Origin: an uncultured delta proteobacterium
Lineage (GTDB): Bacteria; Desulfobacterota; Binatia; UBA9968
DNA length: 64,000 nt
Assembly: GCA_963771465.1 (NCBI GenBank)
Contig: CAVYTU010000014.1
Coordinates: 512,001-576,000, forward strand
Direction: 5' to 3'
Part shown: piece by piece, positions 1 through 64,000 of the stretch
Position numbering within the stretch: the first letter of the stretch is position 1
How the letters are laid out: each line of letters opens with the position of its first letter
The notes under the pieces: model-generated
Database searches by the model: none
Told to the model about the DNA's origin: nothing
The model's input: the letters and a program-made list of their open reading frames with translations, nothing else
Made by a program: the position numbers and the translations under genes

Positions 1-771
1 TTGCGGAAAATGAACCAGAACCATCGTACAAAAAAACACTGCAGGTCAGTTCCCAAAACAACAACCAAATCAGTGTCAACAGCGCTATTCCGGGAATCGA
101 ACCTTCATTTAAGAAAAACAATTCCTTATTGCGTTGGATCGCGAGCCTCGTGCAGGCCGCCAGAAAATTTCGCCTGAATATCCAATTGATCAAGAGCACT
201 AAGGTCACCACCAAAGCAAGAACCGTAAATCCCATCGCGGCATCAGAGTTCACCGAAAATATTTGCCAACTCCACGCCCCACCCATACTTGGGCAAGCAA
301 AGTGAAAAGTAGAGATTGGACAGTGACTTCGCCAGCCGCATATTGGAAGGCGTCACGGCTTGAAAACTCCAGGAATGAACGCGCGGCGAGATACTGATAA
401 ATCGCCGCGAGCGCTGCGGCAGCAATGCCAAGCGTAAACCAGTCATGGACCGCGTAGACAGCTAGGAAAGGAAACCACATCGCAATCCGTAGAAAACGAA
501 TTGCGGCCCGTGTTAACCAACCATTTCTCAGAATGACCAGACTAACAGCCCAGCCGATAAGACCGCCCGCAACGAGCGAGAACATCGCCTGCCGGAGCAT
601 GCCAGGAAAACCTCGGAGATATTCGATATCGCCAAGCGATCGGAAGTACACAAATGGATGCGGGAACCGGGTTGTATCTCTAATGCCCAGATAGGACGTC
701 AGGTCGTAAAGAAACGAAACGACGGCAATGAATAGAAATATCGTGACCCGATCGACGTGCCATTTTTTCAA
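1..771 (-). CDS. ABC transporter permease (nitrate/sulfonate-type), runs off the window edge; one frameshift near 277
   Basis: Hydrophobic ORF 250..771 (TTG start, GGAGG RBS). After a G-run near 277 another frame continues open to position 1 with more TM helices (AMGFTVLALVVTLVLLINW...IALLTLIWLLFWEL). Confidence 0.6.
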
Positions 772-816
772 ATTGCGCCTCCGCCGGATTTGCTGGTGGC
801 TTGGCCGCGCGTGAAG

Positions 817-2259
817 CTATTTCATCCGAAAACTCGGCGGTACGACTTCGTCGATGGCTTTTCCCGTCCAGTGCCATTTGGCGACGCTATCCCAGACCTG
901 TTCGCCTTTGGCCTGGACTTTTTCCAACAACTCTTCTTCGTTGAGGCGAAGAAATTTGCCGTTGTCGACCAGCGTCTCGCCGTCGACGATGACCGTGCGC
1001 ACGTCGCGGCTGACGGCGGTTTCCATTAAGGATCGAATGGGATCGCGCACGGCGCCGAAGGCGATGTCGCGGAGATTGACGATCGTGATGTCGGCTTTGG
1101 CGCCTTTTTGTAATCGGCCCAAGTCGTCGCGGCCGAGCATCTTGGCGCCGCCAAGCGTGATCGAGTTAAATACATCGCGCGGATGGCCGGCGAGGAAGCT
1201 CTTGTCGGCGACGCGAGACGCGATCGCCGCATAACGCATGTCGGAGAGAATGTCCTTGGGAAAAGTGTCGGTGCCGATGCCCATGTTGATACCGGCTTGG
1301 CGATACTTATCGAACGACTCCATCAAAATACCGAGCTTTAAATATTTTAGCGGGCTGTAGGCCACCGACGCGCCGGAGTCGGCGATAATTTTAAGATCGT
1401 CGCCATAGGGATACGAGAGCCAGCTGTGGCCGCTGATAAAAATGCAGTGCGACAGCGAAACTTCAGGGTTTAGAAAGCCGAATTTTTTGAGCAACTCGAT
1501 CGGTGTGCAGCGCTCGCGCTGCATGACGGTGTGAAACTCGAATAGATTGATGGTCGCATGAATCTGCACGCCGACGCCGGTGTCCTTCGCAGCTCTGGTC
1601 GTATCGTTCAACAACGCCGGCGTGCAGGAATCGACATGGCCGGGAAACAACATCGCCGTCATGCGCCCGTTGCACGCGCCGTTGAATTTTTTGGCGAAGT
1701 CGATGGCGCTTTTCAATCCCTTACTGCCGCGCTCGTCGTCCCAGTCGTATTCCAGTCTGCCTTCTTTATCGTGGAAGAAGGCGACGTTCTTGTAGCTCGG
1801 ACCGGCGACGCAACGGATGCCAACTTGATCGATCATGTCGACATAACGTTGCGGCTCACCGCCGGCGCCGCCGATATCGAACGTGGTCGTTACGCCGCTT
1901 TTGAGCACGTGAATGATCGAATAGCGTTGGCCGATGTCGACGTCTTTTAAGTGCGCCGAGTGTGCGCCCTCGCGCGTCGGGCCGCCGTGGGCGAGATAAT
2001 TCGAAGCGAAGAAATCGGTTTTGGTGGAATCGTTGAGTATGTAGTCGCTGGCATTGATACCCGAGTGAAAGTGCGTGTCGATAAAACCGGGGGAAACCAG
2101 GCAGCCTTTGGCGTCGATCCGTTGATCGACCGGCTGGCTGTAATCTTTGCCGACGAACTCGACGCGATTGCCGTCATAAACGACCACACCGTCTTTGATC
2201 ACTTCGTGTGCGTTGCCGTCGAAACCGACGACCCAGCCGCCTTGGATAAGCGTTTTCAT
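817..2259 (-). CDS. Amidohydrolase family protein (chlorohydrolase/SsnA-like deaminase)
   Basis: PGFIDTHFH metal motif, GIGTD motif, C-terminal GRLQKGAKADI. Confidence 0.88.
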   Translation of the reverse strand: MKTLIQGGWVVGFDGNAHEVIKDGVVVYDGNRVEFVGKDYSQPVDQRIDAKGCLVSPGFIDTHFHSGINASDYILNDSTKTDFFASNYLAHGGPTREGAHSAHLKDVDIGQRYSIIHVLKSGVTTTFDIGGAGGEPQRYVDMIDQVGIRCVAGPSYKNVAFFHDKEGRLEYDWDDERGSKGLKSAIDFAKKFNGACNGRMTAMLFPGHVDSCTPALLNDTTRAAKDTGVGVQIHATINLFEFHTVMQRERCTPIELLKKFGFLNPEVSLSHCIFISGHSWLSYPYGDDLKIIADSGASVAYSPLKYLKLGILMESFDKYRQAGINMGIGTDTFPKDILSDMRYAAIASRVADKSFLAGHPRDVFNSITLGGAKMLGRDDLGRLQKGAKADITIVNLRDIAFGAVRDPIRSLMETAVSRDVRTVIVDGETLVDNGKFLRLNEEELLEKVQAKGEQVWDSVAKWHWTGKAIDEVVPPSFRMK

Positions 2260-2359
2260 TGTTCGTGCCTTTCAAATTCGGGAATGCGAAACAGTGGCAG
2301 GACTAACAAAAGAAAATCACCAAGACAAGGACTGTGGCGGGCGCGCAATCAGCAATTGA

Positions 2360-2512
2360 TCAACGGCCGGGAGAGGCAAATTCATTGCCCCACGGTTCTT
2401 TGACGAATCCTTTTTTTTCTAGATGGGCGGTGAAATTATTGCCCAGGATGATCATGCGGCGGTCGACGATTTCTTTGGCGTCAACATCTAGGATGACTGC
2501 AAATGCTTCACT
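2360..2512 (-). pseudogene. Degenerate 3' remnant of an ABC substrate-binding protein paralog
   Basis: Translates as DVDAKEIVDRRMIILG-NNFTAHLEKKGFVKEPWGNE, matching the upstream gene's NVYTKDIVDRRMIVPG...DNTFVHNLEKSGFQKELW, with an internal deletion and frameshifts. Confidence 0.7.
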
Positions 2513-2521
2513 CCGAACACC

Positions 2522-3589
2522 CTATCGACTCCACAACTCTTTCTGAAAGCCGCTCTTCTCCAAGTTATGCACGAAAGTGTTATCGTAGATCTCCTCCGTC
2601 TTGCGTTTGATCGGTGTTCCCAGCGAGCGCAGGAGATCCATCGAATCGCTCACTGCCTGACCCGGCACAATCATGCGCCGATCGACGATATCTTTGGTGT
2701 AAACGTTGTACGACACCTGGAGTGCTTCTTCGTCCTTGGTGCGCATGATTTTCGCGATCGCCGATTTGGTCTTGCCTGGGTTTTTATCGACGAAGTGAAT
2801 CGCTTCGGCAAACGCCGCGACCATGCGTTGCACCATCTCCGGCCGTTCACGCACGGTGCGCGAGGTTGCGTGCAGCGAGCTGTAGATAAATGGAATGTCG
2901 AGGTCGATCAGTCGATACGTCACATTATAGCCGTCGTTCTTGGCGCGCACATCGATGGGCGGTGTAACGACGACTCCCTGAACCAGATTGGCCACCATCG
3001 CCTGATAGCGCTCGTTTTGGCTGCCGCCGATGGGACGCATGGTGACGTCCGGCACGTTGAATTTTTTCACCATCGCTCGCGATAACCGGTCGCTCAGATC
3101 ACCGGCGCGCGCTACGCCGAGCGCTTTGCCTTTTAAATCTTCCATGCGGCGAATTTCTTTGCGCGTTACCAGCACGTAAGGCAATTTGACCAGCGGCGCG
3201 GCGACCAGTTTCACGTCGACACCCGCGGCCAAAGACGGCAACGTCGCGTCCGCCGCGCAATAGAGAAATTGAATTTCATCAGCTAATAGCGCAGCCAATG
3301 CCGGACCGCTGCCGCGGATAAACACATGCTCCATCTTAAAACCGTATTTGTCGAATAACCTGTTCTCCAGCGCGGTGTAGAGATGCGCGAAGCCGCCGGA
3401 GACCGCGCAGGTAGCGATGCGGATGCTCACCGGTCGTTCACCCTGCCGTGCCAAGTACGGATTAAACTGCGCGGTAGCCGCACTGCTGAAAATCGTGATC
3501 AGCGCTGACAGCATTATCAGAAAACACTCCGCACTCCGGCGACCCATCGCCCAATGAAAGCGCTTTAGCTCATCAACCGACACACTCAT
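2522..3589 (-). CDS. ABC transporter substrate-binding protein (NMT1/THI5/SsuA-like)
   Basis: Signal peptide, DLKGKALGV motif, typical fold pattern; start uncertain. Confidence 0.85.
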   Translation of the reverse strand: MSVSVDELKRFHWAMGRRSAECFLIMLSALITIFSSAATAQFNPYLARQGERPVSIRIATCAVSGGFAHLYTALENRLFDKYGFKMEHVFIRGSGPALAALLADEIQFLYCAADATLPSLAAGVDVKLVAAPLVKLPYVLVTRKEIRRMEDLKGKALGVARAGDLSDRLSRAMVKKFNVPDVTMRPIGGSQNERYQAMVANLVQGVVVTPPIDVRAKNDGYNVTYRLIDLDIPFIYSSLHATSRTVRERPEMVQRMVAAFAEAIHFVDKNPGKTKSAIAKIMRTKDEEALQVSYNVYTKDIVDRRMIVPGQAVSDSMDLLRSLGTPIKRKTEEIYDNTFVHNLEKSGFQKELWSR

Positions 3590-3889
3590 CGCTGGATTCT
3601 CCTCATTCTCTTCCTCCGCTTTCGGCAGGGGCGGATATTAGACGATTTTACTGGTCCACTCAATCATATAACACGAGTTTTTTGGCGGATCGTTGAGGCA
3701 AATTGTGGGGCGGCAGCTCAGGGGATTTCAAGCCGCAAAGCGGAAATGCCCGATGTCTCCGCCATTGACGACAAAATATTTACTTTCCAGAGTTCTGCCG
3801 CTGCATGTCCAATGTAAGCGAACTAGCTAGCGGTAAAGCGCCGCGAAAAATTCCGCCTAACTAACCGGACATAGACATACTAGGAGGAT

Positions 3890-3924
3890 AAAGAGCGCAG
3901 TCCTCGGTATCTGAGGGCTGCGCA
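3890..3924 (-). terminator. Probable intrinsic terminator downstream of degQ
   Basis: GCGCAGTCCTC-N7-GAGGGCTGCGC hairpin followed on the minus strand by TCTTTAT. Confidence 0.4.
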
Positions 3925-4124
3925 TCGATGGATTGAACTCGGCGGACTCGGCAATCAATGGCAGCGACTTGATGGGCCAACTAAAAACCCACGTGGATTG
4001 CTCGCCAGGCAGGATGGCGATTGCCTGCTCAGAGACAGCGACGTCGTCTTTACTAAGGAGAGGACAGCGCCGCGCTCGCTGATTCTATTTCTTCAATGGC
4101 AATCCGGCTTTAATGCGGATAATG

Positions 4125-5603
4125 CTATCGCTTGAGCGCGAGGAACAAACTATTCTGGCCGCGCCGAACTAGAAATAGCACCGACTTGGCTTTTTCGTTG
4201 CGCGCCAGTTCGCGTTTATAGTCGGCTAAATTCTTTACCGGCTGACGATTGATCTCGGTGATCACATCGCCGGATCGCAATCCCGCTTCTTCGGCGTTGC
4301 TGCCCGGCGTTACCGCCGAAATCACCAGTCCTTCGCCGCGTTCGATGCCGAGATTTTCTGCGAGTTGCGGCGTCAGTGGCTGCACGGTCAAACCGAGTTC
4401 GCCGGCTTGGGTCGTTGTCGCGACTTCGGCTTCCTTCATTTCGCCGACGATGATGGGTAACGACATCTCTTTACCGTCACGGGCGATCTTTAGTTGCACT
4501 GACGTTCCAGGCGTCACGCGCGCCACCGCCGACGGCAGGTCGGCAGAGTCTTTGATCGGCTTACGGTCGAACTCGACGATCACATCGCCCGTTTTTACTC
4601 CAGCGCGCTCCGCCGGTCCGCCCTTCACCATGTCGGCCACCAACGCGCCGCGCGCGGTATTTAACCCGAGTGAGTCGGCGATTTCGGGCGAGACTCTTTG
4701 TACTGATGTGCCGATGAAGCCGCGCACGACCTTGCCCTTGTCGCGCAATTGCGGCAAAAGCTCTTTTACCGAATTCGACGGGATCGCAAAGCCAATGCCA
4801 ACGTTGCCGCCGGACTGGCTAAAGATCGCCGTATTGATGCCGATCACTTCGCCGCGCAAATTGATCAGCGGTCCGCCCGAGTTACCTGGGTTGATCGAAG
4901 CGTCGGTCTGAATAAAGTTGTCATAAGGACCCTGGCCGATATTTCGCCCCTTGGCGCTGATGATACCGGAGGTTACCGTGTGATCGAGACCAAACGGATT
5001 GCCGATCGCCATCACCCATTCGCCAACTTCGAGCCGGTCCGAGTCACCCAGAGATACCGCGGGCAGTTCGCGTCCAGCCTCGATTTTGACCACCGCAATG
5101 TCGCTCTTCTGATCCTTGCCGATCACTTTCGCTTCATAGTCTTTGCCATCGGCGAGTTTGACGACAAGTTTTTGCGAACCGTCGACGACGTGATAGTTGG
5201 TCAAGATCGTGCCATTGCTCTCGACAATAAAGCCGGAGCCGATGCCGCTCTGGCGCTGTGGCCCACGCGGACCACGCCCGCCAAAAAATCGCTGCCAAAA
5301 CTCGTCCGCTGGGTTGTTACCGCCGAATGGAGATTGTTCTTCCTGCGCTGTGCCGCGAATTCGCGTGGTCGAAACATTGACCACCGAAGGTCCGAGCTTT
5401 TTCGCTAAGGCGATAAAATCCGGCAGGCTCTGTACAGCAGCGCTCGGTGTCGAGCTGCTCGCCGCGTGCACCGGCTCCACACCCGAGTGAAAGCGCTCGA
5501 TGACTCCGCTAATACCCGCACCGGCCAGCAATGATACAACGCTGGCCACTGCGATGGATTTCACTCTCAATTTACGTATTGCTTGGAAAAGCTGGCAGTC
5601 CAT
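4125..5603 (-). CDS. degQ: Do/DegQ family periplasmic serine protease with two PDZ domains
   Basis: GSGFI, TNYHVV, IQTDASINPGNSGGPL catalytic motifs, two PDZ repeats. Confidence 0.93.
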   Translation of the reverse strand: MDCQLFQAIRKLRVKSIAVASVVSLLAGAGISGVIERFHSGVEPVHAASSSTPSAAVQSLPDFIALAKKLGPSVVNVSTTRIRGTAQEEQSPFGGNNPADEFWQRFFGGRGPRGPQRQSGIGSGFIVESNGTILTNYHVVDGSQKLVVKLADGKDYEAKVIGKDQKSDIAVVKIEAGRELPAVSLGDSDRLEVGEWVMAIGNPFGLDHTVTSGIISAKGRNIGQGPYDNFIQTDASINPGNSGGPLINLRGEVIGINTAIFSQSGGNVGIGFAIPSNSVKELLPQLRDKGKVVRGFIGTSVQRVSPEIADSLGLNTARGALVADMVKGGPAERAGVKTGDVIVEFDRKPIKDSADLPSAVARVTPGTSVQLKIARDGKEMSLPIIVGEMKEAEVATTTQAGELGLTVQPLTPQLAENLGIERGEGLVISAVTPGSNAEEAGLRSGDVITEINRQPVKNLADYKRELARNEKAKSVLFLVRRGQNSLFLALKR

Positions 5604-5699
5604 GAATTACCCTCCACCCACGTTAGACGGCATCGCCACGCAATTCGTTCGCGGTCAAGCCAACGAAGCGCGCAGATGTGCCGCCCGCAGAGGTCCTGG

Positions 5700-6152
5700 T
5701 TAGCCTGCCAGCTGGCTGGAATGCTCTTTGCCAGGGCGAGCCAGCGTGGTTTCTTTCCAACGCTGGAGCCCGGCGCGCATATAATTGGGGTCGTAGCCGA
5801 GCGCCTCGCAAAGATTGTCGAACGAGAACATATACGAACGATCTCGATCGAGAATCCATTGCTCGGCTTCCACGTGTAGCAATCGTTTGGGTTTATGACG
5901 CGCGCCGATATGATCTTGATAGCAGCTCACCGCATCGCGCAGCACCGCTAGCATGAGCACCCGTTCCGGGTCCATGGGAAGCTGGCGGGTTTGTGTCGAG
6001 AGATACTGACTTTCGATCAGGACGTCAGGTTGAAAAATCGCCAGCGCTTTTTCTTCCATCGGCGCCCGCGGCGGATTGACCGCTTTGGTCCAGAAAGGTT
6101 GCCGTTCACGGTGATCTATCGGCTTCGAACTTTTCCCCTTTTTTCTACTCAC
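5700..6152 (-). CDS. Conserved hypothetical protein (small helical protein)
   Basis: GTG start with AGGGGG RBS (alternative ATG 6059); motif LMLAVLRDA...EAEQWI...FSFDNLCEALGYDP.Y.R.GL. Confidence 0.7.
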   Translation of the reverse strand: MSRKKGKSSKPIDHRERQPFWTKAVNPPRAPMEEKALAIFQPDVLIESQYLSTQTRQLPMDPERVLMLAVLRDAVSCYQDHIGARHKPKRLLHVEAEQWILDRDRSYMFSFDNLCEALGYDPNYMRAGLQRWKETTLARPGKEHSSQLAG

Positions 6153-6479
6153 AATACACCCCCTAGAGAACTTAGACGGACCAAGTGGCAGCAATGTTCC
6201 AAATATTTCCTTACGTAACCGGCTGATGAGGATGGCAGAGCGCAAAAACAGTCAGATTAATCGCGACATCACGCCGCTGACACAAAGTGTTATCAAGCCG
6301 AAAATCACTTCCAGTCCGACGTTTAGCCCGGCACCGAGCCGCAATGGGCGCCGACGAACCCACCGGGCACCAGAGAAGTGACATAGTGACCACCCCCGGT
6401 CTCGCTATTTCGCATCGCTATGCTCATTCCGTTCCCGATCCCGTTGACCGCATCGAGCAAGATGGTAAAGTAGCTGCCC

Positions 6480-7658
6480 ATGCCTTTAGCGACTATCGAA
6501 GAAGCGATCGAAGACTATCGTCGCGGCAAAATAGTCATCCTGATGGATGACAAGGATCGCGAGAATGAAGGCGACCTGTGCATGGCTGCCGAGAAAGTCA
6601 CGCCACAAGCGATCAACTTCATGGCGACCCATGGCCGCGGGCTGATCTGCTTACCGCTAACCGAAGAGCGGGTGCGTCACCTGGGCATCGCCATGATGGT
6701 GTCGGAAAATACTTCGCCATTTGGCACTGCCTTCACGGTTTCCATTGACGCCGCTCGCGGCATCACCACCGGAATCTCCGCGGCCGATCGGGCCAAGACG
6801 ATTCTTGATGCCATCGCTGACGACGCCAAACCATCGGACCTAGTCACGCCCGGCCATATTTTTCCCCTCCGTGCCCGCGACGGCGGCGTCTTAGTCAGAG
6901 CCGGCCAAACCGAAGGATCGGTCGACCTCGCGCGCCTCGCCGGGCTTAAGCCGGCAGGCGTTATCTGTGAGATCATGAAAGACGACGGCACCATGGCGCG
7001 TCAGCCGGATCTCATGCGCTTCGCCAAGAAGCATAAGCTCAAAGTCGTCACCAATGCCGATCTGATTCAGTATCGCTTGAACTACGATTCACTCGTATAC
7101 AAAGCCGCCAGCGCACCGCTGCCGACCCGTGTGGGCGGTGAGTTTCAAGCCATCGTCTATAACACCCACGTTGACGACAACGAGCATCTTGCCTTGATCA
7201 AAGGCACCATTTCGCCGAAGGAAGAAACCTTGGTGCGGGTTCACACCAAATACGTGCCCGGCGATGTTTTCGGCTTTGAGCTGCTCAACACCGGCGCGGT
7301 CATTCAGCGCTCCATGGAGATCATCGCCAAGGCAGGCAAAGGTGTCATCTTATATTTGCAGCCGAAGCAAAAAGCGCATCATCCGACGATGATGGCCTAC
7401 CCGAAAGTCGAAGGTAAACAGCAAAAATCCATGAACCGTTCCTTTGTCTACCAGGCGGACTTCAAGGAATATGGCATCGGCGCACAAATTCTGCGCGATC
7501 TCGGCGTGCGTAAAATGCGCTTGTTAACCAATAACAAGAAGCATCTGGTCGGCCTGCGCGGCTACGGCCTAGAAGTCACTTCGCTGGTACCGATTCCGCG
7601 CGATAATCTGCTGCGCGAAGCCGCCAAGCTGGCTAAACCCAAAGCCAAACGCGCCTAG
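6480..7658 (+). CDS. ribB: DHBP synthase fused to a degenerate GTP cyclohydrolase II domain (RibBA/RibBX-like)
   Basis: [17 protein letters not shown] RibB motifs intact; GCH II domain lacks the Zn-binding cysteines. Confidence 0.9.
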
Positions 7659-7699
7659 CCCTGCGGGATTACAATTTCAAATCGCAGATTTCAAATTGA

Positions 7700-8218
7700 T
7701 TAAGGATCTTCCGGCGGGTCCAGATAGCTCGGCAGGTCCGGGCGAATTCGTTTGAGTGCTTCGCCGATGTTAGAAAAAACTCGCTCTTCAATCAATTGAC
7801 CGTTGACCCAGTAGTCCAGTGACGGTGCGTCGACGAAGTTGATATCGATATACCGTTCACCCAGCGGTTCGCCGGTGATGATCACTCGGACGGAAAAGCC
7901 GGCGTCGATTACGATGCCTCGGGTGCCGGCAGGCAGCGGCAAAGCACTTTTGATTTTACCCAACTTATCCGGCGGGTAAGTGCCAACCTCGAGGGAGTAA
8001 TATCCCCATTCACCAGGCGCGATTGTCAGCTCTTTAAAAAACTTCTGGTTGATATCGACGAGATTTTTGGCGGCTTCATCCTGATTGTAATTCTTGAGCA
8101 GCTCATAGGCCCATTTCTCGATGATCCCTTTGACCGGCTCGGCAGACTTTTCCCGCTCCTTGACCGCTTTGCGATCAATCCACCATTTCGTTTCTTCAAA
8201 AGCTTTTTCGTCTGCCAT
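7700..8218 (-). CDS. Hypothetical protein
   Basis: 172-aa ORF directly downstream of the 8245..9237 gene on the same strand, protein-like composition. Confidence 0.65.
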   Translation of the reverse strand: MADEKAFEETKWWIDRKAVKEREKSAEPVKGIIEKWAYELLKNYNQDEAAKNLVDINQKFFKELTIAPGEWGYYSLEVGTYPPDKLGKIKSALPLPAGTRGIVIDAGFSVRVIITGEPLGERYIDINFVDAPSLDYWVNGQLIEERVFSNIGEALKRIRPDLPSYLDPPEDP

Positions 8219-8244
8219 GGCGATCGGCGAAGTTCGTTCTCAGG

Positions 8245-9237
8245 TTAAATCTTGAATTCCTCAAGCGTGCTCTTGGCGAATAGCGAATCGATCTCGGGCT
8301 TCTTGCTGATCAAACCTTGCTCGTGGGTGTACTGCACCAGCGTCTCCAAGATGTGTCGATTGGCGGCCAAACCGTAAGCCCATGGATCGGGGCCGAGAAC
8401 TGCGCGCTCTTTTTCCATCTCATCGATCGACCAGGCCAACATGTATTTCAGCGCCGAGAACTCATACATCGCCTCTTGGCAGATGCGCTTGGATTCTTCG
8501 AATGCCTTGAACAGGCTCTGGGCAATCCACGGATGTTTTTCGTAAACTTCTTCGCGGATGACCATGGTGTGCATGATCGGGAAAATCTTGGTCCGCTTGA
8601 AATAGTCCGCTTCCACTTCGCGAAAGTTAGCAATCAGGCGCGCGACCTTGGGGTGGCGGCGCACGAACGGCGACGGCATATGCGCCGAGATCATCGCGTC
8701 GATCTCGCCGCGTTCGAGCATGCCGGAGAGCGTCTTGTCGCCGGCAATGGCCTGGACATCGATATTGGGCGGCAATTTGTGTTGGACCTTGTCTTGGCGA
8801 CCGGGAGACTCTTCGCCGCCGGTAAACCATTTCATTTTCTCCGGCGCCACGCCGTATTCATGCTGCAAGATGCCGCGCGCCCAGGTCGCCATGGTGATTT
8901 GATATTCGGGCACGCCGACTCGTTTGCCCGCCAGGTCCGCCGGCTTTTTGATGCCGGAATCGGTGTTGATGTATATGCACGAGTGGCGAAAAGTCTTCGA
9001 TGGGAAAACTGGAATACCGATCAAGCGCGGCGCGCCTTTGTCGCGCGACATCAAAAAAGAGCCCGTCGACATTTCCGCCACGTCGAACTCGCCGTAGCGC
9101 AGCATGCGCCAAAACGTCTCCTCGACGCGCAGCGGCAAATACGTCAGATCGACGCCTTCCACTTCGACTCGGCCATCTTGCAGCGCCCGCGTCCGATCGT
9201 AATCCCAACAAGCCAATGTCAATCGGATCTTCCCCAT
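8245..9237 (-). CDS. 4,5-dihydroxyphthalate decarboxylase-like / substrate-binding-fold protein
   Basis: LTLACWDYDRTRAL, FRHSCIY, GVPEYQITM, IFPIMH motifs. Confidence 0.85.
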   Translation of the reverse strand: MGKIRLTLACWDYDRTRALQDGRVEVEGVDLTYLPLRVEETFWRMLRYGEFDVAEMSTGSFLMSRDKGAPRLIGIPVFPSKTFRHSCIYINTDSGIKKPADLAGKRVGVPEYQITMATWARGILQHEYGVAPEKMKWFTGGEESPGRQDKVQHKLPPNIDVQAIAGDKTLSGMLERGEIDAMISAHMPSPFVRRHPKVARLIANFREVEADYFKRTKIFPIMHTMVIREEVYEKHPWIAQSLFKAFEESKRICQEAMYEFSALKYMLAWSIDEMEKERAVLGPDPWAYGLAANRHILETLVQYTHEQGLISKKPEIDSLFAKSTLEEFKI

Positions 9238-9259
9238 GAATCGCTCCCCGTTTGAATTT

Positions 9260-9478
9260 CTACAATGATGAGCTCACGCCGGCGAGAAATTGGTTGGCGC
9301 TGATGACAAACTGTTCTTTATCGCCTTCCAAAACCACCGCCGCTTCGCCCGAAGCAAGCGTTGTGCGGCACTGAATTTTGTACGCTTTGCCTTTGAAAGT
9401 GACCTGCGCTCCCGGCTTGAATCGCGCCAACTGCTGGTGATCCCGTTGCGCGTCGATCTTTTCCATGGCCATTTTCAT
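9260..9478 (-). CDS. Small hypothetical protein
   Basis: 72-aa ORF filling the gap upstream of 9237, GGTGA RBS. Confidence 0.55.
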   Translation of the reverse strand: MKMAMEKIDAQRDHQQLARFKPGAQVTFKGKAYKIQCRTTLASGEAAVVLEGDKEQFVISANQFLAGVSSSL

Positions 9479-9585
9479 AACATATCACCGAGCGAGCTTA
9501 AACCGTAAGGTGAAACAGCCAAAGAAAATGGAAATTGACTTCGACCTGACCCAAGATTACAGTCGCGCCCAATGGGAGCGAAATC

Positions 9586-10542
9586 ATGCGTATCGCGGTA
9601 ATGGGCAGCGGCGCAGTCGGCGGCTACTTCGGCGCTAAACTCGCCGCCGCCGGGCACGAAGTTGCTTTTATCGCCCGTGGCAAGCATTTGGCCGCGCTGC
9701 AAGAAAGGGGCTTGAAAATAAGTAACCCCAACGGCGATCTGAATATTCGCCAAGCGCAATTCAGCGCCGCAACCCAAGCCGTTGGCATGGTCGAACTGAT
9801 ACTTTTTTGCGTGAAATCCTATGACACGGAAACCGCGGCAGAAGCGATCAAGCCGATGGTGTCAGACAAAACGACAATTCTCTCGCTCCAAAACGGCATC
9901 GATAATCCGGCAAAACTGGCGCGATTTTACCGCGCAGACAGGATTCTTCCAGCGGTCGTTTATGTCGGCGCGCAAGTTAGCGCGCCGGGCGTGATCACCC
10001 ACTCTAACGGCGGTAGGATTATTTTGGGTCAAATGGAAGGCGCGGTCGGCGGCGCCGCAAACACTCTCGCGCAAACTTTGACCGCGGCGGGAATCCCTTG
10101 TGAAGCGAGCATAAATATTCGCAAGCTACAATGGACAAAGCTGCTGTGGAACGCGCCGTTTTGCGCCATTAGTTGCTTGGCCCGCGCGAACACGAAGCAA
10201 ATCGTCGAGTCGGAGTCGCTCACCCAGCTCGCATTGGATTGCATGGCGGAAGTGCAAGCCGCAGCGCGCACCCAAGGGGTCGAGCTTGCGCGTCAACAAT
10301 TCGACGACACCATTGAGTTCTCTAAAACCTTGGCGGATTTTAAACCGTCCATGCTACAAGACTTGGAAGCCAACAAACCGCTCGAATACCAAGCGTTTAA
10401 CGGCACCGTCGTTAAGTTGCTCGAAGCCGCCGGCGAGCCAGCGCCGATCAATAAGACTTTCTATGCTACACTCAAGTTTCTCGATGACAGAATTCGCGGG
10501 GAGGCCAATCGCAAACATCATGAAACCACTGGCAGTTATTAG
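9586..10542 (+). CDS. panE: 2-dehydropantoate 2-reductase family
   Basis: GSGAVGGYFG Rossmann motif, LQNG, WTKLLWN, SMLQD. Confidence 0.88.
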   Translation: MRIAVMGSGAVGGYFGAKLAAAGHEVAFIARGKHLAALQERGLKISNPNGDLNIRQAQFSAATQAVGMVELILFCVKSYDTETAAEAIKPMVSDKTTILSLQNGIDNPAKLARFYRADRILPAVVYVGAQVSAPGVITHSNGGRIILGQMEGAVGGAANTLAQTLTAAGIPCEASINIRKLQWTKLLWNAPFCAISCLARANTKQIVESESLTQLALDCMAEVQAAARTQGVELARQQFDDTIEFSKTLADFKPSMLQDLEANKPLEYQAFNGTVVKLLEAAGEPAPINKTFYATLKFLDDRIRGEANRKHHETTGSY

Positions 10543-11422
10543 AGTAAGCGCTCTGTTTTTGCTAAGTTCCCTTTTGCTAGTGTCCGCTCGCGCAAACGCG
10601 CAGAGCAACAACAGAGAGCTGATCGCCAAGGGCCAGTATATCTTCGCCGTCGCCGGCGGCTGCGCCTGCCATACCGAGCCGAAGAAAGAAGCGAACGTTG
10701 GCGCGCGTCCTTTTCCAATTCCTTTCGGCAAGGTCTACAGCACCAACATCACCCAAGATAAAGAAACCGGCTTGGGCGCTTGGACTGACCAGCAAATTCA
10801 AGACGCCATCGTCAAAGGCGTGCGCCGCGACGGCAGCAAACTTTTGCCGGTCATGCCCTTCGAAAAATACTCCGGCATGGCCCAAGAGGATTTAAAAGCG
10901 CTGATCGCTTATCTGCGCACGCTCAAGGCAGTAAAGAAAGCTACACCAGAGCTGCAAACCTGGGCGCCCTTCGCGCGCAGCATCGGCACACGCTTGTATC
11001 TAACGGTCTTCGGACGCCTTTCCGCTCCACCGGCGCAAGCGCCCAAGAGCGGCATCGAACGCGGCCGTTATCTCGTCGAACACGTCGCCATTTGCGGCGA
11101 TTGCCATACACCGAGAAATTTTATCGGCGCGCCCAAGCGCTCGCTCTACATGGCAGGAATGACCGAGAAGGATAGTCCCCTCAACGAAGGAGTGCCCAAC
11201 ATCACCCCCGACAAAGAGACTGGCATCAGCGATTGGAAGCGAGAAGATATCGTTGAGCTGTTGAAGTCCGGCATCAAGCCCGACCTCGACAACGTGCAAG
11301 GCCTCATGTACGAAGTGATCCAAGGCGTCGGCCACGGCTACAAAGACATGACCAAAGAAGATGCCCTGGCGATCGCCGACTACATCAAATCGATTCCGGC
11401 GATCAAAAATAAGGTGAAGTAG
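10520..11422 (+). CDS. Periplasmic diheme cytochrome c (first motif contracted CxCH)
   Basis: Signal peptide; CACH and CGDCH; repeated NIT.DKETG...W; ATG at 10520 is in frame with the ORF. Confidence 0.85.
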   Translation: MKPLAVIRVSALFLLSSLLLVSARANAQSNNRELIAKGQYIFAVAGGCACHTEPKKEANVGARPFPIPFGKVYSTNITQDKETGLGAWTDQQIQDAIVKGVRRDGSKLLPVMPFEKYSGMAQEDLKALIAYLRTLKAVKKATPELQTWAPFARSIGTRLYLTVFGRLSAPPAQAPKSGIERGRYLVEHVAICGDCHTPRNFIGAPKRSLYMAGMTEKDSPLNEGVPNITPDKETGISDWKREDIVELLKSGIKPDLDNVQGLMYEVIQGVGHGYKDMTKEDALAIADYIKSIPAIKNKVK

Positions 11423-11444
11423 CTTCGATCGGTCGTCGCACTCG

Positions 11445-12434
11445 CTAGGTTCGCTTTACCTGCTTGACCACCTCGGCGAGAATTTGATCTGCGCTCACGT
11501 TCTCGGCTTCGGCTTGGAAGTTGAGGATGATGCGGTGGCGCAGCGAGGGAGATACCATCTTTTCGACATCTTCATAACTCACATGCACCCGGCCTTCGGC
11601 GAGCGCGTTGCCTTTGGCGCCGAGAATGATTGATTGCGCGCCGCGCGGGCTTGACCCGAAGCGGATGAACTGCTTGACCGACGGGTTCGCTGTCCCGCCG
11701 TTGTGACCGTTCGCTTGGGTCGCGTGCACCAAGCGGACAACATAATCTTCGATCGGCGGCGCGATCATCACCTGGCGCAGAAGTTGTTTCATATCGCTGA
11801 CCAGTTTGCCGCCATCGTCTGGTAACACTTTTGCGCATTCACTAGACTCAGCCCCGGTAGTCCGTTTGAGAATCTCTCGGAGCTCATCGGGCGCCGGCGG
11901 CACCACCAAGAGCTTGAAGAAGAATCGGTCGAGCTGGGCTTCGGGCAACGGGTAAGTGCCTTCGAGCTCGATCGGATTTTGCGTGGCAAGTACCATGAAC
12001 GGCGATTCGAGTATGTGCGATTCACCGAACACAGTCACTTGCTTCTCTTCCATCGCTTCAAGCACCGCCGATTGGGTTTTTGGCGTGGCGCGATTGATCT
12101 CATCGGCCAACACGACATGAGCGAAGATCGGTCCCTGCTTGAATTGAAACTCGCGCCGGCCACTTTCGTCAGTCAGCACTTCCGTGCCGACAATATCCGA
12201 CGGCATCAGGTCCGGTGTAAATTGAATGCGCTTGAAGCTCATGCCGAGCGCACGGCTGAGCGATTTGACCAGCAATGTTTTGCCCAACCCCGGCACACCC
12301 TCTAACAAAATATGGCCGCCGGCAAAAAACGCGATCAGCACTTTTCGAATCACATCGTCATGTCCGACGATCACCTTTTGCACTTCGGCTTCGAGTCGTC
12401 TGAATGTTTGTTGAAATTGCTCCGGCTCCATCAT
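11445..12434 (-). CDS. moxR: MoxR family AAA+ ATPase
   Basis: GVPGLGKT, RIQFTPDLMPSD, DEINRA, ATQNPIE, LPEAQLDRF. Confidence 0.93.
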   Translation of the reverse strand: MMEPEQFQQTFRRLEAEVQKVIVGHDDVIRKVLIAFFAGGHILLEGVPGLGKTLLVKSLSRALGMSFKRIQFTPDLMPSDIVGTEVLTDESGRREFQFKQGPIFAHVVLADEINRATPKTQSAVLEAMEEKQVTVFGESHILESPFMVLATQNPIELEGTYPLPEAQLDRFFFKLLVVPPAPDELREILKRTTGAESSECAKVLPDDGGKLVSDMKQLLRQVMIAPPIEDYVVRLVHATQANGHNGGTANPSVKQFIRFGSSPRGAQSIILGAKGNALAEGRVHVSYEDVEKMVSPSLRHRIILNFQAEAENVSADQILAEVVKQVKRT

Positions 12435-12446
12435 CTCTCTTTCCGA

Positions 12447-13841
12447 TCAACGAATAATGCCACGGTACTCGATCGGCATCTGCTGCTTTTCCGTCGGCGC
12501 ATTAGGAATTTGTGCTGGCAGGGGCGCGTTGCTCATCGGCGGTAGCGGCCGCGCCCGGCCGCCTTTCGATTCTTTTGTCATACGGCCTTCGCTTTTCGAA
12601 TTGGCCTGTACGTCCTCAGGCAGCTGTACCGTCACATAGCGCGGGTTCTTGATGCCGTCTTTACCCTCGCCGGCCTGATAAAACCGCTCTGCCGGCGGCG
12701 CGCCTTGCGGCGGTTCTTCCGAGGCTTGGTTCTTGCCCGCGCCATCTTTAGTACCGCCTTGGTTTTTGTCGAACTTATTATTGTTCTGTTCTTTACCCGG
12801 CTGATTAGGATCAGGCTGATTGCCCTTGGCGTCGCCTGGGCGCTGTTGATTTTTGTCTTGGCCAGGCTCGTTGGGGTTGGCTTGCGCCGACTTGCCCTGC
12901 GGCATGTCCTTGCTCAATTGCGCGCTCGTCTCGCCCTTGCTTTCACCGCCGTCGCCTTGGCTCTGCTTGCCTTCGCCTTGGCCGCTTTCTTGCGGTAAAT
13001 TGGTTTGCAGATTGCCGCCGCCCTTCTGTTGATCTTTTTGTTGATCCTGGCCGCTCGCCGACTGTTGTTGCTCGCTGCCTTTGAGCTGATCTTGAGCTTG
13101 CGCCAGCATATTTTGATTGTCTTTCTCTTGTTCTTGCTTTTGCTGCTCGGCGATTTTTCGCTCGAGCTCTTGAATCGCCGCCTGCTTTTCTTCCGGTTGA
13201 AGCTTGGGATCATCGAGTTTGGCGGCCAGTGCTTTGAGCTGCTGGGATAATTCGTTCAAGCGCGGCGCCTGCGCCATTTTTTCCGCCAAGTCGCGCAGTA
13301 GTTGCTGCGCCGACGGCGGATTCAACAGGGGGTCAACGACAGGTAGAAGAAAATAAAGTAGCAGCGCGACAATCACCGAAACGCCGACGGACCAAAACGT
13401 CGACCGTTTCGGATGGTACGGAAAGTCGTGTTTGAGCTCGACACGGTGCGCAAACTCGTCGGTTTCTCTTCGCAGGCGCGTATGCAATGACTCCGGACAT
13501 TGCGCCGGGTCGATGGTTGCCAAGGTGAGAAAGTGATCTTTCGCGCCAGCGCGCTCGTCGATCATTTGGGCGGCACGCGCAGGCTTGGGGATCAGCGGCC
13601 GATAGCGGAGCAGCACGGCCAAAACACCGATACCCATTGCGCCAATTGCTATCGCCATGGCTGCCGTCTGGCCGACCCAGGCGAACTTTGCGAAGAGGAA
13701 AATAGCCGCGAGTAGTGCCAGCACGGGCGGGACGCAGATGAGCAAAGAATCCCACAGCGCATGGCGGCCCAGTCGAGCCGTCAATCGACGCACTAAACCT
13801 TCCGGTCGTGCCTGCGCTTCAAGGTCGGACAACGGCTTCAT
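12447..13841 (-). CDS. Membrane-anchored coiled-coil protein with Q/G-rich low-complexity tail (MoxR-associated)
   Basis: Three TM segments, coiled coil, Q-rich region, C-terminal MPIEYRGII. Confidence 0.75.
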   Translation of the reverse strand: MKPLSDLEAQARPEGLVRRLTARLGRHALWDSLLICVPPVLALLAAIFLFAKFAWVGQTAAMAIAIGAMGIGVLAVLLRYRPLIPKPARAAQMIDERAGAKDHFLTLATIDPAQCPESLHTRLRRETDEFAHRVELKHDFPYHPKRSTFWSVGVSVIVALLLYFLLPVVDPLLNPPSAQQLLRDLAEKMAQAPRLNELSQQLKALAAKLDDPKLQPEEKQAAIQELERKIAEQQKQEQEKDNQNMLAQAQDQLKGSEQQQSASGQDQQKDQQKGGGNLQTNLPQESGQGEGKQSQGDGGESKGETSAQLSKDMPQGKSAQANPNEPGQDKNQQRPGDAKGNQPDPNQPGKEQNNNKFDKNQGGTKDGAGKNQASEEPPQGAPPAERFYQAGEGKDGIKNPRYVTVQLPEDVQANSKSEGRMTKESKGGRARPLPPMSNAPLPAQIPNAPTEKQQMPIEYRGIIR

Positions 13842-13890
13842 TGAAGAACTATAGCACTTTGACTCGGCCGCTTAAATGCGATCTTGCCAA

Positions 13891-15006
13891 TCATGCGCGG
13901 CGATTCTTTTTTGGCGAGTGGACCGGCGGACGCACCGGCTGAAAAGTTTTCACCGCCTGATTATGCGCTTCGATGGTTTCGGTAAACAAGTGCGAGCCGT
14001 CGTTCTTAGACACGAAATACAAATACGGCACGTTGGCCGGATAGAGCGCGGCTTTGATTGATTCTAGGCTCGGGTTGCAAATCGGTCCCGGCGGCAACGC
14101 GGTGATGCGGTAGGTATTGTAGGGAGTGGCGTCCTGTAGGTCTTTACGGGTTAAATTGCCGTTAAAATCCTTGATGCCGTAGATCACCGTCGGGTCGCTT
14201 TGTAGCGGCATCTGAAGTTTGAGCCGGTTGTGAAACACCGCCGATACCAAGGCACGCTCTTCATGAATCCCGGTCTCCTTCTCGATGATCGACGCCAAAG
14301 TCAGGATTTCATGGGGCGTCAATCGCCTTGCGCCGCCGGACTGCAGCAAAACCGGCTGAGAAATTTTACGAAACTGTTCTGCCATCGTGACGAGGATATC
14401 CTTCTCCGGTGTCGCCGGCGTGAAATGATAAGTGCTCGGGAACAGGTAACCTTCGAATCCCTTATCTTGTAAGCCGAAGCTCGCCAGCAAACTCGGGTCG
14501 ACCGACTCCCGGAGAAATTTGTCTTTATCGGCGATCTGCATTTTATCTAATAGCAGGGCAATTTCTTTGATGGTGAACCCTTCGGGGATCGTCACACTAT
14601 AAAAAATCCCTTTACCACTGACCAGACGGTCGAGAATTTGCTGCGGTGAAACGCCGGTTTCGAAACGGTAAAGTCCCTGATGGATGCGCTTTTCCGCGCC
14701 GCTAAAGCGCGCCCAAAGGGAAAAGAATAAGCCGTTGGAAATGACTTTTTGCTCGCGTAGTTTACGCGACACTGCGGCCAGAGTGTCACCTTGCTCGACG
14801 CGCACCTCGGCCGGCTCCGGCCCGATGGCGGCAATGGAATAATGAACGTTGTACAGCATCAAGCCGGCGCCGAGCAGAGCGACGGTCGCAGCGATGACAA
14901 TACAAGCGAGTAAGGCTCTCACGATTGGTGGTTGGGCGGTAATAGCGGCGGTCGAATCGGCTATTCTGCCGTCAATTAATTTTCCGTCAGGTTGACTTTG
15001 ATCCAA
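13891..15006 (-). CDS. mltG: Endolytic transglycosylase MltG
   Basis: TIPEG, EGYLFPSTY, LASIIEKE, LQSDPTV, YNTY...LPPGPI; start uncertain. Confidence 0.93.
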   Translation of the reverse strand: MDQSQPDGKLIDGRIADSTAAITAQPPIVRALLACIVIAATVALLGAGLMLYNVHYSIAAIGPEPAEVRVEQGDTLAAVSRKLREQKVISNGLFFSLWARFSGAEKRIHQGLYRFETGVSPQQILDRLVSGKGIFYSVTIPEGFTIKEIALLLDKMQIADKDKFLRESVDPSLLASFGLQDKGFEGYLFPSTYHFTPATPEKDILVTMAEQFRKISQPVLLQSGGARRLTPHEILTLASIIEKETGIHEERALVSAVFHNRLKLQMPLQSDPTVIYGIKDFNGNLTRKDLQDATPYNTYRITALPPGPICNPSLESIKAALYPANVPYLYFVSKNDGSHLFTETIEAHNQAVKTFQPVRPPVHSPKKNRRA

Positions 15007-15545
15007 CCTTCGATCTGGCGCAAGAACCCGGCAAAGGGATCTTCTCCCGGCGCCGCTGCGAAGCAGGCCTTGCGCACATAATCCAGCGCGCCGGAATAGT
15101 ATTCGAATTTACTCGACAGCTCCTGAAACAGAAAATAACCGGTCCGATAAAGCGATAAATCGAGCTCGGAAACCGTCCAGTAAGAACGGCTGCCTTCCTG
15201 AAGATAATAGCCGAGCGAGCCTTTCCCTTCGACGTATTGGCGAAAAATCCCACTCATAAAGAGCGCATAGTCGCCAAGATATTTTCGGCGCGAGCGTTCC
15301 TTCAGCAGATCGGTCTCGTCGTTCAGCGCCGGCGCCTGCTGACTGAGTATTTCTACGACAGTGTCAACCTTGCGGCCGTTGCGCCCACGCAGCTTGTAGA
15401 GATTTTCAGAGCGCGCGAACTCGGTCAAGACGTCGCCGACATAGTCGGCAACCGTTGCGTCGTGAATACCCAGTTGCCAAAAGCTCTGGCGTACCGAATG
15501 GCGAAAAAAACTCCCTAACTGGCTGTCCGCTGCTTTGTTGTCCAT
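14976..15545 (-). CDS. Conserved hypothetical protein
   Basis: ATG 15545; motifs DYV.DVLTEF, GDYALFMSGIF, Y.QEGSRSY. Confidence 0.75.
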   Translation of the reverse strand: MDNKAADSQLGSFFRHSVRQSFWQLGIHDATVADYVGDVLTEFARSENLYKLRGRNGRKVDTVVEILSQQAPALNDETDLLKERSRRKYLGDYALFMSGIFRQYVEGKGSLGYYLQEGSRSYWTVSELDLSLYRTGYFLFQELSSKFEYYSGALDYVRKACFAAAPGEDPFAGFLRQIEGWIKVNLTEN

Positions 15546-15790
15546 AACTCGGTAATCATGATACCAATTTTGCCGTTGGCTGAAAAGACAAGTTTTAGAC
15601 GCCAAGCAGAATTGCTATTTGCCGCTTGAAGCCGGGTACCGGGTACCCTGGGGAATTTGAGCAGCGGCGATATAATAACACGCATTTTTGACGAGTCGTG
15701 GCGAACACAAACACTAGCGACAGCCAGGCGCGAAGCCGGTTAATTTCCGTTCCTGGGCACTGCGCAAATCGATTGAGGCTATTTCTCTCG

Positions 15791-16657
15791 GTGCCATTCA
15801 ATCGAGTTTTTCAACCACCATCGCTGCTGATAGCTCTATTACTTGTGAGCTGCCGACCCGAAGACAAGTTAATTTTCTATCCAAGCGCCGAGATAATCCT
15901 TACCCCGCGTCATGTTGGGTTGGAATTCCAAGATCTTTTTTTCACCACAGCTGACGGCGTCCGTCTCAACGGCTGGTTTATTCAGCACCGGGAAGCCCGT
16001 GTTACGCTGGTGTGGTTTCATGGTAACGCGGGCAACATCAGCCACCGAGTCGAGAACATTAAGCTGCTGCACGACAAGGTAAGGGTCAATATTTTCATTT
16101 TCGACTACCGCGGTTACGGCCGCAGCGAAGGCAATGTCTCCGAAGCGGGAACCTATCGGGACGGCGTTGCTGCGCTCGAATTTGTCGTCCAGCAGCTGGG
16201 CGTCAAAACTGAGAATCTGATCATCTTCGGCCGTTCATTGGGCGCGGCGGTTGCAGCGGAAATGGCCAACCGGTTCGATATCCGCGCTTTGATTTTGGAA
16301 ACACCTTTCGTTTCAATCCCGGAAATGGCGAAGAGTGTTTTCCCGCTGCTGCCCATTGGGTCGTTGCTCCAAACTCGCTACGACAATCTTGAAAAAATCG
16401 CCAAGATCAAAGTCCCGCTTCTGGTCTTGCATGGCGACCGCGATGCGGTAATTCCCTACGAGCACGGTCGGAGAGTTTTCAACGCCGCGCCGGGCCCGAA
16501 AGATTTCTACACGATCAGCGGCGCCAGCCACAATGATACTTACATTGTCGGTGGCGACGCCTACTTTGAACGCTTACGAAGCTTTATCGAGATTGTAATG
16601 GCAAGCCGGCCGCCATCGTCTTCGACCGATCACGTCGGCAAGAATGTAACGAAATAA
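15791..16657 (+). CDS. Alpha/beta hydrolase (ABHD13/BEM46-like), possible lipoprotein
   Basis: FHGNAGN, DYRGYG, GRSLG nucleophile, HGDRD, H catalytic; LVSC lipobox-like; start uncertain (15698 or 15791). Confidence 0.87.
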   Translation: MPFNRVFQPPSLLIALLLVSCRPEDKLIFYPSAEIILTPRHVGLEFQDLFFTTADGVRLNGWFIQHREARVTLVWFHGNAGNISHRVENIKLLHDKVRVNIFIFDYRGYGRSEGNVSEAGTYRDGVAALEFVVQQLGVKTENLIIFGRSLGAAVAAEMANRFDIRALILETPFVSIPEMAKSVFPLLPIGSLLQTRYDNLEKIAKIKVPLLVLHGDRDAVIPYEHGRRVFNAAPGPKDFYTISGASHNDTYIVGGDAYFERLRSFIEIVMASRPPSSSTDHVGKNVTK

Positions 16658-16666
16658 TACGTGCTG

Positions 16667-18394
16667 CTAGTCTAACGCTTGCAAGGAAGCGTTGCTTGCC
16701 GGCAAGTAGGCGTTTCTCACGTACTGAGAAACCATCCGTTGGGTGTTGAAGAAGGAACCGTTCAACGCAATCGCCGAACGCATCACTTGGCAGAAGTTAT
16801 CCGGCTCTTTGTAATAAAGTGGTAAAATAACCTGCTCGAGCTTCTGGTACAGCGATGCGGCTTCGGCGTTAGAGTCGTTTTCCGCCGAGTCGTCATCGCC
16901 AATCGACCAACCCGTCACTCCTTCGATATGGCCCTCGATCCACCAACCGTCGAGCACGCTAAAACTCGGCACGCCGTTGAGCGCCGCCTTCATGCCGCTG
17001 GTGCCCGAAGCTTCCTGCGGCCGAAGCGGTGTGTTGAGCCAAACGTCGACACCCGAACAGAGCAGCTTACCCAAAGCCATGTCGTAGTTTTCCAGATAAA
17101 CGACCCGCACATCACTGGCGAGTGTCGCGGCGGCCTCGAAGATCCGCCGAATGATCGCCTTGCCGCCGTCATCGCGCGGATGAGCTTTTCCCGCATAGAC
17201 GAGTTGCAAGGGTCCAGCTTGGCGCGCGAGCTTTTTCAGCCGTTCCAGATCCGTAAATAACAGATCGCCACGCTTATACCCCGTGGCGCGCCGGGCAAAT
17301 CCCAGAGTAAATACTTTTTCATCGAGCTGAACGCCGGTGAGCCAACGCACCTGCTGCAATAAATCCTTTTTCGCCAGGTTGTGCGCCTGACGAATTTCCG
17401 CAACGGGAATGCCTATGGCGTATCGCAGGAAACAATTATCGCTGCGCCACTCGGGAATCGTTCGATCGTATAACGCCGCCAGTGGCGCCGCGGCCCAAGT
17501 GGTTGCATGCACGCCGTTGGTGATCGCGTCGATGTTGTGATTGGGAAACATGCCGCGCGACACTTCACCATGGCGCATCGATACGCCGTTGACGAACCCT
17601 GAGAATTTAAGCGCCAGCTCAGTCATGTTGAGCGAGCCGTTCATGACCCGCAATTGGCTCAACTGGTCCGCTCGTTCCTCACCGAGAACCTGGGAAACCA
17701 ACTCCGCAGTAAAACGATCATGACCCGCCGGCACCGGCGTGTGAGTCGTAAAGGCGCATTGTCGGCGCACGACCTCGACTTCCTTTTCGGAAAATCGATG
17801 CGGCGACTGCGACGCGCAACGTTCTTCCATCAACGCCAGTGTTGCCAATGCCGAATGACCTTCGTTCATGTGAAACAGCCGAATGTCGGCATAACCCAGC
17901 GCGCGCAGCATGCCGACGCCGCCTAAGCCCAGAACGGCCTCCTGGCACAAGCGATAACGTTCGTCACCGCCGTAAAGAAAATCGGTGAAGCCTCGATCCG
18001 CCGAGTCATTTTCTTCCAACTCCGTATCCAAGAAAAACAACGGCACGATGTGTCCGGTGATGCCGACAAAATGGTAGCACCAGGCGCCGACGCGCACTTG
18101 GCGGCCCTCAAGCGACAGCGAAATCTGTAGAGGCAATCGGGTGAGAAAGTTTTCCGGTGACCACTTCGAAGGACTTTCAAGCTGGTTGCCCAACGAGTCG
18201 AGACGCTGTTCGAAATAGCCCTTACGGTGGAGCAGCGAAACCGCCACCATCGGAACCTGTAAATCGGCCGCGGACCGTAACGTGTCACCTGCAAGAACGC
18301 CTAATCCGCCGCTGTAGGTTGGGATAGCGTTATCCACTGCCACGTCCATGGAGAAATAGGCAATGGTTCCCGAAAAGGATGATGCGTCATTCAT
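16667..18394 (-). CDS. glgP: Alpha-glucan (glycogen/starch) phosphorylase
   Basis: YSGGLGVLAGD, HMNEGH, FTTHTP, EASGTSGMK PLP motif. Confidence 0.93.
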   Translation of the reverse strand: MNDASSFSGTIAYFSMDVAVDNAIPTYSGGLGVLAGDTLRSAADLQVPMVAVSLLHRKGYFEQRLDSLGNQLESPSKWSPENFLTRLPLQISLSLEGRQVRVGAWCYHFVGITGHIVPLFFLDTELEENDSADRGFTDFLYGGDERYRLCQEAVLGLGGVGMLRALGYADIRLFHMNEGHSALATLALMEERCASQSPHRFSEKEVEVVRRQCAFTTHTPVPAGHDRFTAELVSQVLGEERADQLSQLRVMNGSLNMTELALKFSGFVNGVSMRHGEVSRGMFPNHNIDAITNGVHATTWAAAPLAALYDRTIPEWRSDNCFLRYAIGIPVAEIRQAHNLAKKDLLQQVRWLTGVQLDEKVFTLGFARRATGYKRGDLLFTDLERLKKLARQAGPLQLVYAGKAHPRDDGGKAIIRRIFEAAATLASDVRVVYLENYDMALGKLLCSGVDVWLNTPLRPQEASGTSGMKAALNGVPSFSVLDGWWIEGHIEGVTGWSIGDDDSAENDSNAEAASLYQKLEQVILPLYYKEPDNFCQVMRSAIALNGSFFNTQRMVSQYVRNAYLPASNASLQALD

Positions 18395-18697
18395 AGAGAC
18401 ATCTATTTGACGAAATTGGTGAACAATCTATCGATAAGAGCGCTCTGAGGAGCAACCTCGTCATTCCCAAAATTTTGGAATTCTGTAACTTGTCAGGGAT
18501 ATTAGCATAGCAACCCCGTCAGCATCAATTCTTTACGACGACTAAAACAGCACAGAATGCAAACATGAGACCAGGATTACTTTTGTACCGGGGACACTCA
18601 GCGATTATGAATTTGCATTATTTGGCTCGCTAGGCAAGAAGAAACGTTTCGATAGAATTTCAGTTAGGTCTTGGATTGCGGATTTGCGAGAGACGGA

Positions 18698-19414
18698 TCA
18701 CAGGCGAAACGCCTTTGTAAGTGCATTCCAGGAGCCATGACCAGCCAAAGTGCGCAACACTGCGACAGTTGGCGGCATCATCGGAAAAGTTCCCGATTGC
18801 AAGCGCTCCAGCGCCATAGCGGCCGATATCCACAGACTTTCCGAAACCTCCTCAGAACTATCCAGCGGCGTCTGTTGTGGCGGCAACGCAGCGAGATAAA
18901 AACGGGTATCAAAGCGCACCGGATAATGTTCCGGAGTGATACGATGAAAGAAATAAACCAGCCGGCTTAGATCGCAGCAAAGGTTTTCAGCGGTTAGCAA
19001 GCTGGAAAACTCCACCCTCCCATCCTGCAGCGCCGCTCGCTTCTCGGCCAATCGCAGAGATAACTCCCGGCTTCCCGAACCGTTCGTTGCACCGCCTTGC
19101 GATACGAATAAATAAATTCCCGCCTCTTCGAAAAGCTCTCGCACAGCCGCGACCCAATGACCGAGGCAAAGTTCTTCGCCTAGCCCGCCACCCAGTTGCT
19201 GCTGCGCGTCGGCGGCGCTAAGGCCGTGGGTCAATCTCTGCATCTCCGGCGATCGGTCACTGTTCTCGACACGCCCACCGGGAAAAACGTAAATACCAGC
19301 GTAAACGTCCATCTTGTCTGGACGGCGATTCATGAAAATTTCAAAACCATCGGCACCATCGGGACGAACTAACACCACCGTTGAAGCAGGTTGGGGAATT
19401 ACCGGTGGCGCCAT
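18698..19414 (-). CDS. NUDIX hydrolase (NUDT19-like)
   Basis: VFPGGRVE ... AAVRELFEEAG, ITP...RFDTRFY. Confidence 0.87.
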   Translation of the reverse strand: MAPPVIPQPASTVVLVRPDGADGFEIFMNRRPDKMDVYAGIYVFPGGRVENSDRSPEMQRLTHGLSAADAQQQLGGGLGEELCLGHWVAAVRELFEEAGIYLFVSQGGATNGSGSRELSLRLAEKRAALQDGRVEFSSLLTAENLCCDLSRLVYFFHRITPEHYPVRFDTRFYLAALPPQQTPLDSSEEVSESLWISAAMALERLQSGTFPMMPPTVAVLRTLAGHGSWNALTKAFRL

Positions 19415-19453
19415 AATTCACGCAATTAACCCAGAGCAAATTCCCAGCCGAAA

Positions 19454-20257
19454 TTAGCTTCGCGACGACGGTTTGCCGATATGAATATGCGCACCTGTCG
19501 CCGACCCAGCGACGGCGTTTCTAAATGCGATAAACGGAATCCCGGCTTGACGCAGATAGCCCAATAGCGATTGTCCTTCCTTGCTATCAGGATGCAGCGC
19601 GACATCTATCGCATTGCGGTGATCGAAGCGCAAGCGATCATGTGTCGCAGTTTGGCCGAAGGCGCTGATCGGCAGCGCGCGGCCGAATGTTCCGGAAAAA
19701 AACTTTTCAATCTTAGAGACATCCATGAGCGCCCAAGGCGACCCGCCGTTAAAACGCATGAAGCTTCCCGACTCGCTGTACCCTCCCACCGCAAGCCCCG
19801 GCAAGCGCAGGAGCTCGTCGCGCATGGTATATTCGGTGATCGCCATGTCGGTTTCGGCGAGCCAGCGCTTATCCTCATCGACTAAAAGCATCGCTTGAGC
19901 CAAAGCATGCTCCGCTTGCAGCACCTCATTTCGCGCGATCAAACCCGAGTAATACTGCTCGCGGCGTTGTTCGTATTGCGCAAGCAGCCGGATCCGTTCC
20001 GCTTCGTGGAGCCTCAGCAGTTTTTCCGCGCCGGCGCGGGTTTCTTTGATTTTCTGAATCACGTCCGTACGCGCCCGCGTGAGTTCCGAATTGCTCGCAC
20101 CGGCGCGACGTAGGCTCGGCGTGCGGTTTGATGATTTGTTCTGAGTCTCTTGCGCAGGTGCCGTAGAGGAATGGATCAATGCGAATATCACGATCACGAA
20201 TACGCCGGCATTGCTGAATCGCGCAAAGTTGTGGCGCCGCGGTGGCCCTTGGAACAT
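19454..20257 (-). CDS. Secreted coiled-coil protein with His-rich C-terminal domain (paralog A)
   Basis: Signal/TM, coiled coil, TH.RL.FDHR..DV.LHPDS...HIHIGKPS. Confidence 0.75.
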   Translation of the reverse strand: MFQGPPRRHNFARFSNAGVFVIVIFALIHSSTAPAQETQNKSSNRTPSLRRAGASNSELTRARTDVIQKIKETRAGAEKLLRLHEAERIRLLAQYEQRREQYYSGLIARNEVLQAEHALAQAMLLVDEDKRWLAETDMAITEYTMRDELLRLPGLAVGGYSESGSFMRFNGGSPWALMDVSKIEKFFSGTFGRALPISAFGQTATHDRLRFDHRNAIDVALHPDSKEGQSLLGYLRQAGIPFIAFRNAVAGSATGAHIHIGKPSSRS

Positions 20258-20401
20258 GCGAGCGAGTTTAAGAATTCTGCCAGCTCGGGTCAAGCGAGCG
20301 TAGTGAGAGCTTCGCTGTGATCGACCCGGTTGTGACTGCGGCCGCGAGCCGATAGTATTCGCGCAGGTGAGGGACGTCATGCCTGCGGCTAAAAAATAAC
20401 C

Positions 20402-21187
20402 ATGAAGAATCGACGATTCGTCAACAGCGTCAGTTGGCTCGGTGTCGCACTATTATTTTCGACAACCGCCCTAGCCGGCGAATCCTCGCGGCTGCCAGAT
20501 ACTATCGAAAAAATTAGGCCGGCTGTGGTCGGCGTTGGAACATTCCAGAAGACTCGTCGGCCGCCCTCGGTCTTTCGCGGCACCGGGTTCGTCGTCGCGG
20601 ATGGCCTCCATGTCATCACCAATGCTCACGTCTTGCCGGAGAAAGTCGATTCGGACAGAAAAGAAATCATCGCGATCTTCGCCGGCAAAGGAAACGTCAT
20701 CGACATCCGTGAAGCGACCAAGATCGCCGAAGATCGCGCCCATGACGTTGCAGTATTGAGAATTACCGGCCAGCCACTGGTTGCGATGTCGCTCGGCGAT
20801 TCGGACAAAGTGCGAGAAGGTGAAACCTATGCATTCACTGGGTTTCCCATCGGCATGGTGCTTGGACTCAATGCGGTGACCCATCGAGGGATTATTTCCG
20901 CAGTCACACCGATCGTCATCCCACAGCTCTCCGGACAGCTCCTGGAGAAAAAGATTTTGACTCGGCTCTTCGCCCCCTATGACATTTTTCAGCTTGACGC
21001 CACCGCTTACCCAGGAAACAGTGGCAGTCCGCTGTACCATCCCGAAACCGGTCAGGTGGTTGGAATTATCAATAAAGTGTTTATTCAGGAGAGCAAAGAA
21101 ACTGTCATTCAAAAACCAAGTGGTATCTCCTACGCCATTCCGATCAAGCATTTGGCAACACTCATCAAGAAGGTCCGACAAGAGTAG
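20402..21187 (+). CDS. Secreted trypsin-like (S1) serine protease without PDZ
   Basis: Signal peptide, GTGF, TNAHV, D, GNSGSP. Confidence 0.87.
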   Translation: MKNRRFVNSVSWLGVALLFSTTALAGESSRLPDTIEKIRPAVVGVGTFQKTRRPPSVFRGTGFVVADGLHVITNAHVLPEKVDSDRKEIIAIFAGKGNVIDIREATKIAEDRAHDVAVLRITGQPLVAMSLGDSDKVREGETYAFTGFPIGMVLGLNAVTHRGIISAVTPIVIPQLSGQLLEKKILTRLFAPYDIFQLDATAYPGNSGSPLYHPETGQVVGIINKVFIQESKETVIQKPSGISYAIPIKHLATLIKKVRQE

Positions 21188-21334
21188 GCGGGAGTTCTAA
21201 GCGTTACGACCAAATCGACTACGATCGGTTGGCGCTGAACCGTGGGGTTTTCGTGTCGATTGTGAAAGCAACGCATGGGGCTAAACCCCACGCGTTGAAT
21301 ATAAAAAATTACCGAGACGCCGGGAGGTTGTCGG

Positions 21335-21523
21335 TTACGCGCTGCACGAAAACGGCGACGTAACGCAGTCGAGAACCTTTACCCAGCCCTTCGCCAAATG
21401 ATCGCCAACGTTGATCCCTTTCACTCCAACCCAGAACACCAGCGCGACCATTAAGACCACGAGCGTGTATTCAACCATTCCTTGACCGTCGTCTTCCTTA
21501 ATCAATCGCGTTATCAAATTCAT
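21335..21523 (-). CDS. flp: Flp family type IVc pilin
   Basis: 62 aa; DDGQGMVEY prepilin motif followed by hydrophobic helix; AGGAG RBS. Confidence 0.8.
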   Translation of the reverse strand: MNLITRLIKEDDGQGMVEYTLVVLMVALVFWVGVKGINVGDHLAKGWVKVLDCVTSPFSCSA

Positions 21524-21751
21524 ACCGTCTTTCTCCTTGTTAATATCTCTTTGGGATGTCTGTTCTTCGCCTAACCACGTCGAGAGATAGAGCAACCTTA
21601 CTGCCGACCCGCGCCTGACACCAAAAGCTGGATATTCGATGAGAGATTGGCCAAAACTCATGTCTCCTGTGTGTCGGGACTCCCCGTTTTCACGGAGCCA
21701 AGGATTGAACGGGCGAGGTTGCCCGCACATGAAACTGCCAATCTACCGGTT

Positions 21752-22507
21752 CTAGCTTGAGAGCCGATTGGATGGTTTTCCGATATGAATATGCGGACCG
21801 GTGGCGGCGCCTGGGACTGGTTGTCGAAATGCCAAGAAGGGAATACCTGATTTACGTAGATACCCGATCAATGATTTGCCTTCGGTGCTGTCGGGATGAA
21901 GCCCCACATCCATCGAATCGCGATGATCAAAGCCTAAGCGATTATGCGTGTCGGATTGACCGCGGGCAGTAATCGGCAGGTTGCGTCCGAAGGTTTGCGA
22001 AAAGTATTTTTCAACACGCGACGCTTCTCGGATCGACCATTTGACTCCGCCATTAAAGCGCATCAGCTCCGCTGTTTCGCTGAAGCCGCCCACGGGCAAC
22101 ACCGGCATGCGCAAAACCTTCTCGCCTAAAACCGCTTCGGTAATTGCGATCTGCGTCTCGGTTACCGAGTCGCGCATCTCATGCACGCGCTTGAGGGCGG
22201 CGATGAAAGATTTTTCTACTTCAATCACTCGCTCTTTTGATACCTGACCGATTTCAAGCAATTTGCGCTGCCGAATCACTTCGCTGCGAAGCGCCGACTG
22301 GGCATTTTCATAATCGGCCAGCAGTTGGCGATCCCGTGCTAGCGTTTCTTTCATTTGTTCCACGGAGTTCGTCGCGTTGCCAAGACTGGAAATGCTCACT
22401 GTAGAGCGCCGATTCCAGCCGTTAACAGTGAAGAATAAAATTACTAGAAGCGGTGGAACTGTCGCGGCGATGAGCAACAGCCGGGATTTTACGACTTCGG
22501 CGAACAT
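21752..22507 (-). CDS. Membrane-anchored coiled-coil protein with His-rich C-terminal domain (paralog B)
   Basis: C-terminal half closely matches 19454..20257 (FNGG..W, TFGR.LPI.A.GQ, HIHIGKPS). Confidence 0.75.
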   Translation of the reverse strand: MFAEVVKSRLLLIAATVPPLLVILFFTVNGWNRRSTVSISSLGNATNSVEQMKETLARDRQLLADYENAQSALRSEVIRQRKLLEIGQVSKERVIEVEKSFIAALKRVHEMRDSVTETQIAITEAVLGEKVLRMPVLPVGGFSETAELMRFNGGVKWSIREASRVEKYFSQTFGRNLPITARGQSDTHNRLGFDHRDSMDVGLHPDSTEGKSLIGYLRKSGIPFLAFRQPVPGAATGPHIHIGKPSNRLSS

Positions 22508-22548
22508 GAAGGCCAAAGTCTAAGGGCTTATGAAAATCGCGTCAAGGT

Positions 22549-22589
22549 AAAAGAAATGGCCGTCACATCCAAAGATGCTACGGCCATTT
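22549..22589 (-). terminator. Probable terminator of the Mo-oxidoreductase operon
   Basis: AAATGGCCGT...ACGGCCATTT inverted repeat followed on the minus strand by CTTTT. Confidence 0.45.
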
Positions 22590-22646
22590 AAGATGATTTC
22601 AGGCCAGATGTACCTAGCCCGGCAGTAATTACTAATCGTGCCATGT

Positions 22647-23630
22647 TTAGATCGAAGCTAACAAACCTCGTTGAATCAGGTCTTGTGCCATTCGAACTTT
22701 ATATCCATTATCCTTAAGCGGGTTGGCGCCTTCGAGGGCGATTTCTCCAGCCTTCTTTGCCGTGGCGTCGTCCAAGCGTTTGCTGCGCAAAAATTCTTCC
22801 GCTTTGGCAGCGCGCCAGGGAATGGGCGCCACGCCGCCCATGACGACGCGTGCATCGCGTACCATCCCACCGCCACTTTCGACGATCGTGGCAACAGCAA
22901 CGATGGCGTGATCCCACGCTAGCCGCTCGCGCACCTTGTGATAGAAACCTTTGCTGCCTGCCTTTGGCGTCGGCACGTAGATTTCAGTGACGATCTCGCC
23001 GGGGTTAAGTATATTCTCTCGTTTGAAATCCACCGACGGCAGGACAAAAAATTTTTCTAAAGGAATTGTTCTCTCGCCTTTCGCGCCGGCAATTTTGATC
23101 TGCGCACCGAGTGCGACCAACGCTGGCGCGGTGTCCGACGGATGGGCGATATAGCTCGGCCCGGCGCCGAGAATCGAATGAAACCGGCTATCGCCCGTGA
23201 TCGCGTAGCAGACCTGCCCGCCTTTGCGCAGACAGGTGAAGTTCGACGAGCGAAAATACCAGCAGAACGGCCGCTGGCATATGTTGCCAGCGAGCGTCCC
23301 GGCGTTACGGATTTGCGGCGACGCCGCTTCGCCAGCAGCATCCGAGAGGATCAATAATTTCTCGCGAATTGCCGGATGCTCCTCGATATCCGATAGCTTT
23401 GCCAGCGCGCCGATTCGAAAGCCGCCGCGCTCTTCTTTGATCTGGTCGAGACCGGGAATAGTCTTCAGATTGACGACATAGTCCGGCGTCAAAACGTTGT
23501 CCTTCATCAATTGCAACGCTTCGCTGCCGCCACCAATCACCAAGGCTGGCTTTTTCTCCTGATGGAACTTTTGCAATAGCGAAATCGCTTGGCCGACGCT
23601 TTTGACATCGATATTTTCAAATGACTTCAT
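22647..23630 (-). CDS. Xanthine dehydrogenase family FAD subunit (PaoB/YagS-like, 4Fe-4S insert)
   Basis: ASPQIRN.GT..GN.CQRP.CWYFR...C.RKGG..C, HPSD.APAL, GGVAPIPWR. Confidence 0.9.
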   Translation of the reverse strand: MKSFENIDVKSVGQAISLLQKFHQEKKPALVIGGGSEALQLMKDNVLTPDYVVNLKTIPGLDQIKEERGGFRIGALAKLSDIEEHPAIREKLLILSDAAGEAASPQIRNAGTLAGNICQRPFCWYFRSSNFTCLRKGGQVCYAITGDSRFHSILGAGPSYIAHPSDTAPALVALGAQIKIAGAKGERTIPLEKFFVLPSVDFKRENILNPGEIVTEIYVPTPKAGSKGFYHKVRERLAWDHAIVAVATIVESGGGMVRDARVVMGGVAPIPWRAAKAEEFLRSKRLDDATAKKAGEIALEGANPLKDNGYKVRMAQDLIQRGLLASI

Positions 23631-23643
23631 CGCAGTTCCTCCA

Positions 23644-25865
23644 TCAGACTTGGCGCGCTTGTAAAATCTTGTCCGGCGTTATCGGCAATTCTTTAATCCG
23701 TTTGCCAGTGGCATTGAAGATCGCGTTGGCAATTGTCGCCACCGCCGCCGTGATCGGCGGCTCGCCAACCACTTTGCCACCGAACGGGCCGAACGGATCA
23801 ATATGCTCGATGAAGATCACTTCGACTTCCGGCACCTCGAGATGCGTCGGTACCTTGGCGTCGCGATAGTTGGGATTGATCGGGATACCGGTCACTTTGT
23901 CGATAATTAATTCTTCACTAAATGCCATGCCGATGCCTTGAGTCACGCCACCCTTGATCTGACTTTCCGCCGGCAGCCGATTGATGATCGTCCCCGAGTC
24001 GTGCGCCGCCACATAGCGACTGATCTTCACGTGCCCAGTAATCCCATCGACTTCCACCTCGGCGAAGTGAGCGGAAAAACTCTTCCCTTCCACATCTTTG
24101 AACGCCGGATTGGTCGTTGCTCGGCCGATCATTTCGCCGGCACTTCGGACGACCCTTTCCAGCGGTAGTTTTTGGCTAGGATCGGCTTTGACGAAAACCT
24201 CGCCGTCGCGCAGATCCAACTCTTCCGCCTTCACCTTCATTTGCCCGGCGGCGCGATTGAAAATCTGCCGGCGCACGTCTTCCGCGGCGGCGATCACCGC
24301 CAGTCCGGTGAATGAAGTCGTGCGGCTGCCGGACTCGCCAACCGAGTAAGGCGTCACGTCGGTATCGCCGTTGGTGAGCTGAATCTGAGTGAGCGGAATT
24401 CCGAGAGCTTCAGCGGCGATGATCGCCATCGTCGACTTGGCGCCCGTACCGATATCGGAGACACCGACCAGCACATGCGCCGTGCCGTCGGGATTGAGGC
24501 GAATCGTCGCCGCACCAAGCCCGGACGAAATGGATAACCGCCTAACGCCATGCCGATGCCGTGCTTTTTCGCGCCGCCCATGGCGCCAGGCTTTGTGCCA
24601 TTTTTCGCTGCCAACCGATGCGCTTGGAACCTTCGATGATGCACTGCTCCAAGATAAGTTCGACGTGAATGGAGTCTTGCTTTTATATTTTTGGATCCGG
24701 TTACTGCATGAACATATCGACCGGATTGATATCCATCTCGTGGGCGATCTGATCCAGGAACGACGCGAAGCCGAACACCGATTGCGGATAAGCACGGCGC
24801 CCGATAGTTGGCGCGCCACCACCGTGTTGGTGTGGACCGGCTAGGATGACTTTCTTGAAGTTGGGAATATTGTAGAAATCCGTGCCGCTTAAATTGCCGC
24901 TCTGCTTGCGATACGCGCCCATGTTGGTGACTGCGTCGAGCGTTACCGCGGTAATCGTGCCGTCTTTCTTCACGCCGATCTTGTAGCGTTGCTCCGAGGA
25001 CCAGCGCCCATGCATGCCGATGTAGTCATCTTCACGGGTGAATTCGAGCTTCACCGGTTGCCCGGCAACCTTGGCCAAGACGGCCGCCATGTAGTCGTAG
25101 TCTTGCGCCTGGTTTTTATTGCCGAAGCCGCCGCCCATATATTTGCAGACGATTCGCACTTTGCTCAGCGGCAAGGCGAAGTCTTTGGCGATGTCCGTGC
25201 GCGCGTTGGAGACGCCTTGAGTAGAAGCAAATACGGTGAGCTTGCCAGCGTCCCACTTGGCGACGCTGACGCGCCGTTCCATCTGGGCGTTATTGACATG
25301 CTTGGTAATGTAGGTGTCTTCGAAGACCCGATCGGCTTCATTAAAGCCTTTGTCGACATCGCCCCAGGATTCTTCGATGGGCGCGCTGGAAGAGCCCTTG
25401 CCCACGGAAAGATTGCCGTTGGGCGTTATCTTCGGCGCGTCCGGTTTCAATGCTTCGTTGGCGATCGAGCACATGGGGAATTTTTTCATACTTCACATCG
25501 ATCAGCTTTAGTGCGTCTTCGGCGATATGCCGATCGGTGGCCGCCACCGCCGCCACGGCATCACCAACGTAGCGCACCGGGTTGTTAAAAATAAATCGCT
25601 GGTGCGTCAGGCCGCCGCTCGACCACGGCACCTTGGCGTTCTCGTGGTGCACGATCGCTTTCACCCCCGGCAATTTCTCGGCCTTCGACGTATCGATGCC
25701 GACGATCTTGGCGTGGGGATGCGGGCTACGCAGCACGCGCGCGTAAAGCATACCGGGGAGTTGAATATCGCCGGTGTACTGCGCTTGGCCCGTGACGCGC
25801 TCATAGGCGTCGATGCGCGGGATTCGTTTACCGACAACGGAAAATTCTTTTGGTGCTTGTGCCAT
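23644..25865 (-). pseudogene. Xanthine dehydrogenase family molybdopterin-binding subunit (PaoC-like), split by several frameshifts (possibly sequencing error)
   Basis: Colinear fragments: RIDAYERVTGQAQY, MGGGFGNK, DIGTG...GSRT, QIKGG..QGIG, GGK.VGEP across three or more frames. Confidence 0.8.
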
Positions 25866-25877
25866 GGCTGTCCTCCT

Positions 25878-26495
25878 TTAGCGAGCTTTCGCCGCGACGG
25901 CGAGCACCGCCGCGACCTCGCGGTTATAATTACCACAGCGGCACAGATTGCCGGACAATCCGCGGCGCGCCTGCGTTTCGTTTGGTTTCGGGTTCTTCAT
26001 CAGCAACGCCTTGCCGGACATAATCTGACCCGACGTGCAAAAGCCACACTGCGGTCCGTCATGTTCGATAAACGCTTCCTGCAGCGGATCGAGCTTGTCG
26101 CCTTTCGCCAATCCCTCGATGGTGAGAATCTCTTTGCCTTCCATCCAGACCGCGAGTTGGCTGCACGAATACATATTGCGTCCGTCGATGATCACCGTGC
26201 AGGCGCCGCACTCGCCGCGATCGCAACCGATCTTGGTGCCGGTGAGCCCGACCTGATCGCGCAGCACCTCGGCCAAGGTGTTGCGGTGCTCGACGTCGAC
26301 TTTGTAAAGCTTGCCGTTGACCTTGAGGTTGAGCGCCTTTTTAGCAGGTGCGCTGCCGCTTGTTTCCGGCGTGTAAGCCTCGGCCGGATCGGTTTTAACC
26401 AAGCCGGTGGAAATCGCTGCCGTACCGATGGCGCTACTGCCAAGCCCTTTAAGAAACGAGCGGCGCGAGAACTTCGATCCCTTTTCATCGTTCAT
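25878..26495 (-). CDS. [2Fe-2S] subunit with Tat signal (PaoA-like)
   Basis: SRRSFLK twin-arginine; CDRGECGAC, QCGFC, NLCRC. Confidence 0.92.
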   Translation of the reverse strand: MNDEKGSKFSRRSFLKGLGSSAIGTAAISTGLVKTDPAEAYTPETSGSAPAKKALNLKVNGKLYKVDVEHRNTLAEVLRDQVGLTGTKIGCDRGECGACTVIIDGRNMYSCSQLAVWMEGKEILTIEGLAKGDKLDPLQEAFIEHDGPQCGFCTSGQIMSGKALLMKNPKPNETQARRGLSGNLCRCGNYNREVAAVLAVAAKAR

Positions 26496-26632
26496 AATCG
26501 CTAACCTCCTGTCTCAAGCCCGTTTAAAAGCCGTATCGAACAGCTAATGGTTAATATAGTTGGGGAAGCGGAGTCAACGGGAAAAACGTCGCTTGCCGCG
26601 GCCATTTAATCCCGCTAAGCTTCGGCCCGATC

Positions 26633-27538
26633 ATGACTGACAAGCAACCGATAAGATCGGAAGGCGAGCAGCTCGAAGAATTTCTCGACGCGTTGCAAAG
26701 AGAGCACGCCGTCAAGGAAATCGCCGGCTGGGAGAGTGGCTTTGACAATCTCAGCCGCGCCCTCGACGGCGTCCGTCCAGGACTGCATCTACTCATCGGC
26801 CCGCCTGGCGTCGGCAAGACTTCCTTGGCCAAACAACTGCTCGACCAGGTCGCAATGCGAAACAGTGCTACCGGAATTTTCATCAGCAGCGCCGAATCGA
26901 AACAAGAACTGCGCATTAAAACCCTGGCGCGCCTGAGTGATATGGATAGTCGCGAAATCCGCCGCGGCAGCGCCTACTTGCTCCACTGGTACGGCGTGCC
27001 GCGATTGAGCGGCAATCAGCCAGGTGAAATCTCGCCGAGTTGGGAAAGACTTAAGCGCGCCGCAGAACAAGCGCAAAGTTGGCTCGATTCAATCTATTTG
27101 GTCGACGCCAGCGCAAACCCAACCGTCCCTACAATCGCGGAACAAATCGACGAGATCAAAAACATCAAGAAAAGGTCACAGCTTATAGTGGTGATGGACG
27201 ACTGCCAACGCTTCGGAGAAATAACAGAATCCTTGGACGCGCGCCTGCCGATCGTCGTCGAGCAACTGCAACATTTGGCAATGAACCTGGAATCGCCGCT
27301 ACTCGCAATCTGGCCCGACCTCAGTGGCGAAGCCAAAACCGAGCCGCAAGCTTGGGCGGAAAGAGTCGCCAGCGCCGATGTAATCATGGTATTGGAAAAC
27401 GATTCTGCGCGAACTAGACAACGCACCGAGCCGAATCAGCCCGTCACGTTGCACATCGTCAAAAACCGCGGCGGCGAAAAGGGTAAACTGGTGTTCGATT
27501 TCTATCCAGCGTTCGCGAAGTTCACTGAAGCTGCGTAA
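26633..27538 (+). CDS. Stand-alone DnaB-like helicase C-terminal (RecA-fold) ATPase
   Basis: SGFDNL, GPPGVGKT Walker A, ADVIMVL, IVKNRGG; no DnaB N-terminal domain. Confidence 0.8.
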   Translation: MTDKQPIRSEGEQLEEFLDALQREHAVKEIAGWESGFDNLSRALDGVRPGLHLLIGPPGVGKTSLAKQLLDQVAMRNSATGIFISSAESKQELRIKTLARLSDMDSREIRRGSAYLLHWYGVPRLSGNQPGEISPSWERLKRAAEQAQSWLDSIYLVDASANPTVPTIAEQIDEIKNIKKRSQLIVVMDDCQRFGEITESLDARLPIVVEQLQHLAMNLESPLLAIWPDLSGEAKTEPQAWAERVASADVIMVLENDSARTRQRTEPNQPVTLHIVKNRGGEKGKLVFDFYPAFAKFTEAA

Positions 27539-27587
27539 CGCGTCGCGAATGCCGGCGCCACAATTTCCATCCAAATCTCCCGGCTGA

Positions 27588-28307
27588 CTACCGCTGCCAC
27601 AGATAGTAGCAAATCGGCACCGGCGCGTTAGCGACAACAAGCGCGCCTTCATATCCGTCTATGGGATCTACTTCGCTAAGCGACCAACCCGGCACGCCGG
27701 CCGTGATACGCACCTGATCGGCGGCAGTCAGCGTAATTTCCACTTCGTCCAACGCTCCGGACAGGCCCGTTCCCTTGGCTTTGAGAAACGCTTCCTTGCT
27801 CGTCCAGCATTTGAAGAAAGCTTGGCGTTGCAGGCTTACCGGTAACCCGCGCATCGCCGCGATTTCTCTCGCGCTGAAAAACCGCTCGGCGACTTCCTGA
27901 CATTCAAAATCTTCCTTGACATACTCGATGTCGATGCCGACTTCGCGTTTACGGCAAACGGCGAGCAACGCCATTTCATGGGAGTGGGAAAGATTAAACT
28001 CAACGTCGCTCGACGCCGGCGCGTGGGGAAGCCTTGGTTTGCCGTTAGCGCCAATGTCGAAGCTCACGCGCGCCGGCTCACTGGGCAAATAGCGGCGCAG
28101 AATATCGTGCAGCGCAATATGAGCGACGAGATAGCGCCGCCGATCCCGCTCAAACTTAAAGCGCGCCAGTCGCTCGCGTTCCTCGGGAGAAAGTAGATCC
28201 AGATCGCGGTCAAAATCGACCGTCGCGTCGTCGAGCCGCACCGCCCATATATGAATGTTATTTTGAAGCGCCGGCAATTCAACCGGTGATCGAGGCCACG
28301 AAGTCAT
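27588..28307 (-). CDS. 4'-phosphopantetheinyl transferase (Sfp/HetI-type)
   Basis: GKP, FNLSHS, VGIDIE, WTSKEAFLKAKG. Confidence 0.92.
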   Translation of the reverse strand: MTSWPRSPVELPALQNNIHIWAVRLDDATVDFDRDLDLLSPEERERLARFKFERDRRRYLVAHIALHDILRRYLPSEPARVSFDIGANGKPRLPHAPASSDVEFNLSHSHEMALLAVCRKREVGIDIEYVKEDFECQEVAERFFSAREIAAMRGLPVSLQRQAFFKCWTSKEAFLKAKGTGLSGALDEVEITLTAADQVRITAGVPGWSLSEVDPIDGYEGALVVANAPVPICYYLWQR

Positions 28308-28399
28308 GGATTAGTCACGAGTCAAAGCTACCACCAACGTTTCAATTTTAACCCATGAAACATCGAAGATTATTTTTTTTACTCTTACGTTCATTGCGC

Positions 28400-28774
28400 C
28401 TAAATCTCACCCACGCTCGGCAATCCGGTGACGACCACCCGTTCGCCGTCGAGCGTGATCTCAAGATCGCACGGCGTGTCAAAGAAAATCATCGTGCGCG
28501 GATGCTCGTACACAGTGCTCTTGTGCGGAATCTCTTCGATGTAGATGTTGAACATGATACCGTCGGGCAGATTGACCGTCTTGGTGTGCATCGTATCGCC
28601 TTCGAAGAACACTTCGATCCAGTTGCGGTTCTCAGTGACTGCGAAAATGATGCCAGCGGCATTCTTGATCGTCGCGACTAGTTCTTCACCGGTTGGATTA
28701 TCCGCCATATTCAGCGAGTTAGATTCCGGAACGCACATACCGGCGGGGACGCCTGACCCCTTCTCGTTCACCAC
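28400..28774 (-). CDS. Hypothetical protein
   Basis: Co-oriented last gene of the operon; alternative ATG 28708. Confidence 0.65.
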   Translation of the reverse strand: MVNEKGSGVPAGMCVPESNSLNMADNPTGEELVATIKNAAGIIFAVTENRNWIEVFFEGDTMHTKTVNLPDGIMFNIYIEEIPHKSTVYEHPRTMIFFDTPCDLEITLDGERVVVTGLPSVGEI

Positions 28775-28796
28775 TCATCCATATTCTCATACTACG

Positions 28797-30326
28797 TCAA
28801 TTCGCCAGCAACGTCGTCGCATCGCGTATCGTCTTTCCCGACGACGTGCGCGGCAATGACTCCCGGATGACGACCTTGTCGGGCACTTTGAAGTTGGCGA
28901 GATTGCCGCGCAGAAACGCCAGCAAATCTTTTTCGACTACCGTGCTCCCCGGCCGCGCCACGATGGCGGCGCCGATCACTTGGCCGCGCTTGGCATCGGG
29001 GATGGCGAAGACGATGGTCTCCTGCACGCCGGGATAAGTGTAAATCAGATTCTCCACCTCGGCGGGATAGACATTCAAACCGCCGGTGATAATCATGTCG
29101 TCGCGCCGGCCGAGATGATAGTAGTAACCGTCCGCTTCGACCTTGCCGACATCGCCGGTGTAGAGCCAGCCGTTGCGAATCCGCTCGGCGGTGGCGTCGA
29201 GCCGGCGAAAGTAACCTTTCATCACGTGCGGCCCGCGCGTGATGATCTCGCCGGCTTCGCCAATGGCAACTTCTTTATCGTTTTCATCGACAATCCTCAC
29301 TTCAACCCGCGGCACGGCGCGGCCGATGCTGCCGATCTTGGCTTCGGCTTTTTCCGGTTCGACCAGAGTTATCATCGGCGAAGTTTCCGTGAGGCCATAG
29401 CCTTGAATCACTTTGATATGCGGCTGCGCCGCTTGAAACGCGCGCAAGAGCGGCATGGGAATACTCGTACCCATCATCGCCGCGATCTTCATGCTGCGGG
29501 TGTCATAGCTGGCCAAATTCTTAACGCCGAGCAAAAGCTGGAACACGATCGGCACGCTCTCGAACACATTGACGCGGTATTTTTGAATGCCTTCGAGCAA
29601 CGTCACCGGATTGATCTGATCGAAGATCACCAGCGTATAGCCTTTTTCGGCCAGCTCGTTACAAACCACCGGGCCGACGATATGCGACATCGGCAAGATG
29701 CAGCCGCGGATCGTCGATGAGTCGGTAATGCGAAATTCTCCCATCAGCGTCGGGTACTGCATCAAATTGACATAACTCAGCACGACACCCTTGGGCTCGC
29801 CGGTGGTGCCCGAAGTGTAGAGAATCAGCGCGTCGTCACCGCCGTTCAATTTCGGTAGCGCTATCACGCCCGCCGGCGCCACCAAGCGCTTTTCAAAGCT
29901 TCGTTCACCGTCACCAGCGGCGACCCAGACGGGAATCGGCGCCAGAGTTTTGAACGCCTCTTGCACGTCGCCATAGAGCTGTTGGTGCACCACGAGTAAT
30001 TTGAGATCGGCGTCTTTGAGCACGCCTTCGAGCTCTTTGCCCTTCAAGCGCGCGTCGAGAATGACGGTCACCGCGCCGATCTTTTGCGTCGCGAAATAGC
30101 TCAGTGGAATGGCGGTCGAATTCGGCAACAGAACGCCGACCCGGTCGCCCTGGCGAATGCCCTCTTGCTGCAAGCGACCGGCGAGCGCATGCACACGCTG
30201 GTTAAGCGCGCCGAACGTTAGCTCTTCTTCCCTGGTGATGATCGCAGTTTTTTGCGGCTGGCGCTCGGCGGTTAGCTGCAAAACTTCCGCCGCGAAAAAG
30301 CCTACTGAATCGGTATCGATTGCCAT
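28797..30326 (-). CDS. Long-chain acyl-CoA synthetase / class I adenylate-forming enzyme
   Basis: YTSGTTGEPKG, QGYGLTE, YTGD, GR.DDMII, RTSSGK. Confidence 0.9.
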   Translation of the reverse strand: MAIDTDSVGFFAAEVLQLTAERQPQKTAIITREEELTFGALNQRVHALAGRLQQEGIRQGDRVGVLLPNSTAIPLSYFATQKIGAVTVILDARLKGKELEGVLKDADLKLLVVHQQLYGDVQEAFKTLAPIPVWVAAGDGERSFEKRLVAPAGVIALPKLNGGDDALILYTSGTTGEPKGVVLSYVNLMQYPTLMGEFRITDSSTIRGCILPMSHIVGPVVCNELAEKGYTLVIFDQINPVTLLEGIQKYRVNVFESVPIVFQLLLGVKNLASYDTRSMKIAAMMGTSIPMPLLRAFQAAQPHIKVIQGYGLTETSPMITLVEPEKAEAKIGSIGRAVPRVEVRIVDENDKEVAIGEAGEIITRGPHVMKGYFRRLDATAERIRNGWLYTGDVGKVEADGYYYHLGRRDDMIITGGLNVYPAEVENLIYTYPGVQETIVFAIPDAKRGQVIGAAIVARPGSTVVEKDLLAFLRGNLANFKVPDKVVIRESLPRTSSGKTIRDATTLLAN

Positions 30327-31297
30327 AGCGCAAATGCCCTCTGAAATGGTTTGTACCAGCGCGATAGTTGCGCCAGCTCGCCGCGCTTGAGTTTTAACTT
30401 GCCCTGTTGCGTCGCTAAGAACGCGTCGATCTTGTTGCTAAACACCGCGTTCCACCACTCCGCTTTGCCGCTGATGAGAAATTCGCCGTCGCTCTGCTGG
30501 CTCAACTCAATGATCTCGCCAGCATGAAATTTCACCGTCCATGCCACGTCGCGTTCTTCGAGATGCAGCGTGAGCGATGTCGTGAGCGCCGTATCGCCGC
30601 CAAACTTGCGAAAATCTTGGTCACCGTTGGCGCTGTCGACCAACGCGTCCATATGTTCTCGTGAGAACAGCGCATAACGCGCGCCGTTCGCAACGGTCGA
30701 CTCTTTCTTGACCGCTACGACCACCGCTGCGTCGCGCTTAGCGGAAACGCCGTCTTTGAAGAATTGGCAATGCACCGCCTCTTCGAGCAAGTCGGTGAGT
30801 AAGAACGCTTCTTGAAATGTCTTGCCGATGGCCACCGTGCCGTGACCTTTGACGATGACCACGGGATTGTACTTGAGTGCTTCGACGACTTTCTCAGGCT
30901 TGGTCACCGTCGGCGTGTCTTGAGGAATGATCGGCACTTCGCCGATCGTATATTTCTCTTCGAAGCTCACCGGCACGAAGCTCTCGTGGGTTAGCGAAAA
31001 GGCCAAAACCATTGGCGGATGTACGTGCACGATCGCCTGCGCCTCGGTGCCGCCATAAACCGCCATATGCATCGGCGTCTCGCTCGACGCCTTCTGATTC
31101 GGCTTCAGCGGTTTTCCGTTGGCGTCAATCCTGACCAAGTCTTTGGTCATGAGAAACCCAAGCGGCGCGTGTTGTCCGGTAATCAGGAAGTTTTCCTTGC
31201 CGACGCGGCAACTCAGATTGCCGCCCCAACCGCTGATCAGCCGCCGGTCAAAGAGCAGCTTACCCCAACGGATAATTTCACTTTCGATCTTGGCCAT
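30302..31297 (-). CDS. Class II aldolase/adducin domain fused to a C-terminal SCP2-like domain
   Basis: GGNLS, SSE..MH, HVHP, GHG Zn ligands; C-term FLISG.AE.W......DAFLA.QQGKLKL.G typical of SCP2. Confidence 0.82.
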   Translation of the reverse strand: MAKIESEIIRWGKLLFDRRLISGWGGNLSCRVGKENFLITGQHAPLGFLMTKDLVRIDANGKPLKPNQKASSETPMHMAVYGGTEAQAIVHVHPPMVLAFSLTHESFVPVSFEEKYTIGEVPIIPQDTPTVTKPEKVVEALKYNPVVIVKGHGTVAIGKTFQEAFLLTDLLEEAVHCQFFKDGVSAKRDAAVVVAVKKESTVANGARYALFSREHMDALVDSANGDQDFRKFGGDTALTTSLTLHLEERDVAWTVKFHAGEIIELSQQSDGEFLISGKAEWWNAVFSNKIDAFLATQQGKLKLKRGELAQLSRWYKPFQRAFALWQSIPIQ

Positions 31298-31299
31298 CG

Positions 31300-32817
31300 T
31301 TAAGACTTCAATAAAGCCCAGGGCACGATTTCGGAATCAACGGGGTAAAGCGAGACTCCGGCAGGACAAATGTTTTTACCCATGAACGTCGACACGTCCT
31401 TGTCCCGAGTTGGAACTAGTTGTGATTCACCCTCAAAGAGTTCGATGCCGCAGCCGTGTAGGTGCGCTAATTGCGCCGCCTGTAGTGAACCGCAGCTAGC
31501 GCGCGGCCCGGCTTCAGTAAGCTCGCCGTAGAATAAGCACAGTTTGGCGATCTCGCCCTGCGCGAACAGCGTTCCGATCATGTTGTCGGAGATCAAAGTG
31601 GTCGGCGCATTTCGTTCCAATAATTCACCCGCGACTAGCTGCGCGCCCCAAAGTTGCGGCCGCATCTCCGGTACGAGGATGCTCTCGGCGTGCTCTGCTT
31701 TGAGGGCGCTGATCAAGAACGCATACTGGTTTTTCGGCGGCACGCCGTGGAGCAAAACGTATTTACTGCCGGAATTGCTCCTCGACTCTTCGCCGCTATT
31801 CTTCCACTGATATTTCTGGCGAAAAGCTTCCGGCGTATAGAGATCGTCAAAGCCGATTAAGTGGGTGATCAACTCCGCCGGCGTCACGTCGAACGCTGGA
31901 TAACGAGCCTTTATTGTAGAATTAGAATCTGCAAGCAATGGCTGCCGCTGAAACGTCAATAACTCATGCGCTGGCCGCTCTTCGATCGGCACGTCACTGC
32001 CGCGTTCGAGCGAGCGCGGATCTTGCACCAGAGCATAGAACGGCACGCCATATTCATGCGCCAGCCGCGCCATCGGATAGGTGCCGACCTTGTTGATGAC
32101 ATCGCCGTTGCGTGCCGAGCGGTCGGCGCCGACAACCACCGCGTTCACTGCGCCGCGCGCCATCACCTGCGCCACGGCGCAATCGGGGATCAGTGAAACG
32201 CTCACCCCCGCTTGCGCTAATTCCCAAGCCGTCAAGCGCGTGCCCTGGAGGTACGGCCGAGTTTCGGTAGCGATGACTGAAAACTCTTTGCCCATCTCCT
32301 GACAATACCGCGCTACCGCGACCAGCTCGCCGCTAACGTTGCAATGTGTCAACACGCGCGCCGGATCGGGCAGGACAGCGGCGGCGCGTTTGGCGCGCGC
32401 GCTACGCCCACGCATGATCTGCGCGCCGAATTCGCGCGTCTGGCGCGCAATAGTTTCGCCAATCGAATCGTTTGCCGGTAGCTTGTCAAAAAATTCCCCG
32501 ACGTAATTGCCTAGACCGCGAAAATCGAAGGTCGGACGAACGTCGCAAAATTGTTGCGTCAGCCGCGCCAGCCGCTCGCGCAGCGGCGCCGGGTCGTTGC
32601 CCTCGTACTGCTGCGCCACCATCGCAGCGCTATAGAGAAATGTCAGCACCTGGCCGAAAGCTCGAGTCTTCATCTCGCGCACGGCGTCGAGCGCCTGGAC
32701 GACTTCCGTTACCTGGATGTACTCGATCTTTTCGGGAACTTGGATTTCGTCAAGAATCTCGAAGCCTGCGCCGCGCCAGTGCACAGGTTCAAACAGCGGG
32801 CTTTCTACTGCGCTCAT
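31300..32817 (-). CDS. mtnA: Divergent methylthioribose-1-phosphate isomerase (MtnA/eIF-2B family) with extra duplicated C-terminal domain
   Basis: LTHCN, ETRPYLQG.RLTAWEL, GADR...NGD..NKVGTY, PAFDVTP; ATG 32817. Confidence 0.8.
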   Translation of the reverse strand: MSAVESPLFEPVHWRGAGFEILDEIQVPEKIEYIQVTEVVQALDAVREMKTRAFGQVLTFLYSAAMVAQQYEGNDPAPLRERLARLTQQFCDVRPTFDFRGLGNYVGEFFDKLPANDSIGETIARQTREFGAQIMRGRSARAKRAAAVLPDPARVLTHCNVSGELVAVARYCQEMGKEFSVIATETRPYLQGTRLTAWELAQAGVSVSLIPDCAVAQVMARGAVNAVVVGADRSARNGDVINKVGTYPMARLAHEYGVPFYALVQDPRSLERGSDVPIEERPAHELLTFQRQPLLADSNSTIKARYPAFDVTPAELITHLIGFDDLYTPEAFRQKYQWKNSGEESRSNSGSKYVLLHGVPPKNQYAFLISALKAEHAESILVPEMRPQLWGAQLVAGELLERNAPTTLISDNMIGTLFAQGEIAKLCLFYGELTEAGPRASCGSLQAAQLAHLHGCGIELFEGESQLVPTRDKDVSTFMGKNICPAGVSLYPVDSEIVPWALLKS

Positions 32818-32842
32818 TTTACCAGCGATCCAATGGAAACGT

Positions 32843-33577
32843 TTAGAGATATTTAAGCGCTTGGCGCGCCACTTCGATGGTTTTTTGCTCGGCTGCGAAA
32901 AACGCCGGATCGCGAAAGCCGAACTTGCCGTACAAGCACTCATCCGACACCGCGAGCACCGCGCCGGCCTTTTTGCCGCGAACTTGGGAAATGGTCAGAA
33001 ACGTCGAGGTCACCATGTCGATGCTTGAGACGTTTTGCTCGTTCAATTGTTGGATCAGCTCGGGCGTCTCTTGGAACAAAGCGTCGGTGGTGAAAATCCA
33101 GCCAAGATGATAACGGACTTTTAGTTCGTCGGCCGCTTGTTTGAGCGCGCTGACGATATCGCCGTGGGCAATAGTGGAAAAACTCTCCGCCACGTAATAG
33201 CGCGACGTGCCGTCGCCGCGCACCGCGCCGGTGACAATGACCAGATCGCCGATCTTGATGTTGTCTTGCAGCGAACCACAGCTGCCAACCCGGATCAGCG
33301 CCTCGACGCCGGCGCCGCAAAGAATCTCCGTGGTAATCGCTGTATCCGGCGCGTAGCGCCCGCCGTTACCGATGCTCACCCGTTTGCCATCGAGCGTACC
33401 GGTATGCATCTCGTAGTCGAGAAAGGTGAAACTCTTTTGCGGACTGTCCAAAAGCTTGAGCAGCAAATCGCTGCGCTCTTTCGGACCCGGGATAAGTGCG
33501 TAGGGACCGAGCGAATTAGGCTTGAGCCCGAGGATGTTGAGCATGCGCTGCGGTGTGAAGTGCGCTTCTTTGACCAT
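32843..33577 (-). CDS. Nucleoside phosphorylase (PNP/UDP-1 family)
   Basis: PG..ER, IRVGSCG, RGDGTSR.Y, TTDALF, DM..S, AVSD. Confidence 0.87.
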   Translation of the reverse strand: MVKEAHFTPQRMLNILGLKPNSLGPYALIPGPKERSDLLLKLLDSPQKSFTFLDYEMHTGTLDGKRVSIGNGGRYAPDTAITTEILCGAGVEALIRVGSCGSLQDNIKIGDLVIVTGAVRGDGTSRYYVAESFSTIAHGDIVSALKQAADELKVRYHLGWIFTTDALFQETPELIQQLNEQNVSSIDMVTSTFLTISQVRGKKAGAVLAVSDECLYGKFGFRDPAFFAAEQKTIEVARQALKYL

Positions 33578-33580
33578 TGA

Positions 33581-34804
33581 CTAAACAGCCTGAAGAGCGA
33601 ATTCCAGCAAATCTTGCACCGGCAGTCCGGCTGGTTTCAAATCGGCAAACGATCGTTGGCAGAGCGCGCTCGAAGTGAGTACTAATTCCGCGCCGGTTTC
33701 GCGCGCTTCGCGCATGCGATCAGCAGCATTCCACTGCGCCAACTCCGGGTCGGCTTCCGGCACGCCGCCACCGCCACCGCAACACCAAGCCCAGCGCCGA
33801 TTGCGCCCCATTTCGACCAGTTGAATACCCGGGATCGCCCGCAAAATAGTCCGCGGCGCCGCGTAAACGCCGCAGCCGCGGCCAAGGTGGCAGGAGTCGT
33901 GATAGGTAACTTTTTTACCGACCGGCTTGGTGAATTTCAATCGCCCCGCTTGCACCAGCTGTTCGACATACTCGACGCCGTGAATGACCTGGATGTCGGC
34001 GCCCACCTCCTTGGCATACTCGCGCCAGATTCTCTGGCAGCTGCCGCATGCGACGATGACGCGTTCAATGCCGGCATTCTTAAGGGTCGCCAGATTGTCG
34101 TCCTTTAGCCGCTCATACTCGCGGCGAAAGCCGAGATCGAAAGCATAAAGCCCGCAACATTTTTCATCGTCGCCAAGAATTGCAAAATCCTCGCCTGCCC
34201 GTTGCAGCAACTTCGCCAGTGCGATGACGCCGCCACGGCCGCTATCGCGGTCCGCCGAACAGCCGGCAAAGAGCAACGTCGGGGCCTTCGACTCAGCGAC
34301 GTTCTTCACTCCCAAACCATTGGCCCACGCGCCACGCTCAATCTTTGGCTGCGCCCAAGGATTGTCATGCTGCTGAAGTCCAGCGTAGAGCGGTTGATGC
34401 GCTGGAATCGGTCCATCTTTCTCGGTGATCTCCTCGCGCATGGCAACGGTTATATCCCAAGGACCGTAACCGTCGCCGCGCACGCCGCATAACTCCTGAC
34501 ACATGAGACAGCTGGTGCAAGCGTACATTACTTCTTTTAGTTCCGGCGTGATCGCATCGAGACCGTGAAATACTCGCTGTGCCATCAGCCAACGCGACTT
34601 AGGCGTGTGGCGTTGAAATTTATAGAATTCGTAGGGCGGACATTTCTCTTTTGGCCCAGGAACGTCTTCCATCGGATTGGCTGGTCCGTGGCCATAGCAA
34701 GAGCCGCACAAAACGCAACCGCTGCTGCGCTCGTCAAGTCCTTTGGCGTAAAGCCACTGTTTGACTCTTTCGAGCCCGATGGGTTTTTTGCTCTCGTTTT
34801 TCAC
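33581..34804 (-). CDS. Fe-S oxidoreductase (GlpC/HdrD/GlcF-like, 2x4Fe-4S plus CCG domains)
   Basis: CVLCGSC...CP, CTSCLMCQELC, CCG, YHDSCHLGR, CCGGGGG. Confidence 0.88.
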   Translation of the reverse strand: MKNESKKPIGLERVKQWLYAKGLDERSSGCVLCGSCYGHGPANPMEDVPGPKEKCPPYEFYKFQRHTPKSRWLMAQRVFHGLDAITPELKEVMYACTSCLMCQELCGVRGDGYGPWDITVAMREEITEKDGPIPAHQPLYAGLQQHDNPWAQPKIERGAWANGLGVKNVAESKAPTLLFAGCSADRDSGRGGVIALAKLLQRAGEDFAILGDDEKCCGLYAFDLGFRREYERLKDDNLATLKNAGIERVIVACGSCQRIWREYAKEVGADIQVIHGVEYVEQLVQAGRLKFTKPVGKKVTYHDSCHLGRGCGVYAAPRTILRAIPGIQLVEMGRNRRWAWCCGGGGGVPEADPELAQWNAADRMREARETGAELVLTSSALCQRSFADLKPAGLPVQDLLEFALQAV

Positions 34805-34823
34805 TGGAATACGCCCGCGCTGA

Positions 34824-34872
34824 AAATAGTTTAAATGTTAACCATTTATAACCCGCCTATATCCGCTGTCAA
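34824..34872 (-). promoter_or_regulatory. Sigma70 promoter with overlapping palindromic (MarR-type) operator
   Basis: Minus strand TTGACA (34867-72)-N16-TATAAA (34845-50); imperfect palindrome AAATAGTTTAAATGTTAACCATTT at 34824-47. Confidence 0.55.
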
Positions 34873-34981
34873 TCAAGTGAGACCTTCGGCTGGAGCAAGT
34901 AGCCGCGAATGCTCGTCAGCAAGCCGCTGCGATCATCTGGAATTGGCAATCTGAAATCGGCGTTATCTTGTGGCCGCGGAG

Positions 34982-35434
34982 CTAATTCGTGGTGGTCGTG
35001 AGATTCAACTTGCGGAGAATTGCCGAGAGCTCTTTCTGTTCGGTTTTGCTCAACCCGGTGAAAATCTGCCCGCAGCTCTTTTCGAATTCGGGAATCGTAC
35101 TCTTATAGAGTTTCGCGCCCCTGTCAGTCAAAACCACGTGCACGACGCGCCGGTCATTGTCGTCGCGCTTGCGCACCACCAGTTTTTTTTCTTCCAGCCG
35201 ATCGACGATGCCGGTTAAGTTGCTCACCGTGACCATCATCTTGGCGCCGATTTCGCCAAACGGCAGGCGGCCGGCATAGCCGATCGTCGCCAACACGTAA
35301 AATTGCGGCGGTGTGAGGGCTAATTTTGCCAGATCGTCTTCGAGTTTTTTATGGGATTGTAAGCTGAAGCGAAGAAAACGAATCCACAGACTGGTTGTAT
35401 AGGTGGTAAAAAAAGGACGTTTGAACCCTGCCAC
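34982..35434 (-). CDS. MarR family transcriptional regulator
   Basis: LTPPQFYVL, VDRLE.K.LV.R..D..DRR...V.LT.RG; start uncertain (GTG 35434). Confidence 0.9.
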   Translation of the reverse strand: MAGFKRPFFTTYTTSLWIRFLRFSLQSHKKLEDDLAKLALTPPQFYVLATIGYAGRLPFGEIGAKMMVTVSNLTGIVDRLEEKKLVVRKRDDNDRRVVHVVLTDRGAKLYKSTIPEFEKSCGQIFTGLSKTEQKELSAILRKLNLTTTTN

Positions 35435-35593
35435 ACGTGTGACTCTAAACGCAGCGAGGTGAAAATGCAACTTCGCGGCGCTCAATCAAAGTCACGGTGA
35501 CGACGATTGAACGGTCGGTTGCATCCTCATGTTCGATCGTCGTATTGAATACGCAGACGAGCCAGTGGATTTCCTTTAAGAACTGGAAATATA

Positions 35594-36328
35594 ATGAAAC
35601 TTCACATTCTCGGCTGTGGTGATGCCTTCGGCAGCGGCGGCCGCAATCAGAGCGGCTATTTAGTGGAAGCCAGCGACCGAATGTTTTTGCTCGATTGTGG
35701 ACCGACGAGCCTCCTCGCCATGAAGCGCGCGAAGATCGATCCGCGCCGACTGGACGCAATAATTCTCAGCCATTTGCACGGCGATCACTTTGGCGGCATT
35801 CCGTTTTTCTTCATCGAATATCTCTATCAGCAGCCGAGAGAAAAACCGTTGACCATCGCCGGCCCGCCCGGCACGGAAGCGAAAGTGCGACAACTTTTCC
35901 AGCTCATGTATGGCAACGCGACCAACGACAGGGAACTCCCGCCGATAGGCTTCGAGACTTTGTATCCCGATCAGCCCGCGCGCATCGAAGGCATTGAAGT
36001 GTTGCCGTTTCGCGTGCCCCATCAGAGCCACGAGATATCGCTGGGCTTGAAAGTTATTCATGATGATAAGCTGCTGCTTTTTTCCGGCGACTCGGCGTGG
36101 ACGGAGAGTTTTATTGAACAAGCGCGCGGCGTCGATTTATTTCTCTGCGAGTGTTCGTTTTACGATGAACAACCGGGCATGCATCTCAATTACCAAGTTT
36201 TGCGGGCGAATTTATCGCGCTTTGAGTGCAAGCAATTATTTCTCACCCATCTTGGCGACCAGATGCTGGATCGTCGCGACCGACTGGCTGTAAAAACGGT
36301 TGACGATGGAATGGTGATCGAATTTTAA
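35594..36328 (+). CDS. MBL-fold metallo-hydrolase (RNase Z-like)
   Basis: LG.G.AF, LLDCG, SHLHGDH, SGD, THL. Confidence 0.88.
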   Translation: MKLHILGCGDAFGSGGRNQSGYLVEASDRMFLLDCGPTSLLAMKRAKIDPRRLDAIILSHLHGDHFGGIPFFFIEYLYQQPREKPLTIAGPPGTEAKVRQLFQLMYGNATNDRELPPIGFETLYPDQPARIEGIEVLPFRVPHQSHEISLGLKVIHDDKLLLFSGDSAWTESFIEQARGVDLFLCECSFYDEQPGMHLNYQVLRANLSRFECKQLFLTHLGDQMLDRRDRLAVKTVDDGMVIEF

Positions 36329-36344
36329 CTTGCGGCGGCTTGAT

Positions 36345-37562
36345 TTAGCTCGGATTGCCGCGGGTCGATAGCGGCAGGATCAATGCTCGGTGACCGCTTT
36401 TGGTCAAGATTTCCTGCGCGCTTTCCTGGGCCGTGATCAATTCGGTGAAGGGGCCAACCTTCACCCGATAAGCCATTTCACCCCGGCCAAGTGGAGTGGG
36501 TTCGACAAACGTCTCGTAGCCCTTTTCGCCGATCTGCTTGGAAAGATCCTCGGCTCGGTCACGTTCGCGGAACGAGCCGACTTGGAGCACGTAACCGCCA
36601 TCCAAAAGCCGCGGCTTCTGAACGTCGGTTGGGACGATGACCGTCGAGATTCGCGCGCCATGCAAACCAACCTGCTGTTCGCCAGCGGTGGTCCGACCGC
36701 TCGGTGGCGCTGTTTTTAAAGAGTCATAATTCTCGAATCCATATTCCAGCAGCCGTTTGGTGTCGCCCCATTGGTCGCGCGCGCCTAGGATTGAGACGAT
36801 CAACGTGACGCCGTTCCGCTGCACCGCGCCGACAAAGCATTTCTGCGCCGCCACGGTGTAGCCGGTCTTGCCACCGATGGCGCCATCGAAATCCCATAGC
36901 AGGCGATTATGATTTCTCACGGAGATGCGCCGTGGCACGACTTTCTTTTTGACCACGGCCGTGGTGTTGACGGAGCTAAACTTGGTGAGAACAATTTCGC
37001 GGAACAACGTATTGCGCATGGCGTAACGGAAAATCACCGCCAGGTCTCGCGCCGTGGAATAGTGATCCGGCGCCGTAAGGCCATGCGGATTGGTAAAATG
37101 GGAATTGGTCGCGCCGACACTATGCGCCTTCTTGGTCATTTGTTCGGTAAATCGTTCAACCGACCCGCTAATGCCTTCGGCTAAGACCATACTGGCGTCA
37201 TTAGCGGAAGCGAGCATGATGCCATAGAGCAATTCTTCGATGGGAACGTTTTGTCCAGGTCGCAAATAGAGTTTTGATGCCGGCACCCGGGTCGCTTCTT
37301 TGGAAACTGTAATTGAATCCGAAAGCTTGCGCCCACTTTCGAGCGTGAGAATCGCGGTCACGACTTTGGTCGTACTGGCTGGCGGCAGGCGCAGATCCGC
37401 TTCTTTCTGAAACAGGACCTTTCCCGTACTTACATCCATCAGGAGTGCCGCCCGCGCGGTCAAATTCTCCTCAGGATCGAAAGCGTGTGCCGGACAGATA
37501 AACGTGGCTAGGGAAGCAACGGCCAGAACCAGGCTAGCTGCGATGAAATGAGACTTGCGCAG
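36345..37562 (-). CDS. D-alanyl-D-alanine carboxypeptidase (S11) with SPOR domain; probable CTG start
   Basis: PASTTK, SAN, KTG motifs; LQVGSF SPOR; in-frame signal peptide extends to CTG 37562, 9 nt after GGAGG. Confidence 0.88.
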   Translation of the reverse strand: MRKSHFIAASLVLAVASLATFICPAHAFDPEENLTARAALLMDVSTGKVLFQKEADLRLPPASTTKVVTAILTLESGRKLSDSITVSKEATRVPASKLYLRPGQNVPIEELLYGIMLASANDASMVLAEGISGSVERFTEQMTKKAHSVGATNSHFTNPHGLTAPDHYSTARDLAVIFRYAMRNTLFREIVLTKFSSVNTTAVVKKKVVPRRISVRNHNRLLWDFDGAIGGKTGYTVAAQKCFVGAVQRNGVTLIVSILGARDQWGDTKRLLEYGFENYDSLKTAPPSGRTTAGEQQVGLHGARISTVIVPTDVQKPRLLDGGYVLQVGSFRERDRAEDLSKQIGEKGYETFVEPTPLGRGEMAYRVKVGPFTELITAQESAQEILTKSGHRALILPLSTRGNPS

Positions 37563-37848
37563 AATGTCATCCCTCCGGATTGCTCGCTAGATGATAAAGC
37601 ACTGATGTTTCATCGGCAACTAATAAAACCAATTTATATCATGTTGGAAAAATTGAGCATAGCCCAGAATGGTGAATTCTTAGCCCGCTGCGGTTTTGAA
37701 GCTGCCGGTTGGAGTTTTTGCCCATTTCAGCCCAGCCAAATTGACAGAATGTCGCTCAACCCTGCAACGCAAAACCCTTCGAACTTTGCCGCAAGCATAA
37801 TCTAGATCGCGTAAGGAAACAAAATCAGCGGCAGTGCCGTCTTTCGCA

Positions 37849-38031
37849 CTATTTTTTCGTGGATGGGATACCCTGACGGGTAATTTCGCGTTCGGCGCGG
37901 TCTGCTACCCCGGCTTGTTCGCCCATTGCTTCCCGGCGAATCCGTTCCTGGCAGGGCTGGCAAATCCCGCCTTTGATTACCTCGGCTGGCTTAGCGCAGA
38001 TCATGCATTTTTTGCTCGGTTCGTTCGTCAT
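37849..38031 (-). CDS. Small CxxC/CxxC zinc-ribbon-like protein
   Basis: CMIC...CQPC, 60 aa, AGGA RBS, end of the holA operon. Confidence 0.65.
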   Translation of the reverse strand: MTNEPSKKCMICAKPAEVIKGGICQPCQERIRREAMGEQAGVADRAEREITRQGIPSTKK

Positions 38032-38067
38032 GGCAATTTCCTGGCAAAGTTATCGGTTGTGAAACCG

Positions 38068-38604
38068 TTAGTTAATCATCCTTATTTGCTTGGGATTCTC
38101 GATGATAATCTCCAAGCCGTACTGGGGATGGTCTTTGACCTGACCGGTAATCTCGACGTCCTTGTTCTCGTAACTCCTGGGCGCCGTCTTGGCTTTATCG
38201 AATAGTTCGACGGCGGAGGAAAAGATCACGGCGGTCAACGCTTCGCGCGACGGACCAAAGTTTAAGAAATAGGTGTTACTCTTGGCCGAATGACCGACGC
38301 GAAATACCCTGCCGCGCACACGCGCCTGTTTGCCCGTAAGGCTGCGAATTTTCTCCACATCACGGGCGAGAAATTCCGCCAGCTCTGGAGATGGTTCAGC
38401 CTCAGCCGTTGTCGCTAACAACGGTACATAATTCACCAAATAGGATTGCGGTTCACCTGGTATCAACGCCCGCGCCGCAACGGGCGGCGGAGCCTCGGGA
38501 AGTTCCGCCGTGGGCGGATTCCAGCGCTGATACAACAGGTGGGTGCAAATCCCGGCGACGAAAATCGCGCTGACGGCGAATACGTTGGCGACCAGGCGGC
38601 CCAT
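38068..38604 (-). CDS. Membrane-anchored OB-fold nucleic-acid-binding protein
   Basis: N-terminal TM; V.G.V......YFLNFG....TAVIF...V.ITG.V...LEIII. Confidence 0.72.
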   Translation of the reverse strand: MGRLVANVFAVSAIFVAGICTHLLYQRWNPPTAELPEAPPPVAARALIPGEPQSYLVNYVPLLATTAEAEPSPELAEFLARDVEKIRSLTGKQARVRGRVFRVGHSAKSNTYFLNFGPSREALTAVIFSSAVELFDKAKTAPRSYENKDVEITGQVKDHPQYGLEIIIENPKQIRMIN

Positions 38605-39143
38605 TACGGCTTACGCTCCCAGAGTTGCAAAAACGCTTTGCGGTATTCCTCCGCTAACGGTCCGGCGTCACGAAAGAGCAAGAGGTTTTCGTCGTTTAGT
38701 TTATCCGCTGCGTGAGTCCAATTATACGAACCGGTCAACACGATGCGCCGGTCGATGACGGCGAACTTTTGATGCATCAGCCCGCTGTCGCGATCCTGGC
38801 TCTTGGTTTTGCCGCCGGATACTCGGCGCAGAGGAATTTTCTCCGCTTCAAGAAATTTGCCTTTGGATTTTTCGTTGCCGACGTCGAACTCACGGTCAAC
38901 CACGATCTGCACAACCAAGCCGCGCTTTTTCGCTTGTACCAGCGCGTTGGCGAGATCGTCGTTAGTGAACGCATAGACTGCCACCAACAACTCCTTCTTG
39001 GCTTGGTCGATCTCGCGAAGAATATGTGTAGAACACTTTCCCTGGGGGCTGAAACAGGCCTGTACCGCCATTTCCGCGGCCGATATTGAGTCCATGGCAA
39101 GAAGCTGAAAAAGCATCGCCGCGGTAAACGCCGTGCGTATCAT
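38604..39143 (-). CDS. Phospholipase D family Nuc-like endonuclease, secreted
   Basis: FSP, HQKFAVID (HKD), GSYNWT, N.EN; signal peptide. Confidence 0.87.
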   Translation of the reverse strand: MIRTAFTAAMLFQLLAMDSISAAEMAVQACFSPQGKCSTHILREIDQAKKELLVAVYAFTNDDLANALVQAKKRGLVVQIVVDREFDVGNEKSKGKFLEAEKIPLRRVSGGKTKSQDRDSGLMHQKFAVIDRRIVLTGSYNWTHAADKLNDENLLLFRDAGPLAEEYRKAFLQLWERKP

Positions 39144-40507
39144 GGCCTGGCTCTAGTTGACGTCTGCGGTTTGCTTTTCTGCTTACTGAGACACATGCCG
39201 AGAACCAACTTCTCCAGCACCAAACGCTGCTGGCCGGCGCTCGACTTCAGCCGCAAATCGGCGTCGAACAAGCCGTCCATATAGGAACTGAGATCGGCGA
39301 GCGAAAAGCGTTCAGCGCGCTGGAAACACATATAATCACCGTAAGGATTGTGCGTTAGCAGCGCTGTGCCCTGTTTCAAAACGGTCTGCTGAAACTGCTG
39401 ATAACTCATGCCCCGCTTCCAAACGCGCGCCAGATCGGTCTCAAGCAGCTGGCGCGCCGATAACAGACGGCGAATTTCTGACGCCACCGTGCCCAACAGC
39501 CGTAAAGGATGTTCTCCCTGGGCCAGCAAGCGAGATAACTGAGACAGCGCGCCGGCTGCATCGCGCTCGCCGATGGCGCGGGTGAGATCGAAGATCCAAC
39601 CTTCACCATGATCGGCAAATATCGCCTTGACATCCTGCATGCGGATCGCCGCACGTTCGCCGACAAACAGGATCAGTTTGTCCAGCTCTTGCTGTAGGGC
39701 GCGTAGCTCGTCGCCGGCGCGCGCGACAATCATCTCGCGCGCTTGCGCTTCGACCATTTTGCCGCTGCGGCTCAGCCGTTGGTTGACGAACTCGAGCAAA
39801 CTCTCCCGGCTGATCCTGCCGCTGCGGTCCCGTTCAAGATCGAGACAAAGCGCCGCGCCAATTTCCTCGAAGCGCTTGTACAAGCGCGTGCGCCGGTCGA
39901 CTTGCACCGCGGTGAGGAGCAAAAAGTCCCAATCCGGTAAACCCTCATCAAGCAAGTTCGTCAGCCGATGCCCTTCCGAACCTTTGCGCTTGCTCAGATC
40001 AACATCGCGGCTTTTGCCGTAGGCAATCAACGCCTCGACTTCCTCTTGGGCCTCGCCGCCGTCGGCATCCAATAACCCAACCAGCACTCTTGCCGATGCG
40101 GTTTCGAGCCGATCCCATTGCTCCTGGGTCCAACCTTCGAGCACCAGTAAATCGATCAGTAGTTTAACCGCGTCGTCGCGTTTGCCGTCACGCCACAGCG
40201 CGAGAATTTTGTCACCCAGCTCGCCTTTTTGCTCGCGGGAAAAAAAATACGGCGCATTTTCAACCCAGAGAAGCTTTTTGCCGGGAAAAAACGGCGGCGT
40301 CATGAGGGACGCTTCGACTTGATCCCAAGTCGCATTTCGGCCGTCGAATCGTTCGAAGTTAAAACCTCTTTGATCTTCCGGCACGATGAGATCGAGGACT
40401 TTTTTGCCGGCTTCCTGCACTTTGAGATCGTCACCGAAGAGCAGCAAAAGGCGCGCGCCTTTGCTGTTTTTGAGATCGGCCAGGACGGTGAGTAGGTCGC
40501 GTTTCAC
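39140..40507 (-). CDS. holA: DNA polymerase III delta subunit (elongated)
   Basis: LLFGDD, FN.ERFDG, TPPFF, ELDKLILF, IFDL..AI, AD..LKSS. Confidence 0.85.
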   Translation of the reverse strand: MKRDLLTVLADLKNSKGARLLLLFGDDLKVQEAGKKVLDLIVPEDQRGFNFERFDGRNATWDQVEASLMTPPFFPGKKLLWVENAPYFFSREQKGELGDKILALWRDGKRDDAVKLLIDLLVLEGWTQEQWDRLETASARVLVGLLDADGGEAQEEVEALIAYGKSRDVDLSKRKGSEGHRLTNLLDEGLPDWDFLLLTAVQVDRRTRLYKRFEEIGAALCLDLERDRSGRISRESLLEFVNQRLSRSGKMVEAQAREMIVARAGDELRALQQELDKLILFVGERAAIRMQDVKAIFADHGEGWIFDLTRAIGERDAAGALSQLSRLLAQGEHPLRLLGTVASEIRRLLSARQLLETDLARVWKRGMSYQQFQQTVLKQGTALLTHNPYGDYMCFQRAERFSLADLSSYMDGLFDADLRLKSSAGQQRLVLEKLVLGMCLSKQKSKPQTSTRARP

Positions 40508-40579
40508 GGTATGCTAGCGGTCAGTTTCATCCTTGGGCGCGAGGTAAAAGTCATTGACGACAGCGAAATTGGATCGAAC

Positions 40580-40816
40580 TTAATGCTTGGCAATCCACAT
40601 CTGGTTCTTATCGTTCCAGGCGTAATCCGAGCGCCAGACCTTGAGACCGATCGTGTATTTGCCGCCCGATTTGGTTACGAAAATTCGCTCCATCGAGTGC
40701 GGAATCTCGGTGCGGGCGATGATCATGACCTTTTTCGAGATCCCTTTATTGATCAGAATCCGGTCGCCCTCGCGCATGGTCACACGATTATCTTTTCTCG
40801 GTCGTCTACCGCTCAT
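40580..40816 (-). CDS. Small basic hypothetical protein
   Basis: 78-aa ORF in an otherwise empty gap, co-oriented with holA. Confidence 0.5.
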   Translation of the reverse strand: MSGRRPRKDNRVTMREGDRILINKGISKKVMIIARTEIPHSMERIFVTKSGGKYTIGLKVWRSDYAWNDKNQMWIAKH

Positions 40817-40959
40817 GGGCTCAAGCTACCACCGCCGATTTCTTCAGGCAATGCTTTCGCCAAAGCAAACGCGGCCACGCGCTAGTCGAACAGTAATTAG
40901 CTTGACATTCCGCTAGCCCTCCGATAGCTCTCCGGGAAACCGTTGCGACGATAGCCAAA

Positions 40960-41955
40960 ATGAATATCGACGTCCATGCTCATTATGTCCCGCCGGATAG
41001 CTTGAAAGTCGTCAGCGAGATCGGCAAACGCCATAATCTTAAACTGGCGACGAACGAGCGCGGCCGCGAAATCGTCACCCGCGACGGCAAGCAGTTCCTG
41101 ACTCAGCTCAAAGCGGAATTCTCCAAACTCGATTTGCGTCTTTCGATTATGGATCAGCAGGGCGTCGACATGCAGGTGCTGTCACCGGCAGGCAGCTATT
41201 TCTTCTATTGGATGCCCGCCGAAGAATCGTTGGAATTCGCCGGCTGGCTCAACGACCGATTGGCCGAAGCCGTCGCCACGCATCCCAAGCGTTTGGTCGC
41301 GCTCGGCTCAGTACCGATGCAAGACGCCGGCAAAGCCGCGACCGAACTCGAACGGGCGATGACGAAACTCGGTCTGCGCGGCGTCGAAGTCGCCAGCAAT
41401 ATTAACGGCCGCTACTTCGACGACACTGGCTTCGACCCTTTCTGGGAAGCGGCACAGGCGCTCGACGCCTTGATCTTCGTCCATCCCCACCAAGTCGTCG
41501 GTGCCGAGCGCATGAAGGAATTTAACCTATCGAATTTGATCGGTAATCCTACCGATACCTCGTTGGCATTCGCGAAGTTGATCTTTGGCGGCGTGCTCGA
41601 GCGCTTTCCACGGTTAAAATTCTTGCTCGCCCATGCCGGCGGCTTTTTGCCTTACACTTGCGGCAGGCTCGACCGCGGCTATCGAATTCAGGATTCGGCG
41701 ACGGCGAAAATTCCCAGGCCGCCCAGCGAGTACGTCAAGTTGTTGCACTTCGACACGATTACCCATAGTGCCATGGCGCTCGAATATTTGGTTGCGAACT
41801 TCGGCGCTAAGAATGTGCTCTTGGGTAGTGATTACCCTTACGATATGGGCGATCCCCAACCCGTGGAGTCGCTGCAGCAAACCAAGATCGCCGGCACGGC
41901 GCGGGAGCTAATATCCAGCGCCAACGCGTGTAAACTCTTGCGCATCGGTATATAG
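40960..41955 (+). CDS. Amidohydrolase_2 family decarboxylase (ACMSD-like)
   Basis: IDVHAH, FVHP, AHAGG.LP, LGSDYPY. Confidence 0.88.
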   Translation: MNIDVHAHYVPPDSLKVVSEIGKRHNLKLATNERGREIVTRDGKQFLTQLKAEFSKLDLRLSIMDQQGVDMQVLSPAGSYFFYWMPAEESLEFAGWLNDRLAEAVATHPKRLVALGSVPMQDAGKAATELERAMTKLGLRGVEVASNINGRYFDDTGFDPFWEAAQALDALIFVHPHQVVGAERMKEFNLSNLIGNPTDTSLAFAKLIFGGVLERFPRLKFLLAHAGGFLPYTCGRLDRGYRIQDSATAKIPRPPSEYVKLLHFDTITHSAMALEYLVANFGAKNVLLGSDYPYDMGDPQPVESLQQTKIAGTARELISSANACKLLRIGI

Positions 41956-41984
41956 AAGACGGAATAAGCAAATTCGGAGGAATC

Positions 41985-42929
41985 ATGCGACTCGTCACTT
42001 TTACTCGGAAGAATCAACAGCGCTTGGGTCTCATGGGCCCACTGGAACAGCTCATCGATCTCGCCGAGGTCAACCGGCGTTATCTCAAAGGCGGCAAAGC
42101 GCCGTTCTTGGCCAGCATGCAAGCGTTTATTGAAGCCGGCGGCAAGGCCCTGCAGGTCGCCCGCAAAGCGGAAAAGTACGTAGCGGGAAAAAATCCCGAT
42201 GAACAGAAAAAACTAGTCGCGGTGGGCGCCCTGGTAAAACCCAATCAGGCGAAAATCATTTCACCGATTCCCACGCCGAGAAAAAACTGCGTCATGCTCG
42301 GCATCAATTACCGCGAGCATGTCGACGAAGGCGCACGAGCGCGCCAATTGGAAATCAAATATCCCGACTATCCGGTTTTCTTCACCAAGCCGGCGACTTC
42401 CGTGATCGGTCAGTTCGGCAAAGTCATCAAGCACAAGGTTACCGACAAACTCGACTGGGAAGTCGAGCTTGCCGTGATCATCGGCAAAAAAGGCCGCGAT
42501 ATTCCAAAAGCGAAAGCCTACGACTACGTCTTCGGTTACACCGTCTGCCTCGACATGACCGCCCGCGAGCTTCAACGCATCCACGGCCAATGGTTCAAAG
42601 GCAAAGCGCTCGACACACTGTGCCCGCTCGGGCCGTGGATCGTGCACAAAAGCGCCATGCCCGACCCGCAGCAGGTGCGGCTCATCTGCCGGGTAAACGG
42701 CCAAGTAATGCAAGACGGCAACACCCGAGACATGATCTTCGACATCCCGACGATAATCGAATCGCTCTCAGGCGGCATGACATTGGAGCCGGGAGATGTC
42801 ATCAGCACCGGCACACCGTCCGGAGTCGGTTTCGCGCGCACGCCGCCGGTATTTTTGAATCCCGGCGACAAGGTCGAAGGCGAAGTCGAGGGGATCGGCA
42901 CACTCCAAGTCGACATCGTCGCGTCGTAA
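41985..42929 (+). CDS. Fumarylacetoacetate hydrolase family protein
   Basis: G.NY..H, FTK, DWEVEL, D.TAR, GK..DT.CP.GP, TGTPSGVG. Confidence 0.9.
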   Translation: MRLVTFTRKNQQRLGLMGPLEQLIDLAEVNRRYLKGGKAPFLASMQAFIEAGGKALQVARKAEKYVAGKNPDEQKKLVAVGALVKPNQAKIISPIPTPRKNCVMLGINYREHVDEGARARQLEIKYPDYPVFFTKPATSVIGQFGKVIKHKVTDKLDWEVELAVIIGKKGRDIPKAKAYDYVFGYTVCLDMTARELQRIHGQWFKGKALDTLCPLGPWIVHKSAMPDPQQVRLICRVNGQVMQDGNTRDMIFDIPTIIESLSGGMTLEPGDVISTGTPSGVGFARTPPVFLNPGDKVEGEVEGIGTLQVDIVAS

Positions 42930-42966
42930 CGATTTCGCTTAAGTCTCCCGCGAGAGTTCCAGCCAA

Positions 42967-43015
42967 CCTGCCGCGGCGGCGGAAACCAGCGAGTGCGCCG
43001 CCGCGGCAGGGCTTT
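42967..43015 (+). terminator. Strong hairpin / probable terminator after the FAH gene
   Basis: Perfect 15-bp stem CCTGCCGCGGCGGCG / CGCCGCCGCGGCAGG then GCTTT. Confidence 0.5.
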
Positions 43016-43194
43016 AAACGCTTTTCAATCTCGATTTTCACATCAGCTCTCTCGGTCGACGCGGTGATTTTGCGCCGGCTGTTAAACTATTGGCGCCACT
43101 TTGGCACCGTCCTGCCGCTGTGCATAGGCGTCGGCTACGTAAACATGACTCTACCAATTTGACTTGCCACCATCGCTTTGTTAAGCCTTTTTCC

Positions 43195-43288
43195 GTTGCT
43201 AGGGGTGTCTGCCAAGGTCAGACTGAGAGCCTGAGAAACAGGTAACCCTTTGAACCTGATCCGGGTCGCACCGGCGTAGGGAAGCGTG
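43195..43288 (+). ncRNA. TPP riboswitch
   Basis: GGGGTG...CTGAGA...ACCCTTTGAACCTGATCCGG...CCGGCGTAGGGAA upstream of thiS. Confidence 0.93.
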
Positions 43289-43333
43289 AAAGTCATACTC
43301 CCGCGAAATCACATGAGCGGGATAAACTTGAAA

Positions 43334-43383
43334 CCGTATTCCCTGACCACCAGCGGGTGGTCTGAGCGAATGCGGTTTTTTTT
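43334..43383 (+). terminator. Riboswitch attenuator terminator
   Basis: CCGTATTC..GACCACC-AGCG-GGTGGTC..GAATGCGG followed by T8. Confidence 0.7.
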
Positions 43384-43389
43384 GTTGTC

Positions 43390-43590
43390 ATGAAAATCAA
43401 GATTAACGGCGAAGAGAAACAGATTGCCGACGGACTGAGCATCAACGCATTACTCGAATCGCTCCAGATTCGCCCCGGCCGAGTAGTCGTGGAGCGCAAT
43501 CGAGACATCGTGCAACGCGATTCATTCGCCGCCACGATGTTGGTTGAGGGCGACGCTCTGGAGATCGTTCATTTCGTCGGTGGAGGATAA
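43390..43590 (+). CDS. thiS: Sulfur carrier protein ThiS
   Basis: 66 aa ending EIVHFVGGG. Confidence 0.95.
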
Positions 43591-43593
43591 ATC

Positions 43594-44367
43594 ATGGAAG
43601 ATTTTTTCGAACTCGCGGGGAGCAAATTTCGCTCGCGGCTAATCGTCGGCACCGGCAAGTATAAAGATTTCGTTGAAACCAAGCGGGCCATCGAAGTTTC
43701 CGGCGCCGAGATCGTCACGGTCGCGGTACGCCGGGTTAACATCACCGATCCGAATAAAGAAAATCTACTCGATTATCTCGATCCGAAAAAATACACGATC
43801 CTGCCCAACACTGCGGGCTGTTATAATGCCGACGATGCGGTGCGCACTTGCCGTCTTGCACGCGAAGCGGGCGTGGGCAAACTCGTAAAGCTCGAAGTCA
43901 TCGGCGATGACCGCACGCTCTTTCCCGACGTGCCGGCGACCATCGACGCCGCAAAAATTCTCGTCAAAGAAGGTTTTATCGTGCTGCCCTACATCACCGA
44001 CGATCCAATCACCGCCAAGAAACTCGAAGATATCGGCTGCGCCGCGGTCATGCCGCTAGCCGCGCCCATCGGTTCGGGATTAGGCATAAGAAATCCGTAT
44101 AATATTCGCATCATCTTGGAATACGCCAAAGTTCCGGTCATCGTCGATGCCGGCGTCGGCACGGCATCGGACGCGGCGGTTGCCATGGAAATGGGTTGTG
44201 CCGGTGTCCTTATGAACACGGCGATCGCCAGTGCCAAGGATCCAATTCTGATGGCCGAGGCGATGCGCCAAGGTGTCGAGGCTGGACGAAAAGCATTTCT
44301 AGCCGGCAGGATTCCTAAAAAACTCTACGCCACGGCCTCCAGTCCGTTGGACGGAATGCTGAACTGA
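43594..44367 (+). CDS. thiG: Thiazole synthase
   Basis: [38 protein letters not shown]. Confidence 0.96.
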
Positions 44368-44376
44368 CCCGCTACA

Positions 44377-45003
44377 GTGCCTCCGCCCAATTTCGACCTT
44401 TATTTAATCACCGATCGAACGCTAACCCAGGGACGCGATCTCTGCGCGGTTGTCGAACAATCCTTGAACGCCGGCGCGCGCGCTATTCAGCTCAGGGAAA
44501 AGGATCTCGGCGGTAAAGAGCTCTTCGAGCTCGCCGATAAGATCTCTGTGCTGTGTCAACGTTATAACGCACAACTGTTCATCAACGACCGCATCGATGT
44601 CGCACTCGCCGTCGATGCGGCGGGAGTGCAATTGGGCAAGACTTCGCTTCCGATCGATACCGCCCGCGCTTTGCTTGGCGAGGAGAAATCCATCGGCTAT
44701 TCAGCCCACTCCCTAGAGGAAGCCAAAATAGCCGAGCGGCACGGCGCCGGTTTTGTTCTGTTCGGTCCAGTCCATATGACACCGTCCAAAGCCACCTTCG
44801 GGGCGCCCCAAGGATTGGCTGCTTTGAAAGAAACAGTGGCTAAACTTGGCGTCCCCGTCTATGCTATTGGCGGAATTAACTCTGAAAATTTGACGGAGAC
44901 AATGAGAACTGGCGTGCGTGGCGTGGCGCTTATCTCGGCGGTGATGAGCGCCGAAAACCCGACAGCCGCGACCAGAACAATTCTAACCAAGCTAGCAAGG
45001 TAA
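44377..45003 (+). CDS. thiE: Thiamine phosphate synthase
   Basis: QLREKD, INDRIDVA, SAH, T.SK, AIGGI. Confidence 0.9.
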   Translation: MPPPNFDLYLITDRTLTQGRDLCAVVEQSLNAGARAIQLREKDLGGKELFELADKISVLCQRYNAQLFINDRIDVALAVDAAGVQLGKTSLPIDTARALLGEEKSIGYSAHSLEEAKIAERHGAGFVLFGPVHMTPSKATFGAPQGLAALKETVAKLGVPVYAIGGINSENLTETMRTGVRGVALISAVMSAENPTAATRTILTKLAR

Positions 45004-45007
45004 CGCG

Positions 45008-45313
45008 ATGAAGGAAGCTGCCCTTGAGGCGTTGATCTATAGCATCGACAATCCGGTTTTAACCCTGGTGATCGCGTTTTTAGCCGGGTTTCTTGCGAGT
45101 AAACTCGTTGCCGCTGACCGCCGGCCGGGAGTTTTTGGCTTTTCGATCATTGGCCTGATCGGTTTCTTCCTTAGCCACGTCGTGTTATCGTACTACCAAC
45201 TGAACGAAACCCTCGATAGTCTCTATGAGCTACGCATTTTCATCGATCTGGTCGCCGCTTTTTTCGGGTCCTTTGTAATCGCGGGCGTCATACATTTCCT
45301 TAAACCCTCGTGA
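45008..45313 (+). CDS. Small membrane protein (GlsB/YeaQ/YmgE-like)
   Basis: Three TM helices, AGFLA..L, GLIG.F, AF.GS pattern. Confidence 0.65.
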   Translation: MKEAALEALIYSIDNPVLTLVIAFLAGFLASKLVAADRRPGVFGFSIIGLIGFFLSHVVLSYYQLNETLDSLYELRIFIDLVAAFFGSFVIAGVIHFLKPS

Positions 45314-45389
<76 letters not shown>

Positions 45390-45560
45390 GTCACTACTTG
45401 CGGCCTAGGAATCCGGCTCGATAGCGAAGCGGCGGCTCTGCCGTCATTTCTATTTGACAAGCTATTCCATGACCTGTTAACAAATCGGTAAGTTTTGAAC
45501 GGACGTTTTGGCATTGGCGGTCAGAACCGAAAAATTCCAAATTTTGACAGGGAGGTTTCT

Positions 45561-46520
45561 ATGATTAGTGCCAACGAGTTGAACGGAGTATTGGGGATGA
45601 TGCCTGCGTTTGCGACGCCGGATGCAATCGACATTCACGCGACGCAAACCATCGCGGTGGATAATCTTAAAGAAGGCGTCGATAAGATCATCAAAGACGG
45701 CGTCAACAATATCGCCACCACTGGTACCTACGGCGAGTGCTACAACCTGCTCTTCGATGAATTCAAAACCCTATCTGTAGCAACCGTCGATGCGGTGAAA
45801 AAACGCGTGCCTCTATTTCTCGGTTGCACCAGTCCAAATCCGCGCGAAGTGATTCAGAAAATGAACTTCGTCAAGGAACTCGGTGCGGATGGCGTTCTGC
45901 TCGGCGTGCCCTATTATGAGACGCTGCATGTCCAAGACGCCATCAAGTTTTATCACGACATAGCCGATTTGTTTCCAAGCTTGAATATCGTCATCTACCA
46001 CAATCCTGGCAACCATAAGTTCACGATTCCTGTTGCGGCATTCAAAGAACTCGTCAAGAAATCGAACATTATCGGCATGAAAGATAGCCATCGCACGACG
46101 CAGGCGTTTATGAATCTGCAAAAGATCGTGCGCGGTAAGATCAGCGTGTTCGTTAACCAGTCACAGCTCTATCCTTACTATGCGATGGGCGCGGCGGGCT
46201 GCTGGTCGACGGAAGTTTGGATGGGGCCATGGCCGATTCTCTATCTATTGGAACAGGCGCGCAAAGGCGATGTAGCGAAGATGATCGAAGTGATCGACGA
46301 TCTCGGCGGTGTCGGCGCTGGCAAGCCGGTTCCCGGCGCAGGCAATAAACGCCCACAAGAATATGCCGACTACTGTAAAGTCGGTCCTACACGGGTGCCC
46401 TTTGTAACTTTCCCGGAAGCGGAGCTAGACAAGGCGAGAAAGCGCGCAGCGCATTGGATGGAACTTAACAAGAAATACCGCCCATTGGTGGAAGCCGCAC
46501 GCTCACGATCCGCAGCATAA
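45561..46520 (+). CDS. DHDPS/NAL family hydratase-aldolase (NahE-like)
   Basis: GGAGG RBS; MPAFATP, TTGTYGE, IYHNP, GMKDS Schiff-base Lys. Confidence 0.85.
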   Translation: MISANELNGVLGMMPAFATPDAIDIHATQTIAVDNLKEGVDKIIKDGVNNIATTGTYGECYNLLFDEFKTLSVATVDAVKKRVPLFLGCTSPNPREVIQKMNFVKELGADGVLLGVPYYETLHVQDAIKFYHDIADLFPSLNIVIYHNPGNHKFTIPVAAFKELVKKSNIIGMKDSHRTTQAFMNLQKIVRGKISVFVNQSQLYPYYAMGAAGCWSTEVWMGPWPILYLLEQARKGDVAKMIEVIDDLGGVGAGKPVPGAGNKRPQEYADYCKVGPTRVPFVTFPEAELDKARKRAAHWMELNKKYRPLVEAARSRSAA

Positions 46521-46552
46521 TCGACATCAAAGCTAATAACCGCAGACAATAT

Positions 46553-46584
46553 AAAGCCCCCGGCACTGTCCGGGGGCTTTTTTT
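46553..46584 (+). terminator. Intrinsic terminator
   Basis: AAAGCCCCCGG-N6-CCGGGGGCTTTTTTT. Confidence 0.85.
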
Positions 46585-46732
46585 GCGTAAATTACGCAGC
46601 CAATTTTTGTCGCGCTTGAGCGCCAACTGACAATCCCTTTATCGCCGTTGGCAAAGAATTACTTGTAAAAAAACCACCCGGCCCTTAAACTAACATTTCG
46701 CTGAAAGATGCTAGCAGAGGCAGGAGGTATTA

Positions 46733-47161
46733 ATGGGATTTTACGCGGAGCCATACTTGCGCGAAGCTCGCGATCGCATCAAGTCATCATCAGCTCAAAC
46801 CGGCAGCACAAATACAGAATTAGGCGATTTCAACCAGATTGCCGACGCCGTCGAGAAGGCCATCAAGGCTGCCTTAGTCGAGAACAGCGGCAGCATCCCG
46901 CAAAAATTGGAAAGCCAAAATCTCGTCTCGATTTGCCAAACTACAGGCGTTTGGGACGTGCTCCCGCCGGCTTTGCGTGGCTTAGTGCAGGATGTCGCGA
47001 CATTGCGATCCACGGCCAATCGCTCGCCCGAATCACTCAAAACCAATAACTCTTCAGCCCAGTTGAAACGCTACTTTCAAATCGCCCGCGGTCTGATCGA
47101 CTATATGGAATTTCACGTTATCGGCAACGACTCAGTCCTCAAGCGGCTGAAAATTGCGTGA
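46733..47161 (+). CDS. HEPN-like helical domain protein
   Basis: GGAGGT RBS; AVEKAIKAAL......P.....L..IC pattern. Confidence 0.65.
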   Translation: MGFYAEPYLREARDRIKSSSAQTGSTNTELGDFNQIADAVEKAIKAALVENSGSIPQKLESQNLVSICQTTGVWDVLPPALRGLVQDVATLRSTANRSPESLKTNNSSAQLKRYFQIARGLIDYMEFHVIGNDSVLKRLKIA

Positions 47162-47387
47162 CGCAACCATCCAGGGGAGTTCCACCGGCTCTTTCAAGGC
47201 TAACCGAATGCCGTAAACTTAGTACCGAATCGAATTCCAACGCAATCGGAAAAATCCCGCCGGCTCGCTGCAACGGTGCGCAGCTAATGCATTCAGAATG
47301 TTTTAGGGAGAGACACAAGAAGCTAGCCAGTTTGGCCTTTGGATGGCTTAACCGCACTTCGCGCTGAACCTCCACGCGCACCAGCCG

Positions 47388-47543
47388 CTATGCACCTAGG
47401 AAGACAAACAGCACGGCCCCTATCACCACCATAGCGCAAAAAATGCCGATGCCGGCAATTATTAGATCTTGGTCTGGCTCTCGTCGGGTTGGTGGAGAAG
47501 CGTCAGGTATTGGAATGCGATGAAATTTAAATATTCGTATCAT
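47388..47543 (-). CDS. Small membrane protein (51 aa), not in the ORF track
   Basis: MIRIFKFHRIPIP...DLIIAGIGIFCAMVVIGAVLFVFLGA*; single TM; alternative ATG 47555. Confidence 0.5.
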   Translation of the reverse strand: MIRIFKFHRIPIPDASPPTRREPDQDLIIAGIGIFCAMVVIGAVLFVFLGA

Positions 47544-47558
47544 GAGGAAATCCATGCA

Positions 47559-47573
47559 GCAGCTTCAATGCCA
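47559..47573 (-). promoter_or_regulatory. Putative sigma54 promoter
   Basis: TGGCATTGAAGCTGC (GG-N10-GC) directly upstream of the small ORF. Confidence 0.45.
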
Positions 47574-47761
47574 CCTCAATGACCCCCATGAGAGCGCAGT
47601 AATAAGTAGGTTAAAAAGAATCTATAGGAAATTATGACTCAGAGATGGGCAAAAAGATCGGGGCGAAATGGCCTGCAATTGCTCTCCATGCGGCGAGCAG
47701 ACAGATTTGCCTGTGAGATCGAAGCAAAGTTTTACTGCGGAAGATCTCGGCGCGCAGATTA

Positions 47762-48178
47762 TTATTTAAGCTTGGCTTCTCTGACGTCTACAGATTTGAT
47801 CCAACCGACTACGCCCTTTTGAGTCTTAACCATGAACCAATCGTTGCCACCGCTACTCTGAACCATCGGTACCAGCGCCTCACCTTCTTGCAATTGGTCA
47901 AGCTTTTCGGCTTCGTCATCTTGCCGCGGATAGAGTCCAGCCACTTTTGACGCGACCACGAGCCGAGTCGGCATCCCCTTTCCCTTCACTTCGCCAACCG
48001 CACCATTACCCGAACCACCCGGCGCACCACCACCTGAAGTCCGCGGTCCGGTCACGCCTTGGCCTTGCGGCATACCACCGAGCATTCGGCCATACTCGCC
48101 AAAAGCCTGAGCAAAAACGGCTTGTGGCGCGACCAGTCCGATGGCCAGAGTGAACAGTAACGGGGAAAATATTTTCAT
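47762..48178 (-). CDS. Secreted protein with C-terminal SH3-like domain
   Basis: Signal peptide, G-rich linker, W..VKT..G..GWI. Confidence 0.72.
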   Translation of the reverse strand: MKIFSPLLFTLAIGLVAPQAVFAQAFGEYGRMLGGMPQGQGVTGPRTSGGGAPGGSGNGAVGEVKGKGMPTRLVVASKVAGLYPRQDDEAEKLDQLQEGEALVPMVQSSGGNDWFMVKTQKGVVGWIKSVDVREAKLK

Positions 48179-48425
48179 CGCGTTGTCCTCTTCATCAGCG
48201 GAAATAATTAGATAATGATACGATGTTACGGTTCAGGCGACAAGGACTCGCGCGCCTATGAGAAGTTCCATGGTAATTTTTAAGCTTTATCGTATTTTGT
48301 GATATGATAGCGCGAATGATCCGAGGATTGCTCCAGTTTCACTTTCAGCCCACTGCTTGCCAATTAGTTCACGCGCCATAAGTGGCAACTTCAACGAGGT
48401 CCCAAGCCGCAAGAGCGTTGCAACG

Positions 48426-49391
48426 ATGTCGGATATTAAGCTGATGATCTTAATGCCGGTATTCAACGATTGGCAGGCGCTTTCACTGCTCCTACCGAGC
48501 TTGGAATATGAGCTCAAAACTTCTGGACTTCGTACTGGTCTCTTGCTAGTCGACGACGGCTCGACGGTTAAGCTTCCTGAAAGTTTCTCTCCAAAACTTT
48601 TGCCATCGATCGCGAGCATCGACGTCCTATCGTTGCGTCGCAATCTGGGCCATCAGCGCGCCATCGCCGTCGGATTATCCTATATTGAAGCGAACTATCC
48701 GGATTGCTCAGTGGTTATCATGGACTCCGATGGCGAGGACTCTCCGAAAGATGTGCCGCAGCTGGTGCGCGAGTGTCTTGCCCACAACGGCGAGAAAATC
48801 GTCTTCGCGGCGCGCACCCGCCGCTCTGAGGGATTGGCGTTCACGTTCTTTTACCACCTCTATCGTTTCGCACATTGGTTGCTGACGGGCATCCCAGTCC
48901 GTGTTGGCAACTTTAGTATTGTGCCGCCGGGCGCTCTCAAACGGCTGGTGGTGGTCTCCGAGCTGTGGAACCATTATGCCGCTGCCGTGCATAAAGCGAA
49001 ACTGCCGATGTCGCTTATCCCAACGGAGCGCAGCGAACGTCTAGAAGGCACACCGCGCATGGATCTGGTTTCTCTCGTGGTACACGGACTGAGTGCCATG
49101 GCGGTCTTCGGCGATCGTATCGGCGTGCGTCTTTTGATTCTGGTTTCGCTGGGTATGCTTCTGACGGTTGCCGCGCTGGTCGCCGTCGCTACTATTCGTA
49201 TCACTACCGATCTCGCAATCCCTGGCTGGGCTACCTATGTATCTGGACTCTTGCTCGTGATGTTGATGCAGATGCTCTTGGTAGTCTTGGTTTTTGTCTT
49301 TGCCATCCTAGCCGCCCGCAATGCGGTCAACGTGATTCCAACCCGCGACTATATTCACATCATGGGTGACGTACGACGAATCTATGGTTGA
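48426..49391 (+). CDS. GT2 polyprenol-phosphate glycosyltransferase (GtrB/ArnC-like)
   Basis: PVFN, VDDGS, RNLGHQRA, MDSDGED, two C-terminal TMs. Confidence 0.87.
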   Translation: MSDIKLMILMPVFNDWQALSLLLPSLEYELKTSGLRTGLLLVDDGSTVKLPESFSPKLLPSIASIDVLSLRRNLGHQRAIAVGLSYIEANYPDCSVVIMDSDGEDSPKDVPQLVRECLAHNGEKIVFAARTRRSEGLAFTFFYHLYRFAHWLLTGIPVRVGNFSIVPPGALKRLVVVSELWNHYAAAVHKAKLPMSLIPTERSERLEGTPRMDLVSLVVHGLSAMAVFGDRIGVRLLILVSLGMLLTVAALVAVATIRITTDLAIPGWATYVSGLLLVMLMQMLLVVLVFVFAILAARNAVNVIPTRDYIHIMGDVRRIYG

Positions 49392-50100
49392 CGCCGCCGA
49401 AACACCTTACGTCGGCGGCGAACTCGATCTCTTTGCTCTGGCGGACAATTGGAAAAGCTACGTCAAGGACGAAATCGCGAGTTACATAAGCGGCGATATC
49501 TTAGAAGTTGGCGCCGGCATCGGCGCCACCACGGTAGCGTTGCATGACGGCAGAGCGCGCCGTTGGGTGTGTCTTGAGCCCGACGCGACGCTAGCGTCGC
49601 GTTTACAAGCTCGATTACTCGGCAGCGTAGCCGCGCCAACGACAAAGGTGATAGTTGGATCGCTGCGCAACTTTACCGAGCAGGTGTGTTTCGACTGTAT
49701 CCTCTACATCGATGTGCTTGAACATATTGAAGACGACCACGGGCAGATCGAACTGGCCGCGCAACTCGTTCGACCCGGCGGCCACATCGTCGTCTTGTCG
49801 CCAGCCCATCAATGGCTTTTTAGTGATTTCGACAAAAGCATCGGCCATCTGCGTCGTTACAAAAAAGCGACGTTGAGGCTCTTGATGCCGACGGGATGGC
49901 TTGAAAAAAAGATGCGCTATCTAGACTCAATCGGTGTTTTCTTGTCGCTCGGCAACGTACTTGCTCTACGCCAGCCGATGCCAACGCGATCGCAGATCGT
50001 CATATGGGATCGCCTGTGTATCCCCTTGTCGCGACGGGTCGATCGCTGGTCTTCCGGCATGATTGGCAAATCGATCTTGGCGGTTTGGAGCAAGCGATAA
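49384..50100 (+). CDS. Class I SAM-dependent methyltransferase
   Basis: LEVGAGIG, DVLEHI.DD, PA...L...D...GH.RRY. Confidence 0.85.
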   Translation: MVDAAETPYVGGELDLFALADNWKSYVKDEIASYISGDILEVGAGIGATTVALHDGRARRWVCLEPDATLASRLQARLLGSVAAPTTKVIVGSLRNFTEQVCFDCILYIDVLEHIEDDHGQIELAAQLVRPGGHIVVLSPAHQWLFSDFDKSIGHLRRYKKATLRLLMPTGWLEKKMRYLDSIGVFLSLGNVLALRQPMPTRSQIVIWDRLCIPLSRRVDRWSSGMIGKSILAVWSKR

Positions 50101-50174
50101 TCGAATCGTACGATACTAACCCACACTTGGAATCTCTTTCCATAAACGACCGAGCCGAGCTGCCATCCAGAGCC

Positions 50175-51767
50175 ATGCGCTGGCTTACGCCGATGGCGCT
50201 GTTCTTTAGCGCCTTGATGTTTATTGGCGCGACATCAAAAGACTACGGCGTGACGTGGGACGAACCGTCCTACTTTCACGCGACGGATCTACATCTAAAG
50301 TGGCTCGTGGACGCTGGCGGCAATCTAGCAGGCGGGAATTTACGCAAGAGTCTTGATGACGCGAGCATCAAGGCCGCGTGGCATTGGAATCCCTACAACG
50401 TGCCCCATCCGCCGTTTTCACGCATCGTGTCGGCAATCACCAAGAACCTATCAGCCCACATGCTCGATAAATTTTCCGCTTATCGGCTTGCGCCGGCGCT
50501 TTTCTTCGCGGTTCTCGTCACGGTCATTTATTTATGGCTAAATGAATTGTTCGGGCCGACAGCCGGTTTCTTTTCCGCAATCGCGTTGATTCTGATACCA
50601 AACTTATTTGGCTACGCGCACATCGCCGTGACCGATCTGCCACTGGCGGCAATGTGGTTTCTGACCGTCTACTGTTTCTGGAAAGGTCTCGGTGGGTGGC
50701 AGTGGAGTGTCGCACTCGGAGCGGTTTGGGGCTTGGCACTCTCGACCAAGTTTCCAGCATTGTTGATTCCCGTGCCGTTGATTCTCTGGGCGCATCTGTT
50801 TCATCGCGAAAAATACGCCAACAACATATTCGCGCTACTGTTTCTCGCGCCGGTCGTCATGGTCGTGACTCAGCCCTATCTTTGGCATCAGACGGGCTTG
50901 CGAGTCTTGGAGTTTCTCTACGAAGGCATCAGCCGCGGCTACCGGGCGGACGCAAACTTCGCTGTCTTCTTTCTCAACCAAATACTGTCCTCGCAGCAAC
51001 TACCATGGCACTATCCGTTTTACCTCGTTGCAGTAACCACTCCCGAACCGATACTGCTTCTCGCTCTGGTGGGCGCACTCTCGGCAATCTGGCTGCGAGA
51101 GCAACGCGCGACTCTGCTATTGCTGATCTTCAATATGGTTTTCGTGCTGATTTTAGGTTGGCTACCGGGTGCCGTGCTCCACGATGGGATGCGGCAAATG
51201 CTTTCGGCTTTGCCATTTCTCGCGGCACTAGCGGCCGTGGGCTTCTTCGCCGTCACATCCTGGTTACTCATTATGGCGCGACGCTCTGGGGCCTTCCAGA
51301 AAATTGCCAATCTCAATGCTAAAACCACCGCAGCGGTATTTGTGGTTGCCTGCTTCAACCCGCTCCTGGATCTCTATCTCTCGCACCCTTTCCAGCTGAG
51401 TTACTACAACCACTTAGTTGGCGGAATTCGCGGCGCCTACGAGCGCGGGCTGGAAACAACGTATTTCATGGAAGCGATTACGCCACCTTTCCTCCAGATG
51501 CTCAACGAGAAGCTACCCCAAAGCGCAACGGTGAATGCTTCCTTCACCAGCTTCATGTTCGAATTTTATCAAGAAGAAAAGATACTGCGCCGAGATATTC
51601 GTTTTAGCGGCAAGGGACCTTCCGATTTCTATCTTGTGTTTAACCGACGCAGCGCGCTTTCGCCGCCCGACCGTCAGTTGATGCGTAGCGCAGCACGACC
51701 CGCCGAATCGGTCAGTATCGCCGGTGTCCCGTTGATTGCGCTTTTCGATCTCAGAAAGTCGCAATGA
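50175..51767 (+). CDS. GT-C membrane glycosyltransferase (ArnT/PMT, GT39/83-like)
   Basis: TWDE, HPPF, TD, multiple TMs; start uncertain. Confidence 0.82.
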   Translation: MRWLTPMALFFSALMFIGATSKDYGVTWDEPSYFHATDLHLKWLVDAGGNLAGGNLRKSLDDASIKAAWHWNPYNVPHPPFSRIVSAITKNLSAHMLDKFSAYRLAPALFFAVLVTVIYLWLNELFGPTAGFFSAIALILIPNLFGYAHIAVTDLPLAAMWFLTVYCFWKGLGGWQWSVALGAVWGLALSTKFPALLIPVPLILWAHLFHREKYANNIFALLFLAPVVMVVTQPYLWHQTGLRVLEFLYEGISRGYRADANFAVFFLNQILSSQQLPWHYPFYLVAVTTPEPILLLALVGALSAIWLREQRATLLLLIFNMVFVLILGWLPGAVLHDGMRQMLSALPFLAALAAVGFFAVTSWLLIMARRSGAFQKIANLNAKTTAAVFVVACFNPLLDLYLSHPFQLSYYNHLVGGIRGAYERGLETTYFMEAITPPFLQMLNEKLPQSATVNASFTSFMFEFYQEEKILRRDIRFSGKGPSDFYLVFNRRSALSPPDRQLMRSAARPAESVSIAGVPLIALFDLRKSQ

Positions 51768-51827
51768 CGATTTTCAATTCGGCGTAGGCCTAAGGGCATT
51801 CGGTCACATCAAGCCAGTCCCAATCGC

Positions 51828-54242
51828 CTACTCAGCAACCAAAGTTACCGGCCGTTGGGAAATATCAGCCGCGACATTCGCGACACCGGCGCGCCGACGA
51901 AACCAACCAACAAGCGGTACTCCTAACAATAGTCCGGCAGTGCAGAGAGAGATAATCAAACCTACGGTGAAAGATTTAGGTTCGTAAATGAATTCAACCT
52001 TGTGTTTTCCCGCTGGTAATTCGACACCACGAAACAGATAGTTGGCGCGCAAAATTTTCTGCTCCTTGCCATCTACACGAACCTTCCATCCAGGATAGTA
52101 TGCGTCCGTTAACACTAGGATACCGCGTGCGCTCAGCTGCGCATCTATCTGCACCTGATTGTTGCGGTAGAGTTTGATCGTCGCAGCACTCTGGATGACA
52201 TCCTGAGGCCCCAGTTGAACGGGCGCATCGACAATCACATCTCCCAGCGGATCGAAGCTATCACTCGACATCCGTTCCAATGTACTCTTTGGGTTCAGTT
52301 CATAGACCGCACGCGCCGCAACATAAGCTCGTGGCACGGCATCGGTGACCTCGTATAGTTTGGAGTAATGTTCGGGAAATTCTCGCACAAGGTCCAGGCC
52401 TTTCACCTCCAAGGGATGAAAGGCCACGACGTATTTCACATTAACGGCTCCCAGCAGTTTACCACGTCGATCGGCGGGCAAAGCATTGATGAAGTGCAGA
52501 AAGTTCGTATAGCTGCGCCGGCCAAGCGCATCGATATCCTGGAAATATTCAAAGCCGTAGAGCATCCCGGCATTGGGCAACAAATTGTTAAGCGCTATAA
52601 CCGTCGCTTTGTTATAATCTGGACTACCCGTGACTCTCACATAACTCGGGTGCAAATTCTCTCCGGGCGGGTAGTAAAAAAACCGGCTATGATCCGCTGG
52701 GGGCTTGTCCATAATCCGCGGGATATTTTCAATGAGCGTCGCGTCACGGAGAAAATGGAGCGGTTTGTTGGCGCTGCTCAGATCGAAATATACCGCTAGA
52801 ACCAACAAGCATTGCAACAGCGTCTTACGTATAAGGCCGAACCGTTGAAGGCAGAACAGCGTAGCGAGCACCAACGCTACAGCGACCTGTTTCTCAAAAA
52901 TTACTAAGATCGCCGCAATAGTCGTCGGATTGGTTGACGGCGCAATTTGGTTCGGATTCGGCGGCTGCAGCAAGTCCGCGAGCAATTGAGGTTGTACGCG
53001 AAAAGTAACATACGCGATGAGCCATGCCGCAAGTATCGCTGTGGCGATGAGCCAAGGCGAATGAGGATATTCTTTGTCGTCGATTTGCCGCAGCCCACGA
53101 ACGGCTGTAAATACCAAAAGGGCGAAAGTTAGGTAGTAATATTTTTCCGGGAAACGCATCGCACGGAACGCCGGAACCCAATCATAGAGAAAGGGATAGA
53201 CCGGCGTATAACTGCCGAATGCCAACAAAAGCGAACAGCCAACTAGAACCAAAACGACGACGCGTTCTTTCATCCGCACGGTGCGGAACCAGTAGCACAG
53301 AGCGAAAACCGCGATGACACCCATGTAATGACTAAGCAGGAACGGAACGCCTTGACCAAGCAGTGATCGAACTCCAAGCGATAGGGACGTATCGGCTTCG
53401 AGAGTTGGCAAGAAAAGCCCGAGCAAACTCGACGGTCGCAACGACCAGTCAAGCGCCTCCGACGCTGGAATCGGTAGATCTCGACGAGACTGGAGAATCA
53501 GTTCCGCCGTTGGTAACAGTTGAATCATGCCAAGGCCAATGATGATAACACCCGCCCCAAATAAGATAGTTATGCAACGGAACAAAGCATTGATCTCGCG
53601 TTCGCGGTATAAGCGAAGCGTATCCAGCACAATCAAGCCGAGAGACAGCAGAAATATTTCCGGCGAGCCGGCGAGCAGTTGGCAAAGAGAAACAATTGAG
53701 AATGCGACAAAAGCTGTCCATCGCCCGGTTCGCACCGTTCGCTCCCAAAGGTAGATCATCCAAGGAAGCCAGACGGCACTCTGAAAATGATTGAGTAAAT
53801 TGGTCAGCGAAACCATTGTGCCACTAAACGCAAAGAGGATAGCTCCGATGACGGCAACAAATACCTCACACTTCCACGAACGGAACAAAACATAGGTTCC
53901 CAAAGCGGCGACTGCATAGTGGATGACAAAAATGATCTGAACCGCGGCGAAAAACGGTAAAAGATCAAAAGCGAGGGATGGGGGATAGAAAACCGCCGAC
54001 TGCAAGCCTGCCATAATCGGAAAGCCCGACGCCATGCGCCGCTCCCACAGCGGCAGCTCCCCGGCTTTGAACGCTTCAGCGACGCTAAATTTGATCGGGT
54101 AAAAGTAAGAACCTAAGTCACGGAAGAAAGGAATCTTATCGGCAAATATCATTTCGTCGCAGAACCATAGCAGCATGAGCGCAAGGGCGACGATGGCGAA
54201 GCAGTCTGCCAATTTTTCTCTGGCAATCCGGTGAGAGTGCAC
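51828..54242 (-). CDS. YfhO family membrane protein (GT-C-like)
   Basis: D...YFYP, PLW....SG.P, FYPP, RFPEK, C-terminal YYPGW...VDG...ANYLFRGV.LPAGKH.V.F.Y.P. Confidence 0.87.
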   Translation of the reverse strand: MHSHRIAREKLADCFAIVALALMLLWFCDEMIFADKIPFFRDLGSYFYPIKFSVAEAFKAGELPLWERRMASGFPIMAGLQSAVFYPPSLAFDLLPFFAAVQIIFVIHYAVAALGTYVLFRSWKCEVFVAVIGAILFAFSGTMVSLTNLLNHFQSAVWLPWMIYLWERTVRTGRWTAFVAFSIVSLCQLLAGSPEIFLLSLGLIVLDTLRLYREREINALFRCITILFGAGVIIIGLGMIQLLPTAELILQSRRDLPIPASEALDWSLRPSSLLGLFLPTLEADTSLSLGVRSLLGQGVPFLLSHYMGVIAVFALCYWFRTVRMKERVVVLVLVGCSLLLAFGSYTPVYPFLYDWVPAFRAMRFPEKYYYLTFALLVFTAVRGLRQIDDKEYPHSPWLIATAILAAWLIAYVTFRVQPQLLADLLQPPNPNQIAPSTNPTTIAAILVIFEKQVAVALVLATLFCLQRFGLIRKTLLQCLLVLAVYFDLSSANKPLHFLRDATLIENIPRIMDKPPADHSRFFYYPPGENLHPSYVRVTGSPDYNKATVIALNNLLPNAGMLYGFEYFQDIDALGRRSYTNFLHFINALPADRRGKLLGAVNVKYVVAFHPLEVKGLDLVREFPEHYSKLYEVTDAVPRAYVAARAVYELNPKSTLERMSSDSFDPLGDVIVDAPVQLGPQDVIQSAATIKLYRNNQVQIDAQLSARGILVLTDAYYPGWKVRVDGKEQKILRANYLFRGVELPAGKHKVEFIYEPKSFTVGLIISLCTAGLLLGVPLVGWFRRRAGVANVAADISQRPVTLVAE

Positions 54243-54304
54243 AATGGGACCGATCAGCGTGTCGAAAAAGTGCCAGGCATTCTCGATTGTAACTGAAAAG
54301 GTAG

Positions 54305-54336
54305 AAAAAAGGGGGCCACTTCGTGCCCCCCTTTTT
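54305..54336 (-). terminator. Intrinsic (bidirectional-type) terminator downstream of pilA
   Basis: AAAAAAGGGGG-C-CACTTCGTG-CCCCCCTTTTT. Confidence 0.75.
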
Positions 54337-54374
54337 CCACTCGCAAGTTCGAGTCTCTTTAAATCAACCGCTGC

Positions 54375-54764
54375 TTATGGACAACCACCAGATGTACCGG
54401 CGATCTGGCCAGAAACGCTGTTGAAAGTCCAGGTAGCACTACCACAATTCGTATGCGTAGCTGTCATTAGGAAGGTATTGGTGCCGACCGCGCCAGTCAC
54501 CGTAACGCCAGTGGTTGGATTAAATCCCGGAGGGGTACCGGTCGTCATCGTTCCGCCCTTGTACGTCGAATTCGCCGCGAAGTAAGCTTCTTGAGACACT
54601 GCGGCGTTCCTCAAATCGGACTTAACTTGCGCCTCATGACCGCGCTTACGGTACGCCGCGAACTGCGGAATTGCGATCGCCGCCAAGATGCCGATGATCG
54701 CCACGACAACCAACAGCTCGATTAATGTAAAACCACCTTGATTCTGTAAACGTAACTTATTCAT
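54375..54764 (-). CDS. pilA: Type IVa major pilin
   Basis: GG|FTLIELLVVVAIIGILAAIAIPQF; C-terminal Cys pair. Confidence 0.93.
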   Translation of the reverse strand: MNKLRLQNQGGFTLIELLVVVAIIGILAAIAIPQFAAYRKRGHEAQVKSDLRNAAVSQEAYFAANSTYKGGTMTTGTPPGFNPTTGVTVTGAVGTNTFLMTATHTNCGSATWTFNSVSGQIAGTSGGCP

Positions 54765-54902
54765 CTATTCTCCCTTCCTGTTTGTTTAAGCTTTGATTCT
54801 ATTCCTCAATAATTCTGCCATTGCCAATAAATCGTTGATCCCTTTGAACTGTCACCTCCTAATCAAAATCTAAATCCTCAGCAACCTTGCATCGGCTCGA
54901 TC

Positions 54903-54917
54903 GCAAACTTGAGGCCA
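54903..54917 (-). promoter_or_regulatory. Sigma54 promoter of pilA
   Basis: TGGCCTCAAGTTTGC = TGGC-N7-TTGC, about 140 nt upstream of pilA. Confidence 0.75.
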
Positions 54918-55100
54918 TGTTCAGGAGCCAGCGGCAAACCTTGAAAAAACTCGCCAACAGTTCCAATCCTTGCCGAACGCGAACATGGAATCTTAGACTT
55001 TTTAGGTACTTATCGCGCCCCCGAAATAATGGGGTAATGCTGGTAAGATTTGCTGAGATTGAGTGAAGTCCCGGATTGCGTTAATTGGTATTACTCGAAA

Positions 55101-55117
55101 GTGACAAAGTTTGTTAC
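55101..55117. promoter_or_regulatory. Candidate enhancer (UAS) for the sigma54 activator
   Basis: Imperfect palindrome GTGACAAA-G-TTTGTTAC about 185 bp upstream of the -24 box. Confidence 0.35.
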
Positions 55118-57165
55118 TGCTGATCCGAGGGTTGTTCAATTAGAGAGGCTGATTTTGAGTTTAGCATTTCGTACTTTTCGAGCCGATGGCGCAGTGAGCG
55201 GTAATTGATACCGAGGATTTCGGCGGCTTTCTTCTGCACCCCCTTTGCGCGTTTCAACGCACCCAAAAGAATGCATTTCTCGTGTGTTTCGAGTTCGACG
55301 TCTAGCGACAGCCCTTTGCTAAAGAAGTAGTCCGCGCCTCCAGGCGCGGTTTGTTCGAAGGTATCTACGTCTTCCATAATCGGGACGGTTTTCACATGCT
55401 GGGGTAAATCGTCTTCGGTTAGGATATTCTTGTTCGTAACAGCAACGGCATGTTCAAGAACATTCTCCAATTCCCGAACATTTCCCGGATACGCGTAATT
55501 CATCAGGTGCATGAGCGCACCGCTGGAAATTTCTTCGACATTTTTGCCGTGCGAGTCAGCGAATTTTTTTAGAAAAAAGTGAGTGAGTAATGGTATATCC
55601 TCTTTTCTACTGCGGAGCGGCGGCAAGACCATCTGGACAACGTTCAAACGATAAAAGAGATCCTCGCGAAATCGTCCTTCTTCGAGTTCTTTACGCAAAT
55701 CGCGATTGGTTGCCGAGATGACTCGGATGTCCACCTTAATTTGCTTGCTGCCACCCACCGGCGTGAAACTCTTTTCTTGGAGAACTCTCAATAATTTGAC
55801 TTGAAGGTGAAGCGGCAGTTCACCGACTTCATCTAGAAATACTGTTCCCTGGTCGGCTTGTTTGAAAAGTCCGGTGTGATCCGAAACCGCGCCGGTAAAG
55901 GCACCTCGAACATGGCCAAAAAGTTCGCTCTCGATCAGCGTCTCGGGAATCGCACCGCAGTTAACAGCGACAAAAGGTTTATCTTGGCGTGGGCCGTTAA
56001 GATGAATTGCGCGCGCCACCAGCTCTTTCCCTGTACCGCTTTCGCCGGAGATGAGAACGTTGGTGCTACTCGCCGCGACTTTCTGGATTAATTGATAAAT
56101 CTTCTCGATACCACCATTCTTGCCAATGACTCCTTCAAAGCGAAATGCGGAGTTATCACCGTTCATGGAAAGCGTCGGCAATGGCACTTCTCTGGCTCGG
56201 CGTAGTTCTTCCTCAAGCCGGACCTTCTCTTCGATTTGTTTCTGTTTGGTAATGTCTTCAAGAATTGCGACGAAGCCGATGGTTTCCTCTTGGGCGTTAC
56301 TGAGGGGTGCGAGGGTTAGACGTATCTGCTTCTGAACTCCCTGGGGTGCGGAAAACGGCAACTCGTCGGTTATAACGGTCCCGACTCTACGGTTGCGTTG
56401 AAAGTCATAGCTCAAACCCGGAAAAATTTGATCTATACGCTTGCCTTTAACGTTTGCTTCGTCAAGTCCGGTTAGGGTCTGTGCATGTGGGTTGAAAAAA
56501 TTTATTTGTCCTTCCGCGGTCGTGATAGCTACACCGCTGCCGATTCCCTGCAACAACGCATCTTTGAAGGCGTCCAACTCTAAATAGTCAATTTGTTTTT
56601 CTTTTAGCAGCTTTTCAGTTGCGCTTAGTTTGTCTGCGAGAAAGCCGCTCAACCACGCGATGACGAAAAAACTGCCGACATTGAGCACCACGGTAACGAT
56701 CGGCGACCAATAAAGCGGTGCGCCGTCGCCAGCGTGATACCAATAACGCGACCACAAAAGTAAGGCGGTGTAACAAACACTCGAGCTCGCCGCAGCGATA
56801 AACGCGCCTCGGTAGAAGAGCAAGATCGCAGCGTTCATCACCGCGAGGTTATAGAGGAATGAAAACGGACTGGCGATATCGCCGGTGATCCAGATAATCC
56901 CCGTGATTAGCAATACATCAAAACTCACTTGAACATGAGCTAAGAGCCGGAGATTGTGAAACCTAGCTAAGAACAATACCGAGGCAACCGAGATGACGTA
57001 GGCGAGAATCAGCGGCACCGAAAGATTTAGAAGATAATTCAGATCCCACTCGGCTTGGAAGAAATGAAAAAGCGCCGATGCGCCCAAAAAGAATGACAAG
57101 ATGACTACGCGCAGAAGCAGCAGCCAACGAATCTTCTCGGTCAAATTTATGCGTTCGTCGCTCAA
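55114..57165 (-). CDS. Membrane-bound sigma54 activator: PilS-like TM + PAS fused to PilR-like AAA+/Fis-HTH
   Basis: About 6 TMs with WL..LR, D..L.T....TG...SPFSFLY; PAS; [30 protein letters not shown]. No H-box, no REC. Start uncertain (ORF open to 57282). Confidence 0.88.
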
Positions 57166-57217
57166 AGTGAGTAGTTTGTTTAACGTCGGTTCGCAATTCG
57201 GTGAATCGGTATCAGCA

Positions 57218-58444
57218 TCAGTTGCCAACGAGCGATCCCATTTGGAAAATTGGCAGATACATGGCGACGACCAAGCCACCAAGAACGACGCCTAAAACAA
57301 CCATGATCGCCGGCTCCATCATGGCGGTCAAATTGTTGACCGCGTCGTCGACCTCTTCTTCGTAAAGCTCGGCGACTTTCTTAAGCATCCCGTCGAGCCC
57401 GCCGGTGCTTTCTCCGACAGCGACCATCTGGCAGACCAGCGGCGGAAAAATTTTACTTTCCCTCAGCGGATCGGCCACCGTATTCCCTTTACTAATGCTT
57501 ACTCGGCTCTCCATGATCGCTTTCTCGACAACTTTGTTGCCGGCCGTTCTACCGGTGATCGCCAACCCGTCCAGGATAGGCACGCCGGAACTCAGCAATA
57601 GCGACATGTTTTGGGAAAAACGTGCCACCGCCACTTTCCTCAACAAATCGCCGATGATCGGCATCCGTAAGAGCAGGCCGTCAATCTGCATGCGCCCCGG
57701 GGGCGTTTTATAATAGGCGGAGATCCCCATCGTCACGCCAACCCCAGCCGCGATCAATAGATACCAATAGGCGACAAACCAGTTACTAATATTGATGCAT
57801 ATCTGGGTCGGCGCCGGCAGCGCCTGACCCATGCTGCCGTAGAGTTCGGCAAAAACGGGAATGACAAAAATCATCAGAACCGCGACGACTATCACCGCCA
57901 CACCGACGATGGCGCAAGGATAGATCATCGCGCCTTTGACTTTCTTTTTCAGCCGATTGGATTTTTCGATGAACAAAGCGACCCGGTTGAGAATGGTATT
58001 CAGGATACCGCCGGCTTCGCCGGCCTCAACCATGTTGACGTAAAGATCGTCAAAAATTTTAGGATGTTTGCGCAAGGCATCCGCCAGTGTGCAACCTCCC
58101 TCGACATCCTTGCGGACAGTCGTCAGCGTGTTACGCAGCAACTTGTTTTCTGACTGTTGTCCTAAGATATCCAAGCATTGCACGATCGGCAGACCGGCGT
58201 CGATCATCGTGGCCAATTGGCGGGTCGCTAAGGAGAGATCTTTGGTCGTAACCTTGGCGCCGAAACCGGGAATCGTTATCTCTTTATCAAATCCTTTGCC
58301 TTTTTCCCGAACCCGATTTGCGATCGGGCGTATCCTTTGTTCCCGCAAGCGCGTGAGCGCCGCTTCTACACTTGGTGCCTCGAGGTTATCGCCTTTGATC
58401 AGTCGCCCTTGTGCGGTCCTGCCTTCCCAAACAAATATAGCCAT
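57218..58444 (-). CDS. pilC: Type IV pilus platform protein PilC
   Basis: TRQLATMIDAGLP, AGE.GG.L, AM.YP, GESTG.LD.ML, EP, MYLPIF. Confidence 0.93.
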   Translation of the reverse strand: MAIFVWEGRTAQGRLIKGDNLEAPSVEAALTRLREQRIRPIANRVREKGKGFDKEITIPGFGAKVTTKDLSLATRQLATMIDAGLPIVQCLDILGQQSENKLLRNTLTTVRKDVEGGCTLADALRKHPKIFDDLYVNMVEAGEAGGILNTILNRVALFIEKSNRLKKKVKGAMIYPCAIVGVAVIVVAVLMIFVIPVFAELYGSMGQALPAPTQICINISNWFVAYWYLLIAAGVGVTMGISAYYKTPPGRMQIDGLLLRMPIIGDLLRKVAVARFSQNMSLLLSSGVPILDGLAITGRTAGNKVVEKAIMESRVSISKGNTVADPLRESKIFPPLVCQMVAVGESTGGLDGMLKKVAELYEEEVDDAVNNLTAMMEPAIMVVLGVVLGGLVVAMYLPIFQMGSLVGN

Positions 58445-58523
58445 GGTCGTCTCTGGCCGAATGTTATCTAAGTTCAAAAGCTTTGAGCATTATGAGGTTA
58501 GGATCCAACGAATGTCCACAATA

Positions 58524-60257
58524 TTAGAATCCCAACGAAAACACCGAACCAAATCCTTTATCCGTATCGGTAACTCGGATCGTTTCATCGACGGTCGTCA
58601 TGCCATCGCGCACTTTTTGTAAGGCGCTCATCCGTAGCGTGCTCATGCCAAGCTTGACCGCTTCGCGTTTGAGCTCCATCGCCGAGGCGCCTTTGAGAAT
58701 CAGTTCCTTAATAGCTTCGTGCATGACCATAACTTCGTATATTGCCAATCGGCCGCGGTAACCGGTGCCACCACAATTATTACAGCCGCGGCCGTGAAAT
58801 GTCGCAAATCCAGCACCTATATCTGCCGTATCCACGCCAAGGTTGATCAATACTTCAGGCTTAATATCGATGGGCTCTTTGCACTTGTCGCAGATTTTTC
58901 TGACCAATCGCTGGGCGAGGATTAAATTTATCGAGGACGTCAGGAGAAACGTCTCCACGCCCATGTTGATGAGACGATCGACAGTCGCCGGGCAGTCATT
59001 CGTATGCAAGGTGCTGAGCACCAGATGACCCGTTAGCGCCGCCTTAATCGCGATCTGCGCGGTCTCTAAATCGCGAACTTCGCCGACCATGATGATGTCT
59101 GGATCTTGGCGCAAGAAAGATCGCAACGCTGCAGCAAAGTTAAGCCCTATTTGTTCTCGCACCTGAACCTGATTGATACCCATCAGATTGTATTCGACCG
59201 GATCCTCCGCCGTAGAAATATTCACATCAGGCTTGTTGAGATCGGATAGGGCAGAATAGAGAGTGGTCGACTTACCGCTACCTGTGGGCCCAGTAATAAG
59301 TATCATGCCGTAAGGCTTATGAATCGCGTCCTGAAAATCTTTCAGATTTTGCGGATCGAAGCCAAGTTTCGACATATCCAGTTGAAGATTGGACTTGTCC
59401 AACAATCGCATCACGACTTTTTCGCCGAAAAGTGTGGGCAAGACCGAAACGCGAACGTCCAATTCGCCGCCGGTGCCCATCTTAAGCTTGATGCGACCAT
59501 CTTGGGTAAGTCGTCGCTCGGCAATATCAAGACTGGCCATGACCTTTAACCGGGACACTAACGCGTTCTTTAAACGCAATGGCGGGCTCATGATCTCTTG
59601 GAGCACGCCATCAATGCGGAATCGCACGCGGAATACTTTCTCGTAAGGTTCTATATGAATATCGCTACAGCGGCGCTTGGCGGCGTCCGCCAAGATAGCG
59701 TTGACCAAAGTCACAACGGGTGCGTCCATGGTGGCCCGCTGCAGCTCTTGGAGGTCGACGTCGTCGTTTCCTTGGACGACCTCCATCTCTCCATCGCCAA
59801 ATTTCTTTAGAACGTCATCGTAACTAACTCCACCGAAACGATGTTCAAGCGTCTTTTTGATACCAGCCGGCGTGCTAAGAACGATACGCACGCCGTAACC
59901 CGTGACGAACTTAACTTCATTGACCGCCACCAAATCAGTTGGATCGGCCATCGCAACGGTCAAAGTTGAGCCGAGGAGTTTGTAAGGAATGACTTGGTGC
60001 TTTTGAACAATTTGCGGCGGGACTAAGCTAAAAACTGCCTCCTCAATATCGCCAGGAACAAGCTCGATAGTTTCTATACCGAACTGTCTAGCTAGGAAGT
60101 TGGTTAATGTCTCTTCATTGGTGAAACCTAAGCGAACAATCTCTTTCGGGACGCTTGAGCCATTTTCACGTTCACTTTTTTGCGCTTCTATAAGTTGCTC
60201 GCGGGTGACGATACCCCCGCGAACTAAGAGTTCAGCAAATCTCGGTTCCATAGGCAA
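58524..60257 (-). CDS. pilB: Type IV pilus assembly ATPase PilB
   Basis: SDIHIEP, GPTGSGKSTT, EDPVE, LRQDPD, GHLVLSTLHTN, tetra-Cys motif. Confidence 0.95.
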   Translation of the reverse strand: MPMEPRFAELLVRGGIVTREQLIEAQKSERENGSSVPKEIVRLGFTNEETLTNFLARQFGIETIELVPGDIEEAVFSLVPPQIVQKHQVIPYKLLGSTLTVAMADPTDLVAVNEVKFVTGYGVRIVLSTPAGIKKTLEHRFGGVSYDDVLKKFGDGEMEVVQGNDDVDLQELQRATMDAPVVTLVNAILADAAKRRCSDIHIEPYEKVFRVRFRIDGVLQEIMSPPLRLKNALVSRLKVMASLDIAERRLTQDGRIKLKMGTGGELDVRVSVLPTLFGEKVVMRLLDKSNLQLDMSKLGFDPQNLKDFQDAIHKPYGMILITGPTGSGKSTTLYSALSDLNKPDVNISTAEDPVEYNLMGINQVQVREQIGLNFAAALRSFLRQDPDIIMVGEVRDLETAQIAIKAALTGHLVLSTLHTNDCPATVDRLINMGVETFLLTSSINLILAQRLVRKICDKCKEPIDIKPEVLINLGVDTADIGAGFATFHGRGCNNCGGTGYRGRLAIYEVMVMHEAIKELILKGASAMELKREAVKLGMSTLRMSALQKVRDGMTTVDETIRVTDTDKGFGSVFSLGF

Positions 60258-60376
60258 ATAACAAAAGGTAACAAATTATCGTCGATCACCTAGTGACTGT
60301 CAACAAAATGTCCACAAACTGACAGCTACAACGATTAGTTGCGACGGTATGATGGTTGCTGAAATTGATCGTTTTT

Positions 60377-63097
60377 TCAGAGGTTTTTCGCTAAAGCGGC
60401 TCGGGCTGCAGCGAGCTTAGCGATGGGAACTCGATAGGGCGAGCAGCTTACATAATCGAGTCCGATTTTATGGCAAAAAGCGACGGATTGTGGGTCGCCG
60501 CCATGCTCACCGCAAATACCCATTTCGAGCTGTTTGCGTTTCTTACGACCCTTGGCAACCGCGATTCGCATGAGCGCCCCGACACCATCCTCATCGATGC
60601 TGACGAAGGGATCCGCAGGAATTAACCCTTGAACAACGTAGCTGGGGAGAAACTTGCCTGCGTCGTCGCGGGACAAACCAAGGCAAGTTTGTGTCAAGTC
60701 GTTGGTACCGAAGGAAAAGAACTCTGCTTCCTCGGCGATTTCATCGGCCACCATACACGCCCGCGGCAGCTCGATCATCGTGCCGATCGAATAACGCACT
60801 TTGACACCAAAGGATTTTTGAGTTTCGCGAGCAATTCGTTCGACGATCGCCTTTTGCTCGCGCAATTCTAGGCGCGAACCGACAAGCGGAATCATCACTT
60901 CGGGAAATGGATTTTTCCCCTCGCGCCGCAATTCGCACGAGGCTTCGAAGATCGCTTGTGCCTGCATCTCGGTAATTTCCGGATAAGAGATACCCAAGCG
61001 GCACCCACGATGACCCAGCATAGGGTTAAATTCTTGCAGGACGTTGACTTTGTTCCGCAAGATTTCGAGCGGTACACCCATGACTTGCGCGAGTTCGATC
61101 ACTTCCTGATCACTTTTTGGGAGAAACTCATGCAAGGGCGGATCAAGGGTACGAATGGTCACAGGTAAGCCGCCCATAATCGCGAGAATGGCCTTGAAAT
61201 CTTCCTTCTGCATCGGTAACAGCTTGGCCAACGCACGCCGGCGGCCGGCTTCATCCTCGGCGAGAATCATTTCACGCACAGCTTGAATTCGATCCCCTTG
61301 AAAAAACATATGTTCAGTGCGACATAGACCAATACCCTCGCTGCCGAAGGCCTTGGCGATCCGTGCTTGGTCGGGTTGGTCGGCATTAGTGCGCACCCCG
61401 AGCACACGTACTTCATCAGCCCAGCGCATCAGCTTGGCAAATTGTCGGTAAACCCGCGATTGGTTGTGATCCATGGTTTGGGATACCAACACCTGTAAAA
61501 CTTCCGAGGGCAAGGTCGGAATCTCGCCCTTGATCACCTCGCCGGTGCTACCGTCAAGCGAAATCCACTCGCCCTCTTTGAGTTCGGCATGATCGACGCG
61601 CAGCGTGCGCGCCGCATAATCAATGTGGAGGGTCTCGCAGCCGGCGACGCAAACTTTGCCCATTTGACGCGCAACCAGTGCGGCATGAGAGGTCATGCCG
61701 CCTCGAGCGGTTAAAATGCCTTGGGCGGCGTCCATACCACGGATGTCGTCAGGACTAGTTTCAATGCGGCATAGCACTACACGCTCGCCCCGTTTGTTCC
61801 ACTCAACGGCGTCTTCGGCATGAAAGACAACGCGACCTGTGGCCGCCCCTGGACCCGCCGGTAGTCCTTTCGCGAGTAGACGTCCTTCTTTGTGCGCCAA
61901 TTCTTTTTGTTGCTGGTCGAAAATGGGCCGGAGCAGTTGGTTCAGTTGATCCGGCTCAATACGTTTTAATGCTTCGCACTTATCGATGATCTTCTCGCCA
62001 ACCATATCTACGGCGATTCGCACGGCCGCAAAGCCAGTGCGTTTACCAGTGCGAGTCTGGAGCAGCCAGAGTTTACCTTCCTCAATGGTAAACTCGATGT
62101 CTTGCATTTCACGGTAGTGCCGTTCGAGCAGCTTGGAGACGCGCCTGAGCCCCGCTGCGGCATTGGGCAATGCTTGACTGAGTTCGGCAATCGGCTTTGG
62201 CGTGCGAATACCGGCGACGACATCCTCGCCTTGGGCGTTGATCAAGAACTCACCATAGAAACGTTTCTCGCCGCTGGCGGGGTCGCGCGTAAAAGCGACG
62301 CCAGTCGCGCAGTTCTCGCCCAAATTTCCAAATACCATCGCTTGAACGTTTACGGCCGTTCCCCACTCATGGGGAATTTTATAGAGTTCCCGATACGCGA
62401 TCGCGCGATCATTGTTCCACGAACCGAACACCGCGCCAATTGCGCCCCATAACTGCTCGACGGGATCTTCGGGAAAATTTTTTCCAAGTCGCGTTTTAAT
62501 TTCGCTCTTATACTCCGAGACGAGCTCGGCGAGATCCTTGGCACTGAGTTCCGTATCGATATGCGTCCCGACCGCTTGCTTCTTCCGCTCGAGAATCGAT
62601 TCCAAGGGATCGCTGCCATTCTTGTCCTTGGGCTTAATTCCGAGCACTACGTCGGCGTACATCTGGACGAAGCGACGGTAACTATCGTAAGCGAATCGCG
62701 GATTGTTCGTGCGCCGAATCAATCCTTGAACCGTTTGGTCGTTGAGACCAAGATTTAAGACCGTATCCATCATTCCCGGCATTGACTCGCGGGCTCCCGA
62801 TCGAACTGAAACCAATAGGGGATTATCGGCATTGCCGAAGCTACGGCCGAGAATTTTTTCCACGTCCTCCAACGCCCTGATTACTTGGGCTTTTAACTGT
62901 CGCGGATACTGCCGCTGATGCAAGTAATAATAACTGCAGATCTCGGTGCTGATGGTAAAGCCGGGCGGAACCGGAACACCGATCCGCGTCATTTCATGAA
63001 GACCGGCTCCCTTGCCGCCGAGCAGCTCGCGCATTTTTGCGTTGCCTTGGGCCTTGCCGTTTCCAAAAAAGAAAACGTGTTTATTCTTATTCGGCAT
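60377..63097 (-). CDS. ppdK: Pyruvate, phosphate dikinase
   Basis: LGGKGA, SMPGMMDT, GGMTSHAA, CRTEHMF, FGTNDL, CGEHGG. Confidence 0.97.
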   Translation of the reverse strand: MPNKNKHVFFFGNGKAQGNAKMRELLGGKGAGLHEMTRIGVPVPPGFTISTEICSYYYLHQRQYPRQLKAQVIRALEDVEKILGRSFGNADNPLLVSVRSGARESMPGMMDTVLNLGLNDQTVQGLIRRTNNPRFAYDSYRRFVQMYADVVLGIKPKDKNGSDPLESILERKKQAVGTHIDTELSAKDLAELVSEYKSEIKTRLGKNFPEDPVEQLWGAIGAVFGSWNNDRAIAYRELYKIPHEWGTAVNVQAMVFGNLGENCATGVAFTRDPASGEKRFYGEFLINAQGEDVVAGIRTPKPIAELSQALPNAAAGLRRVSKLLERHYREMQDIEFTIEEGKLWLLQTRTGKRTGFAAVRIAVDMVGEKIIDKCEALKRIEPDQLNQLLRPIFDQQQKELAHKEGRLLAKGLPAGPGAATGRVVFHAEDAVEWNKRGERVVLCRIETSPDDIRGMDAAQGILTARGGMTSHAALVARQMGKVCVAGCETLHIDYAARTLRVDHAELKEGEWISLDGSTGEVIKGEIPTLPSEVLQVLVSQTMDHNQSRVYRQFAKLMRWADEVRVLGVRTNADQPDQARIAKAFGSEGIGLCRTEHMFFQGDRIQAVREMILAEDEAGRRRALAKLLPMQKEDFKAILAIMGGLPVTIRTLDPPLHEFLPKSDQEVIELAQVMGVPLEILRNKVNVLQEFNPMLGHRGCRLGISYPEITEMQAQAIFEASCELRREGKNPFPEVMIPLVGSRLELREQKAIVERIARETQKSFGVKVRYSIGTMIELPRACMVADEIAEEAEFFSFGTNDLTQTCLGLSRDDAGKFLPSYVVQGLIPADPFVSIDEDGVGALMRIAVAKGRKKRKQLEMGICGEHGGDPQSVAFCHKIGLDYVSCSPYRVPIAKLAAARAALAKNL

Positions 63098-63160
63098 GCC
63101 GTCTACTCCAAATCATGTTTCAGGCTCGCTCGGCATGAACTCCGTGCGGAATGAACGCAC

Positions 63161-63943
63161 TTAGTTCGTGCCCAAATCTGCAGACGAGAATTGATCCAGG
63201 AAAGCCAACGATTTAATTTCGCGATCCATATGAAACTGGACGAAGCGCTGGGTTACAGCGCGCATCTCTTTAATAACTGAAAACGGCAGTGACAATGATT
63301 CGGGCAGCGCATCGGATTCCGACTGCAGTGCAGCTAATACTTCAACTGCTCTGGTACCGAGCGGCAGAGTTTCGCGCCGGGAACCGGCACAGGAGTCGCA
63401 TAAAATGCCGCCGTCGATAAAGCTAAAGTGCCACTGGCGGGAAATCTTATTGGGACAGTCTGTGCGGCAGCGTTTACAGTTGTCCAACACCGGCTGATAA
63501 CCCACCAAGCGCAACAGTTTTAGCTCAAATGACGTCAGAAATCTTAGCGATGTACCGCGCTCTTCCAAGTAGCGTAAGCTATCCCGTAGAAGACGATAGA
63601 CGGCGAGATTCTCCTGCCGTTCACTGATCAAGCCGTCGGTGATTTCAACCAGATACGCCGCATGGCACATGCGTTCCAAGCTGGTCGATAATTGACGGTA
63701 GCCAAGAAGCAACTCAGCGGCTAAAATGAATGCTAAACTGTTCTGAGGTCGGTCTTGGAAGCGCAGGCTCACTAAAGCAAAGGGTTCCAGGGAGTTCACA
63801 AACCGTCTGCGCGAGCGCATCGCGCCCTTCGCGATACCGGTGACTTTGCCGAAGTCCTCAGTTATGAAAGAGACAATTTTATCGGCTTCACCATAAGGAC
63901 GGGTGCGTAAAACTATCGCCGAGGTCACGGAGTTGGGACGCAT
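63161..63943 (-). CDS. recO: DNA repair protein RecO
   Basis: GEADKIV, AKGA.RSRRRF...LEPF, FEL.LL...GY.P, CxxC/CxxC. Confidence 0.93.
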   Translation of the reverse strand: MRPNSVTSAIVLRTRPYGEADKIVSFITEDFGKVTGIAKGAMRSRRRFVNSLEPFALVSLRFQDRPQNSLAFILAAELLLGYRQLSTSLERMCHAAYLVEITDGLISERQENLAVYRLLRDSLRYLEERGTSLRFLTSFELKLLRLVGYQPVLDNCKRCRTDCPNKISRQWHFSFIDGGILCDSCAGSRRETLPLGTRAVEVLAALQSESDALPESLSLPFSVIKEMRAVTQRFVQFHMDREIKSLAFLDQFSSADLGTN

Positions 63944-64000
63944 ATTGGGTTGAGTGGCGGACGTTATTTACGGCACCCTACCATTTTTTATGAACTCAGA

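Follow-up and report, generated by a model that had tools for sequence, protein, structure and literature searches.

The DHAP shunt, reportedly known from work on Rhodospirillum rubrum, consists of MtnP (or MtnN together with MtnK), MtnA, and Ald2, and the fluorometabolite pathway of Streptomyces cattleya uses a 5'-fluoro-5'-deoxyadenosine phosphorylase, an isomerase, an aldolase, and a fluoroacetaldehyde dehydrogenase. In the futalosine pathway, adenosylation by MqnE is followed by base removal by MqnB and then by the steps of MqnC and MqnD; it sets a precedent for the use of a 5'-deoxyadenosyl group as carbon donor, only ribose C4' and C5' being retained in the product and the remainder lost. 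PMC6079011, PMC10986504, and PMC12632272 describe the DHAP shunt in extraintestinal E. coli, and the disposal of 5-deoxyribose by DrdK, DrdI, and DrdA in Bacillus thuringiensis. In the hopanoid side-chain route, according to section 14 of PMC13459092, the radical SAM enzyme HpnH adenosylates diploptene and HpnG, a PNP-family enzyme, cleaves off the adenine; the section describes HpnH and MqnE as adenosylating radical SAM enzymes.

The locus that we analyzed lies in a window of 64,000 nucleotides from an uncultured member of the Binatia, and all eight genes proposed for it by the earlier note were present at the positions given there, co-oriented on the minus strand and mostly tightly packed: marR, a CCG-domain Fe-S protein gene, a nucleoside phosphorylase gene, an MtnA-family gene, a class II aldolase gene, a ligase gene, a small ORF, and a PPTase gene. 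The marR and CCG genes are separated by 177 nt, the CCG and phosphorylase genes by 3 nt, the phosphorylase and MtnA-family genes by about 25 nt if translation of the latter starts at 32817, and the MtnA-family and aldolase genes by 2 nt; the aldolase and ligase genes overlap by 25 nt, and the small ORF lies at least 22 nt from the ligase gene and 92 nt from the PPTase gene. The five genes from the CCG protein to the ligase form a tight block, whose junctions range from the 25-base overlap to gaps of no more than 25 bases. Contigs from RNA libraries covered the operon and bridged three gene junctions, which counts for little because DNA carry-over is possible.

We read this region, with slightly better than even confidence, as the Binatia version of a widespread, uncharacterized nucleoside-trimming cassette feeding an activated acid, the nucleoside being most likely tied to a B12 radical SAM enzyme. 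A literature search found no description of such a cassette, and the pathway appears to be undescribed. With the DHAP shunt and the DrdK-DrdI-DrdA system, the cassette, known here from its genes, shares the same folds and the same three predicted reaction types: a 5'-deoxy-nucleoside is made to yield a pentose-1-phosphate, an MtnA-family enzyme isomerizes this, and a class II aldolase splits the product into DHAP and an aldehyde. It differs from these systems in having a phosphorylase of the DeoD/Udp class rather than an MTAP, a second, divergent isomerase paralogue with a degenerate half-domain beside the canonical MtnA, an SCP2 domain on the aldolase, a ligase as a fixed member, joined by an aldehyde dehydrogenase outside Binatia, and one co-occurring B12 radical SAM family. 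The fluorometabolite pathway reportedly also combines a PNP, an MtnA-type isomerase, a class II aldolase, and an aldehyde dehydrogenase and converts a SAM-derived 5'-modified adenosine to an acid, but it is not known to include an SCP2 domain, a ligase, or a partner of the radical SAM type. The trimming enzymes of the cassette come from families other than those of the futalosine pathway, and in the source genome neither MqnE nor MqnC was found, the sole family member being CofH (457 bits) and a VitK2_biosynth match being marginal.

The order marR-CCG-phosphorylase-MtnA-aldolase-ligase was unchanged in 37 of 52 related Binatia-type loci, and the remaining 15 were shorter pieces, mostly ended by a contig edge; the arrangement goes beyond chance. 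Beyond Binatia, a recurring core of ligase, DeoD/Udp-class phosphorylase, divergent MtnA paralogue, IF-2B half-domain, and aldolase-SCP2 was found, with the gene order shuffled, both in Omnitrophota and in genomes of the same GTDB phylum that are small and low in GC. The cluster is conserved as a unit, and its proposed core of phosphorylase, MtnA-type isomerase, and class II aldolase is real. In Omnitrophota, at approximately 35-45% identity, the order is ligase-phosphorylase-MtnA-half-domain-aldolase::SCP2, with the ligase moved upstream. The ligase, already counted as a member by the earlier note, stays with the phosphorylase, isomerase, and aldolase in three lineages of differing gene order, which upholds its place in the cluster. 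Neighbors in the other lineages include MMPL, LolA-like, DUF1302, ketosynthase, and START-like genes; together with the SCP2 domain, these lend support to the suggestion that the substrate is lipophilic, and the released aldehyde is probably greasy.

The aldolase protein (30302..31297) begins with a class II (zinc) aldolase domain (30755..31297; Aldolase_II, 134 bits), in which His91, His93, His152, Glu73, and Ser71-Ser72 were invariant in 24 relatives; the three His and the Glu showed no variation either among 24 fusions that share 26-42% identity. Its AF2 model (pLDDT 84) gave FucA structures 2fk5 and 1fua as the best Foldseek matches for the aldolase part, with DrdA 6btd at rank 36, and showed a variable, disordered linker with pLDDT below 50 at residues 185-204. 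The C-terminal domain (30302..30685) scored 19.8 bits against Pfam SCP2, under the gathering score of 21.3 bits; however, a profile built from 24 relatives matched Thermus thermophilus SCP2 (2cx7 and 1wfr) with E 3e-5 at positions 4-112 of 127, and fusions from other lineages cleared the Pfam threshold with 23.5-38.8 bits. These profile matches confirmed the predicted SCP2 fold, a lipid-carrier fold, so the aldolase-SCP2 fusion called earlier holds, with the qualification that the domain is sub-threshold in the Pfam search of the window's own protein. Full-length fusions form about 25 clusters at 25-46% identity. SCP2 domains can also be structural.

The ligase (28797..30326) is an ANL-family AMP-binding protein (270 bits), whose best NCBIfam match was PRK06187 (413 bits, cut-off 476) and whose best PDB matches were the feruloyl/fatty-acyl-CoA synthetases 8wev and 8weu, FadD13, and FadD5. 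We propose that it may act as an acyl- or aryl-CoA (or carrier-protein) ligase activating an acid, with a specificity that is not readable from sequence. In 42 of the 43 Omnitrophota loci that span at least 9 kb, and in 3 further genomes, an aldehyde dehydrogenase gene comes after that of the aldolase, giving direct genomic backing to the aldehyde-to-acid step that had been postulated. The earlier candidate for this oxidation, the CCG protein (33581..34804), carries a 4Fe-4S dicluster (Fer4_8) and two CCG domains (Pfam CCG, E 2e-28, 98.7 bits) and is HdrD/GlpC/TfrB-like; the best NCBIfam match was TfrB at 138 bits, far under the cut-off of 385 bits, and the best PDB sequence match was 9ojn, an 'iron-sulfur-binding reductase' (E 4e-27). 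No homologue of it was found in 13 other-lineage contexts or in a tblastn screen of 80 Omnitrophota loci, and among the contexts compared it stood beside the Binatia-type operons only. We know of no CCG enzyme that oxidizes aldehydes to acids, and with this distribution and lack of precedent the assignment as aldehyde oxidizer is not supported.

The sequences show what the genes encode, that catalytic residues are kept, that the module is conserved across lineages, and that the radical SAM enzyme co-occurs with it; from this we infer every reaction, the direction in which the pathway runs, and the kind of substrate as follows. The phosphorylase would remove the purine base from a 5'-substituted 5'-deoxy-nucleoside to give a 5-substituted ribose-1-phosphate, which the divergent MtnA paralogue, with its non-catalytic IF-2B half-domain, would convert to the ribulose-1-phosphate form. 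The zinc aldolase would then yield DHAP and an aldehyde keeping ribose C4', C5', and the 5' substituent, with the fused SCP2 domain possibly holding the hydrophobic substituent. The aldehyde would be oxidized to the acid, by the aldehyde dehydrogenase encoded in cis in other lineages and necessarily by an enzyme acting in trans in Binatia, and the ANL ligase would turn the acid into a thioester of CoA or of a carrier protein. This chemistry of phosphorolysis, isomerization, aldol cleavage, oxidation, and activation, as put forward earlier, agrees with the gene content and with the aldehyde dehydrogenases of the other lineages. The nucleoside would most likely come from the co-occurring B12-binding radical SAM enzyme, either as an adenosylated, probably lipophilic product or as its 5'-deoxyadenosine by-product, and MarR would control the operon.

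This partner enzyme, which is encoded outside the window and was missed by the earlier reading, is BchE/HpnJ-like and B12-binding; in the source genome, its gene lies 205 kb from the cassette in a conserved operon of its own. In none of the 52 Binatia-type loci did a search of about 8 kb reveal this gene or one for an aldehyde dehydrogenase. The radical SAM gene was present in 34 of the 43 Omnitrophota loci of at least 9 kb and in seven of eight other same-phylum genomes carrying the fusion; in the five of those seven with enough surrounding sequence, it was next to or inside the module, in three further orders, and these modules also carried MMPL, LolA-like, and DUF1302 genes, 1-3 ligases, and one ACPS PPTase. 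Among 227 sampled genomes, 13 had both aldolase-SCP2 and the radical SAM enzyme, 2 had aldolase-SCP2 only, 2 had the radical SAM enzyme only, and 210 had neither. Both genes were found in six families, and the co-occurrence rests on about that number because related genomes are not independent. One genome with the fusion only (G035) also lacked the phosphorylase and MtnA of the module. No B12-binding radical SAM enzyme is known to adenosylate its substrate.

The same partner could point to ordinary by-product salvage, i.e., a DHAP shunt that disposes of 5'-deoxyadenosine, MTA, or both, left over by radical SAM or other SAM enzymes. In it, acetaldehyde or methylthioacetaldehyde would become acetate or methylthioacetate and then the CoA thioester, and its position next to a B12 radical SAM enzyme of high flux would serve to clear the inhibitory by-product of that enzyme. 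The radical SAM neighbor necessarily yields 5'-deoxyadenosine, and the three enzymes match those of the DHAP shunt as given in the abstracts of PMC6079011 and PMC10986504. In the source genome, no MtnB scored above cut-off, the best match to the MtnB model being the cassette aldolase (63.6 bits), and there was no other obvious enzyme for the product of canonical MtnP and MtnA; moreover, no MTAP scored above cut-off in the four f43 genomes. Nevertheless, a canonical MtnA (447 bits) is encoded elsewhere in the source genome and was above cut-off in 12 of 12 other cassette-type genomes searched, 11 of which have the full fusion and one of which (G193) matches the aldolase part only, and this retention makes plain MTA or 5'-deoxyadenosine salvage a less likely reading. 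The divergent copy was detected at 153-222 bits in 11 of these 12 genomes, and a canonical MTAP in 5 of them and in the source genome. Radical SAM candidates occurred in all the sampled genomes, yet the cassette tracks one B12 family, and two-carbon products would leave no role for the conserved SCP2 domain, for the 1-3 ligases of fatty-acyl type, or for the neighboring MMPL, LolA-like, and DUF1302 genes. We therefore consider salvage unlikely, though deserving of some weight.

The divergent isomerase and the phosphorylase bear on a further alternative. The MtnA-family protein (31300..32817) scored 228.7 bits against TIGR00512, under the cut-off of 279 bits, and its putative aldose-1-phosphate/ketose-1-phosphate isomerase domain (31837..32817) has the Cys of THCN and the Asp of GADR aligned with the sequence of the canonical MtnA-family structure 1t5o, relative to which 7 residues are missing directly after the Cys. 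The extra C-terminal IF-2B half-domain (31300..31836; Pfam IF-2B, E 4e-6 for this part alone) matched the N-terminal part with 28% identity over 79 residues (BLASTP, E 4e-7) and carries a Gly where the GADR motif has its Asp; by this comparison, it is an internal duplicate that lacks the catalytic Asp. In Omnitrophota and other genomes, its counterparts are separate ORFs of 145-176 aa. The phosphorylase (32843..33577; PNP_UDP_1, E 5e-33, 115 bits) had TIGR01718 as the best model (135 bits, cut-off 280), followed by DeoD-type with 98 bits; no MTAP-family model match was listed at E 0.001 or better, and the best PDB matches were uridine phosphorylases, S. solfataricus MTAP 1jds, and DeoD. The motifs PGPKER, R.GSCG, (I/V)DMV(T/S)S, and AVSD(E/N) were kept among 38 sequences of the Binatia type and 50 from Omnitrophota. 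We propose a hexameric-class (DeoD/Udp-type) enzyme that would catalyze the first step, releasing base and pentose-1-phosphate. A Val aligns with the second Glu of the MET motif in uridine phosphorylase 4lnh, which we take to bind ribose in DeoD/Udp enzymes, and no counterpart of the inter-subunit phosphate Arg of DeoD was seen in the sequence; the enzyme might consequently bind the sugar differently, or hydrolyze instead of phosphorolyze.

General nucleoside catabolism would take ribose-1-phosphate from an ordinary nucleoside via ribulose-1-phosphate to DHAP and glycolaldehyde, which would amount to a shortened form of the haloarchaeal non-carboxylating pentose bisphosphate route; glycolaldehyde would then be oxidized, with the GlcF-like CCG protein taking part in the oxidation of glycolate. 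It would suit a phosphorylase of the general class and not the MTAP class, an isomerase that, like ribose-1,5-bisphosphate isomerases, lacks the loop that follows the catalytic Cys in 1t5o, and two weak model matches, one between the cassette aldolase and ribulose-1-phosphate aldolase (64 bits, cut-off 300) and one between the CCG protein and GlcF (E 1e-8). However, the operon has no GlcD/GlcE partner, the other lineages have no CCG protein, and the radical SAM co-occurrence, SCP2, ligase, and lipid-transport neighbors would be left unexplained, which makes this reading improbable. Even less credence is due to the idea of two or three unrelated functions, inherited as neighbors in a lineage of stable gene order. 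The flanking MBL-fold and D-Ala-D-Ala carboxypeptidase genes (housekeeping) are just as syntenic in the Binatia-type loci, so synteny inside this lineage alone says little; the PPTase and small ORF vary, and a promoter and terminator scan of the region gave nothing above chance. Against this, the ligase, phosphorylase, isomerase, half-domain, and aldolase-SCP2 occur together in unrelated lineages in at least four different gene orders, with stop and start codons overlapping or no more than 25 nt apart.

Hopanoid side-chain processing resembles the cassette in pairing a radical SAM enzyme with a PNP_UDP_1 enzyme, HpnG, whose substrate is a lipid-linked adenosine (PMC13459092, section 14), and some lineages have lipid (MMPL-type) transport genes near the cassette. 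The cassette, by comparison, has a B12-binding, BchE/HpnJ-like and not HpnH-like partner and would cut the ribose to two carbons, whereas the hopanoid route keeps the polyol side chain. The adenosylhopane substrate suggested earlier, for which the distant HpnJ match of the partner (123-130 bits, cut-off 578) and the MMPL type of the hopanoid transporter HpnN might speak, is very improbable, and cell-made hopanoids are contradicted, since squalene-hopene cyclase had no match in the source genome (99.4% complete) or in five other fusion genomes (93-100% complete), HpnH was not found above the 225-bit cut-off in these six genomes (best 48-71 bits), and the phosphorylase scored 23.8 bits against HpnG (cut-off 187).

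Returning to the nucleoside-trimming cassette, its outer genes are more variable. The MarR-family gene (34982..35485; Pfam MarR, E 1.6e-16) was present as claimed, but position 35434, taken earlier as its end, is an internal GTG, and the ORF reaches 35485; the start is likely downstream of the TTG of this longest ORF. The product is probably the repressor of the operon, and a PadR-family gene takes its place in 30 of 43 Omnitrophota loci. The small ORF (28400..28774, likely start 28708) had no Pfam or NCBIfam match; homologues, down to 39% identity, were found in about 31 of 52 loci and are specific to the Binatia-type versions. Its AF2 model (pLDDT 86) is all-beta with seven strands and, at a limit of E 0.001, matched nothing in the PDB. 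The Sfp/HetI-type PPTase (27588..28307; ACPS and AASDHPPT_N domains; 194 bits against the HetI model, cut-off 370) had a counterpart in only 17 of the 52 loci of the Binatia type, so it is a loosely attached neighbor, and fixed membership of the operon is not supported. In one other lineage (L148), the module itself includes an unrelated PPTase of the ACPS type.

The eight co-oriented genes described in the earlier note were confirmed, and lie on the minus strand (27588-35485). The products, identified with Pfam and NCBIfam profiles, are, from the upstream end, a MarR regulator (34982-35485; Pfam MarR, E 1.6e-16), a protein with a 4Fe-4S dicluster and two CCG domains (33581-34804; Pfam CCG, 98.7 bits), a PNP_UDP_1 phosphorylase (PNP, 32843-33577; best model TIGR01718, 135 bits, cut-off 280), an IF-2B/MtnA-family protein (MtnA*, 31300-32817), a class II aldolase extended at its C-terminus by about 140 residues (30302-31297; Aldolase_II, 134 bits), an ANL ligase (28797-30326; PRK06187, 413 bits, cut-off 476), a small ORF without Pfam or NCBIfam match (28400-28774), and an Sfp/HetI-type PPTase (27588-28307). 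The genes from the CCG protein to the ligase are closely spaced, between an overlap of 25 nt and spacers no longer than about 25 nt, and wider gaps set off marR (177 nt) and the PPTase gene (92 nt). The surroundings are of the housekeeping type (holA, D-Ala-D-Ala carboxypeptidase, thiG/thiE, ribBA, and an mltG-like gene). A promoter and terminator scan at the operon returned 3 and 10 sites, respectively, where chance alone would give 3.7 and 11.4. An imperfect 17-nt inverted repeat (35479-35513; 76% complementary, 1-nt spacer), located upstream of marR and between this gene and a divergent MBL-fold gene, is a candidate operator; a crude palindrome search of 40 upstream regions found none conserved, with a motif pattern that missed even the window's own copy.

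From gene content, conserved residues, synteny, and co-occurrence, all of which were observed directly, we infer a route that would begin with phosphorolysis of a nucleoside by the phosphorylase. MtnA* would then isomerize the 1-phosphate from aldose to ketose, and the aldolase would cleave the product to DHAP and an aldehyde bearing C4'-C5' and the 5' substituent. This aldehyde would be oxidized to an acid, and the acid converted to a thioester. The cassette is, as far as sequence can tell, a variant of the DHAP shunt with predicted reactions, and differs from that shunt in a phosphorylase that appears to lie outside the MTAP family and an isomerase that scores below the equivalog cut-off. 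The phosphorylase gave no match to TIGR01694 among the models listed, and reached 98 bits with the DeoD-type model (cut-off 230) and 23.8 bits with HpnG (cut-off 187). Its motifs are conserved in 38 sequences of the operon version found in Binatia (Binatia-type) and 50 Omnitrophota sequences, and include AVSD, which we take to resemble that of DeoD, and (I/V)DMV(T/S)S, with Val at the position of Glu in the aligned uridine phosphorylase 4lnh.

For the isomerase, the TIGR00512 score was 228.7 bits (cut-off 279), and a canonical MtnA with 447 bits is encoded elsewhere in the genome. Its Cys and Asp align with the catalytic pair in the sequence of the MtnA-family structure 1t5o, and the 7 residues directly after the Cys in 1t5o are missing. 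Its C-terminal ~175 residues repeat the Rossmann half of the isomerase fold (28% identity, E 4e-7), as an internal duplication in which Gly replaces the catalytic Asp. In the aldolase domain, His91, His93, His152, Glu73, and Ser71-Ser72, presumably equivalent to the zinc and phosphate ligands of FucA, are invariant among the relatives aligned. A structure search with this domain ranked fuculose-1-phosphate aldolases first and the 5-deoxyribose aldolase DrdA 36th, and none of the curated Ald2/DrdA models scored above cut-off, the best model being PRK08660 'aldolase' (140 bits, cut-off 203). The window's own genome (6.9 Mb) contains 17 class II aldolase-family matches.

The extra domain of the aldolase had been read as SCP2, and this assignment was strengthened by comparison with relatives. 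The window's protein alone scored 19.8 bits, below the Pfam threshold of 21.3 bits (PF02036); fusions of other lineages exceed it (23.5-38.8 bits), and a domain profile from 24 relatives matched the Thermus thermophilus SCP2 proteins 2cx7 and 1wfr over nearly the whole domain (E 3e-5). The domain thus falls, by its sequence, in the SCP2 family and fold, for which lipid binding is predicted. The AlphaFold model (AF2; mean pLDDT 84) contains two well-predicted domains, the SCP2 part with pLDDT 82-95, joined by a disordered linker of variable sequence (residues 185-204).

The remaining products were placed less precisely. The CCG protein has two CCG stretches and a Fer4_8 match in Pfam, and stays below all equivalog cut-offs (TfrB 138/385 bits, GlpC 58/278, GlcF 34/333), which points to an HdrD/GlpC/TfrB-type protein at the superfamily level only. 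The PPTase passes Pfam ACPS and AASDHPPT_N, and scored 194 bits with the HetI model (cut-off 370). A fold search with the small ORF gave no PDB match at E <= 0.001 and a best TM-score of ~0.3. The ESM Atlas search returned only the query protein's own family.

More than 120 relatives of the aldolase-SCP2 fusion share at least 73% identity, with organism names of Candidatus Binatia/Binatus, Deltaproteobacteria, and a few other labels. The order marR-CCG-PNP-MtnA-aldolase-ligase is identical in 37 of 52 genome loci (60-87% identity), and the other 15 are shorter pieces, mostly ending at contig ends; the small ORF is present in ~31 of the 52 and the PPTase gene in 17. Since the flanking MBL-fold and carboxypeptidase genes are equally syntenic in these loci, synteny within the Binatia-type lineage alone says little about function. 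Many related loci also have, downstream of the operon and on the opposite strand, a pair encoding a family-less 325-aa ORF and a 301-aa DnaB_C/KaiC-like P-loop ATPase (25527-27538, plus strand, in the window).

Among 1.8 billion cluster representatives, full-length fusions at 25-46% identity formed ~25 clusters, and a scan of metagenome contigs with six closer sequences gave 80 loci of one clade, for which all seven attached organism names were Omnitrophota or Omnitrophica. The order in these is PadR, ligase, PNP, MtnA (~320 aa), a separate IF-2B half-domain ORF, aldolase-SCP2, aldehyde dehydrogenase (ALDH), B12-binding radical SAM enzyme, small ORFs, PanE-like reductase, and two ketosynthases. 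In the 43 loci of at least 9 kb, MtnA, the half-domain, and ALDH were each found in 42, the ligase and PNP in 40, the radical SAM enzyme in 34, and each ketosynthase in 31. Eight other genomes of the window's GTDB phylum carry the fusion (31-38% identity), and its contexts there show three further gene orders. The first is MMPL, radical SAM, PNP, MtnA, half-domain, fusion, ALDH, LolA-like, DUF1302, and one to three ligases; the second, ligase, MMPL, MtnA, half-domain, radical SAM, PNP, fusion, LolA-like, and DUF1302; and the third, ketosynthase, cyclase, START-like, MFS, SDR, radical SAM, amidohydrolase, PNP, ACPS-type PPTase, MtnA, half-domain, fusion, and ALDH.

The unit that survives this shuffling is the ligase, PNP, MtnA*, the half-domain, and aldolase-SCP2; only Binatia-type genomes add MarR, the CCG protein, the small ORF, and the Sfp-type PPTase. 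Synteny, which the earlier note proposed to test, is present among close relatives, and for the core also across distant lineages. Outside Binatia, most contexts include ALDH, and every context with PNP and MtnA also has the radical SAM enzyme; with these two, seven genes define the unit. A variant fusion locus in genome G035 (L149; G035:C7:57000-76900), without phosphorylase and isomerase, encodes LolA-like and DUF1302 proteins, a Zn-alcohol dehydrogenase, a DeoC/LacD-family aldolase, aldolase-SCP2, a ligase, a phosphoglucomutase-family mutase, and a lipid A-type acyltransferase. In another genome (G039), a 703-aa protein combining HD-CE with an IF-2B-family C-terminal domain (L147:17322-19433) is encoded a few kb from the cassette.

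In the window's genome, the homologue of the cassette radical SAM enzyme is encoded 205 kb from the operon on the same contig (C14:748865-750376), and matches over its full length (39.6% identity, 363 bits; next-best match, 92 bits). It has B12-binding and Radical_SAM Pfam domains, and by its scores it is neither BchE (164/481 bits) nor HpnJ (123/578 bits). The gene is the first of five in a conserved operon of the window's GTDB family (C14:748865-754700; locus L143:9866-15681), followed by a FabG-like SDR, a VAO/p-cresol-methylhydroxylase-like flavoprotein, a haem-oxygenase-like (possibly di-iron) protein, and an O-methyltransferase. All four other genomes of the family examined retain the first four genes, and the two whose contig extends that far also have the O-methyltransferase; with this content, the operon may act on a phenolic or lipid substrate. 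A 'split YdiJ/GlcDF' tie between the CCG protein and this FAD_binding_4 flavoprotein was unsupported: the flavoprotein's best PDB matches are of the p-cresol methylhydroxylase and vanillyl-alcohol oxidase types, and 9ojn, the best match of the CCG protein, is missing from its 43 PDB matches.

Co-occurrence was counted in two even genome samples, with radical SAM homologues taken at 360 bits or more. The phylum sample (151 genomes) contained 9 with the fusion, 10 with the radical SAM homologue, and 8 with both, and the class sample (81 genomes) 7, 6, and 6, respectively. In the union of 227 genomes, 13 had both, 2 the fusion alone, 2 the radical SAM enzyme alone, and 210 neither. The carriers belong to six families, so that the pattern counts as about six independent cases. 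The fusion-only genomes are G157 (96% complete) and G035, whose variant locus is without PNP and MtnA*; both radical-SAM-only genomes are fragmented (430-450 contigs, 90-93% complete). As the cassette is tied to one radical SAM family, this enzyme would be the one that makes the nucleoside, either by adenosylation of its substrate or merely as a by-product.

The 5' substituent is probably hydrophobic because of the SCP2 domain, the fatty-acyl-type ligases, and the lipid-transport and ketosynthase neighbours. PadR/MarR-type regulators often sense phenolic or lipophilic ligands, and the presence of both also fits such a substituent. Plain salvage of MTA or 5'-deoxyadenosine (5'-dAdo) would use the same three steps, and the window's genome lacks an MtnB above cut-off, the best match to the MtnB model being the operon's aldolase, which may thus work in the canonical MtnP/MtnA branch as well. 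This explanation is nevertheless disfavoured, as a canonical MTAP (322 bits) and the canonical MtnA are encoded elsewhere in the genome. In agreement, a canonical MtnA (426-453 bits) was found in all 12 other cassette-type genomes searched, 11 of which also hold a divergent copy; MTAP was above cut-off in 5 of the 12, and is present in 70-99% of the main Omnitrophota class, according to a preprint (10.64898/2026.06.07.730766). The ARD match in the window's genome is only marginal, though canonical MtnP and MtnA are present.

Adenosylhopane, the speculative candidate of the earlier note, was rejected: squalene-hopene cyclase gave no match in the window's genome (99.4% complete) and 5 other carriers (93-100% complete), HpnH was above cut-off in none of these six, and the HpnG score of the phosphorylase is low. 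Aminofutalosine was dismissed for the window's genome, where the sole MqnE/MqnC-family gene is CofH and the VitK2_biosynth match is marginal (28 bits). Of the interpretation in that note, the chemistry (phosphorolysis, isomerization, aldol cleavage, oxidation, and activation) and the lipophilic direction gained support, whereas adenosylhopane and the CCG protein as the aldehyde oxidizer did not. At a distance of 27 kb from the window (C14:603-607 kb), a paralogous trio of aldolase, ligase, and ALDH genes contains a benzoate-CoA-ligase family member and a PhtC-like decarboxylase family member, and is unrelated. In the window, genes for a molybdopterin-dependent dehydrogenase of the xanthine/aldehyde oxidoreductase type (22647-25489, minus strand) could encode an aldehyde oxidizer; the large subunit appears split into two overlapping ORFs in different frames (MoCoBD_1, 24701-25489; MoCoBD_2, 23644-24822), possibly by a frameshift or through an error in assembly.

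In a tentative reading of low confidence, the radical SAM enzyme would add 5'-deoxyadenosyl to a hydrophobic molecule, e.g., a polyketide or a lipid that is phenolic or bears an alkene, and the cassette would trim the adenosine of the adduct to C4'-C5'. DHAP and the base would be recovered, and the net gain would be a two-carbon, carboxymethyl-type extension in the form of an acyl thioester. HpnH and MqnE adenosylate their substrates, as stated in a 2026 review on lipid-modifying radical SAM enzymes (PMC13459092). The literature searched, which included sections 9, 14, 18, and 19 of this review, gave no description of the fusion or the cassette, and within this scope the cassette is an undescribed DHAP-shunt variant. 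If our general scheme is true, the DHAP shunt, a means of waste disposal, would have been taken over to form the final part of a radical SAM pathway that builds or degrades a hydrophobic molecule, with Binatia and Omnitrophota among its carriers; the conserved aldolase-SCP2 fusion, without known function, would gain a role, and so would a B12 radical SAM family that at present bears the loose label BchE-like. It would possibly also be a new way to add two carbons to an unactivated carbon atom. Should adenosylation be correct, this would be a third case, besides hopanoids and futalosine, in which the adenosyl group of SAM is built into a product as carbon. Such a use would be a general one in several uncultured phyla, and would supply the assembly of lipids or polyketides or serve to activate inert hydrocarbons anaerobically. 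With the comparative data, the cassette question can be tested directly; the genomes of some carriers are small, one being closed, and genetics would be possible if any of these were cultured.

Finally, metatranscriptome contigs gave a weak indication that the operon is expressed, as contigs cannot prove a single transcript and DNA carry-over is possible. The small-share runs X17-X19, which mostly matched just a conserved 35-nt ligase motif (29788-29822), were left out of this evidence. Contigs of the soil library X16 covered 27 of 30 operon bins at high identity, leaving 3 without cover, to which no weight was given either, and 18 of its 26 matching contigs were at least 99% alike. Pieces from this library bridge the MtnA/aldolase (31176-31760) and PNP/CCG (33333-33831) junctions, and a contig from a second study bridges the aldolase/ligase overlap (30240-30376).
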